Of a stretch of DNA of 64,000 bases, positions 1-64,000 are shown piece by piece. Within the stretch, counting starts at the first letter, position 1. Each line of letters begins with the position of its first letter. A program made the position numbers and the translations under genes. Below the pieces are notes generated by a model. That model worked only from the letters and a program-made list of their open reading frames with translations. It had not been told where the DNA came from and did no database searches. Source of the stretch: Chiloscyllium plagiosum (lineage: Eukaryota); the NCBI RefSeq assembly GCF_004010195.1, contig NC_057718.1, positions 91,677,337 through 91,741,336 on the forward strand, in the 5' to 3' direction.

Positions 1-493
1 ACTTGAAAGGGTTCAGAAAAGATTTACAAGGATGTTGCCAGGGTTGGAGGATCTGAGCTACAGGGAGAGGCTGAACAGGCTGGGGCTGTTTTCTTTGGAG
101 CATCGGAGGCTGAGCGGTGACCTTATAGAGGTTTACAAAATTATGAGGGGCATGGATAGGATAAATAGACAAAGTCTTTTCCCTGGGGTTGGGAAGCCCA
201 GAACTAGAGAGCATAGGTTTAGGGTGAGAGGGGAAAGATATAAAAGAGACCCAAGTGGCAACTTTTTCATGCAGAGGGTGGTACGTGTATGGAATGAGCT
301 GCCAGAGGATGTGGTGGAGGCTGGTACAATTGCAACATTTAAGAGGCATTTGGATGGGTACATGAATAGGAAGGGTTAGAGGGATATGGGCCGGGTGGTG
401 GCTGGTGGGACTAGATTGATTTGGGATATCTGTTCGGCATTGACGGGTTGGACCGAAGGGTCTGTTTCCATGCTGTACATCTCTACGACTCTA
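1..493 (+). mobile_element. CR1 (HER1-like) LINE 3' end
   Basis: ORF 32-379 (YRERLNRLGLFSLEHRRL...FFMQRVVRVWNELP) is the CR1 ORF2 C-terminus; ends in a ctctacgactcta-type tail. Confidence 0.9.
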
Positions 494-499
494 AAATAA

Positions 500-1620
500 T
501 TCTCTCAATCGTATCAATTCCTTTAATCATCTTAAACATCTCAGTTAAATAGTCCTTTAACCTTCTATACTCAAGTGAATGCAATCCCAGTCAATGCAAT
601 CTGTCCTCATAATTTAATCCCCTCTGCCAAGTATCATTCTGGTCAATCAATGCTACATTCAAGGCTCATCTATCCTTCCTTATATGCAGTGCACAAAATG
701 GAGTGCAGTGCTCTGCATAACAAGAGCTTCCTTTAGCATGAACACAGCTTCTACCTTTTTGTATTCAGCCACTTTGAGATAAAGGCCAATGTTCCATTAG
801 CTTTTTAAATTATTTTTGCACCTACCCAGTAATGATTTCTGTCCTTGTAATTCTAAATCTCTGTCCTAGCTTCACGCCATTTGATAAATAATCTGCTCTA
901 CCTTCCTTTAGTATAATACGAAAGACATCCCACAATTCCAAGGTCATTTGCCACTGTTTTCTCTATTAATGTAATCATTTGTGCCCTTTTGCACCTTCCA
1001 AATTCCAACTATGCTCTTTCAGCACCAACTAAATTGGAATCATCAGCAAATCTGGATATAGGGTTCCCTGTTCCTTTATCCAAGTCATTTATAAATACTT
1101 GAAAAACTGAGATCCCAGTACTGATCCTCAGGGAACACCAATAAGCACATCCTATCAGTTGGGAGTACATACCAATTATCCTTATCCTCCGTTTGAAATC
1201 TCCTAATCCATTTTCTATCTCCCTCCTGGTCTCAATTTTGTCTTATCCCTTATGTGGAACCTAGCTGAATATTTTCTAGATAATGTTCATAGACACTCCT
1301 TTATTCACCATTTGATACCTTTTCAAAAAAATTCAGCTAGGTCTGTTCGACATGGCTTACTCATTTTAAATCCAATCTGGCTCTTTATGTCTCATTCACA
1401 TTAACCCAAGTATTCAAACTTTCCACCTTAAATTCTAATAACTTGCCTGTAACTGATGCAAGATGAACAGTCATATAGCTTCTTCCATTTCTTTTACCTC
1501 ACTTGTAGCCTAATGATATGCATTTTCCCAATCACAAGAGGGTAATTCTTGAACTGGAGTTTTCAAAGGCATGACTGGAGCATTCGGATTTCCTTTCTAT
1601 TTCTTTTAATATCCTAGGAT
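500..1620 (-). mobile_element. Old, degraded CR1 RT fragment
   Basis: Reverse-strand remnants of the FADD motif (catcagcaaa ~1041) and GVPQGSVLG-like motif (~1110-1140). Confidence 0.6.
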
Positions 1621-1779
1621 GGCATCCATTTGACAATGGAGAGAATTTTGTTCCTTTTATTCTCTAGTCTTGGCTACTTCAACGTATGCTTGCTTGGTCT
1701 CCCTTTGCAAATTTGAAGGAAATCAAAACATTTTTGCCTGTGCCCTAACTCAGACTGCGTTTGACTCATGTTCACTAAC

Positions 1780-2110
1780 CTAAATCAAGTAAGCCTTGAT
1801 TTTAACATGCTTATTTTTGTTTTCAAATTCCTCATGTTCTTGCCTATCCACATGTCTGTAATCTCCTCCAGTTCCAACATTGGGATATCAAAGTTCATTT
1901 TTTTTTGGTATCTTCAGCATTGCCAATTTAAATTGCCCTCTCGGATTTCATCTCCAAACTTTTCTGCCTGTCTACTTCCTTCCCTTAAGACACTCTTTAA
2001 AAGGTATCCCTCCGATTTAGCTTTTGGCCATCTGAGATGTTAATTTCTGTGGCTTGGTGTCACATTTTGTTTTATAATGGTTCTGTGAAATGCCTTGAGA
2101 TTTATAATGC
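1780..2110 (+). repeat. L2-like LINE/SINE 3' tail fragment; related copies at ~7620-7900 and ~20900-21210
   Basis: The three regions share similar sequence (aatctcctccag...ccttaagac..ctcttaaa...gcttttgg), recognised by eye. Confidence 0.45.
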
Positions 2111-5100
2111 TAAAAATGTTGAGTTATTGGATAGTCCTTTTTATTTCTCTAATACCTTTTGTTTTAAAGTTTAAGCCCCTCCTTAAAGTGCACTTTTATA
2201 TTTCTCTGCCACTTTATCCTACTCTCCTTACTTTAAACAAAAGTGTCATATGCTTTTGTCTTTAAGGGGCCCACTTACCTCTTTGCCATCCTCTTTCTTT
2301 AAATATACCTGTAAAAACCTCCAGTGTGATCTTTGCTACTCATAATTTTTTCATGTATTTCCTTTACCAGCTCATGCTAATTTTCTTTCACCTGTGCAAT
2401 TGAAAAAGCTTTTGCTTTTCATTTTATATTATCATCCACTAGTGAAAACATTTAATCTTTTTTCACTGTATTGTGGTACTATGGCAGCCTCTGCTCTGGA
2501 ATGAATGTATAGCTGGAGATTGCTTCTTGAATACCTGATCAGAACTTGAAGAACGTACTTAGTTGAGGTTTTTAAAAGCTGTATGCAACTTCCTTAATCT
2601 GAAAGAGAACTGAGAAATCCTTTAAAGGAGGTTGCATGAGCTTGACTCTGCGAGGAGCATAACTTCGCTGCAATGTTAAACTAGCTTCACGAGTACTCAT
2701 GTTTGTGCTTTTGATCTGTTTAAAAGTTTTATTTCTGGGAAAGGAACTCTGCAAGTCTGTAAACTTTTGCCTGGGTGGAAGTCGTCCAATCTGAGCAAGG
2801 CAATATGAATGAGATAATGTTTGATACTGGAGCTTCAGAACAATAGCTGCAGTATAAATACATTCTCAGTCTCAATGATTTTGAAGTAAATTGTTTTGTG
2901 TTCATGCCATAATATTGCAAATCTTCCCTGATTTCCTTCAATCATAGCTGTATTCCAACATGAGTGAACTGTGCTGTTTTAACTGAAAATTTCCTGGAGT
3001 ACAAGATGAAAACAAAACTAAGATAGTAGACAAAGTGTCAAGGTGGAAAAATATTTCATATGCATTTTATAACACAAGGATGCAAGAGCTGATTTCGCTA
3101 TGTGCGTAACTGGTGGGAACAGAGTTAGGACAGAGAGAAGCAAAGTGACAGAAATACTTTTCAAAAGAAGCAGCAAATGGTGCAACAGTTGTTTTATTTG
3201 GCATAATTAACCATCCAGTGCAATAAAATGAAAGTAACGCAAGGAGAGGCTACCAACAAACATCAGTATTTGAAGCCACAAAATTTTCCAGCTCGACCTG
3301 GATGTACAGGAAACAAATGAATCCCACCTATTTATTCTTCTGTCTTGCAATTATTACTGGATGACTGCGACAGTCATTAAATAAGCAGACAAAAGGAATT
3401 AAAAAAAATCTTTTACCCAGGGAATTTATCTAATTAGAGTTGGCAACACATTTCAACAAGAATTCAGATTTGTCCAACATCTGCATCTGACAGCTGTCTT
3501 TCCAAGCAGCTCTTGTCAATATAATTCTGGCAGATTGTGACCTGAATATCTTGATGGAAACAAGCAAATTTAGTTCAAATTAAAATACATGCCTAAAATA
3601 AAACAAACCTTTCTTGCAAGATTCTATTTTGCATTTTCTACCAAGTAGTTTTACAGTCGTCTTTAGACATAAGTGCATAACATTCATGGTAAGTATGTTT
3701 TAAGGTTTCAGTTTATTCTCAAACTTCTTGAAGAATACATTACTATGATTACTGTATGGCATCAACAGAACTAGTGGAATTGGACAACGTACTTTAGTTC
3801 AGATGACAAAACCTAAGGTCACTTTTTGAATAGAACAAAGCTAACTCTACACACGCACCTATTTTCCTTCCATTAAACACAAAATTGCATGCTGTTTTTG
3901 CTGAGAATAGATTTGAGCCCAGTTCTTCTGTATCAACTAATGGCAGTTCTCCCTGCCAATTTTAGACAGCAATATTGTTTCCAGTCAATGGTAGTTTTTT
4001 TTGGATTTATTACTTCAATAATTTAGAAAATGACTCTGAAAAAGTGGAATTTTGAAACAGGAATGAAATCATTGATGAATTTAAGAATGGATAATATTGT
4101 AACATGGGTAATAAAATAGAACCTGAATTAAATAACTGAAAGGGACATATCCATTGATGATAAATTAAATGGAAGTTTATTTTTAAAGATTTGATATTAT
4201 TTTACCTTTATATCTGGAAATATTTGCAAAACAAGACTGTGAAAGCATAAAATTTGACACCAAAAGGATGAGAATTAGTTTTATTCAATTAGATGCAAGC
4301 TGAATGAACCTATGTCCTGGGGTACTCGTGCTATGTCCCTAGTATTTTTAGATAATTGAACCTATAAAATGCTGTGTCCCATTCTGCAGGCAGCTTTTGC
4401 TATCATTATTTTCAGTAGCTTCCAGACATCTGTGACGTGTGGAAACTTATGCATTGAAAGTCTTTCTATTTTTCCCAAGTAAGGCATTATTCGAGGAAAG
4501 GTTATGTTGCGGTTCATGATAATTGTATCACTTAATTAATGAAGACAAAAAAAATTCAAACAGTGCACCTCAAGAGAACAAAAATAGCACATACTTCAAA
4601 CAAAAGTGAAAGCTATTCAATTAGAAAATTCTCCTATGCTAATACCTCAATTTAAAAAAGACATTTCAATTTAACATTTGTCCACACGTCTTATGTGTCA
4701 ACTAACATGAGTTAACAAATAAGCAGCATATTTGGAACCATGTCCACAAGTATGCTTGTTTCCATGGATTCTGTAACCTGATAAAAGAAGTAATTTGATT
4801 AAGAAATGTAATTTAAATGGCAGAGTCCACAAGAACTACAATATCCATCATTCCTAACCAGTTCCTTCCTTTCAATTTGCTGTCAGTCTAGGTTAAATCT
4901 CAACACGTAGACCACAGAAATATTTGTGAAACATTTTAACAGAGTGAAGTTCTTTTTTCAATTTCTTTCGGGAATACAAAGGGCACATTTTGTCTCCAGT
5001 ATCTTACAGCATCTTCCACATCTGAGTTAACATCTTACTTTGGATAACCCAGAGAAGGAAGAAAACCTCTTCTGGTTAATGCAAAATATGACAAGATCTT

Positions 5101-5414
5101 GAATCTGGCCATATTAGACACTTGAAGCTTGCTTATTGATTTAAGCTAATTTAAAGGAACATTGTTGAAGGTAGACTGTTAGTTGCATAGTTTAGAAATG
5201 GTTTTCCTCATTCTTCATATTAAATTCTGATCTCGGTCTACTTTGTGCAAGTAAGAACTCTGTTGTATGTCAGTAGTTCGGAAAATAGCTGGTATATTGC
5301 TCCTCGGAAAGTATATTAGATGGATTCAAAAAGTATTACAGCACTAAAATGGTGAGCTCTCAAATTTCTTAGTGCTACTCTTCAAGTTTTATCTTATTTC
5401 CATAATTAGATCTT

Positions 5415-5640
5415 TCAGGAGTTGGTTAGCTCAGGTAGGTGAACAGCCAGTTTGAGAAGCAGAGTGATCCTGACAGTGTGGGTTCAGTTCCCACACCAGC
5501 TGAGGTTACTATGAAGAACTCCCATTCTCAACCTCTCCCTCTGCCTGAAGCTTGGGACGCTCAGGTTAAATCGCCCCAGGTCATATCTCTGTCTAATGAG
5601 ACCAGCCCTACGATCTGGTAGGACAACTGCGACTTTACTT
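5415..5640 (+). mobile_element. tRNA-derived SINE
   Basis: A-box-like tagctcagg and B-box-like ggttcagttcc at the 5' end, ~220 bp body, gactttactt tail. Confidence 0.6.
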
Positions 5641-7929
5641 CTGTCTGTTTTTTTGTTAAAATCAGATCTTTGAAGATCATAAACCTTTCTAAATAGTTTT
5701 TAGCATTTGTTTAAATACTTTTCCAGCAGGAAGATGTTTTGCTCTTATACAGCACCAACTGACAGAAGGGGAAGGCTTTAAAATGTCATTGCGCTACTAA
5801 GGTCAAATATAGTATTTTAGTCTTGCATATTAAATAGTCTCAAGTTACTCAATACCAATTTTTCTCAAACAAAGAATTTTAATCATGTGGCTCATACTTC
5901 AGGAGATTCAATAAGAAGAAATTGGAACTGGCATGAAGTGTCTACTTCTGATGCCTAGAGCAAAGGGCTAAATATGCAAACATAGTTTAATTATGAAATC
6001 TCTGGAACCAATGGCAGGCCTAGAATTATATTCCTTGTGCAGAAAATTTGATTGACATTAAGAATTAATCAATTGTCAGAAACTGGATTCCTGCTTTACA
6101 CAATTTTTGAGGAAAACAAATGCTTATGCTATTGTTAACTTCAATCCAGAGGAAGAAACCTTGAGTTAATCTGATTTTTCCTGATGGCCCCAGTTTTCTA
6201 GTGGATGTGTTGAGAACAACAGTTGAAAGCCAACCCTGCATGCTATTTGGCCTTGACCATACAATTTATTGTTGCTTCAGGCTTTCTGGATTGCTCAAGC
6301 TGCTGGAACATCAATTTCTTGGATCTCCAAAAGAATTTGGCAGAACATGCACAGCACAAAATACAGTAAAATGCAGCAGAGGCCTTAGCTGTGGCCATCT
6401 GTCACACGAATTGATGCAGACTTTAGAGCCAGAAATGGATACACATTGGGAAAGCACAGAAAACATCATTTGTAAGTACAACATTGAAAATAATTTTCAA
6501 GACCACAATCAATTGTTATGGTGGTATGGCTAGAGAAATGACTTATCCCACTTTTGAAATCTAATATAGATAATGAGGAGAAAAAAAATGAAGTTGCACC
6601 TTATACAGATACTTTATTAGGATGAAAGGTAGAGATATTTCAAATTATTTAATGAATGCAATTAAAACAAAAATGAAAGCTGCATTTCCCACAGAGCTTA
6701 CAATGAATTAAAGGGCTTCAATGTCTGGAAGCAAAATACTTAGCATGACTTTTACTGGAATCCATGTGATACTTCACATTTTTCTTGCATAGCCATTCTC
6801 AAAACTGGTCTCATGCTATAATTCCTAGCACATTATTGAACAAATCATGTATAGCTTAAGAGTTATAGGTCCCCATTATGCTAAAGGATAAAATTATATA
6901 GTGAATGAATTTTGTTCAGTTAAATAAACCCGCACATGCTAATTTATTATCCGTTATTCCAACATGTCGATCTCTGGACATAGAGTGCCCTATAAGACAG
7001 TTTTGCTGCAGATCCCCTATTGAACAATATGAAATTGCTGCTAAAATCACTGCAGCAAGATGTCATTTTCAAAATTCAAATCCAACTTTTACAAGTAGCC
7101 AATAAATATTTGCATGCTACTTCATCAAATTTCTTATCGACATTCAGTGTTCAAATGTGGGTCATGTTTTTCTTTAATAAATTAAGATAAAAGACAAATT
7201 CTTGTATTTTTAGCACCACCTCTGTAAAAAAAAATAAGTCAAGATCTTGATGGAACAGACTGTCCTCAATACAATTCAAAGTTTTCCCTCGCAATCATTA
7301 GTTATCTAAATTCATTTAAATCTTTATCATCAAAAGCGTTGGGAATATTCAACTACTGACACTCAACTTTTGAAAAGTACAATTATACCCATTCCATCAC
7401 AAAGACGATCTGCTTTCACCTTTGTAACATAACACCTCTCTGGCCATGCAGCTATCCATTTTCTACTGGCATTCTCACCTATGCTTTTGCTACCTCTTGA
7501 TTAAATTATTTTAATGTTTGCCTGAAAGATCTCCCACCATCTAAAAACTTAAACATTCAAAATTCATTACTTGCAACAAGTCATACCACTGTATTCCAAC
7601 TTGCACTTGTTCCAATCCCTAAAAATTGGATCAAAATTAGTTGTCCTCCTCATCTCTGTAACCTTCTGCAGCCCGTCAACCCGCCAAGAATGCGAGGTTC
7701 TTCCAACCACGGTCTCTTGTCCATCCCCAGCACCTTCAGCTCACCGTTGGCAAATATGCCTTTGGCTGCCAGGGTCATAAGCATGATTATATCATCCCTA
7801 ACCAACTCTATTCTTCCCTTCTCCTTTAATACACTCCTTACATCCCTTTAACCAAACTTGCCCTAATGTCCTCTTGTTTGCAGTAGCAATTCTTGTCACT
7901 TTGATTAATGAGGTAAAATATTTCAAGAA

Positions 7930-8372
7930 TTTCAGTGCAGAAAGAGACAAGTTGGTCTATCGAGTCTGCATTCACCTCTGAAGAGCATCCTATACCTATA
8001 TCCTATCCCTGTAACCCCGCATTGTACCACGGCCAACCCATCTAGCCTACACATCCCTGGTCACGAAGAGAAAGTGAGGACTGCAGATGCTGGAGATCAG
8101 AGCGGAGTGTGGGTGCTGGTAAAGCACAGCAGGTCAGGCAGCTTCGGAGGAGCAGGAGAATCGATGTTTTGGGCAAGAGCCTTCAAAGGGCACTGCAGAC
8201 GATTTAACAGTCAATCTACCTAACCTACATATCTTTGGACTGAGAGAGGAAACCTACGTAGACATGGGGAGGATGTGCAAACTCCACACAAGAGTCACCC
8301 AAGGTTGGAATTGAAGCCGGTCCCTGATGCTGTGAGGCAACCATGCTAACCACTGAGCCACCATGCTGCCTT
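7930..8372 (-). mobile_element. HE1/V-SINE-like tRNA SINE, interrupted by a PLE-terminus insertion
   Basis: Reverse complement begins ggcagcatggtggctcagtggttagca and matches the + strand copy at 36815; contains the V-domain-like gtttgcacat.ctcccc. Confidence 0.8.
8066..8186 (-). mobile_element. Solo Penelope-like terminal repeat with decayed hammerhead core
   Basis: gagaaagtgaggactgcagatgctggagatcagag... is the same family as 38607-38738; the core is decayed (tgaaggctcttgcccaaaacatc on the minus strand). Confidence 0.7.
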
Positions 8373-8424
8373 AAAAAAATCACATAACTTTGTTATGCCC
8401 TGCAAACTTACATCACGTTTGCTT

Positions 8425-9820
8425 AATAAGACCATAACATACAGGAGCAATTTAGGCCATTTGGTCTGCTCCAATATTCTAACATGGTTGTTGTGCTCCA
8501 AACTCTATTCTTCTGTCTTCTCCCCATAACCTTTGATCCCCTTACTACTTAGGAAGCCATTTGCATCTTAAATACAGTGACTGGGCCCACAGCCTTCTAT
8601 GCAATGATCACCACAGGGCTGAAGAAGTTCCTTCTCATCTCAGTTCTAAAGGATCATCTGTTCACCATGAGGCTATACCATTGGGTCTGAATCTCTCCTA
8701 CTAGCTGAAACATCTTCTGTATGCGTACTCTATCGAGGCTTCTCAGTATTCTGTAAGTTTCAATGACACAGCCCATCATCTTTCTAAATGCCATCAAATA
8801 CAAACCTAGAGTCCTCAACCACTCATATGACAAGCTCTTCATCCCTGGGATCATTCATGTAAAACTCCTCTAGATTCCCTTTTAAGGCCAGCAAATGCTT
8901 CCTTAAATACAAGGCCCGAAACTGTTCACAATATCCCAAATGCACTTTGATGAGAGCCTTGCACAGTCTCAGTAGTACATCTCAGGTCTTGTATTCTAGA
9001 CCTCTTGAAATGAATGCTAACATTGCATTTATCTTCCTGCCAATTGAACTTGCATGTCAACCTCAAGAGAATCCTGAACTAGGATTCCAACGTTATGTTT
9101 GTGCTTCAGATTTCTGAAGCCCTTCCCATTTAGAAAATAGTCTACACTTTCTATTTTTCCTCCTACAAGGCATAATCTTTCACTTTCCCACATGGTATTC
9201 CATCTGCCACTTCTCTGCTCTCACTCCTCGTCTATCCAAGTCACTCTGCAGCATCATTTCCTCAACACACATTGTCCCTCCATCTATCTTTGTATCACCT
9301 GCAAACGTAGCAACAATGCCCTCAGCTCCTTTGACCCGACTGTCAACATATAACATGAATATATGCAGACCCAACATGGACCCTTGCAGACCACAAGTCA
9401 CTGGCTGCCATCCTGAAAAAAATCCTGTTTATCCCTATTCTCTACCAGTCAGCCAATCCTCTAATCCATGCCACAATCGCATCCCTAACTCGATGAGTTC
9501 TCATCTTATTTAAAAGCTTCCTACGTGGCACCTTGTCAAAGGAAATCCAAATTGATCATGTCCACTGACTCTCCTTTGTCTAGCTTGATTGTTACCTCCT
9601 CAAAGAATTCTAACAGATTTATCAGGCATGACCTCCCCTTGATGAAGCCTGACATTACCATGTAGTTCCCAAGTATTCTGTAATCTCATGCATAACAATG
9701 GACTCTAAAATCTTATGAACAACAGAGGTCAGGTATAGTTTCCTTTCTTCTGCCTCCTTCCCTTCTGAAACAGGGGTGTTCCATTAGCCATTTTCCAGTC
9801 CTCTGGGACCTTGCCTGATA
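8425..9820 (-). mobile_element. CR1 LINE, 5'-truncated and degenerate
   Basis: ORF fragments GLQGSMLG, FAGDTKI, KWQMEYHVGK, MIPGMKSLSYE; ataagaccataa tail. Confidence 0.85.
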
Positions 9821-11589
9821 ATACCAAGAACAAACTCTGATTAGTCAATGTCTATACTCATACTCAAGAATATTTTATATGATTTCCAAGAAAAGGAATG
9901 AAACTTAGCGCTTTAGGTCACTCAAGGTTAAGTCATTATCTTCAATTTACCCAATATAATTATGTCTAGATTCAGAGTCTTCAACATATCCAAGAATGTA
10001 TTTAACCTCAATCTCTTTTTCAAGGATTCATTAAACTCAATCTAATATCAAAATATTATTGAATGTCTACTGTCTGCTATTGCAACTACACTCAAGCAGA
10101 CACATGGTGATATCCATTGGGTATGACTTGATAACATGACTGACGCCATCCAGCATCTGTAATTGCTCTTAATATTCTGTGAATATTGCATTCATATAAG
10201 AATAGGCCTTGCACATTGAGGACAAGGACATATATTCCTTCAGAACTGAAATAAGAGCTTTCAGGAATTACTCAGTATTATTTCTTCGTATAATACAATT
10301 TTGCATATTAGCAGTTAGCTTGCTCAGTCAGTGAGACAGACAACATGGTATTCCACAAGAACATTCTTAAATTCCTGTTAGTGTACTGGTAGGTGGCATT
10401 GTGACTTTAAAAATCAATGCACCATGTACAGTTACATTGAGCTGTCCTGCTTGTCCAGCTAAGCAAATTGTTTTCGTAATGAGGAAGTTATTGCATTATT
10501 TAGAATTAGTAACAACATAGTAGTACAAATGTGGCCAACAGATCAAATTGATCATCTGACAGTTCTAAGCACCTCTTCCAATTGTTGAGCTGGTAACAGC
10601 AGTAAGTATACAAGTAAGGAGAGTCCTGGTTGTGCTTACTCTTTTACGTTCAACCAGTTGAACACTGGTGGGGCAACTGAAAGGACCTTACAACTGGCCT
10701 TATTGCTGAGCTTAGTGAAACAAATAAAATAAAAACATTTAGCTGTGATGCTGCCACAACTGTTCAACTGTTTGCTCTGGTAACTTGGGTCACAGATCAA
10801 GAATTGTCTCTTGTATTAAAATGGGAACAAGAGAGACCAAAAATAGTAGTAAATTGCTCTGAAAAAGGCTGGAAGATAGCAATTTATTTTTAATGTAGAG
10901 ACGTGGCATTGGGGCTTCATTTATTCTTAAGCATCAGAGTTGCAATACCTCTTTTCCACAGAATAAAAGACACAAAATTATTTTGCTTTTCTCTGAGGTT
11001 TTGGAAGTACTTTAAAAGATCCATGGAATGCAAAAACAAGTCTACACAGTTAATGAACAAATAAATATATAAAGTATAAGATGACTGTTCAAACACAAAG
11101 CAAACAAAAAAATTGAAGATTTAACATCGCTGTTCTAATGTTATTTTTCCAATATTATCCAAGGGTGGGGGTGGAATATTTCCAGAAGTACTTTTTAATG
11201 CCTTTGACAGTGACAGAATCTATAACAACAAATAATCAGCTCTAGAAAAAAGAAGTTACCATGTGGAATCATCTAGTTACAAGATGTCAAGCTTCTCATG
11301 TCAGTTGTATAAAAATTTCAGACATCGCTGGGTTGCAGCATGATATTACTAATGGCCATTTGGCTAGAACAGGAAGTTGTGTTGTGAAAAAAAAATGTTG
11401 TTCAAGAGTTCTTGTACAATTTAAGACTTCAGTGAACTCTTCAGAGACAGCTGGATATCTTATAGGGCTGCGTGAATCTTCATGAAATTCCAAATGATTT
11501 TTAATATTGCTTCCCGATAGTCTGAAAGAACCTTACAATTGCTCTTAAAATTTTTTAATAATTAATTCATAGAAAGTAAACAGCGCAGC

Positions 11590-13330
11590 CCAGGCCTGCA
11601 TTAATTGTATACTCCTAAATGCCCTTGCAAAAATAGAGGTGAACTGCTCTCTTCAAACACAGCAGTCCATGTGTTGGTACATCCCCAATGCCAATCGGAA
11701 GGGACTTCCAGGATTTTGACCCAGCAATACTGAAGGTACAGCAATACAATCAGAATTGTGTGGGGCCTGAAGGGCACTTACAGGTGGTGATATTCCCATT
11801 CATGTGCTGCCATTGTCCTTTCAGGTGTGTGACATTGCAGGTATATAAGGTGCTCTGTAAGTAGCCTTGGTGAGTTGCTGCAGTGCATCCTGCACGTGGT
11901 GCACACTGTTGCCATTGTACATTGGGACTGGAAAGACTGACTGCTGCAGACGTTAGATGGAATGCTTTGTCCTGGATGTGTTAAGCTTCTTCAATGTTGT
12001 TAGAGTTACACCGATCCAGGTAGGTGGAGAATATCCCATCGCACTCCTGACTTGTCCTTGAAGATCAAGAACAGGTTTTAAGTATCGAGGAGGGGAATGA
12101 CTCACCATTGAATTTTGAGCCTCAGACCAGGTGTTGAAACCATTGTATTTTTATGGCTGGGCCAGTTCAATTTCTTGTCAATGGTAACCCCTGAATCCAA
12201 ATAGTGGAGATTTCAGCAGTGGTGATGCCATTGAATATCAAGGAGTGATGATTGAATTATCTCTTGTTGGAGGTGTTCACTGCCCAGTACTTGTGTGGTA
12301 TGACTATTACTTGCCAAGCATGAGTGTTTTGTGGATCCTCCTCCATTTGAACAGGAACTGCTTCAGTATCTGAACAGTTGCTGAATACAGCAATCATCAG
12401 TGAATACCCCCAATTCTGGTCTTACGATAGATAGGAGGTCATTGATGAAGCAGCTGAAGGTTTACAAGCCCAGAACACTGAATGGAGAAATTGGGGCTCT
12501 TGTAATAATAGTAGTAGTTCTTTTCCTGCCTCTGAGCCACAGATTTGAGTTTGAATCCCACTTGCTCCACAGTGAATCATAACACATCTGAACATGTTGA
12601 TTAAAATATCTAAACTGAGGAACTGAGACAGATATGATTGGCTTGAACAACGGCACTACTTTTATTTGTGTCAGGTTTGATTCCAATTAGTGACAGTTAC
12701 TTCAGCTTTGTTAGGGCACCTTGATTTCATGCTCAAATGCTGTCTCAATGTCAAGGGCAGTGACCCTCACTGTCCACGTTTGGACCAAGGCTGTAACGAG
12801 GTTAGGAGCTAAGTGGGCAGAAATTGGCTTGGTCGGGTAGAGATTGGTTTGGTTGAATTTATCATGCTGTGCGTGTACAAGATATGTGGGCACTTGTTCA
12901 CATTGTTAAGTAGATGCCTTTGTTCTGGCTGTATTGGAAGAGCTTGGTTAGGGTTGCAGCAAGGTCTGGAGTACAGCAAGGTCTGTAGGAATATTGTCAG
13001 GGCCTTTGCAACATCCAGCACCTTCAGCAATTTCTTTATTTCACATGGCATTAACTGAAGTGGGCCTGGCATCTGTACTGATGGGGACCTCTTAGGGAGA
13101 CAGGGTTGGATCTTCCATTTGTACTTCTGGCTGAAAATGCAAATGTTTCAATCTTGTCTTCTGCTATCATTCAGGATAGAAATATTTGTGCAACCTCCTC
13201 CTCCAATGAGTTATTTAAATATCCACTGTCAAATCGTCCAATGTAGTTGTCCATTCACAACTTGATGATGAGGTCACTTAGCTCTGAGCAGGACATGATG
13301 TTTATGTTGTTTGGCAAGCAGGGATCAGCT
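11590..13330 (-). mobile_element. Degenerate non-LTR retrotransposon (CR1/L2 group); related fragments at ~37600-38055 (+), ~62420-62560 and ~63170-63500 (-)
   Basis: RT-like peptide VTALVQTWTVRVTALDIETAF; similar nucleotide blocks recur at the other positions. Confidence 0.6.
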
Positions 13331-13479
13331 TCAAAGAAGAGTGGGATGGACATGCCAGCATGAATACCAGGTATAACTAAAAAAATGAGATTCTCCCAGG
13401 TGAATCTACAACTCAGGATTTGCTTGGAAACATGACATTATGGAAAACTGCCTACACATGCACCAGTCTTGGTGAAGGA

Positions 13480-13950
13480 TATTGAAATCCCCCAGATTAC
13501 ATTCTGTTGCATGTGTTGAGGGAGGCTTTCAAGGTGTCAGTGGTTGCACTTCCTCTGCCCTCCTAGTCTTTATCATTAACTTAGGGAGCCTTATGTCAGG
13601 TACGTAGACAATGTGAGCCCACTCATCACTGCTAGTCGTGCGTGACCATTGCCTCCATACTAAGGATATTTGCCTGGGATTTTGTGAAGGGTGCACTGGT
13701 GATAACTCTCCAGGGACTTGAGAGGTCTGCTGTACATGGTCCATGTTTCAGATGAGTACAGAAAGGTGGGGATCATGGCCTTGTAAACCATGAACCTGGT
13801 GCTGTATTTGAGGTGACCAAAGGCTGTAGTGGTGTGCTGAAGTTAATATTAGACTTAATTGGCACTGTCTGCTTGCACCAAGAGGAGGCTCCCAATGGAA
13901 GATGATTCATGCTGTCGAAGGACACACTGTGGATTTCTTTGCCTTCTAGT
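13480..13950 (-). mobile_element. RTE-clade LINE 3' part (split from 15870-17830 by a CR1 insertion)
   Basis: WAHIVYVPDIRLPK motif typical of the RTE ORF C-terminus. Confidence 0.6.
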
Positions 13951-13954
13951 GAAG

Positions 13955-15865
13955 GACAGTGTGAAGTCAGAGGATTGGAAAGCCTACAAAGACCAACAGA
14001 GGAGAACAAAGAAAGAAATAAGGAGTGAGAAGATTATATGAGGGTAAGTTAGCCAGTAATATTAGGAAAGATTGCAAGAGTTTCTTCAGATATATAAAGG
14101 ACAAAAGAGATACAAACGTGGACAATGGGCCGCTGCAAAATGATGCTGGAGTAGTAGTAATGGAGAACAAAGAAATGGCTGACGAACTGAATAAATTCGG
14201 TGTGTCAGTCTTCACGATGGAAGACATGAGTAATATCCCAAAACTTCAAGAGATCGATGGGGGTATCACCAAGGAGAAGGTGCTAGAAAAACTGAAAAGT
14301 CTGAAAGTGGATAAATCGCTGAGACCAGTTGGGCTCTATCCTAGAGTTCTGACGGAGATAACTGAAGAGATAATGGAGGCTTTAGTAATGATCTTTCAGA
14401 TATCACTGGAGTCAGGGAGGGTCTCAGATGATTAGAAAATCACTATTGTAACATCCCCGGTATAAGAAGGAAGCCAGGCAAAAGACAGGAAATTGTAGGC
14501 CAATTAGCCTGAGCTCAGCTGTTGGCAACATTTTGGAGTCCATTGTGAAGGATGAGATTTTTGAATATTTGGAAGGGCATGGTAAAATAGGGTAAAGTCA
14601 GCATGGTTTTATCAAGGGGAGGTCATGTCTGAAAATTCTGTTAGAATTCTTTGAGGAGATAATGACCAGGTTAGACCAAAGAGAGCCAATGGATGTTTTC
14701 TATCTGGATTTCCATAAGGGTTTGATTAAGGTGCTGCACAGGATGCTGCTGAGTAAGATAAGGGCCCATGGTGTTAGAGGCCAGGTACTAGAATGGTTAG
14801 AAGATTGGCTGTCTGGCAGAAAGTAGAGTGGTGATAAAAAGGGTCTTTCTCAGGATGGAAACCGGTGACTAGTGGTGTTCTAGGGTCAGTATTGGGACCA
14901 CAACTTTTCACTTTATACATGAATGATCTGGATAAAGGAATTGAGGGCATTCTGGCTAAGTCTGCAGATAATACAAAGGTAAGTGGAGGGGCAGGTAGCA
15001 TTGAGGAGGCGGGAAGCTGCAGAAAGATTTAGACAGGTTAGGAGAATGAGTAAAGTAGTAGTAAATGGAATACAATGAGGGAAAGTATGAAGGCATGCAT
15101 TTTGGTAGGAAGAATACAGGCATGTACTATTTTCTAAATGGGGAGAAAATTCAGAAATCTCAAATGCAAAAGGACTTGAGTCCTAGTCCAGGTTTCTCTT
15201 AAGGTAAACTTGCAGTTTGAGTCAGTAGTTAGGAAGGCAAATACAATGTTGCCATTCATCTCAAGAGGACTCGAATATGAAAGCAGGGATGTACTTCTGA
15301 GGCTTGAGAAGGATCAAGTCAGACTATATTTAGAGCATTATGAGCAATTTCGGGCCCCATTCCCCAGGAAAGACGTACTGGCCTTGGAGTAGGTCCAGAG
15401 GAGGTTCACGAGAATGATCCCAAGAATGAAAGACTTAACATATGAGAAATGGAGGACTCTGGGACTATACTCAGAGTTTAGAAGATGAGGGGGGAATCTG
15501 ATTGAAACTTTCAGAATACTGAACGACCTGGACAGAGTTGACATTGGGAAGATGTTGCTATTGGCAGGAGAGACAAGGGTCCAAGGGCACAGCCTCAGAG
15601 TAAAGGGAAGACCTTTTAGAATGGATATAAGTAGAAACTTCTTTCGCTAGAGAGTGGTGAATCTGTGGAATTCATTACCACAGAAGGCTGTGGTGGCTAG
15701 GTCATTTAGTATATTTGAAACAGAGATAGATAAGTTCTTGATTGCCAAGGAGATCAAAGGTTATAGGGAGAAAGTGGGAAAATGGTGTTGAAAAACCTAT
15801 CAGCCACGACTGAATGGCAAATTGACTTTATGGGCCGAATCTCTGCTCCTATGTCTTATGGACAT
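13955..15865 (+). mobile_element. CR1 LINE ORF2 3' portion, degenerate
   Basis: ORFs KSFFRYIKDKR, LKVDKSLRPVGLYPRVL, KANTMLPFISRGLEY; tail ctcctatgtcttatgg. Confidence 0.9.
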
Positions 15866-15869
15866 CTAG

Positions 15870-17830
15870 AATCAAGCCCATTACCTCATATACCTCAGTG
15901 AACGTGTCAATGATGGCTCTTAACTTAGCCTCAGTGTGCATACATATAAGTGTCATCTGCAGACGGCAGTTTGATGACAGAAGTTGAAGTGGTTTTGGTT
16001 TGGAGGTGAAGGTTGAACAGTTTTCCCTTGAGCTGTAGAGAGCTCCACTCCAGCTGCAAGCTTCATACAGATGCAGTAGAGTGCTACTACAAGGAATATG
16101 GAGAAGTATGCTGGTACAATGACATGACCTCGGTTTGCACTTATATTGCCTCTATGGTGGACACATTAGTGAGGATCACGGCTTGCACATCATCAAGGAG
16201 ACTGGTGATTAATTTCTGTGGGCAGTTGAATTGGAGTCAGACATTCCAAAATCCTCACAGTTACAGAGTCAAAGGCCTTTTGTGAGATCAAAGGAGGCCA
16301 GTAGACTGGTTGGTGCTGCTCTCTGCACATGTTTTGGATCTGTTGGGCAGAAAATAGCCTGTCTTCATGTATGCAGCAAGGAGCTCTTCAGCTACTGGGA
16401 GTCAGCAGTTGAGGATTCTCACGATAACTTTTCCGAAGGTGGGCAGTAAGGAAATGCCCATGTAATTTCCACAATTGAAGAGGTCAAAATTAGGGTGTCT
16501 GAGATTCCCCCACATGCTCTCTTTTTTCCAGAAAAGAGTACTTGTGTTAAAGATTGTGTCGAGGTTGAAGAAATCCTCGGTTTTCTCTCCAATGGGGACT
16601 GACTGCCTCTTGGTCTCAGAGGAGCGACTTTCCATTTTTGATTCTCAATTCCCTGGCTACTCGAATCATAGATGGCTTTCTTTGAGTTGAAGAAACTGTG
16701 CATATTGTGGTTGTCAGCAAGTTATCGAGTTTCCTGCAATGTTTCTACCCTTTAAGTCTTTGTTGCACCTCAGCCTTCAGTTGCCTATAGACTTGTTACC
16801 TTTTGCTCAAGTTTGGTGAAGTTGCCAGTTAAGGAACACCTTGTACTTGCAATGTAGGAGATCCTGGATCGCCTGATCATTCTCAAATGAGTCTTGGTCT
16901 TTCCTGGTTGAAAGGCCAAGCATCTTCATGATGAAGGGCCAGGTAGTGAGGGCACTATGTGGTTCTAGCACATTGGTTAAGAGGAATCACCTGAGTAAGT
17001 CTTTCTACTCAGGTTCTTTGAGTCCAGCAACAATGAATCTCCTGATAGAGCAGTTTCTGCCTCTGCTAGTTTGGGACCACGTTGATGGAGATAGTAGAGC
17101 AGACCAGCAGTTGTCAGCTCCAGTTAAGGCGCAGGTGATGCAGCTATCTTTGTGGTCCTTCACTAATACTGTGATGTAGTCTATTTGGTGCCAGTGCATG
17201 GGGCGGGGTTTGTCATGAGATCTTGTGCTTGCTCCTCTGATGAAACAAGGTGTTTGTTATGAAGAGGTTATGTTCTAGGCACTTAGTCGGGAAAAGAACT
17301 CCACTGGAGTTTGGTTTCCCTGTGTCTTTGTTGCCTACCACACCATACCAAAGGTTTGCGTCCATCACAATTCTGACACTGAAGTCACCAAAGAGAATCA
17401 ACTTGTCCCGCTTGGGGATGCAGGACAAGAGTTAGTTGAGGCTGGCGTAGATTGTCTAATGTGCCGGTTCTAGGATTAGGGCAGTGATGGTGACAACCAC
17501 AATGTCCTGTTTCTACAGCGTAAGCTGTAGGGTAATGAGGCACTCCCTCCCAGCTGTATATGTGTGCCACAACCCCAGTGAATCTGCCCTTCAGGTTGGG
17601 CAGAACATACTCAGGGACGATGATGAGGGTGTCTGCACAGTCCTTTTCACAGAATCAGACCTTACAGAGAATGTTGGGGGTGCTCAACATCTGTGGGACA
17701 GCTTTTTCAATTTAGGCCTGTGGTCCTGGATGATGGAGAAAAGAACTTTGGAAGGTCGAGAGAGTCATGTGTGCCATCGTCATTTCTGGTGCTTTGGTAG
17801 ACACTGGGTAATTTGTCCAGTTTCATTCCT
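15870..17830 (-). mobile_element. RTE-clade LINE (AP-endonuclease and RT remnants)
   Basis: DKLILFGDFS, NLFITNTLF, WHQIDYI, CWSA.. endonuclease motifs; TIVTIFKKGDKSDCGNYRGISLL-like segment (DLFNCGNYMGISLLPTFGKVI). Confidence 0.8.
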
Positions 17831-18252
17831 TTTATTAGACAAAGCTGTCGTTTGACAAAACTGAAAGCTTGCGAGGTATTTTAAGAGTCAACCATATTGC
17901 TGTGATCTGGAATCTCACAGAGCAGGTGAAGGGGGGCAGATACTCCTTCTCTAAAGGAGATTAATATGGACTTAATGTTAAAAAAATACTCATATAGGAT
18001 CAAAAATGTCCAGAATTAGAAACAACAGAAATCTTTGTTAGAGCAAGGATTTTGAGAAAACTTCATTTAAACGTAGAGCTGGAGGGAATTAAGTAGATAG
18101 CTTAGAAAGGAGGAACAGCATCAAAATAGTCCGCCATCAACAAGAGTTAAAGGCTGTTTTTGGAAGATATTATTGCAGAAGTAGTGTGATAAATTATAGG
18201 ATGCAATTTATAGATCAGAGTTCTAGATTTAGCATTTTAAATTCTATGCATT

Positions 18253-19580
18253 GAAAGTTTGTGAGAAGATTTGTAGCTCGGGTGCTCGTTGTTGTGGTTC
18301 TGTTCACCGAGCTGGGAATTTGTGTTGCAGACGTTTCGTCCCCTGCCTTGGTGGCATCCTCAGTGCTTGGGAGCCTCCTGTGAAACGCTTCTGTAATCTT
18401 TCCTCTGGCATTTATAGTGGTTTGAATCTGCCGCTTCCGGTTGTCAGTTCCAGCTGTCCGCTGCAGTGGTCGGTATATTGGGTCCAGGTCGATGTGCTCA
18501 TTGATTGAATCTGTGGATGAGTGCCATGCCTCTAGGAATTCCCTGCTGTTCTCTGTTTCGCTTGTCCTATAATAGTAGTGTTGTCCCAGTCGAATGCATG
18601 TTGCTTGTCATCTGCGTGTGTGGCTACTAAGGATAGCTGGTCGTGTCATTTCGTGGCTAGTTGGTGTTCATGGATGCGGATCGTTAGCTGTCTTCCTGTT
18701 TGTCCTATGTAGTGTTTTGTGCAGTCCTTGCATGGGATTTTGTACACTAAATTGCTTTTGCTCATGCTGGGTATCGGGTCCTTCGTTCTGGTGAGTTGTT
18801 GTCTGAGAGTGGCTGTTGGTTTGTGTGCTGTTATGAGTCCTAGTGGTCACAGTAGTCTGGCTGTCAGTTTGGAAATGCCTTTGATGTATGGTAGTGTGGC
18901 TAGTCCTTTGGGTTGCGGCATGTCCTCGTTCCGTTGTCTTTCCCTTAGGCATCTGTTGATGAAGTTGCGCGGGTATCTGTTTTTGGCGAATACCTTGTAT
19001 AGGTGTTCTTCTTTTTGCAGTTCTGGTGTACTGCAGTGTGTTGTGGCCCTTTTGAATAGTGTCCTGATGCAGCTTCGTTTGTGTGTTGGGGTAGTTACTT
19101 TCATAGTTTAGGACTTGGTCTGTGTGTGTGGCTTTCCTGTATACCCTTGTNNNNCTTTTGAATAGTGTCTTGATGCAACTTCGTTTGTGTGTGTTGGGGT
19201 GGTTGCTAGCGTAGTTCAGGACTTGGTCTGTGTGTGTGGTTTTCCTGTATACCTTTGTGGTGAATTCTCCGCTCGGTGTTCTCTGTACTATCACGTCTAG
19301 GAATGGGAGTTGGTTGTCCTTTTCTTTCTCTCTAGTGAATCGGGTTCCTGTGAGTGTAGCGTTGATGATCCGGTGTGTGTTCTCTATTTCTGTGTTTTTA
19401 ATGATTACAAAGGTGTCATCCACATATCTGACCCAGAGTTTGGGTTGAATTTGCGGTAAGACTGTTTCAGAGCCCATCTCTGGACTCATAGCAGAAGCGG
19501 TAATGCAAAGATTAGAACAAACAGTCTTACCGCAAGTTCAACCCAAATTCTGGGTCAGATATGTGGAAGACACCTTTGTA
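18253..19580 (-). mobile_element. Penelope-like element (Penelope/Poseidon type): RT + GIY-YIG endonuclease + 3' terminal repeat, 5'-truncated with terminal inversion
   Basis: WVRYVDDTF, LPFLDV, VYRKTTHTDQVLNY..NHP; downstream VYKIPCKDC..HYIGQTGR endonuclease; frameshifted. Confidence 0.92.
18326..18366 (-). ncRNA. Minimal type I hammerhead ribozyme motif in the PLE terminal repeat
   Basis: Minus strand GCA-CUGAGGA-UGCCACCAAGGCAGGGGAC-GAAAC-GUC-UGC: CUGANGA and GAAA cores, GUC cleavage triplet, 3-bp stem I, imperfect stem II. Confidence 0.75.
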
Positions 19581-22309
19581 GGGTGAAGAGGTATAGCTAG
19601 GATTGAGGCTAGCATTCATCTTGGTGATGAACTGAAAGTGCAATGTGAAGATCAAATCCTGTTCAAATAGGGTACTGGTGATTGTACCCTACTTCAGCCT
19701 GGATGAACAACTGAAAAGGTTACAGTATTGACATTCTGATGAAGGCCAAAACTGATGACTTCAGTTTCTTGGATGCAGTGAAGTCAAATCATATCTCATG
19801 CACAACTGACTGTCAAGATAAACAGTTTGACAGCAGAAAAGTATTAAGTGCAGTAATGGAGGAGAGAACAGTGTTTCTTCACCACACAATTCAAGGATGA
19901 TCCTGTGAGAAAGGATACATTCCACAAAATGTCAACATATATGTAAGGAACAGCATGATGTGAAGTGAAGGGTTTTGCATTGAAAAGATACAGTTGCTGG
20001 ATGAGGACAGGTCGAATAAAACTAGAGAAAGGCAGTCTTATTGAACTGGACCACGGATAAGAGGCAATGGTTATAGTGGTCAGCTTTGTTGAACTCTGCA
20101 GAGATGTTCAGAAGAGACATGAATAATGTACAACTTCCACAAACAGACATAACATCTGAGAATTAGACCATTACATAATTTGCATGCTTAGCTGTGTAGC
20201 TATAAACTTACAATTAAAGTCAAAAAACAAATTCTCACTGCTGTAGAGAGACATTGGGTGATATAAAAGACAACATCTAAAGTAGTGGACTCAACTGGGT
20301 TGTAATGAGCATATTTTCCATTCTATTCATTTTACTCTAATGAATAGGTTGGTTCATTCAAGCAATTTTGAAAGTCCAGATGTTTTACAAGTTGAATTTA
20401 TTTTTGTCATGCAGTTATAGAACTGCTGCCTTTATCTACACTGTTACAAAATGAACACACCCAACACTGACTTGAATTGTGAGCAGGGTAGAAAGCAGGA
20501 TTTGAAGATGACATCCTGGACTTCAAATGTTAACTCTGTCCACAGGTGAAGCCAGACCTGCTGAGTTTCTCTAGCACTTTCTGCCCTTGTTTCTGATAGG
20601 ATTCATACTGGGAATCTGGGAGACAAAGGCAAGAAGCGCAAGGAGACTGATATATTCAAAGACTTGACAGAGAAACAGTACATTATGGGGTAAGCAGTTG
20701 AAGAGAACTGTTAGCTCAAGCACAAGCTTTTTTTGTGAAGGGCGCAATTGCATTAATTAAGAAAGAAAGAAGAAAGCATACGCTTGAACAAAGGAAGCAT
20801 TTTACTATGCAGAATGGTTCATAGCCCAGAAAGGTATACAAGTAATCGATATTGAAGGAATAGAAAGAATGCTGTGCTTGAAGTAAAAGAGAAAGAGTTG
20901 AATTTTAAAAAACGTCACCCCAATTTTCAAATCCCTCGACAAACCTATCCTTGCTATTGTAACTTCCTCCAGGTCTATAACCTTTGTGATTTCTACACTT
21001 ATCCAATTCTGGCTTCTTCTCCATTTCCAATTTTACACACTCCACCATTAGCAGGTTTCCTTTCAGATGCACAAGTCTTAAGCTATTGAACTTATTCAAT
21101 TCCTATCTGCCTGCCCATTTCTTTTAGACAGTCCTTAAACCTACCTTTGTCTAAGCTTTTAGCTATTGGACCTAATATTTCCTTAAGTGGCTCAATACCA
21201 AATTTTGCTTGATGAAGCATAGAATCACAGAGTAGTATCATACAAGTGGTGGTGAATTGACTTAGAGTTTTGTAGATCTTTTACAAAGTAATCCAATTAG
21301 TTCCAATCCCCTATTCTTTATTCATATCATTGAACTTCTTTTCCTTTCAAGTCTTTTCTAACTTCCTTTTGAAGGATACTTTGAATCTGCATTCATAACA
21401 GTACATTGCAATCCTAACCACATGTCACAAAAAAAATGTCATATTGTCTCAAGTTCTTTTGTCTATCATCTTAAATCCCTGCTTTCCGATTGGAGAAATC
21501 TTCAGCAATAAGAAATGGAACATATCCAGTATGATGTAAAATACTTGAAAATTAAACAACTTTTACTCCCATTCAACAAAATTAAATACTTGAGGCAAAA
21601 TTTTGTGCCCTCCTTATGGCACATTAAGGGGAGCATGGTGGAGACTACTCCAGTTAAGTCCATGTGGGAAGACTTACCAGTATCCAATTAATGCCTACTG
21701 AAGAGTATTAACCCAGCTGCAAGCATGGTTTGCCACATGGGTTGCACAACAACAACTGTATGTGTGTTCAGGTGAGATTCCTTGTTCAAAGGCAGGTGGT
21801 GCCTGATCAAAGGTTGCCCACCACCAAACCAAAAGTGTTGATGGAGAGGGGTCACTGAGAGCTGGCCCCCTGCATTCACTATACTGATGCTCCTCTCATC
21901 CCAAACCTGTTTCACTCATCTGTACCTGGTGTTGTCTTCAATCCTGGGTCTCAGGGTGACATAGCACGAACAGCACCCTGCCTCCCTAGTGGCACTGCCG
22001 AACAGGGAAGAGGTACTAGCCTGAGAGGTTTTGCATTTATATTTGTACATTCTAACATAGTGCTGTATAGCTATTTCTATTTAATTTCGAAATGTACATA
22101 AAATATTAATTTATCTGACTATAATTCTGGTTTTCTGGCCCAAGATAGATGTAACACCAACTTACATTTACCTGTGGTTTCACAAACACGTTACTGAAGA
22201 CTGGATGATTTCAAGGCTTTGTGTGCTTGACAATATTCCACAAAGTGCAGGATACATACATTCCACCAAATACAAAAAATTCAAAGGGGCGGACTTGCTA
22301 TCCACGCTG

Positions 22310-23871
22310 AACGAAATATGTGCTGGAAATTTTGGAAAATATTAAGATTGATAAGTCCCAGGGCAAGACCAGATTTATCCTAGGCTGCTCCGGGAAGCAA
22401 GAAAGGAGGTTGCTAAGCCATGGGTGTTGTACCGGAGGATTGGAAGGAGGTGAATGTTGTTCCTCTTTTCAAGAAGTGGAATAGGGAAATCTCTGACAAT
22501 TACAGACCAGTCAGTCTTACGTCTGTGGTCAGCAAAGTTTTGAAAAGAATTCTGAGGGATAGGATTTATAACTATTTGGCAAAGCATAGTGTGATTAAAG
22601 GCAATCAACATAGCTTTGAGAGGGGCAGGTCATGCCTCACAAATCTTATTGAGTTCTTTGAGGAGGTGACGAGACAGGTCAACAAAGGTGGATGTGGTAT
22701 ATATGGACTTCAGCAAGGCATTTGATAAGGTTCCCCATGGTAAGCTCATTCATAAAATCAGGAAGTATGGGATACAGGGAGATTTGGCTATCTGGATTCA
22801 GAATTGGTTGGCTGACAGAAGGCAGAGAATGGTTGTATATGGAAAGTAATCTGCCTGGAGGTCAGTCTTGAGTGGTGTCCCGCAGGGCTCTGTTCTCAGG
22901 TCTCTGCTCTTTGTAGTTTTTATAAATGCCTTGGATGAGGAGGTTGAGGGGTGGGTTAGTAAATTTGCAGATGACACTAAAGTTGGAGGTGTCGTCGAAA
23001 GTATAGAGGGCTATTGCAGGCTGCAGCGTGACATAGACAGGATGCAGAGCTGGGTTGAGAAATGGCAGATGGAGTTCAACCTGGATAAATATGAAGTGAT
23101 GCATTTTGGAAGGTCGAACGTGAATGCTGAATATAGGATTAAAGACAGGATTCTTGGCAGAGTGGAGGAACAGAAGGATCTGGATGTGCAAGTACATAGA
23201 TCCCTCAAAGTTGCCACCCAAGTGGATAGGGTTGTTAAGAAATCATATGGTGTTTGGCTTTTATTAACAGGGGATCAAGTTTAAGAGCCACGGGGTTTTG
23301 TTACAGCTCTACAAGTCCCTGGTGAGACCACACTTGGAATATTGTGTCCAGTTCTAGTTGCCCTATGAGAAGAAAGATACAGAGGCTTTGGAGAGGGTGC
23401 AAAGAAGGCTTACCAGGATGCTGCCTGGACTTGAGGGCTTGCCTTATGAAGAAAGGTTGAATAAGCTCGGATGTTTCTCTCCGGAGTGAAGGAGGAAGAG
23501 AGGAGACCTGATCGAGATATACAAGATGATGAGTGGAATAGATAAAGAGTCAATAGCCAGAGAATTTTCCCCAGGGCAGGTTTAACTGGTACGAGGAGTC
23601 ATAGTTTGAAGATATTAGGAGGAAGACATAAAGGAGATGTCAGAGGTAGGTTCTTTATGCAGAGAGTTGTGAATGCATGGAATGCGTTGCCAGCTGTGGT
23701 GGTGGAAGCAGAGTCACTGGGGACATTTAAGCGATTGCTGGACATGCACATGGATAGCAGTGAGTTGAGGGGTGCGTAGGTTAAGTTACTATATTTCACA
23801 TTAGAATTAAACCTCGGCACAACATCGTGGGCCAAAGGGCCTGTTCTGTGTTGTATTTTTCTATGTTCTAA
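22310..23871 (+). mobile_element. CR1 LINE, 5'-truncated
   Basis: NYRPVSLTSVVSK, SGVPQGSVL, SKFADDTKVGG, WQMEFN; ttctatgttcta tail. Confidence 0.93.
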
Positions 23872-23879
23872 GTCAAATT

Positions 23880-26345
23880 TAGGAACTCAAAGAACAGATA
23901 TATAATTTTGCAAAGATACGTGCCAAGTCAGAAGATTGGACTGAATACTAAAAAATGCAAAGAATTACCATAATATTAATAAGAAGGAAACATTCAAGTA
24001 GGAGAGAAAGCTAGTCAAAACATAAAAACAGATGGACAGGAAAAATGTCTTCAGATTTTTAAATAAGAAAACAGTAACAAGTCTTGGTCCTATAAAAATC
24101 ATAAAGAGATGCCAATGAACAGCATACAAGTAACATCCAAGAAATAACTGTAAATCAGGAATTGAAAGGGAGACACTGAAGAAAATTACAATTACCAGAG
24201 AAGCAGTAAATTGTCAGACTTATGAGCTGACAAATCTCTGGCTTCTGATGCCCAGAGAATTATTAGGCATGAGAGTTGATGCCTTAAGTTTTCATTTTCC
24301 AAAACTCATTAGATTCAGGATGGAGGATGGATGAAAACTGTGGCTGTAAGAGATGCTCCTTTTTGGAGGTTTTGTTCAGTGTTGGAGCTGATTATCTCCA
24401 ACGCTTGGAGTAGTAATTACTGTTTTATAAAGCGCTGTTTTGTAACTTTGGAAAGAGAAGATATCAAAAAAACGTTAGTTTAAAATGGGAGGAAGAGAAA
24501 GAGCAGATACCACATGAGAGATGAAAAAAGGAGCAAGGAACCTGCACAGCTGACTGACCAGGCAGTGAACTTGCACAGCTGACTGCTTAAGCTGTTTAGT
24601 TACAAGTATCTCTGGACATCAGAGTTTGGTCTAAGAAAAATAAAGAAACAGTGAATTTCACAGCTAAACTTGGAGAATCCTCAGGACTGCTCACAGCAGG
24701 GGAACAGCTAAGTGTTTTTCTTAAAGTCTAATATGCTGCCAGAGGAAGTACTGGAGACTTGTACAATTACAGCATTCAAAAGGCATCTGGATGGATATAT
24801 GAACAGGAAGGGTTTAGAGAGATATGTGTCAAATGCTGGAAAATGGGATCAGATTAATTTAGGATGCCAGATCATCCTGGACGAGTTGGACTAAAGGGCC
24901 TGTTTCCACGCTGTACATCTGTATGAATCTCTTTGAAAATAACTAATGTGACTCCTTTATTCGACAATGGAGGGAGGCAGAAAGCAAGAAACTACAGGCC
25001 ATTAACTTAACATCTGTCGTTGGGAAAATGCTAAAACCATCATTAAAGACATTGTAACAGGGCACCTGGGCAAGTTCAAGGTAACCAGGCAAAGCCAACA
25101 TGGTTTTGTCAAGGGGAAATCATGTTTAACTAATTTATTGGATTTCTGAAGTAACTTGTGCTGTGGATAAAGGTGAAACAGTGGATATATTGTATTTAGA
25201 TTTCTAGAAAGTATTTGACAAGGTGCCACATCAAAATTGAAAGTTCATGTTGTTGGAGGTGACATATTAGCATGAATTGAAGTTCGATCAGCGAACAGGA
25301 CACAGTATAAATAAATGGTTCTTTTCAGACTGGCAGTTGTTACAAGTGGTGTGTCAAAGGGGTTGGTGCTAGAGTCTCAACTCTTCACAATTTATATGAG
25401 TGATTTGGATGAAGGATTCAAAGTTGCAGAAGCTAAATTTGCTGATGACACAAAGAGGGCAAGAAAGCGAGTTGCAAATAGCACATCATAAGGAGCTTAC
25501 AAAGGGTTATTGCTAGTTTAAGTGAGTGAGCAAAGATGAGGTGAATGGAGTGTAATATGGAGAAATGTGAAATTGTTCATTTTGCCAGAAAGAATTAAAA
25601 AAGCACATTATCTCAGAGATAACAGTGCGATGCAGACACATCTGGATATCCCAGTGCATTAATTCCAAAAGGTTGGTCTGTAGGTACAGTACTTAATTAG
25701 GAAAGGTAATATAATGTTGTTATGTTTTATTGAGACAGAAATAGAATGCAAGAGTAGGGAGTTTCTGTTTCAATCACACAGAGCATTGGTGAGACCATGT
25801 CTGGAGTACTCTGTGCAGTTCTGGTCACTGTTTTTATGGGAGCCTGTTAATGCATTGGAAGCAGTTCAGAGAAGGTTTACTAGACTAACACCTGGAATGA
25901 ATACATTGCCTTAGAAGGAAATGCTAAACAGGCAAGGCCTGCATCCTCTGGAATACAGAAAACTCAAGAGATTACTTAATTGCAACATAGGATCTTGAGG
26001 GAGTTTGACCAAGTGGATGTGGAAAGGATACTTCCTCTTCTGGGCAAAACTAGAACTAAGGTCATAGTTTACAAATAAGGGATTGCCCATTTAAAGATGA
26101 GGATTGCTTTTTCTAAGAGTTGAGAGTCTTTAGAATTCCATTCCTCAAAAGGACAGTAGATACAGGACCTTTAAACATTTTTAAGACAGAAGCAAATAGA
26201 TTCTTGATCATCAAGACAACAAAAGATAAACTGAGTACACAAGAATGTGAATTTGAGATTAAAATTAGATCAGTTCTGATCTTATCGAATGGCTGAGCAA
26301 GCTCAAAGGGCTGCATGGCCTACTTTAGATCCTTGTCCATGTGCA
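23880..26345 (+). mobile_element. Older CR1 copy, interrupted by other repeats (~24345-24720 unclassified; ~24730-24930 CR1 3' end)
   Basis: Degenerate RT motifs (tttgctgatgacacaaag ~25438; RALVRPCLEYSVQFWS); ORF 24712-24894 matches the CR1 C-terminus. Confidence 0.75.
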
Positions 26346-26659
26346 ACCTTAACGGGCAGACTAACAGTCACAATTTCCAAATCATGAAGTACTCTCCTGG
26401 GAAATGAAGCTTTTGTAAGATAAATGAAGACACAACATTTCTGAAATGATAACATTAAATCATTATGGTAGTGACTCCCTGCTGGATGGACAGCTAATAC
26501 AATACAAGAAATGAGAGGCTCTAGTTATGTATGGAGTTGGGAGAAAACAAAACTACTCTAATTGGAATAATAATTGACAGCAGATGTGAATCACTTGGTC
26601 AAAGGTTTTTCATTGGGTAGTGTTTCAGTAAATAGAAGGCATAAATTCATTTTTACTGT

Positions 26660-27275
26660 TGTGGACCAGGTCAGACCCCCTCAAACCATTTCAAGAAAGT
26701 GGCCCAGATGCTAACTTTGCTAGCTGTTTTAAGCAGGTGTATTGCGGATATTCCAGGAGGGATGCAGTTGGTCAAACCAAGTAGTTGTAAAGAAATCAGA
26801 ATTTATTTACAAGATTACTGAATAAAATACAAACAAAACAGAAAGAATACTGAATAACTTATACCTATCTGAAAACCCAACAAATTATACCAACTAAATG
26901 ATGCTGTTCCAAATACTTGCAACAATCCCCATAAATACCCTTTGGTACAAAAGGTAAAATCAAACACGGGGTCTTACAAGAGAGAGGTCAAAGAGAGGGA
27001 GGATCAGCATGGACTTGCTTTGTTGGATCCAGCAGCTTCCAAACACTACTGCTAAAAACCAAACCACAGATAAGTTGAGCTGGGAGAACTGGCCACTTCC
27101 CTTTCACTGTGCAAGTTTTTTTTAAAAACTTAAAAGCTTGTATCTGTTAGCCATAATTAAATTGGCCCTAAAACCCTTCAAACGCAGACTTTTCAGAGAA
27201 AAGTGTCTTTCACGACCTCTGTGAGAAGAAAAGCCAAGGACAGCATAACCTTGTTAAAGGTGCAGCATTGTCACA
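26660..27275 (-). mobile_element. Probable solo LTR (616 bp)
   Basis: TGTGG...TCACA termini, flanks actgt/actgc (near-perfect 5 bp TSD), minus-strand AATAAA; a related sequence lies at ~59660-60190. Confidence 0.65.
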
Positions 27276-27723
27276 ACTGCCAGAAGAACAAAGAGAAGCG
27301 CTGGGATGTTTACAAAAATTTCAGTTCTGTTGGGACATAGCATCTGTAAAATTATTCTAAGCAGAATTCTTTATAATTGTGAAAGCTAAGCAGTCAGACA
27401 CTTCAACAAGAAACATTTAATATGGTACAAGAAAAAAAAGAAGAAAAGGGATCAAGTGAATAAGCTGTGTCAGAGCTGGTACAGGTGCAATGGGCTGAAT
27501 GGTTTCTTTCTGCATGAAATATTATCACCTTTCAAGAACAGTAGCTGCTGATTCCATGCCAACCCTTGTTTTGAGCTGCAAAGCACAATCAAACATTTAC
27601 TTATGAATTAATCAGAAAGCCTCCTGCCAGAACAACACTGGCTGATGATTTAATGGAGGCTAAAAGAACCACGTTGTGATTTATCGACGGTTGGAGTATA
27701 CTGTACAATGAAGTTATACTTAC

Positions 27724-27882
27724 TTCTGGCTTTTTTAAAATCTGAATGTAGAACATGCAGTTTTTCATAGGATAGATGATGATTAAGACATCACCGAAAT
27801 CTGTAGGAATGATGCCCCTGCGGTAGTCCCTTGTGTGCTCAGACCAGATGATGTGAACTTCATCATTTCCCAGGTGACGGAG
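27724..27882 (-). CDS. RALGAPA2: Next coding exon of RalGAP alpha, [53 protein letters not shown] (contains the catalytic Asn-thumb motif)
   Basis: 159 nt (53 codons), tcattgcAG acceptor and GTaagt donor, phase 0-0. Continues in frame from ...LTKK of the 59 kb exon; RHLGND is the RapGAP-family catalytic motif. Confidence 0.93.
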
Positions 27883-28575
27883 CTGCAATGATAAATTGGT
27901 TCTTGATTAATTGCGGTGTAATGATCAGTGCTTTATTATGAGGTCAACATCCACAAATTTAATTAACTTGCCTCAATGGTCATAATTTCCATAGCATTAA
28001 AAAGTGAAAACTTTTTCCAATTAGTTTGCCTCAAACATTTAGTTTGATACATTTTTTAATTAGGACAAATTCTATAATATTTCTTAGAATGCTTTTGCAC
28101 ATGAATATTTATGTTCTTAATTACCTAATATAACTTGGACATGGTTATATTCAGAGTATACAATAGCTCAAATAGTATTTTGATAATATTCAGCCTGGAT
28201 GATGTATTAAATATTGGAAGAAAGCTCAATTAGAAATGACAAAAGTTAAGTTGATCTTAAATGTCTATTTCATAACTGTTTAGAATTTAATCCCAGTGAA
28301 AATAAAAAAAAAACAGGTTTTTAATATCCCTTTTTAGGAGTTTGTGTTTGATGCCAATTGTAATGGCTTTAATTGATATGATTAGGCTATGGCTCGGAGC
28401 ACCAAGACAAGATGGAATACGCATATTATCTGGATTGGGTTTGTAGTTCAAAATAAATCATGTTTGAATTATTATTCTTCACTGAAGCTTTATTATATGG
28501 GAAGAATATGCATGGTTATGGATAAGCTATTGAAAATGCAAGCTCTCATGCTTTATGCCTTACAAAAGAAAATGC

Positions 28576-28990
28576 TAAAAATCACACAACACCAGGTTAT
28601 AGTCCAGCAGGTTTATTTGGAAGCACTAGCTTTTGGGACACTACTCATTCTCCATAACCACCCCGATGAAAAAGATCATGCTCACAGAATTTATAGCCAA
28701 AGTGGTGCAATGTCATGGAGATGTGACACAGTAAACAATCTTTGATGAAAACTTTCATCTTTTATAATGGGATATGTTGTTTTCATCTAAGGTTGTTTAC
28801 GGTATCACATCTCCATGACACTGCAGTCCTTTTGCAATAAATTCTGTGAGCATGATCTTATTCTCCACAACCACTTGAAGGAGTGGCGCTCCAAAAGCTA
28901 GTGCTTCCAAATAAACCTGTTGGACTATAACCTGGTGTTGTGTGATTTTTAATTTTGTACACCCCAGTTCCAACACTGTCACCTCCGAGT
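28576..28990. mobile_element. Palindromic non-autonomous PLE-terminus element with decayed hammerhead core
   Basis: ~175 bp inverted arms around a ~25 nt spacer; 13 bp TSD caaaagaaaatgc (28563-28575 / 28991-29003). Confidence 0.85.
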
Positions 28991-29445
28991 CAAAAGAAAA
29001 TGCAGTGACAAATGGTTTGCAAAGAAACCGAACTGTTTCATCTGGCTATTATTTAGTTAAGAGACAGTAGATGAGCAGGTAGCTGCAGACATTTCTATTC
29101 AGAGAAATCGACTCGTTTGTAAACTTGATTACTAGACCGTGAGCAGTGGAGCTAATTGGTTCGAAATGCTGAACCTAAGAGGTTCAAAGTTTGTGCGAAG
29201 ATTTGTAGCTCGGGTGCTCGTTGATGTGTTTGTTGATGGAGTTTGTGGATGAATGCCATGCCTCTCGGAATTCCCTGGCTGTTCTCTGTCTGGCTTGCCC
29301 TATTATAGTAGTGTTGTCCCAGTCGAATTCATGTTGCTTGTTGTCTGCGTGTGTGGCTACTAAGGATAGCTGGTCGTGTCGTTTCGTGGCTAGTTGATGT
29401 TCATGGATGCGGATCGTTAGCTGCCTTCCTGTTTGTCCTATATAG

Positions 29446-30224
29446 NNNNNNNNNNNNNNNNNNNNNNNNNNNNNNNNNNNNNNNNNNNNNNNNNNNNNNN
29501 NNNNNNNNNNNNNNNNNNNNNNNNNNNNNNNNNNNNNNNNNNNNNNNNNNNNNNNNNNNNNNNNNNNNNNNNNNNNNNNNNNNNNNNNNNNNNNNNNNNN
29601 NNNNNNNNNNNNNNNNNNNNNNNNNNNNNNNNNNNNNNNNNNNNNNNNNNNNNNNNNNNNNNNNNNNNNNNNNNNNNNNNNNNNNNNNNNNNNNNNNNNN
29701 NNNNNNNNNNNNNNNNNNNNNNNNNNNNNNNNNNNNNNNNNNNNNNNNNNNNNNNNNNNNNNNNNNNNNNNNNNNNNNNNNNNNNNNNNNNNNNNNNNNN
29801 NNNNNNNNNNNNNNNNNNNNNNNNNNNNNNNNNNNNNNNNNNNNNNNNNNNNNNNNNNNNNNNNNNNNNNNNNNNNNNNNNNNNNNNNNNNNNNNNNNNN
29901 NNNNNNNNNNNNNNNNNNNNNNNNNNNNNNNNNNNNNNNNNNNNNNNNNNNNNNNNNNNNNNNNNNNNNNNNNNNNNNNNNNNNNNNNNNNNNNNNNNNN
30001 NNNNNNNNNNNNNNNNNNNNNNNNNNNNNNNNNNNNNNNNNNNNNNNNNNNNNNNNNNNNNNNNNNNNNNNNNNNNNNNNNNNNNNNNNNNNNNNNNNNN
30101 NNNNNNNNNNNNNNNNNNNNNNNNNNNNNNNNNNNNNNNNNNNNNNNNNNNNNNNNNNNNNNNNNNNNNNNNNNNNNNNNNNNNNNNNNNNNNNNNNNNN
30201 NNNNNNNNNNNNNNNNNNNNNNNN
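29446..30224. other. Assembly gap (N run)
   Basis: Run of N bases. Confidence 1.
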
Positions 30225-30231
30225 TTTTGTT

Positions 30232-30271
30232 GCAAACGTTTCGTTCCCTGGCTAGGCTACATCATCAGTGC
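30232..30271 (-). ncRNA. Minimal type I hammerhead motif (minus-strand copy)
   Basis: GCA-CUGAUGA-UGUAGCCUAGCCAGGGAAC-GAAAC-GUU-UGC; intact cores, weakened stem II. Confidence 0.65.
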
Positions 30272-30530
30272 TTGGGAGCCTCCTGCGAAGCGCTTCTTTG
30301 ATGTTTCCTGCGGTGTTTATAGTGGTCTGTCCCTGCCGCTTCCGGTTGTCAGTTTCAGAGGCATGAGGCATGGCATTCATCCACAAACTCCATCAACAAA
30401 CACATCGACCTGGACCCAATATACCAACCACTACAGCGGACAGCTGAAACTGACAACTGGAAGCGGCAGGGACAGACCACTATAAATACCGGAGGAAACA
30501 TCAAAGAAGCGCTTCGCAGGAGGCTCCCAA

Positions 30531-30570
30531 GCACTGATGATGTCGCCTAGCCAGGGGACGAAACGTTTGC
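30531..30570 (+). ncRNA. Minimal type I hammerhead motif (plus-strand copy)
   Basis: GCA-CUGAUGA-UGUCGCCUAGCCAGGGGAC-GAAAC-GUU-UGC; intact cores, GUC/GAC stem II base, palindromic AAACGUUU stem III. Confidence 0.78.
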
Positions 30571-31271
30571 AACAAAAACTTCCAGCTCGGCGAACAGAAC
30601 CACAACAACCTAAGAGGTGGCAACAGTGATTTCAGCTGAGATATCTGATGCTGGTATTGAGTCAGCCCATTGGTGAAAGAAGTAATAGAGTGGAGCCTGT
30701 CCAAAGTTCAACAGTTATTAGTCTTGCCATAAGGGTGGAGATTGTTGGAAAGCTCAGTTTGGCCTGATGAAAAAAATTTGCATCACACACAAGTCCACAT
30801 CAAAAACATAACATTAATTCTCTTTACTGTTTTGTAATAGATTCTAAACATTACAATGAAATTTATTCATGTACTTTCATTTGCAGTTTGCTGCCGCTAG
30901 ATTAATTTCTGAATGAACCCCATTTGTGATTGTAGTCTGAAAGTGTTATTTGGCTGTCAGTTGGTAAAGAAAATTAGATTTTCTGTAAGTGATATGGTCA
31001 ACAATCCCAAGTTTATTTTTCGCATAAACTCAAAAATATTTGGACTTTATTTAATTAGCAATTTCACACAACAACCCAGTGATGCCTGGATTCTTTTTTT
31101 GACTGACAGGAACATTTTATCTTGTATGCAAACCCTCAAAAAGGCCCGCGTTGACCTTTTAGGGAAACAGTCAAATTCTGGCGCAGGCAGCAAGCTTATT
31201 TCCAGTAGCAACAAAATAATAACTATATTACACAAATTTAGAAAAGATTTCCTAGGATTTTGCTGAAATTG

Positions 31272-31700
31272 GAAGGTTGGAGCTACAGGGAGAGGCTGAA
31301 TAAGCTGGTGCTTTTTTTTCCCTGGAGCATCAGAGGCTGAGGGGTGACCTTACAGAGGTTTATAAAATCAAGAGAGGCATGAACAGGGTGAATAGCTAAG
31401 ATCTTTTTCCCAGCGTAGGGAAGTCTAAAACAAGAGGGCATAGGTATAAGGTGACAGAGGAAAGATTTAAACAGGACCTGAGGGGCAACTTGGTGCGTGT
31501 CTTGAACGAGCTGCCAGAGGTGGTGGTGGTACAATTTCAACACTTAAAACGCATCTGAATGGGTACATAAATAGGAAGGGTTTAGAGGAATATGGGTCAA
31601 ATGCTGGCAAATGAGACTGGACCAGTTTAGAATATCTGGTCAGCATGGACAAATTGGATTGAAGGGTCCGATTCTATGCTCGATAACACCATGACTCGAA
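31272..31700 (+). mobile_element. CR1 (HER1-like) 3' end fragment
   Basis: Clear similarity to 45-493. Confidence 0.85.
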
Positions 31701-34559
31701 GTGTGGATGCTGACTTAATCATGATACTCAATGTATTATTCAACCATTTTGTTTCTTTCCCTTCCATTATTTAATTGCTGTATTACAGATTATGGTGATA
31801 GATGCGAGGGTATAAATCCACAAGAAGCAGTCTCAGAGCATCTACTGGCTTTTCACAATGCATGGTTATCCATGTGCTGTTCAAGTGGAGGGTGATTATA
31901 ACTATTATATCACCATACTAGCCTGGTCACACTTAAGACATTTCTAGCAAATAAGTACAAATAATTGTTGAGCATAAGAACTTTGCTCATTTTTTTTCCT
32001 CCTTCTAGTCTGATTTTTATACTCATGCAGCATCGGAATTGCTGCTTTATCAAGATCAGCTTGTCAGTCACCCAATTTCTTTCTCTTAATAAAGGAGATA
32101 GACAGAGGGCTTCAATTACCTTTTAACCTCATTATTCATTCATCCTGTGCTGACCAGTCTCAAAAACAAATTCTGATTTTCTATGTGAATAATAACGTAT
32201 GATACTATCAGCCAAGACCAAGAACAAACTTGATTCTGTTGTCCTAAAAAAAAATCAAGTCCTTGTTTAATTAGATGTATGCCATACAACCCACTTACTC
32301 ATCTGAATTGTGGCTGTAGTTGTTTTGCAGGCTGTGAGCCGGGTGGCGAGCACACCACTGATGACACTGGTCAAGGCACTGCGCCCAACAGCCTGACCTC
32401 CCTCATGTTAATTGCATTATGGAGCCAGCTGGCTCAAGAATGGATTCGTCAATTTGATTGAAAAATTCCTGCTGTCAAATAGGCATGGTGGTCCTTTTAC
32501 TCACAGACTCTGAAGCTTGACCACCCCCTTTGTTTGTGCTATAGTATGCTCTTCCTCAAAAACTGAGGTTTATTTGTAAATTAACTAAGAAACTTCCTGG
32601 AAGAATAGCATTGCCTGTAGACTGATAATGTGCGCCTTTCATTCAACTCCACTCTTACTGTAACCCTGCCAATTTGTTTTCCTGCTCCAGTCCTGCCTCA
32701 GGCTAAAACAGCCTTGTAAGACATAAGTGCAATTACAGTTCGTGGAGCCAAATGAATTGTACAAATCCAATAGCACAGCTCTGTCACAGCTTGCAACCCC
32801 TGTTGCTGCTAAAAATCCAATCTAACAAAGCTAACAAATTTCCACCGTAAGAGTACAGGGTTCAGCATGAGGTTGGAGACACACAAGAAAAATGAGAGCT
32901 TACCACGACTAAACATTTTTTGATAAGCTAAATCATCTCAGCAGTCTTTGTAGCTCATTTTTTTTTTAAAACCATTTGCTGCGATTTGGAGAGACAGAGT
33001 CAGAGGACTGTAGCATGCTGATGCACAAATTGATTTTCACTTTAGTATATGTTCTGATCAAAAGTTTACCATAATGATGCCAGATGTTGCAGTTCCATGG
33101 AAGACGTGAAACAACATCCTTAAGTCAATTAGGCAATTATGACTGTCTACTCATAAGAAATTTTGGTTGCAATTACATTTATTCAGGCAATGTATACACA
33201 GAAATGAATTTAACCAAACCTTGCTACATAAAACTACTTTTACTTCATGACTACTGGCCTTTTGAAAATCTAATCACATTTTGTCACTTAAATTATGACT
33301 TATCACATTTCTGAGGTGAAACTTTACTGATGTGGTCACTATTCATTTACCTGGGAGATCTTTTTTCAACACATCAACACTTTTAAATTTCAAACCCACT
33401 TAGTTAAACCACAAATAACAATATGATTTCCATCAAATTTCTAAAAGTGGTTTTCTTTTGAATTGTGCTATTGAAAAGTCTTTACATTTCTTCACAAGAA
33501 AACTATGAAGATATTAGGAACTCCTATAACTACGAAGATTATAGGAATAAAATTGTCCCTAAAATTGAACAATCACTATCTCAATTAAACAAGAAACAAC
33601 ACCAATATGTGCCTCTCTTGTGAGAGAGAGCAGCAAGTGGGCCTGAGTACTTTTTAATAATAGGATACGTAGCAAGCTTTAGCCTGATGCTCATAAGAGA
33701 CTTAAATATTAAAATTTCTGCTAACAAGAATTTGTTTAGGATGTGAGAAAGTGAAGCAAATTCTGTACAATTCTCATTTCATACTAAAAACAGACTTTTC
33801 CATTGTATTGGATTATAAAGCACAGGAGGAGGCCATTGAGCCCATTGTCTGTGCTGGATCTCTGAAGAAGCAATTCATCAAGTGCAATGCCCCTGCCCTT
33901 TCCCTGTTCCTTGAAATCTTCTCCCCCCAATCAAATAATGCTCCAATTCTTTTTTCAAAGCTTCAACTGAATTTGCCTCAATCGCACACTTGTGCGCAGC
34001 GTTCCCAAGAATTGGCAAATGCAATAAGTAAACATTCTGCTTCTATCTACACTACAGAGGATACAAAAACACATCCAGTAATATTTGCAAATCAGGGGGC
34101 TAAAGGAAGAGAGGAATTTGATGAAATTATAATCACAAGAAAGTAGCACTCAGCAAGTTGATGGAGTTGTAGTTACTAAGTCTCATGGTCCTGATGAGCT
34201 TTATGTAAGGCTATTAAAAGAGAATACTACTGAAGTAATAAGTGCATTGGAGTTCATTTTCCAAAATTTGTTGGGTTTGGCCAAGGTTCTATTAGATGGG
34301 AATGTAGCAAATATAACCCCTCTATTCAGGGGAGGAAGACAGAAAATAGAAAAGTCAAGGGAGTCCACAATTTACAAATATCTGACTTATGAACACTTGC
34401 ACTTAGAAATGCTACCCCATACAATGGTTAAACATCCAACAAATGAGTATTTCTTCTTTCTAATTTTATATTGTCCTGCATTGTGTTGACTTGAGAATAG
34501 ACTCAAGATAGAACCAATTTGCAACCTGGGACCGGCCTGTATAGGCAGGTTTCCTGCCC

Positions 34560-36350
34560 CACTGAGCTCACTTCTTCCTGCCTTAACTCCATCCTTTCTC
34601 CACTTGTCCAGACCCTACATCCACAACTCCTCTGATGCCCTCTACCATATTGACAATTTCTAGTTTCCTGCCCCTAACTACCTTCTGTCACCATGAATGT
34701 CCAATCCCCCTATTCTTAATTCCCCACCAGGATGGACTAAGAACTCTTGGCATCTTGGTTGACCAGAGGTCTGAACAATCCTCATCCACCACCACTCTCC
34801 TCTGCCTGGCTGAACTTGTTCTCTCACTGAACAATTTCTCCTTTAATTCATCTCACTTTTGCCAAGCCAAACCCGTGGCTACGGGCACCTGCACAAGTCC
34901 CGGTTATGTCTGCCTCTTTATGGGGTATGTGGAACAATCCTTGTTCCAGTCTTATGCTGGTCCTCTCCCACAACTTCCATTTTGGTACATTGACATCTGC
35001 TTCAGAGCCACTTCATGCTCCTGCCACAACCTTGAAAACTTCATACATTTGACTTCCAATTTCCACCCCTTATTTCTGACACTTTCTTTTCTTGACCTCT
35101 CGGTCTCCTTTTCGGGAAATAAACTGTCCACTGCATCCCACTACAAAGCCAAGGACTCTCATGGCTACCTTCACTACAGTTCGTCACACCCCACATCCTG
35201 CAAGAACTCCAGTCCATTCTCCCAGTTCCTTCGCCTACGTTGCATCTGTTCGGATGATACCAAACTTCCAAAACAATGCTGCTGACATGGCTTGCTTCTT
35301 CCATGACTATGGTTTCCCACCTACTGTGGTTGACAGGGTGCTCAACCACATCCGACCTATCACTCACGCTTCCGCCCTTGCCCCTTCCCATCACTCACAA
35401 CAGAGAGATCAGGTTTCCCTTGTCCTCAATTTTCATCCCACCAATCTCTGCATTCAGCAGATCATTCTCCGCCATTTCAAACAACTCCAGTAGAATGCCA
35501 CCACCAAACACATCCTCCCCTCACTGCCCTGGTCTGCATTTTGCAGGGATCATTCTCTCTGGGACACTCTCATTCCACAACCACCAACACCAACCACTTT
35601 TCCATTTGCACCTCCTCATGTAACTGTAGAAGGCGCAACACCTGCCCCTTCTCCTCCTCCCTGCTCACCATCCAAGGGCCGACACAGTCTTTCCAGGTGA
35701 AGCAGCATTTCACCTGTACATCCCCCAATCCTGTGTATTGTATTCGCTGCACCTAATCTGGCCTACTCTCCACTGGAGAAACCAGACGCGGACTGGGTGA
35801 CTGCTTTGCGGAATATGTCCAGTCTGTTCGCAAGCATGACCCCCAACCTTCCCATAGCCAGTCATTTTAATACAGTGTCCTGCACACCTGCCTGTATGTC
35901 TGTCCTTAGGATGCTGCAGTGTTCCAATGAATCACAGCGCAAACTGGAGGAACAACATCTCATCTTCAGACGAGGTACTTCACAGCCTTCTGGACTTGAG
36001 TTCAACATCTTTAAATTGTGAACCATTTCTTCCCTTTCTTTTAGTTTGTTTCATGTCCTCTCTCCTCTCATCCCACTACCTGTCCTTTCAAGTCTGGCAG
36101 GAGACACACCATTGTTCTGGCATTCACCCATTCCAATTACTTAACCTGAACTATCAACATCTTTTCAGCACCAGCATCATACACTCATTATCTCCACCAT
36201 CAGCCCACCCAAACTATAGCATAAATGCTGCCCCCTCCACACTTCACTTCAGATCTGATGAAGAGTCATCTACACTCAAAACGTTAGCTTGCTCTCTCTC
36301 CATGGTTGCTTCTGACCTGCTGTGATCTCCAGCATTTGTTGCTTTCAGCA
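34560..36350 (+). mobile_element. Second Penelope-like lineage (Neptune-like), degenerate RT + Cys-rich linker + GIY-YIG + terminal repeat
   Basis: LVLSLNNFSFN, LSFLDL, YLHYSSSHP..CKNS.PFSQFLRLRCICS, CNCRRRNTCPF, FTCTS.N.VYCIRC; terminal ctgatgaagagtcatctacactcaaaacgtt. Confidence 0.85.
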
Positions 36351-36639
36351 TGACATCTGATTTGGGGAAGGAGTTAAAAGTATTCATTGAAGAGGATATA
36401 ACTGGGCACTTGGATAAACATGGTAACGGGGAACAGTTAGCATGGTTTTTTGAAAGGGAAATTGCTTTTCACCAATTTATTGCAATTCTTTAGAAACATC
36501 AATAATAGAAGGAGTAGACCATTCATATCTTGGAGCCTCCTCTGCTATTCAACTTGATCGTGCAACTCTGTATTCTTTTCTGGCTTTATCTCCATATTTT
36601 TTGATCTCTTTAGCTCCAAAAACAATGAACTTGCGCTAT

Positions 36640-37380
36640 GGATACAGGGGAGCTTATGAAGCAGCCAGGAAAGTGTTGGGCCCCTTGCTGAGATATTTGT
36701 GTCATTGATAGTCAGGGGTGAGGTACCAGCAGACAAGGTTGGCTAACATTGTGCCATTATTTAAGAAAAGTAGTAGGGAGAAGCCAGGGAACCATCGACT
36801 GGTGAGCCTGACATGGTGGGCGGCATGGTGGCTCAGTGGTTCGCACTGCTACCTCACTGCACCAGAGACCTGGGTCCCGGGTTCTATTCCCACCTCAGGT
36901 GACTGTCTGTGCGTAGTTTGCACATTCTCTCCCTGTCTGCGTGGGTTACCTCCAGGTGCTTCAGTTTCCTCCCACAAATTCAAAGATGTGCAGGTCAGGT
37001 GAATTGATCATGCTAAACTGCCCATAATGTTCATGGATGTGTAGGTTGGGTTCATTAGTCAGGGGAAATGTAGGATAATAGGGTAGGGGAATGGGTCTGG
37101 GTGGGTTATTCTTTGGAGGGTTGGTGTGGGCTTGTTAGGCCAAATGGCTTGTTCCCACACTGAAGGGATTTTATGATTCTGACATCAGTTGAATACAAGT
37201 TGTTGGAGGGGATTCTGAGGGACAGGGTTTACATAAATTTGGAAAGGCAAGGACTGATTAGGGAAAGTCAACATGGCTTTGTGTATGGGAAATCATGTCT
37301 CACTACCTTGACTGAATTTTTTAATGAAGTGACTAAGGGAATTGAAGATGGCAGAGAGGTGGACATGATTCATAGGTAAA
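36640..37380 (+). mobile_element. CR1 RT fragment interrupted by a SINE
   Basis: ANIVPLFKKSSREKPGNHRLVSLT continues after the SINE as TSV..KLLEGILRDR...SQHGFV.GKSCLT. Confidence 0.85.
36815..37178 (+). mobile_element. HE1/V-SINE-like tRNA-derived SINE
   Basis: ggcggcatggtggctcagtgg A-box, ggttctattcc B-box, CR1-like 3' tail; TSD ctgacat (36808-36814 / 37179-37185). Confidence 0.88.
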
Positions 37381-38606
37381 GATACTCTTGCATTGGGCAA
37401 GGAAATCAAAGGCTATTGAGGGAAGGAAATGTAGATTTAGTGAAAAACTGGATCAGCCATGATCTTATTGAGTAGTGTAGCAGGTTTGAAAAGCCAATGG
37501 TTTACCTCTGCCTAAAATTTGCAGGTTCACACAAAACACCCCAACTGCTGACATGTTAATACAGTTAACAAAGGGAATGCCATTGATGAAGCAACTGAAG
37601 ATGATCGGGCTGGAACAGTTACAACACTGGCATCTGCACAACAATGTGAAGGAATATCCAGAAATATGTGCACAGAAAGCAGGACAAATCCAACCTGACC
37701 AATTGCCAGCCTACCAGTTTACTCTCAATCAGCAAAGTGATGGAATGAGTCATTGACAGCACAATGAAGCAACATTTGCAATGGAATAATCTGCTCACTG
37801 ACACTCAGTTTGGGTTACCAATGCTACTTAGCTCCTGACCTCATTACAACTTTGGTCCAAGCATGGTAAAAAGAACTGAACTCCAGAAGTGCAGTGAACT
37901 GACTGCCCTTAGTGTCAAGGTGCAACTAACCAAGTATGGCATCAAGGAGTTCTAAGAAAATTGGAGTCAAACCTAAGATATGAGAAGATGGTTGTGGTTG
38001 GTGGAGGTCAATCATCTCAGCTCCAAGACATCACTACAGGAGTCCCTCAGGGAAGATGAAGATGACCCAGGGAGATCTTCAGACAGAAGGAGAAAGATAC
38101 CGACGACGACAGCCGCTGTATGATTTTGAAACTAAGCTGATGGAACTTTAGTAAGTGTTCTATTGGAAAAGTATATTGTTATAGAGTTGGAGGCAGATAA
38201 TAAGCAGGTAAGAGAAAGGGGGGGGGGTCTTAAGACTTGTGAATAGTTGTTGTTTGATGTTCACTTTTAGAGTTAAATAATACATTGATTTTTTTTTAAA
38301 TAGTGGAATCTGGGTGTTCTTGTCACTCATATTTTAACAGATTATGAAGTGTCGTGAGCTTTTCTGGGTGTTTGGTTTAATTAACAGAAAGGTTCACCAT
38401 CATGTCATAATAGTACTGATTTCAGTGTCCCAGAAATCGAAAGCCCTCCCTTCTTCCCTCTTGCCATAGCTCTTCAGCTAGACATTCATCCTAATTGTAA
38501 TCTGAAAAGGAACTAGGGGTAGAAGATGGGAGTGTGACACCAGGTAAACTGTAGATATGATGAAACAAATTATCTCCTCCTTTGCTTGAACAATTCTGTA
38601 ACTGAG

Positions 38607-38738
38607 AGAAAGTGAGGACTGCAGATGCTGGAGATCAGAGCTGAAAAATGTGTTGCTGGAAAAGTGCAGCAGGTCAGGCAGCATCCAAGGAGCAGGAGAA
38701 TCGATGTTTCGGGCATAAGCCCTTCTTCAGGAAAACTG
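38607..38738 (-). mobile_element. 132 bp solo PLE terminal repeat with hammerhead motif
   Basis: 15 bp TSD aattctgtaactgag (38592-38606 / 38739-38753); minus strand CUGAAGA-A-GGGC-UUAU-GCCC-GAAAC-AUC. Confidence 0.85.
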
Positions 38739-39164
38739 AATTCTGTAACTGAGTCTATCTTCTTACTTCTATAGCCACCCACTCATGGTACCAACAGTAT
38801 TCCATAGATGACTAAATATGAAGTCTTGTTTTCTACCTAGCCTCCTAAATTCTCTCTGCAGGATTAACATTTCCCTTTCTACATGTTGTTGGTACTCGTG
38901 GACCACAACCACTGCCTATGGCATAGGGTAAATAAAATCAAAGAGTTAAATGCATGGCTCAGAGATTAATGTGGCAGGGATGAGTTTCAGTTCATGGGGC
39001 ACTGGCAGCAGTACTGAGGTAAAATGTATTTGTTCCAGTTTGAAGGGCTTCACTTGAACTGTGCTGGGATGATGTCCTTGCTAATCTAGTAACTAAGGAT
39101 ATAAAGACAGCTGTAAACTAATTAGAGGATGGGGCTGTTTCTGAAGAGGTTTAAAAATGTATAG

Positions 39165-41178
39165 AATGGGGTTGCAAATTGCAGAGGATGGGGACAATTG
39201 AAATGTGGAGCTGGTTTAAGGAACAGATATTGCATGTCCTTGATAGGTATATCCCTGTCAGGCAGGCAGGAAGTGATAAAATGAGGGAACCGTGGCTTAC
39301 TACAAAAATTGCATCTCTTGTTAAGTGGAAGGAAGAGGCTTATGTGACAATGAGACGAAATCGTTCAGATGAGGCGATGGAGAGTTACAGATTAACTAGG
39401 AAGTATTTAAAGAGAGAGAGTTAAGAAGAGCAAAGAGAAGACATGAGCAGTCTTTAGCAGGTAGAATAAAGGAGAACCCTAAAGCCTTCTATAGGTATGT
39501 GAGGAATAAAAGGATGACTAGGGTAGGAATAGGGCCAGTCAAAGACAAAAGTGGGAAGTTATGTGTGGACCCTGTGGAGATTGGAGAGGTGCTAAAGTAA
39601 TATCTCTCAATGGGTTTTACTCAGGAAGAGGAGAATATTGTCGAGGAGAAGAACGAGATATGAGATATTAGACAAGAAAGGATCGAGGTAAGTAAAAAAG
39701 AGGTGTTATCAATTCTAGAAGGAGTGAAAGTAGACAAGTCCACTGGACTTTATCCGAGGATTCTCTGGGACGCTAGGGAGGTGGTGTTGGAACTTTTAGC
39801 CTTGATCTTTGAGTCATCATTGTCTACAGGTTTAGTACCAGAGGACTGGAGGATTGCAAATGTTGTGCCCGTATTCAAGAAGGGCAGTAGAGATGATCCA
39901 GGTAATTATAGATCAGTGAGCCTTACATCCATTGTAGGAAAAGTTTTGGAAAAGATTATAAGAGATAAGATTCATAATCATCTAGCAAGCAACAATTTGA
40001 TTGCAGATAGTCAACATGGTTTCGTCAAGGGCAGGTCATGTCCCACAAACCTTTTTTTGAGAAGGTGACCAAGTATGTGGATGAGGGTAGGGCAGTTGAC
40101 GTGTATACATGGACTTCAGTAAAGCCTTTGATAAGGTTCCACATGGTAGGCTGTTTGAGAAAATGCAAAGGCATGGAATTGAGGGTGATTTAGCAGTTTG
40201 GATTAGAAACTGGCTTTCTGTAATAAGGCAGCAAGTGGTGGTTGATGGAAAATATTCAGCTTGGAGTCTGGTTACTAGGGAGTGCCACAAGGATCACTGC
40301 TGTTTGTCATTTTTATAAATGACTTGGATGCAGGCATAGGTGGATGGGTTACTAAGTTTGCAGATGACACTAAAGTCGGTGGAGTCGTGGACAGTGTGGA
40401 AAAATGTTGCAAGTTGCAGGGGGATTTGGATAAACTGCAGAATTGGGCTGAGGGGTGGCAAATGGAGTTCAATGCAGCTAAATGTGAGGTGATTCACTTT
40501 GGGAAGAATAACAAGGAGGCAGAAAACTGGGTCAATGGAAAGATTCTTGGTAGTGTGGACGTGCAGAGTCCATTTACATAGATCCCTGAAAGTTGCCACC
40601 TAGGTTAATATTGCTGTTAAGAAGGCAAACGGTGTGTTAGGTTTTATTAGTAGGGGGATCGAGTTCCAGAGCCATAATGTCATGCTGCAACTAAACAAAA
40701 CGCCAGTGTGGCTGTACTTCGAATATTATGTACAGTTCTGGAAGCATTGGAAAAGGTGCAGAGGCAATATACCAGAATGTTGCCTGGTCTGGAGGGAAGG
40801 TCTGGAGGAAAGGCTGAGAGACTTGGGTCTGTTCTCCTTGGAAAGAAGGCGGCCAAGAGGGGATTTGATAGAGACATACGAGATGATCAGAGGATTAGAT
40901 AGGGTAGACAGTGAAAGTCTTTTTCCTAGGATAATGACATCAGCTTGTACGAGGGGGCATATCTACAAATTGAAGGGTGATAGATTTTTGACAGATGATA
41001 GAGGCAGGTTCTTTACTCACAGTGGTAAGGGTGTGGAATGCCCTGCCTGCCAATGTCGTTAACTCATCCACATTAGGGAGATTTAAACAATCCTTGGATA
41101 AGCACATGGATGATGATGGGCGAGTGCAACATCGAGGGGCGAAGGGTCTGTTCTGCGCTGTATTGTTCTATGTTCTAA
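39165..41178 (+). mobile_element. CR1 LINE ORF2, 5'-truncated and frameshifted
   Basis: VPEDWRIANVVPVFKKG, MDFSKAFDKVPH, KFADDTKVGG; ttctatgttcta tail. Confidence 0.93.
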
Positions 41179-42634
41179 AAAATAAAAGGACATGGCGGCT
41201 TTGCAGGGCAGCTATTTAAGTAATGATATCAAGAATGGGAATGGTAGGGACAGGATATATCAACAGAAAAACAGCAACAATTACGGTCAAAGGTGGCAAG
41301 AAATTGTAAATGGCAAATCAACAGCTTTTTACTTAAAATATGCACAGCATTTAGAAAAAATGCACTGTTGGGAGTCGTCTCTAGACCCCCTAACAGTACA
41401 TAGAGTGTATGACAAAGAATAAATCATGAGATGATGACAACATGTAAAACTAACTGTATATTAATCTTGGTAACTTTAATCTGTGCATTGACTGGGAACA
41501 CCAAATTAACGGAGGTGGCCATGAGGAAGAATTCACAGAATGTATTCAGGACAGTGCCTTGGATCAAAATGTTGTGGATCCAAATAGGGATCTGGTGATG
41601 TGTAATGACCCAGGTTTAATAAATGATCTCAGGGTAAAATATTCCCGAGGAAGCAGTGAACACAACATGGCACAACTTAACATTCAGTTGAGGGGAAGGA
41701 ACTCTGGTTGTAAACAATTATGTTAAACTTAAAAAGGATAAATAACAAAGGAATATGGGTAGAATTGACTGGAACAGACAGTGAATGGAGTTTAGCAGAG
41801 AAGACAACAGTACACAATTAAATATATACTATACTTCAAAATTTATTCTAAAAGTATATCCCAGTGAGGAAATAGAATTCGTGGAAAGGAACAGACCAAC
41901 TATGTTGACAAAGGAAGTTAAGAATAGTGAATAATCGAAAGAAAAAAAAACACTCAACGTGGGTCCCTATAACTGCCTTAACTGCAGTCACATCCTCCTG
42001 TCCCTGAACATAAACCAAGTTTGAATTACCTAATCCGAGGGGTCAGAGAACCTTTTATAGCATCGTGTCCAGTTAACTAACTCCATTTTGATATGGCACA
42101 ATATCTAACTCCAGCTCTTCAACTCAGCCCCAAAGTTGCTTGAGTTGCAAATACTTGCTATGGTTATGTTCACTTGGGAGCACCTTGGCATCTGACAGCA
42201 ACATCTCACCCAAATGGCCATCCACTCACTAACATTCCAAATCTTTACCCTGTTTTGTTGTTTTACATTCGTACTGTGCTTGTATCTAACAAAAGTATTT
42301 TTAGGGAAAAGAGAAACAAAACACTAGAGACAACTAGGAACAAAAGATCATGCTATTTTAAAAACTAGAAATATTTACTAATTTTGCTTCCTCATAAAGA
42401 TTAATAAATTGGTTAAGCAAAATATATTTTTGACCAAAACGTGTTAACTCAGCATGATTACCTCAAACTTTAATAGGTTTCATCTGACAGTTGGTAAGCT
42501 AATTAGCCGGTCGTTTCCTGTTTTCCATTTCTCTCTCTTTTTGAATGAGAATTACACTTTCTGGTTTTGCCAAATGTAGAGAGTTTTGTAAATTTAGAAC
42601 AACACATCAACTATCTCAGCATCTAGCATTATCT

Positions 42635-43087
42635 AGGAGAAAGTGAGGACTGCAGATGTTAGGAGATTTGAGTCAAAATGTGTGGTGCTGGGAAAGCACA
42701 GCCTCTCAGGCAGCATTTGAGGAGCAGAGAGTTGACATTCCAAGCATAAGCTCTTCTTCTTCACGCACTGGAACACCGCTGATGACCACAGCCATCTATG
42801 AAGACATAGTGAACATCACATGGAACGTTACTTCTGTCCCCGCTCTCCTGCTCCTCAGATACTGCCTGATAGGCTGTGCTTTTCTAATCAGGCAGTATCT
42901 GAGGAGCAGGAGAGCGGGGACAGAAGTGAACATCACGTGGAACGTTACTATGTCTTCACCGGTGGCTGTGGTCATTGGTGGTGTTCCAGTGAGTGAAGAG
43001 GAGGAGCTTATGCTTGAAATGTCAACTCTCTGCTCCTCAAATGCTACCCGAGAGGCTGTGCTTTTCCAGTACCACACTTTTTGACTG
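42635..43087. mobile_element. Nested palindromic PLE-terminus element
   Basis: Outer arms 42671-42810 / 42947-43086, perfect 41 bp inner arms 42830-42870 / 42887-42927; termini belong to the gagaaagtgaggactgcagatg family. Confidence 0.85.
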
Positions 43088-43189
43088 ATCGAGCATCATT
43101 TGTGGAGGGGGAAAACAGAATTTACATCGAGAACAATGATCCTTTTTCAGAACTGTTTTGAAGACAGATCACTGGACTCAAAATTGAAC

Positions 43190-43565
43190 ATAGTCCAGTC
43201 CATCACACAAACCAGCCTTCCATCCATTGACTCCATCGATTCTTCCTGCTGCCTTGGGAAAGTGACCAACATAATCAAAACTCCCTCCCACTCCAGTTAT
43301 ACTCTCTTCCATTCTCGTTTGTAAATTGCACAAACAGATTTAAGAACAGTTTCTTTCCTCCTGTTATTAGACTTCTGAATGGGCCTCCCAAATTTTAAAT
43401 TTAATGTTGATCTCGCTCTTTGAACACCTTCTCTGCAGCCATAAAATTATATTCTTTGCTCTGTTCTCTTGCCCTATGTGAGATATAATCTGTCTGTACT
43501 GCATTCAAAACAAAATTTTTCACTCTACCTTGATACGTGACAATAATAAATCAAATTAAATGCAA
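43190..43565 (+). mobile_element. Rex1/Babar-like LINE 3' end, inserted in another PLE-type terminal repeat (~43100-43190 + ~43565-43660)
   Basis: IIKTPSHSSYTLF and RFKNSFFPPVIRLLN-like coding remnants; aataaatcaaattaaa tail. Confidence 0.65.
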
Positions 43566-43911
43566 ATTGTTTCCATCTCAACAGATGCTGCCAGACCTGT
43601 CGAGTTTCTCCAGGAATTTGATTTTATTCCAGATTTCCTGCATCTGCAGTTTTCTTTATGTTACATCCATGTGAATGAAGGCCATCAGATCTTGTGGATT
43701 TGTAACCTGCTGCTCTAACAATTTACTGAGTACAACTTACCTGGTCATTGAGATTTTCTTAAGTTCCACCTTCCCTTCCATTTGCTGATTTACAGTTATT
43801 TCTGAGATTTTGCTGGACTCTTGTGGAGCCACAACCATAAGACCATAAGATATAGGTCTATCAAGTCTGTTCCACAATTCGATTGTGGCTGTTATATTTC
43901 TCAAATCCATT

Positions 43912-46815
43912 AGAACATAGAAAAGTACAGCATAGAACAGGCTCTTCGACCCACGATGTTGTGCCGAGTATTATTCCTAATCTAAAATAAAATAACCTAA
44001 CTTATGCACCCCTCAATTCACTGCTGTTCATGTGCATGTCCGGCAGTCGCTCAAATGTCCCTAATGATTCTGCTTCCGCCACCACTGCTGGCAACGCATT
44101 CCACGCATTCACAACTCTCTGCATAAAGAACCTACCTCTGATGTCTCCTCTATACCTTCCTCCTAACACCTTAAAACTATGACATCTCATGACTGTCAAT
44201 CCTATCCTGGGGAAAAGTCTTTGGCTGTTGACTCTATCCATGCCTCTCATTACCTTGTATACCTCGATCAGATCACCTCTCTTCCTCCTCTCCAAAGAGG
44301 AAAGTCCGCGCTTAGTCAACCTCTCTTTGTAAGACAACCCTCCAGTCCAGGCAACAGCCTGGTAAACCTTCTTTGCATCCTCTCCAAAGCCTCCTATAAT
44401 AGAGCGACCAGAACTGGACACAATATTCCATGTGTGGTCTCACCAGGGTCTTGTACAGTTGCAGCAAAACCTCATGGCTCTTAAACCTCAGCCCCCTGTT
44501 AACAAAAGCCAAAACACCATATGCTTTCTTAACAACCCAATCAATTTAGGTGACAACTTTGAGGGTTCTGTGCACTTGAACACCAAGATCCCTCTGTTCC
44601 TCCACACTGCCAAGAATCCTTTCTTTAATCCTATATTCAGCATTTAAGTTCGACCTACCAAAATGCATCACTTCACATTTATCCAGGTTGAACTCCATCT
44701 GCCATTTCTCAGCCCAGCTCTACATCCTGTCTATGTCGTGCTGCAGCCTGCAATAGCCTTCGACACTATCAACGGCACCTTCAACATTTGTGTCATCTGC
44801 AAATTTATTAACCCACCCCTCAATCTCCTTATCCAAGGCATTTATAAAAACTACAAAGAGCAGAGGCCCAAGAACAGTTTCCTGCGGGACATCACTCAAG
44901 ACTGACCTCCAGGCAGAATACTTTCCACTACAACCTCTCTCTGCCTTTGGTTAGCCAACCAATTCTGAATCCAGATGCCAAATCTCCCTGTATCCTATAC
45001 CTCCTGACATTATGAATGAACCTACCATGGGGAACCTTATCAAATGCCTTGCTGAAGTCCATATATACCACATCCACCTTTGTCGACCTGTCTCGTCACC
45101 TCCTCAAAGAACTCAATAAGATTTGTGAGGCATGACCTGCCCCTCACAAAGTCATGCTGACTGCCTTTAATTATGCTATGCTTTTCCAAATAGTCATAAA
45201 TCCTATCCCGCAGAATTCTTTTCAAAATCTTGCTGACCACAGATGTAAGACTGACTGGTGTGCAATTACCAGGGATTTCCCTATTCCCATTCTTGAAAAT
45301 AGGAACACATTTGCCCCCCCCTCCAATCCTCTGGTACGACTCCTGTGGAGAGTGAGGAAGCCAAGATCTTCGCCAGAGGCTTAGCAACCTTTTTCTCGCT
45401 TCCCGGAGCAACCTAGGATAAATCTGGTCTGGCTTGCCAAATGTTTGCCAAAATCTCCAGCACATCAACTTCATCAATCTTGATCTGGTCAAGACTGTAC
45501 CCCAGCTCCTCAAAGCTCTCATTCATAACAAGGTCCCTTTCCGTTGTGAAAACTGAAGCAAAAAACTCAATTAGAGCTTCTCCTATCTGCTCAGACCCCA
45601 TGCACAAGTTCCCTACGATGTCCCTGATCGGCCCTACCTTCTCCCTGATCATCATCTTATTCCTCACGCATGAGAAAAGGTGAGGGTTCTCCCTTATCCT
45701 TCCTGCCAAGCCTTTTATGTGCCTCCTCCTGGCTCTCCTCAGTCCATTCCTGAGCTCCTTTCTAGTAAGCCTGTAATCCTCTAAAGCTGTGCTAGATCCT
45801 TGCTTCCTCCACCTTATGTAAGCTGCCTTCTTTCTTTTGAGAAGCTCCTCTGTTCTTGTCATCCAAGGCTCCTTAATCTTACCCCTTCTTGCCTGTCTTA
45901 GAGGAACAAATTTGTGCATCACTTGCAAAATCGCTCCTTAAACAGTCTCCACATGTCTGTTGTGCCCTTTCTGTGGAACAATTGCTCCCAATCTGTACTT
46001 CGCAATTCCTGTCTGATAGCGTCGTAATTTCCTTTTCCCCATTTAAATATCTTCCCTTGGTAAATGCTCCTTTCCCTCTCTAACACTATGGTAAATGTGA
46101 GGCAGTTGTGGTCACTGTCACCAAAGTGTTCTCCCACCATGAGATCGGACACCTGTCCTGGCTCAATGCCGAGCACCAAATCCAAAATGGCCTCTCTCCT
46201 TGTCAGCCTGTGTTTTAAAAAATTCTCAAGGTCAGGTTCGTAGGAGAGTAGTCTGACACAGAACAAACGACCAAGAGGCGAGACTGCTAGAATATGGGCA
46301 TTTTATTCCCCGCAGCGTCGCACAACGGGTCTGGCTTATACTCACTCTACATGTTACAAAAACTGGGAGCCGTCAGTTCTCGTAGAGCGGTTGCCAACAA
46401 CCCACGCTCGGCGGTTAAACGTAACCCCGGAGCAGACTCACCGAACTGGAGACTTTTCCAGCTGATATACTCCCTTCCAGATATAAACATTCATGTGAAC
46501 AGCAGAGCAAGGCTAAAAAACACATTCCATTCTGGTTACATACAGATAAGAAGATTCACACGGGACTAAGCAACACCTCCATTCCGGTTAGATTCACACA
46601 TGTATTGGGACATAATTTTTAACCGTTTCACCACATTCCACTGCTTGGAATTTTACACCACAGCCTGTCGACATACTGAGTAAGGAAACCCTCCTGAATA
46701 CACCTGACAAAACGGTTCCGCTCAAACCATTTGCATGAAGGAGGTTCCAGTCAATATCAGAAAAGTTGAAGTCAACTACAACAACCCTGCTACATCTGCA
46801 TTTTTCCAAAATCTA
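43912..46815 (-). mobile_element. Inner CR1 LINE (EN C-terminus + RT), itself split by an LTR
   Basis: ILDLVL..EPGQV, HFGDSDHN, PVSLTSVVSK, FFMQRVVNAWN; tagaacatagaa tail. Confidence 0.92.
46211..46662 (-). mobile_element. Solo LTR (452 bp), probably young
   Basis: TG...CA termini, perfect 5 bp TSD gcctg (46206-46210 / 46663-46667), minus-strand AATAAA near 46300, retains many CpGs. Confidence 0.8.
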
Positions 46816-49800
46816 CCATTCTCTTGCTTTCTCCGAATAACCTTTGATTTACCTTAATAATCAAGAATCTACCTTTGTCTTAAATACACTCAATGAATTG
46901 GCATGCACAGCGTTCAATCGTACTGAGTTCCATAGATTCACCACCTTCTGGCTGAAGAAATTCCTCTGATCTCAGTTCTAAAGGGTCTGAAATTGTGCCC
47001 TCAGGTCCTAGGTCTCTCCAGCCAGACGGAACATCGTCTTCCCCTCTATTCAGGCCTCTCAGTATTCTGCAAGTTTCAATGAGATTGCCTCCTCAGCCTT
47101 CTAACTGCATTGCGTACCAAACCAGAGTCCTTGACCACTCCTCATATTACCAGTCCTTTATGCCTGGGATCATTCTTGTAAATGTCCTCTGGACCCTGGC
47201 CAAGAGTAGAACATTTTTCCTTGAATATAAGGCCCAAAACTGCTCGTGATATTCTAAATAAGGTCTGACCAGAGCCTTAAACAGCCTCAACAATACATCC
47301 CTGGTCTTGCATTCCAGCTTTCTCAAAATGAATGCTAACATTGCATTTGCCATGTGAATTGCCAACTGAACCTGCATGTTCGTCTTAAGAGAATCCTGAA
47401 CTAGGTCTCTTAAATCCCTTTGTGCATCAGATTTCTGAAGCCTTTCCCTAGTTGGGAAATAGTCTATGTATATCCTACCAAAGTGCATAACCTCACACTT
47501 TCCCACATTGTATTCCATCTGCCATTTCTTTGCTCATTTTCATAGCCTGTTCAAGTCCTTCAGCAGCCTCAACTCCTCAATACTACCTCTCCTAGGTTGT
47601 ATCTGCAATATTAGCAAAGATGCCCTCAGGTCCTTGATCAAGATCATTAACATTTAATGTAAATAGTTGTGCTCCAACACTAATCCTTGCAGAAATCTGT
47701 TAGTCGTTAGCAGCCATCTTGAAAAATACACCTTTATACGCGCACTCTGCTTTCTGCCAGTCAGCCAATTTTCTATCCATACCAACTATTTACTTAAATG
47801 TCTATCTTTGTCTTTTCTGAACTCCATTCTGCAAATGTTACAATCAATTTTGCCCCTACACTTATGTTGTTATTATCCTTATTTAAGTTGACCATAATTG
47901 TTTCTGACCGGAGTTTCTTCCTCAAACTGAATGCTAAATTCTACCATGCTCACTGTTTCTTCAGGGATTTTTTTACCATGAGATCATTTATTAATCCTGC
48001 ATCATTACACATTACTGATCTAAAATACATATTGTTCCAAAAAACTGTCCTGAATCCATTCTATGAATTCTTCCTCGTGGCTACCTCTGCCAATCTGATG
48101 TTCCCAATCAGTGAGAAGATTAAAGTCACTAAATATGCTGTCTTCTTTAGGTTTTCCTTGTCTTCCGACACAAGATACCTGTTGAATTTATCTGTTTTCT
48201 CTTTGTTTTTCATTATTAATTCCAGACTCACTTTTTATACCACTCATTTTGTTAACTCTCTTACCTTTTGAATATATTTAGACACTCTACTTTCATTTTT
48301 CTCATTAGCTTCTCTGGATTTTTTTTTCCTCCTTATACCTTTTTAATCATTCTTTAATTTTTGAAAATATTTTGTTCAATCTTCAATTTTGCCACTCAAC
48401 TTTGCATTATCGAAGTCTGAAACATCATATACCTTTTGACATATAGGTCCAATTCACGTCGTTCTACAGCAAGGTCTCTAATGGCTAAAAATGGTGTATG
48501 TTCATTTCTTTTGCATCATCAGTTACCAATTTAATTGCTTTACGTATTCTACGCAGAGTCTTCGGTTTCGCTCTTTTGTGATGTTTGTAACCATGGTGGA
48601 TCTTCCCCTTGGAATTTCTCTTTCTTTGGAATATATATATTTACTGTGGTCTGAAATTTCCCTCAAAATAACTGCAATCCACCTCTATTGATTTATTTCT
48701 TAACCTAATTTGCCATTTACTTTAGCCAGCTCTGATTTCTTGCCCTTACAATTGTCCTTACTTAAAAGCTTACAATCTGGATATTGAACCCACTCTTCTT
48801 TCCATTAAATTGAATACAAAATTCAGTCATATTATGGTCACTGTTACCTTGGGGGGCATTCACTATTATCCTGAAACATTACAGAATAACAAGTCTCTGG
48901 CAACCTGATATCTGGTCACTCCAAAATGTGTTGTTCTAAGAAGCTATTCTAAAAACATATATGAACTTCCCATATAGGATACCTTTATCCAACTGATTTT
49001 TCTAGTCTTGATATTGATGAACATCCTGTTTGATTTTTGCCATACCTTTCTGATAAGCTGTCATAATTTCTTTGTTTTATCATATTCTACCATGTGGTTA
49101 TAGTTAGGGTTGCTGTTCACTACTTCCACAAGTGACTTCTTGCCTTTATTGTTTCTCATCTCGACCCACATCACTTTTACATCCTGCTTTTTTTGAGCTT
49201 AGGTCATCCCTTTCTGTTAGGCCATTACCATAATTAATTAACTTCCACCTTTTTCTAGTTCCTGTTATTCCACATGGTCTTGCACCCTTTGACATTTGGA
49301 TCCATCTAAGCAGCACATCTCTATAATGGCCATCAGATTGTCTATATTTATTTCTTTTGTACAACCACTTATTTGTTTGTTTTAAATACTATGTGCATTC
49401 AACTAGAATCTTCAGCGTTATCCTTTTATGAGGATGTAATGTCTACTCTAATCTGATGATTTATTCTTAGATATGTACACAATATGTCTTCCTGTCCTGG
49501 TCTGGTTATAATTACCCACAATAAAATCCCAAATAATAATCCCAGAAGGGACAGAGAGCCACAAGGTTTCCATGACTCTTCTTCTGAGACTTTACTAAAG
49601 CTTGTTTTACATTTTAAAGCTTTCAGTCTGAGCAAGTCCCAAGTTAGACTTCTGGTTGATCCAATAATTTGTTAAGGCGTGTTGCTTGACACTCCCATTG
49701 ATGAGATACGATAATACTTATTGGAAATAACACAATTGAAGATGACAGACTGAAATTGTGTTGCAAATATTCTGACAAAATTTCTCTCTATTCTCAATGC

Positions 49801-49897
49801 TCAGATACTGTCTTTTGCTCAATTCTTCAATAAACAAAGTACAGGTGTGTTCACATTTAAGAATCAACAATTTCATTCACAATGAACGCCAGTTATA

Positions 49898-52800
49898 GGA
49901 GTCATAGAGATGTACAGCACGGAAATACACTCTTTGGTCCAACTCGTCCATGCTGACCAGATATCCTAGCCTAATCTAGTCCCATTACTAGCACTTGGCC
50001 CATATCCCTCCAAACCCTTTCTATTCATATACCCATCCAGATGCCTTCTAAATGCTGTAATTGTACCAGCCTCCACCACACCCTTTGGCAGCACATTCCA
50101 CACTTGCATCAGCCTCTGTGTGAAAAAGTTGCCTCTTCGGTGCCATTTATATCTTTCCCTTTTCACCATAAACCTCTGTCCCCTTAGTTTTGGATACCCA
50201 CAACCCCCAAGAGAAAAGACCTTGTCTATATATCCTATCCATGCCCCTTTTGATTTTATAATCCTCTATAAGGTCATCCCTCAGCCTCCGATGCCCAGGG
50301 AAAGAGCTCCAGCCTATTCAACCTCTCCCTAGAGCTCAAATCCTCTAACCCTGGCAGCAGCCTTGTAAATCTTTTCCGAACCCTTTCAAGTTTCACAACA
50401 TCCTTCCCATCAGAAGAACGGAACTGCATGCAATATTTCAAAAGTGGCCGAATCAATGTCCTGTACAACCACAACATGACCTCCCAACTCCTTTAGTCAA
50501 TGCTCTGACCAAAAGGAAAGCATACCAAACGCCGTAATTTTCCAAAATGCAGCACTTCACATTTATCTACATTAAACTCCATCTCTCATTCCTCCGCCCA
50601 TTGGCCTATCTGATCAAGATCTTGTTGTACTCTGAGATAACCTTCTTTGCTATCCACTACACTACCAATTTTGGTGTCATCTGCAAACTTACTAACTATA
50701 TCTCCTAGGTTCACATCCAAATCATTTATACAAATGACGAAAAGTTGTGGACCCAGCACCCGATCCTTGTGGCCTACAGTCTGAAAAGCAACCCTCCACC
50801 ACCACTCTCTTGTCTTCTACCTTCAAGCCAGGTCTATATCCAAATGGCTAGTTCTCCCTGTATTCCATAACAGCAAACCTTGCTAACCAGTCTCCCATGA
50901 GGAACCTTGTCGAATGCCTTACTGAAGTCAATATCGATCACGTCTACCGCTGTGCTCTCATCATTCCTCTTTGTTACTTCTTCAAAAAACTCAAACAAGT
51001 TCTTGAGACATGATTTCCCACACACAAAGCCATGTTGACTATCCCTAATCAGTCTATGCCTTTCCAAATACCTGCAAATCCTGTCCCTCAAATACCTCAA
51101 ACAATTTGCCCACCACCGATGTCAGGGTCACTGGTCTATAGTTCCCTGGCTTCTGTTTACTACCTTTCTTCAATGGTAGCACCATGTTAGCCAACCTCCA
51201 GTTTTCTGGCACCTCACCTGTGACAATCGATGATACAAATATCTCAGCAAGAGGCCCAGCAATCATTTCCCTATCTTCCCACAGGTTTCTAAGGTACACC
51301 TGATCAGGTCTTGATTGTTTCAAGACATCCAGCACATCCTCCTCTGTAACATAGACATTTTTCAAGATGTCACCACCTATTTCCCCACATTCTATATTTT
51401 CTATGTCCCTCTCCACAGTAAACACTGATACTCGTTTATATCTCCCCGATGCGACTCCACACACGGGCTGCCTTGCCAAAGCTATCTCATGTCCCCTTTT
51501 TGCCCCCCCAATTTCCCTTTTCAGTAAACTCCTACTGCCTTTATACTCAAAGGATTCACTCAATCTCTGCTGTCAATACTGACATATGCTTCCTTCAATT
51601 TCTTATCCAGAACCTGAATTTCTCAAGTCATCCAGATTCCTGACAACTACCAGCTTTGCTATTCACCCTAACAGGAATATACTGCCTGTGGACTCTCGTT
51701 ATCTCATTATTGAAGGCTTCCCATTTGCCAGCCATCCCTTTAACTGCAAACATCTGCCCCCAATCAGCTTTTGAAAGTTCTTGCCTAAAACCATCAAAAT
51801 TGGCCTTCCTCTAATTTAGAATTCAACTTTTAGATTTGATCCATCCTTTTCCATCACTATTTTAAAACTAATAGAATTATGGTCACTGGCCCCGAAGTGT
51901 TCCCCCACTGACACCTCAGTCACCTTAGCTCCCAAGAGTAGGTCAAGTTTTGCACCTCCTCACGTAGGCACATCCACAAACTGAATTAGAAAATTTTCTT
52001 GTACAAAGTTAAATTCTTCTCCATCTAAGCCCTTAACACTATGGCAGTCCCAGTCTATGTTTTGAAAGTTAAAATCCCCTACCATAACCACTCTATTATT
52101 CCGACAGATAACTGAAATCTCCTTACAAATCTGTTTCTCAATCTCCTGCTGACTATTATGAGGTCTATAATACAATGCCAATAAGGTGATCATCCCTTTC
52201 TTATTTCTCAGTTCACCCAAATAACTTCCCTGGATGTATTCTCAGGAATATCCTCCCTAAGTCTGGCCAAAAACACCACTCCTCCCCCTCCTCTCTTGCC
52301 ACTCTTTCTATCCTTCCTATAGCATTTGTATCCTGGAACATTAAGCCGCCAGTCCTGTCCATCCCTGAGCCACATTTCAGTATTTGCTATGATATCCCAG
52401 TCCCATGCTCCTACCCATGCCCTGAGTGCATCTGCCTTCCCTGTTAGACCTCTTACATTTAAGTAAATGCAGTTTAATTTCAGTCCTACAATGTTCTCTG
52501 CTTTGTTCTTGCCTGCCCTGATTGTTTGACTTGCTCCTTTTCCCAAATGTACCAGTCTCAGATTGATCTCTTTCCTCACCATCTGCCCGAGTCCCACTTC
52601 CCCACCTTAATAGTTAAAATCCTCCCAAGCAGCTCTAACAAATCCCCCTTCCAATTCAGGTGCAATCATCCTTCTTGTACAGGTCACTTCTACCCCAGAA
52701 GAGATTCCAATTATCCAAACATGTGAACCCTTCTCCCCTGCACCAGTCACTCAGCCACGCATTTATCTGCTCTATCCTCCTATTCCCACCTTCACTAGCT

Positions 52801-53750
52801 CGTAGCACCGGGAGTAATCCACATATTACTACCCTCGTGGACCTCCTTTTTAAATTCCTGCCTAACTTTCTATATTCTCCCTTCAGAATCTCATCCTTTT
52901 CCCTTTCTATGTTGTTAGTTCCAATGTGTACAACGACCTCCTGCTGATCCCTCTCCCCTTTAAGAATATTCTACACTCTATCTGAGATATCCTTGATCCT
53001 GGCACCAGGGAGGCAACACACAATTCTGATTTTTTGCTGTTGGCCATAGAAACATCTGTCTGTGCCTCTGACTAGAGAGTCCCCTATCACAATCGATTGC
53101 TTGGAACCCAATGTACCCCTCATTACATTACAGCCAGTGTTGATACCAGAAACTTGACTGTTCATGCCACATTCCCCTGAGAGTCCATCACCTCCCTACG
53201 TTTTCCAAAACAACGTACTTGTTTGAAATGGACATAGCCACAGATATTCACTGCACTACCTGCCTACCCCTCCTACCTTTCCTGGAGTTAACCCATCTAC
53301 CTGACTGTATGTGCAGCTTTTCTCACTTCCTATAACTGCCATTCATCATACCCCCGGCACTTGTAAATTCCTCACTGCCTCTAACTGCCATTCCAACCGA
53401 CCTATGCAACAAAGCAGGATTTGCAACCAAAGACACTTCCTGCAGACATAATCATCAGTAACATGGAAACTCTTCCTAACCTCCCATGTCTGACAGGAAG
53501 AGCATATCACTCTACTAAAGACTATATTTGCTCGTTCACAATCTAAAGACCCAGAAAATAGCATCATTTTTGCTCTAAAAACAGTGCTCCAGGCTAACTC
53601 AACACTTATGGTTTATATTTTAAAAGTTTAATCAAGAGACAGAGCTCAATAAAACATATAATCAAAAAAGAACCCACTCTACTCATTACTATAGATTTAC
53701 AGTAAGGTTACACTTAAAATCTATGCACTTATCTGTTCCTGTGCTGTGAG
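49898..53750 (-). mobile_element. Near full-length but degenerate CR1 (ORF1 zinc finger + esterase; ORF2 EN + RT)
   Basis: CSSCQTW..CRKC; IVIGDSLVRGTD; CIYLNVRGL, MVGDFNF, DFSKAFDKVPH; gagtcatagag tail. Confidence 0.92.
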
Positions 53751-54014
53751 CTCTCCAGGAATAAAAGATATGAAGTCTTTATAGATTCATGTGCCTGATT
53801 ACACTTTATAGAGATCATGTTAATTTTTGATGTTACAGAAAGAACATTTTTGGTTTAAGATGCTACTGATTTTATTATTTAACACAAATTACTGAATTGC
53901 TTGCAATACTCAACACTACATTAATACATTATCGGTTTGAGCATTTTTGGGATATGCAAGTTAAATGCTCCAAACTGAAGCCCAAAAAGGAGAGAGGGTC
54001 AACAACTAGGTACG

Positions 54015-55010
54015 AAGACTATAAGATATTAGGAGCATAGTAGTCCATTTGGCCCATTGAGTCTATTCTGCCATTTGATCATGGCTGATATGTTTTTCAA
54101 GCCTATTCTTCTGATAACTCTTGCTGCCCTTACAAATCCAGAACCTATCTATCTCTTCTTAAAGACACTCAATGACTTGATCTCCATCGACCTCTGTGGC
54201 AATGACTACCATTGATTCACCACCCACTGTCTGAAGAAATTCTCTCTTATCTCAGTTCTAAAGGATTGTCCCTTCACTCTGAGGCTGTGCCCACATGCCC
54301 TTGTTTTACCTACTAGTGGAAACATTTTCTCCATGTCCACTCAATCCAAGCCTCTCAGAATTCTCTAAGTTCCAATGAGACACCCTGAGTCATCCTTCTA
54401 AACTCTATAGAATACAGAACCAGAGTCGTCATCTGCTCCTCAGATGACAATTTTTTCATTCCCTGGGATTATTCTTATAAATCTCTTCTGGACCTACTGC
54501 AAGGCCAACACGTCCTTCCTTAGATTTGGAAATCAAAACTGTTCACAATATTTCAAATGCAGTCTGACCAGAGCCTTATACAGCCTAAGCAGTATATCTT
54601 ATATTGTAGCTCTGTCAAAATGAACGCTAACAGTATAGCAGCCTCCTGTGCGGCACTTGCCAAAGGCCTTCTGGAAATCTAAATAGGTCATGTCTACTGG
54701 CTCTCCTTTGTCTACATTGCTTGTCACGTCCTCAAAGTATTTGAATAGTTTTGTCAGGTATAAATCTCCTTGGTGAAGCCATGCTGACTCAGTCTATTTT
54801 ATCATACAGTTCCAAGTACTCTGCAATTTCATCCTTAATAATGGACTCTATAATCTTACCAGTGACTGAAGTCAGGCTAACCAGCCTATAATTTCCCATA
54901 TTCTGTCTCCCTCCATTCTTTAAACAGGACTGTCACATTAGTCATTTTCTAGCCTTCCAGGATCTTCCTTGACTTCAGCGATTTCTGCAAGATTATTGCC
55001 AATGCCTCAA
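54015..55010 (-). mobile_element. CR1 fragment with internal deletion
   Basis: Similar to 8425-9820 and 46816-47780. Confidence 0.8.
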
Positions 55011-55519
55011 CAGCTGATAAGATGCAAATACTGAGATCGATGACAAATTCAGAACTGGTACATTAGGGAGTCAGTGAAGGTTATGACATCATTGAAGAAA
55101 AATAGCTGAGAAGAAATTGAAATGTTTTTACGAAAGAGAGGGAGGATGGTGGTGAGGCAAACAATGGAGTTGGGACTGCCAGGAAAAAGCGTAAGGTCTA
55201 AGATCGGACTAACTTAAGCACTGTGGATTTAATGAAGGATGCGTCACTGACAGGATGAGATGGTGATTGGGGTGTAACCAACATTGTGGAAACCCCAAAT
55301 AAAATGGGAGAAGCTGAAAAATGATGACTGGAGCCAAAAATATCTATTTAAAATGTCTACGTATTTTGGTTTTTCCTGTTTTTGGAGTCTCACAATTCAT
55401 TTCTTCATGGAGCTATAATAACAGGATAAAGGGTTCATGAAACAGCAGGATATCAATGAAATAAAGTAAAAAACTATTTATTTTAAATAGCAATTCCAGT
55501 TGCTAAGCGCATAGAAACA

Positions 55520-56240
55520 CAAGATGGACAGAAGTAGGCTAGCTAGCCCTTTAAGGTCACCCTGCAATTCAATTTTGTAGTCAATCCCAGATCTCAATTC
55601 CATTTGAAATCCAATCCATATATCACTCTATAAAGAATTAAAAAATCTAACCACCTTCTTGGATAAATTTCAATGAATCATAACCCATAGAGTAGATAAG
55701 TGCCTTTATTCTCAGTCTTAAATGATTGACCCATTTATTCTGAGAATATAACCCCCAGATCTACATTCTTCAGCCAAGGGTGAGCATTAATATCTACCCA
55801 TTCAAGCCTTTGAAGAAGCTTGTATGTTTCATGCAGACCATTTCGCCTTCTTCTAAATTCCAGAGAATTCAGGCTCATTCTACCCAATCCCTGCTTAGAG
55901 AACAATTCTCATTAGATATTAACCTAGCGTAATTTTGCTGCACTATCTCCAAAGCCATCATATCCAATCTTCAATAATTGCCCACAGTACTCTTGGTGCA
56001 GTTTCACCAAAGCACTTAGACTTATAGCAGCATTTTATTGCTCATACTCCAACCCTAATGCAAAAATGGCCATTTGGCTTCTTAATTGCTTATTACATTC
56101 ACATACTAACCTTGTATTTCTTGAGTGAGGACGCACAAATCTCTCTGAACAACAATTAAAATTTACATGTTTAAAATGTATTCTAATTTTCTCATCCTAC
56201 CAAAATGCATCAGCTTAAATTTCCCAACATTAATGCAAAG
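55520..56240 (-). mobile_element. Old CR1 3' fragment
   Basis: Degenerate similarity to the other minus-strand CR1 3' ends. Confidence 0.55.
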
Positions 56241-57289
56241 GTACATGAAGGAGCAGATATTATTGTCAATACATCAATAACTATACCCCATCATTATGTC
56301 TGTTCCCAAAAACTAGTATCACTGCTATCTTCAATTTTCTATTCCTCCAAGTATCTTGTGGAATTCCTTATGATTATTTCATTACCTGCAACTGTCTTGT
56401 GAGAGATATCATAGATGTCTGGCAGAACAGCTGCTTTTCTGATCTTTGAAAATGATGTCCATCTAAATATGTTTAACTCATCTTTTGTGTGATTTCCTTT
56501 GGGTCTGGCCACATGGCATCTATTTTAGCTTCTTTTCTACTGGCACGGCTTTTAAATCTGCAATAGTTCTGCCCCCACTTTGCTTCCATGATTTTTGCAT
56601 TTTATGCATATTCCTCTTTGTTGCAGCAAAATCTTCAATGACCTATCATCCATACTGTGGAATTCCTTCACCACCTCCAATCTATTAAGTGCATCCTGAA
56701 GATTTTCCCATTCGCAATGCAGCTTTCAGTCACTCTTCCTTGTCTCTCCATCCTTGATTGAGCATTTGCTTTACATATAGTCCATTTGTGAAGCATCTTA
56801 GGACTGTTTACATGTTAAATGTTCTCTGTTCTTTTAAGGTAAGAACACATCCATCACATAAATTATTAGTTAAAGCAACTTGCTTCAACCAGGCAGTGCA
56901 TATGGTTCTAAAAAATGGTCGTATTGCAACTAAGGAATGACTGTCATCATATAAAAGCCTTGTTGACATTCACACTGTAAAGGGAAAGAATGACTGACAT
57001 GTTGATATAATTATTTCAAGATAAAAATTCTTTGCTGTATTAAAAAATAATTCCTAACGTAAATGAGCATGTTGAATAAAAATGAAGTAATAAAAATTAC
57101 AATGTTAAGTGACATAAGTTTGGAACACTCAAACTGGTGACCTCTGTCATCTTGAACAATAAGGTTAAGTGGGTGTAAAGAGGCATCATTAAGTTTCCCT
57201 CCAGGTTAACAACTGAACTTGGTCATGAATCAAGATATCATTATATGCATCTCAAAAGATGCGTTGTTAGTTTAAATACTGATAGGATA

Positions 57290-58535
57290 TCCACAATTAC
57301 TTGAGAGTCAGCATGGTTTCATAAGTAAATTGCACTCGAGTAATTTGTTAGAGTTCTCGGAGGATGTAACAAGCAAAGTGGATAATGGGATTCTTTCGAA
57401 GCATCGGGACTTCCAGAAGAACTTGATAAAGTCCCACACAAAAGACTAACACACAAGGTAAGATCACATGGGGTTAGGGGGTCAGTTACTAGCTTGGATC
57501 GATGATAGCTAACCAACAGAAAACAGAAAGTAAGGACAAATAGGCCTATTTCTGATTAGCAAGATGCAATTTGTGGGGTGCCACAGGGTTTGGTCCTCAG
57601 GTCACAATTATTTATATTCTACGTTAATGACCTGGATGCAGGGATCAAAGGTACTACAGCCAAATTTGCAGATGACACTAAAACAGATATGGTATTAAGT
57701 TTCAATAAAGAAATAAAAAATATACAAGTACATATGGATAGGTTAGGTGAATGGGCCAAAATAGTACATGGAGTTTAACTGGATAAAGTGTAAGGTTATC
57801 CATTTTGATTGGAAGAATAGAAAGGCAAATTATTATCTAAATGGAGAGACACTTCAGAGTGTGTAGGTGCAGAGGGATCTGAGTATTCTTGTGCATGAAT
57901 CACAAAAAACCTGTAATCAAGTAGGTAATAAGGAAAGCAAATGGAATTTGCTAAAGGAACAGGGTATAAAAGTAGGGAAGTATTGATGCAACTGTAAAAG
58001 GCATTAAAACTACTGCACCTGGGGTATTGTGTATAGTTTCCGTTACTTTCTTGAGGTGAGATGTAGTTTCAGGAGAAGCAGTTCAGAGGAGATTCACCAG
58101 ATTGACTCGAGATGAGGGGCTTATTTCATAAAAGAGATTGCACAGTTTATGTTTTTATCCTTTAGGAGCTCAGAAGAATGAGAAGAGATCTAATTTAGGT
58201 ATACAACTGACAAATTAGATTGAGACCATGTTTTCTGTTGTGCGGCAGTTTAGAATGAGAGGTCATAGCTTTTGGATAACGGATAGCAGATTTCAAACAG
58301 AGAGGAGGAGAAATTATTTCTCAAAGGGTCGTTAATTTGTGTAATTCATTATCCCAGTATGTGGTGGATGCCAGGACATTGAGCAAACTTATGGAAGAGA
58401 TGGGTAGTATCATTAACGGGCCAAAAGGTTATGGGGAGTGGTGTTAAGGCTGAGATGAGATCAGCCATAATTATCTTGAATGGCGGAGCAGGGTCAAGGG
58501 GATGAACTATCTGCATTTAATTATATTCCTATGTA
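57290..58535 (+). mobile_element. Old CR1 RT/3' fragment
   Basis: PQGLVL..LF..YVNDLD...KFADDTK. Confidence 0.85.
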
Positions 58536-59088
58536 AAAGCTAAAGATCAAATTTGTTATTCTTTTGATGACACATTAAAAAAAAGTCATTTTACAGATTC
58601 TCCAAATTACATCATACTAACAACTAAAAGAAGAATGTTGTCCGAGCTTTACAAAAGAATCTGTCCAACTTATGTTTATGGCTTATCTCCAAATTGCAGC
58701 AATTCAATACTGTCAAGAACAAGTTGAGCAAAACTGACATTCTCCAGCACTAATAACTCTAGTTAAATGCATCCAAAGTGAAGTAGAAAACAAAACAATT
58801 AATTTCCTTAATAATGGGTTTATTCACTAATGCAGCCTTCCAATGTCTGCCACTGCCTCAGACCAATGGCCGACTGACTCGCTATATGTGATCGCCAACT
58901 TTCATCAAGCAATGCAGTTATCAGTGTATCTTTAACAGAAAGACCCGTTCACACCCATTCCTTCTGAACTTCTATACATTTATATTAAAAATAAACAAAC
59001 ATACTTATCAGAGTATCAACAGCTCTTCTTTCTCAGGAAGGAAAATGATAACAGTCAAGAATAGCTTATTCTGGTTATAGCTATTTAC

Positions 59089-59244
59089 CTTTTTAGTCAA
59101 TGAGTCATCAGAATCTGATGGCATTCGTGTAGAAACATGGAAAATGACTTCCGCAGTGGAGGTAGCATAGTAAGGTGCAGTTTGCCCTGTACTGCCATTA
59201 CGTTGCAAGCCACCCATAAAACCACAATGTGTAGCAAGGTCAAT
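59089..59244 (-). CDS. RALGAPA2: Internal coding exon of Ral GTPase-activating protein subunit alpha (RapGAP domain), [52 protein letters not shown]
   Basis: 156 nt (52 codons), bounded by cattccctAG acceptor and GTaaat donor on the minus strand, phase 0-0. Peptide matches recalled RalGAP-alpha GAP domain; [13 protein letters not shown] resembles RALGAPA2 rather than RALGAPA1 (QKNKSTGLTTPYF). Paralog assignment is from memory. Confidence 0.93.
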
Positions 59245-59659
59245 CTAGGGAATGACAAATGAAATTATTTCAGAAATAACGTCAACAATTCTGTTTCATA
59301 CTTTGTTCACAAAAAGGCAAGGTTTAAAAATAAAGCTGTTGATTTGTCACTATCATTCCAAATGTTTACTGACAGCACTACTATTCAGCATTTCTAACAG
59401 CTTCAAGAGAGAATGTCCTTGAGTTTCAATGGAAATGTTTTATTTTCAACCCATTAACTAGAGGTCTCCCAACCACCTAAATGAGAAAACAATATTTTAG
59501 TTTAGTAGAAGTGAAACTTGTATGTTCAATGATAAACATATTTCCATTTGACAATAGCGACGGTATTGTGCCTTAGAGGGTTTGTTCTGTGCTGTTCTTT
59601 TGCAGAGTGATGTTATCACCATGGATCCAGAATGTCTGCTTCAGAAGCAGTGTATAAAC

Positions 59660-60190
59660 AAGCTTTGAGTTCCCTGATTTTGTTTTAAATTTGACAAAAG
59701 AAGCATGAGTGGATGGAGTCAGGCTCACACAGACTCACCATTTTAGTTTTGCTTTCAGTTGAAGTTTTGGGAGTTGGCTGTGGAGGATGCTAGATAAAAA
59801 TCTCTCTGTTGCACCTAAAAGATTGAGTGCTTTTTCTGCTGCTAGATTGCTTATTTTGGTTTTCTTTCTCCTGGACTGGATAGAGCACGAGAAGCTGTTT
59901 TGCTAAATTTGCCTTTGCCAAGGGCATGTTTATGGGATGCTGCTATATTGGAACAGTTGATAATTAGTAGTTAAATAATATATTCTTTTGTTAAGTATTT
60001 CAATACAGCTAAAGTTATGTCAATTCTTTGTTTGTATTTTAGTTGCAGTGTAAGAATAAAGTGTGTTTTGCTTAAAGCCTAGCAGTCTGACTAATCAAAT
60101 CACATCTGGAACACAGTGCCTTACACTTGCCTTTCAATAAAATAAAAGTTAGAATCTATCTCTCTCCCTGATTTTTGAGGGGTGCGTGGG
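59660..60190 (+). mobile_element. LTR-like fragment related to 26660-27275
   Basis: aaagttagaatct...tttgaggggg resembles the reverse complement of 26670-26720; AATAAA signals present; termini not clearly recognisable. Confidence 0.45.
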
Positions 60191-63100
60191 GTGGTGGTGG
60201 CGGTGTTAGGGGGCTTCTGCTCTACAACATTAGGCTTCACTTCCAATCTGTGCAGCAAGCTAACTTACAAATAGCTGAGACCTCCATCTAAACATTTGAA
60301 TAAAGAGCACACAAAAGACTGTACACATCCAGATTAGTATAGGAGGTTCCTTAAAAATACATAACAAAGTTTTAAATGATTTCATAAAAAAAGGCACGCA
60401 AGCTTTCCAATTTTTCAGACAGATAATAAGACATTGCTTCCTGAATTTGTTGCACCCAAGCAACTGAGATTCTGGAAGCATATAGCATTCATGCAACACA
60501 AACAAACAGGTTCCAGGATCCAGCTAAGCTCTTGCTCAGATCTTAACACTATAAATTAGCCATGATGTGTAGGTGACAGTGTTGGACTGGATTGGACAAG
60601 GTCAAAAATCACACCATGCCAGATTATAATCCAACAGACGGACGATAACTTGGTGTCATGTCCAAGGTCAGAAATGACATGGTACAAGAACATTGAAGCA
60701 CTAATTTAAATGAGGAAGGGGATTAACAAAAAGACATGAGAAGCACGAGTGGTCTGACAGTGACCCTCACTGGCTCAGTGGAGGCATGAGGAACATAAAA
60801 CAAATTTTCTGTTTGAGGACTTTTTTTTGGTAAGCCTGCAGGGGTCTCTTCAAGGACTCAGTTTGGCAGAGCAAAACTTGAAAATAAAACTGAACTAATT
60901 TAAGAGCCTGATCTGTTAATAAGGGAAGAGACTCCCTTCAGCACTGAAATGTGACCTGTTCTTAGCAGCCACTGAAGAAAGTTCAATCAATTTGATTGTT
61001 GGCTGAATGCTCATTTGCAAAACTGGTTAACATTCTAGCATTTTATCTTCCAAAATAGTCTTTAAATGTCTACATTCTCTTAATTTTGAATAATCTAACA
61101 GACCTTTTCACTGGACATCTTCCATTTCCAAAACAACTTAATCAAAATAGGTTCTAATGAATTATAATGCAATTACAAATGTTACAAAGAGATATCTGTA
61201 CCAATATGTCTCAGTTACTACCAGCTTCCAAAATGATCAGTTCAATAATTAGTATAAAACATGAAATTCATTCACAGGACATAAGCAATGCTAACTGGGC
61301 CAACATTTAATGCCCATCTCAAATTGTTCTTCAGAAGTATCTTTGTAAATTATAATGAATGCATCTTTGTAAATGTACTTATTTGTGATAGTGGACTGAC
61401 TTGGGCAAAGGGTTATTTGATAACAAAGGACTGAGAAACAAATTGTCCTATGTTTAAAAAGTAAGTTTCTGAAATTCATTGTGTTATGTTTACTGTTGCT
61501 TTGCAACCAGTGGGATAAGGTGAAAATGAATGGCACAGCACAAAGCAAAATTCAGCTGGCAACAGACTGCTGATTGGTTTGAAAAATTGCGACCAGTTGT
61601 GGATGATGATCGTCATCAACTTGATGACAACTATCTGATTGTTTCCTGGACAGCTCAACAGCTTATGGGTATGAACCATACAGTCAGAATTCCTTCGACT
61701 CCGAGAAGAGGTGGTGTGTCTCTCACACACCAGTAAAATATCTGACACTAAAAAAAGACAGATGACTATTCCCATCAGTGTTCTGTGCTGTTGATTTATC
61801 TAATAAGTTGGAGACTTTATAATTTATGAACCAGCTGTTCTGTGCCTCCTACGAAAATTGAAAGAATGGGAAAGAAAAGCTCAGAGAATTAAATGACTTA
61901 GAATCTGGAAGGCTGGTACCATTGAACTGTTTCCCCAGTACTTTTTGCCCTTCCATCCATAACATCAATATTTTTGCCAGTCTATGTCCGTGTGCACACA
62001 ATGGCATTTTAGAAGAGATAGGAGTTTTAATTAGTACAGTTCTATGTTGACAGTTTATTGTTGTTTATCCGTGGTTAGAGTCTATTTAATTGTAAGGAGT
62101 GGTTCTTGTTAAGCATAGAACCTTGGTCAGTGTTTTCTGTTAACCAGAGTCTATCAGATCGGTAAACTGGGGACTTTGCATTCTTTGATAAAATTAACAA
62201 CTTTGGAGATGACCCCAGAAAAAAGCAGGGCCTAAAATCGAGTGTACTACCCCAGTGAGGTCTAACATCTTCTTTAACTGTCACACACAATACAGTTGCG
62301 GAGTGACTTCCAAAAATTTGGCCCGACCAAATGAAGGAACAGTGATTTATTTCTAAATTAGAGCAGTGCTCCACTGCAGGGAACTTATGAGTGGTGGTAT
62401 TTCTCCTCACATTCTGCTCTTAATCTGCTACATTGCAGAGGTTGTAGGCTTGAAAGGGATTAGTGAATAAGCCTTGGTGAGTTGCTGCAGTGAATATTGT
62501 AGACGGTGCAAATGCAGACACTGTGGGTGGAGGAAAGAGTGAATGCTTAAGCTGGTGAACAAGCAGCCTTCCCACTGTCCATGGACTGAGACCCATATAG
62601 GGCATCATCCTGTTGATGTCAATCCAGTGGTAGATGTTAAGTATTTCAACCAAACCATGGCATTTGCTTAAGGCACCTGGGTAGGAGGAACATCCTTGAT
62701 TAAAGATACTTAGTACCAATGAGTGGGATCCTCCTCGGGATTGGAGGAACATCTGAGTGAAAGCCACCGCACTGCTATGCTATTGATTCCCCATTTCCAA
62801 CACAAAAAGGTCCCCCAAACAATACATGAGGTACGTGCCTGGTCCGTCTTCAACCAGAGGCCTCAGGCTGATGTGGTACTGGCAACAGCCCCTTCTTCCC
62901 CAATGATGCTGCTCAGTATACAAGAGCTGCTCATCTCTGGTTGGACAGCAGCTCTCAGTAGGTGAGACTTCTGACCCCAGAACCCTTCATTTTGACCTTG
63001 TTAGTACAAGATATGCAGACATTCATAACAAGGAATGTAGGACTCTCCACTGGTTGCCCAGACTCTTGTCACCTCCACAAGACTCCAACAACCAATTCTG

Positions 63101-64000
63101 ATGTTATCACAGAGAGAAGACAAGAGCTAAAAGAGGTGAAGATAATTGCGTTTGGATACTGCTTTGAGGAATTCCTGCAGTGACTTTCTGGGGCTGAGAT
63201 TATTAGTTTCCAACAATCTAAACTTTCGACCTTTGTACCAAGCACGTTTCAAGTCAATGGAAAGCTTAGTTTTCAATTTCCACTGACTTCGTTTCACGAA
63301 GGTCCTTCAACATTGCATCCAATCAAATTCTGCCTCATTGTCAATTATTACTCTCACCTCTGGAATTCAGCTCTTCAGTTCATGCTTCAAAAAAGGCTGT
63401 AACTAATCCTGAATCTAAGTGAACCTGGCATACCCCAAGCAGGACAATGACAGGTTGATGGGAAGCAAATGCTGCTTGATAACACTGTCAGTAACTCCTC
63501 CCACTTGTATTTTATCTGAGTTGATCCTGCTGCTGAACATCCATTTCACAATCATAACTCTAATAGGAGCTCATCACAACCCTTGCATACATTCCGACTG
63601 CATGTAGCCTGCAGCTTTTGAGTAAAAGGGAGAGTGGAGACAGTGTACAAGTATCATTCTTGCAACATTTTGGATAAACAGGTGTCAACTACAGATTCTT
63701 TTCAGCTTTAGACTGTTCTGATGAGTCTAAGAAACACATTTTTTAGAAAGTGAAGTAATAATGATATAAACTAAAGTATCTGTTTTAATAAAGTTCAATG
63801 AATCAAAAGAATTGCTGAAAACCTTTGCTAAATGTCATTTTGAATAGTGAACCTATTTAACAACACAAAATCATTGTTTTATCAATGTAATTTATTCACA
63901 CAGTTTGACATTAAAAAGTATTTTAAACATAAGAGGAGTTAATATGTAATAATATAACTTTTTAAAATAATCTCATAGAATGTATGCAGAGGGAAGAAAC

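Follow-up and report, generated by a model that had tools for sequence, protein, structure and literature searches.

A single-locus nested palindrome of apparent Penelope-type termini with an internal micro-inversion in Chiloscyllium plagiosum

Results and discussion

In a 64-kb stretch of repeat-rich animal DNA from Chiloscyllium plagiosum (64,000 nucleotides, hereafter the window), positions 42635-43087 hold a nested palindrome that is present at a single locus, and that probably represents a one-off, locus-specific rearrangement of a dead insertion of a Penelope-like element (PLE) end, in which an inverted duplication would have arisen by template switching and would have been followed by a micro-inversion.

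Structure of the nested palindrome

The geometry read in the original prediction, in which imperfect outer arms surround a perfect 41-nt stem with a 16-nt loop, is present as described in the window sequence. The outer inverted repeat (42671-42810 and 42947-43086) extends over 140 nt at 89% identity, with 15 mismatches and a perfect run of 28 nt, and the inner one (42830-42870 and 42887-42927) over 41 nt at 100% identity, with its arms 16 nt apart; a single axis at 42878.5 is common to both symmetries. The length of about 450 bp given for the palindrome has to be amended: the leftmost 36 nt, 42635-42670, have no right-hand partner, so that the palindrome proper measures 416 nt. The predicted 19-mer does recur in direct orientation, contained in a 25-nt repeat (42808-42832 and 42925-42949) identical at 24 of 25 positions, and the direct match between the loop segments was reached by none of 5000 shuffles. 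The segment whose in-place flip restores pairing best is 42811-42829 exactly, or at most 3 nt wider on each side; once it is flipped, arm pairing is continuous and the score rises from 50 to 69. Folded as RNA, as had been proposed, 42600-43120 yields -369.4 kcal/mol (z -33, equalled by none of 100 shuffles). Six of the 15 outer-arm mismatches lie in two 4-nt clusters, 42778-42781 and 42795-42798, possibly two multi-base events, and in the left arm the second cluster makes a small local hairpin.

The whole is enclosed by a candidate target-site duplication (TSD; 42621-42634 and 43088-43101) identical at 11 of 14 positions; in random box pairs, up to 300 in number, so good a match turns up in about 1%, and a change carried by organism B at 43100 raises the identity to 12 of 14. 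The degenerate TSD suspected earlier is plausible. The arms comprise four pieces of one repeat end (Table 1), namely a left outer piece in minus orientation and complete to the distal end, two partial inner pieces, and a right outer piece. The part found on the left side only, 42635-42670, is likely to mark the priming site of the original insertion. Since private changes are common to both outer arms, the left one (42671-42764) appears to be a copy of the right. The spacer would be captured non-element DNA.

Table 1. Features of the nested palindrome and its borders, by position in the window
Feature	Coordinates	Strand	Remarks
Candidate TSD, left copy	42621..42634	+	11/14 identical to 43088-43101
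Distal (3′) end of PLE-type terminus, left side only	42635..42670	-	Aligns to copies at 8068 and 38606; depth ~6e4-1.4e5
Left outer terminus arm	42671..42764	-	1-nt deletion and private substitutions common to right arm, inner copy without them
Dead minimal-hammerhead motif, left	42734..42764	-	First core C to G; GAAA core reads GGAA; missed by relaxed descriptor
Unique spacer, part 1	42765..42810	+	Depth 5-8 in three organisms; no other match in window
19-mer, left copy, in organism C orientation	42811..42829	+	Loop of a local imperfect hairpin (fold of 42800-42840)
Inner stem, left arm: 13 nt of unique spacer, then partial terminus copy from 42843	42830..42870	+	Organism A records 20 and 22
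Central loop: terminus copy to 42884, then fold-back junction	42871..42886	+	2-3 nt microhomology, about one extra base
Inner stem, right arm	42887..42927	-	Organism A record 22 extends to 42916
19-mer, right copy, flipped in place (micro-inversion)	42928..42946	+	1 base off left copy
Unique spacer part 1, inverted copy	42947..42992	-	Organism B contig, depth 17.7, end placed at ~42948
Right outer terminus, distal end missing	42993..43087	+	Organism B record 6, organism C record 14
Dead hammerhead motif, right	42993-43023		Core C to G; 3 extra bases before stem II
Candidate TSD, right copy	43088..43101	+	In organism B record 8 and organism C record 14

Affinity of the termini

Contigs and reads of four out of 24 sequencing runs, from organisms A, B and C, were compared with 42250-43250 at 85% likeness; all but 9% of the organism C run was read. 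The repeat end that forms the arms recurs at 8068 and 38606 in the window, and its depth reaches 1e4-1e5 in the contigs of all three organisms. Minimal-hammerhead motifs mark the pseudo-LTRs of PLEs, according to the available part of PMC4209133, and the family consensus beside 42843, drawn from contig loose ends, has an intact minimal-hammerhead core. The proposal of PLE-type, hammerhead-bearing termini agrees with this core and with the dispersed, high-copy and often inverted occurrence of the end with TSDs; the arms accordingly appear to derive from a very high-copy repeat end of PLE type. As in the hammerheads described in the sections available of a 2024 study (PMC11167929), the family consensus shows the core together with a short stem II and the palindromic helix III position. 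Unlike those hammerheads, both copies here carry C to G at the first core C, and C3G is reported there to abolish cleavage in an anole PLE hammerhead. The decayed motifs noted earlier are thus indeed present with both cores broken, the left arm having also lost GAAA, and, the copies being inverted rather than tandem, there is no dimer ribozyme.

A relaxed hammerhead descriptor gave three matches in the 64 kb, all of them repeat ends, with the copy at 38606 and the right arm fitting; a second hammerhead in the spacer was considered and dropped, as this descriptor gave no match there. Searched against Rfam at the gathering score, the sequence matched neither hammerhead nor any other family, and 21 of the 22 hits below threshold were miRNA models that match any long hairpin; the reading as a structured RNA or miRNA precursor is not supported. 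The terminus motif had no matches in metagenome contigs. At 38592-38753 the same terminus occurs as a solo copy, bounded by an exact 15-nt TSD, in which the hammerhead motif is near-intact.

No copy of this terminus family was seen joined to a reading frame with reverse transcriptase (RT) plus GIY-YIG. At 36250-36345, however, a decayed RT-like region (tblastn E 1.3e-4 to P0042) is followed by a related end. This end scores 30-31 against the two better terminus copies, with shuffle maxima of 24-27, and the arms of the nested palindrome score as background. A homolog search with the decayed RT-like region found nothing. The decayed element as a whole, 34587-36345, combines this weak RT similarity and the related hammerhead-like end with a stretch near 35730-35790 that we take to be GIY-YIG-like.

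Other PLE remains lie in the window. The RT fragment 19157-19537 has its best matches, among 65 hits from 118 candidates, in proteins of Chiloscyllium punctatum (91%) and Hemiscyllium ocellatum (85%). It falls within a 5′-truncated PLE on the minus strand (18250-19580, with RT matches), at the 5′ end of which the coding stretch next upstream is repeated in inverted orientation, together with a 62-nt duplicated arm. The same family is found in an inverted arrangement at 29184-30610; the arms there are 134 nt long at 96% identity, and two hammerhead-like motifs (30267 and 30535) and a 779-N gap are present. Adjoining the palindrome, at 43140-43655, another hammerhead-type end is apparently split by insertion of a high-copy repeat fragment (~43185-43560).

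Copy number

The nested unit is not repeated at 85% likeness and is single-locus. Depth over the spacer bins 42760-42827 is 6-13 in organism A, 8-16 in B and 5-16 in C, resembling that of the unique flank, and the nested unit therefore does not form a family; the spacer of about 80 nt (42765-42842) likewise has no other match within the 64-kb window. Organism B contigs do contain other head-to-head copies of the same terminus with different spacers, and simple head-to-head palindromes are thus a habit of the terminus family.

These depths bear on the original prediction, which took the object for a non-coding, rod-shaped mobile unit but would see a one-off rearrangement in a single-copy architecture. 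The spacer has depth 5-16, as opposed to 10^4-10^5 on the termini, it is single-locus in A, B and C, and organism C has a simpler form; the architecture is single-copy, and 42635-43087 gives no sign of mobility. It is accordingly very improbable that the whole 450-bp rod is a non-autonomous unit moved by a PLE and symmetrised by conversion. The TSD-like flanks and the intact distal terminus end on the left would suit such a unit, and the available text of PMC3846280 describes unrelated DNA as mobilisable in trans by PLE ends; they are outweighed by the single-locus spacer depth at 85% likeness in three organisms, the lack of a second copy in the window, the broken hammerhead cores of both arms, and the different architecture at the same site in organism C.

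Support from reads and contigs

Three stretches, 42250-42656, 42673-42870 and 42841-42916, are matched by organism A run X4 with no differences. Record 20 begins at 42673 and continues unbroken into the inner stem, and record 22 holds the loop with 30 nt on each side; the left arm, spacer, inner stem and loop are thereby confirmed. On the right, organism B contigs match 42986-43081 with 6 differences and 43054-43216 with 5, and organism C matches 43004-43216 with 9. None of the four runs compared covers the flipped 19-mer on the right, 42928-42946, and depth in run X4 is nil over 42930-42963 and 43100-43133; by the method's own warning, holes in contig coverage prove nothing.

We consider it improbable that assembly of the palindrome produced the flipped 19-mer, or the join to the right half, as an artefact. 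The four best runs, X1-X4, contain 0.68-0.71 of sampled words, and 28% of 31-mers touch 42928 or beyond, so that the right half may be absent from organism A contigs; the unbroken course of X4 record 20 into the inner stem, and the N gaps at two other PLE fold-backs in the window, also speak for an artefact. However, the loop is joined to both stem arms in X4 record 22, organisms B and C contain the right arm and flank at ~94-97% identity, the depths in organism B (17.7-18, as opposed to 9-11) suit a pair of outer arms, and the two 19-mers differ by one base. Moreover, the missing stretch includes unique flank that is present in B and C, which points to contig pruning or filtering. Assembly graphs can be pruned next to high-copy repeats.

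The locus in organisms B and C

Organism C record 14 (348 nt, depth 6.56, with flank at 6.54) consists of the reverse complement of 42774-42884, 9 unplaced bases, and then 43004-43216, and so has one spacer, an inner terminus longer than that right of centre in the window, and the same right flank. Its 19-mer is unflipped: 42774-42884 aligns with 8 differences and no gap, and a flip would cost about 13. Organism C thus has the simple terminus-spacer-terminus form, in one contig known from its coordinates alone. Organism B contigs over ~42948-43083 have depth 17.7-18, as opposed to 9-11 in the flanks, and drop to 9.15 in the record that leads into the flank; these depths suggest that B has two nearly identical outer arms, collapsed into one. 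Flank divergence is 4-5%, with 17 differences over 438 positions to organism B, and 20 plus 2 gaps over ~384 to organism C. Polarity, which depends on one organism C contig in a comparison of A, B and C, is tentative; a deletion between direct repeats spaced 182 bp apart could have removed half of a nested ancestor in organism C.

Proposed history

From the anatomy and organism C, we infer that a PLE enzyme would first have inserted a short head-to-head terminus-spacer-terminus unit with a TSD of ~14 nt. At a later time, in the course of DNA replication or repair, a strand under synthesis may have departed from the left terminus and continued, over a long homology, on the right terminus of the opposite strand. 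It would then have copied the whole spacer in reverse, entered the left terminus, reached 42884, and resumed its original track at 2-3 nt of microhomology near 42884-42887. A single template switch of this kind would yield the outer arms, the two spacers and the inner stem. Finally, the right 19-mer would have flipped in place between short imperfect flanking inverted repeats; the flip is visible in the window, and its timing and mechanism are those we propose. The fold-back type of origin put forward at the outset finds support as the event that made the nest.

The outer arms carry private changes missing from the inner copy, which supports this history. Against it, the divergence of the outer arms (15 of 140) exceeds that of the flanks, with P 0.005, or 0.09 at 11 events when the two mismatch clusters are counted once each. 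Alternatively, the nest might have been built at insertion, by template jumps and self-priming of the PLE reverse transcriptase, and have collapsed later in organism C by deletion between direct repeats; the event would still be a single-locus one, and the flip still later. Inverted truncated copies and palindromic junctions are common in PLE insertions and are ascribed to self-priming in the available parts of PMC3846280 and PMC8557442, other PLE fold-backs occur in the window at 19406-19580 and 30225-30577, the 11% divergence between arms is close to what separates the inner from the outer terminus copies, and the TSD encloses the whole nest. We nevertheless regard construction at insertion as unlikely, since it needs an extra deletion in organism C, since the inner terminus copy is set apart by an indel and several substitutions common to the outer arms, which fits two ages, and since the 16 differences in 200 paired positions (12 events) are near the flank divergence between A and C.

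Arm conversion, transcription and coding potential

The perfect inner stem was earlier taken to point to ongoing intra-strand conversion, which it does not show: P ranges from 0.02 to 0.35 depending on the test. With 16 mismatches placed at random over 200 paired positions, a perfect run of at least 41 arises in 35% of placements, which makes the stem weak as proof of conversion, and Fisher p is 0.024, 0.07 by events, and 0.043 with the 19-mer included. Organism B depths offer a better, if indirect, hint of arm homogenisation.

In RNA run X21, of which ~2% was read, all 583 reads placed fell on repeat parts, with none on 42250-42623, 42760-42827 or 42930-42997; this sample is too shallow to call the locus silent. 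A search across sequencing runs pointed to no RNA run with this sequence. The locus, if transcribed, would form long dsRNA. Among 14 long frames inspected for a host gene there was no Pfam hit (587 shorter non-repeat frames were left out), and a crude splice scan for host exons gave no convincing exon chain; the same scan ranks 42859-42988 as exon-like. A stop-free frame of 145 codons crosses the element (42647-43084) with the 19-mer repeated in frame, a length reached in 0.5% of 2000 shuffles. It has no Pfam hit, depends on the duplication and the flip, and was taken as chance.

The micro-inversion

The edges of the 19-mer have 3-nt perfect inverted repeats, within an imperfect local stem of ~9 bp. 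The flipped state of 42928-42946, itself in none of the four runs, is the reverse complement of the state in the other arm and in organism C record 14. Primate micro-inversions of 17-33 nt, which usually sit in a local hairpin like the one around the 19-mer, are flanked by inverted repeats of 3-75 nt, as set out in the available text of PMC8755829, which doubts simple template switching at very short flanking repeats and proposes break-induced replication.

A second palindrome in the window, 14 kb from the first at 28569-28956, is formed by a different repeat end, with arms at 87-92%, and has 17-25 nt flipped in its left arm. The best flip, 28647-28671, raises the score from 17 to 37, and the direct match of the flipped segment is 14 of 15, reached by none of 5000 shuffles. 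The flipped piece includes a hammerhead-core-like heptamer. Known from the window sequence alone, this flip could be a subfamily variant.

Of the window's four long palindromes, two therefore carry a flipped segment, at 42928-42946 and about 28650-28668, one of the two having been pre-selected by the original prediction. At the avian micro-inversion rate of 0.25-0.39 per Mb per million years, as given in the accessible part of PMC3123225, about 0.05 flips are expected for ~1.2 kb of arms if an age of up to 100 million years is assumed. The organism B depths, in addition, hint at nearly identical arms where those of organism A diverge by 11%. One tentative and rather doubtful explanation is that shark PLE-end palindromes are hotspots of ~20-nt micro-inversion and of arm homogenisation, in which a long fold-back would set a ready template beside ribozyme-derived mini-stems.

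Comparison with known systems

The structure resembles the PLE insertions of Arkhipova et al. 2013 (PMC3846280) and Craig et al. 2021 (PMC8557442), in the portions of both papers available, in its head-to-head termini, one of them truncated, its TSD, and the unrelated sequence between the termini. Those papers describe inverted pseudo-LTRs, palindromic junctions, TSDs and DNA captured between solo pLTRs. Unlike the insertions described there, the one examined here has no ORF, and has a second nested inversion and a flipped internal 19-mer; organism C also suggests that its nest arose after insertion.

In human inverted copy-number variants, one junction lies in a repeat and the other at microhomology, as stated in the accessible parts of PMC4352052 and 10.1101/2023.09.19.558550. 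The structure is like these DUP-TRP/INV-DUP and ODIRA products in having one junction in an inverted repeat, the other at microhomology, and a palindromic junction; unlike them, it adds ~180 bp rather than kilobases or more. The likeness in working is presumed, and an origin or dosage effect is not evident here.

With the micro-inversions of Potapova et al. 2022 (PMC8755829) and Braun et al. 2011 (PMC3123225), as far as the available text of each describes them, the flip has in common its size of 19 nt, its precision and its short imperfect flanking inverted repeats. Unlike them, it lies inside a long palindrome, so that the second arm provides a built-in reference against which the flip is seen as a symmetric internal loop.

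Non-LTR retrozymes, in the part of 10.64898/2026.07.22.740005 at hand, are also non-coding and related to PLE ends, with a hammerhead motif. They are head-to-tail tandems with intact ribozymes, unlike the present element, which is inverted, single-copy and dead: at this locus there is no tandem array, the units are inverted, and both cores are broken. Our literature search, with subscription journals mostly outside it, found no publication on hammerhead-bearing or palindromic Penelope elements in sharks.

Significance

As a single object, the locus carries little weight, being a decayed repeat that known processes rearranged on one occasion. It does make a neat and compact case in which an inverted duplication is combined with a micro-inversion and a relative probably retains the ancestral allele. 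If the hotspot view were true, the many palindromes per genome, each with its reference arm, would constitute a large natural assay of template-switch mutation in the germ line of a vertebrate. The avian survey, in the part of PMC3123225 available, found no link to hairpins for its own micro-inversion hotspots. Should flips prove frequent in the PLE-end palindromes of sharks, a single genome would suffice, with no outgroup, to count their rate and junctions, and such counts would be a test of whether micro-inversion in vertebrates is promoted by long hairpins.
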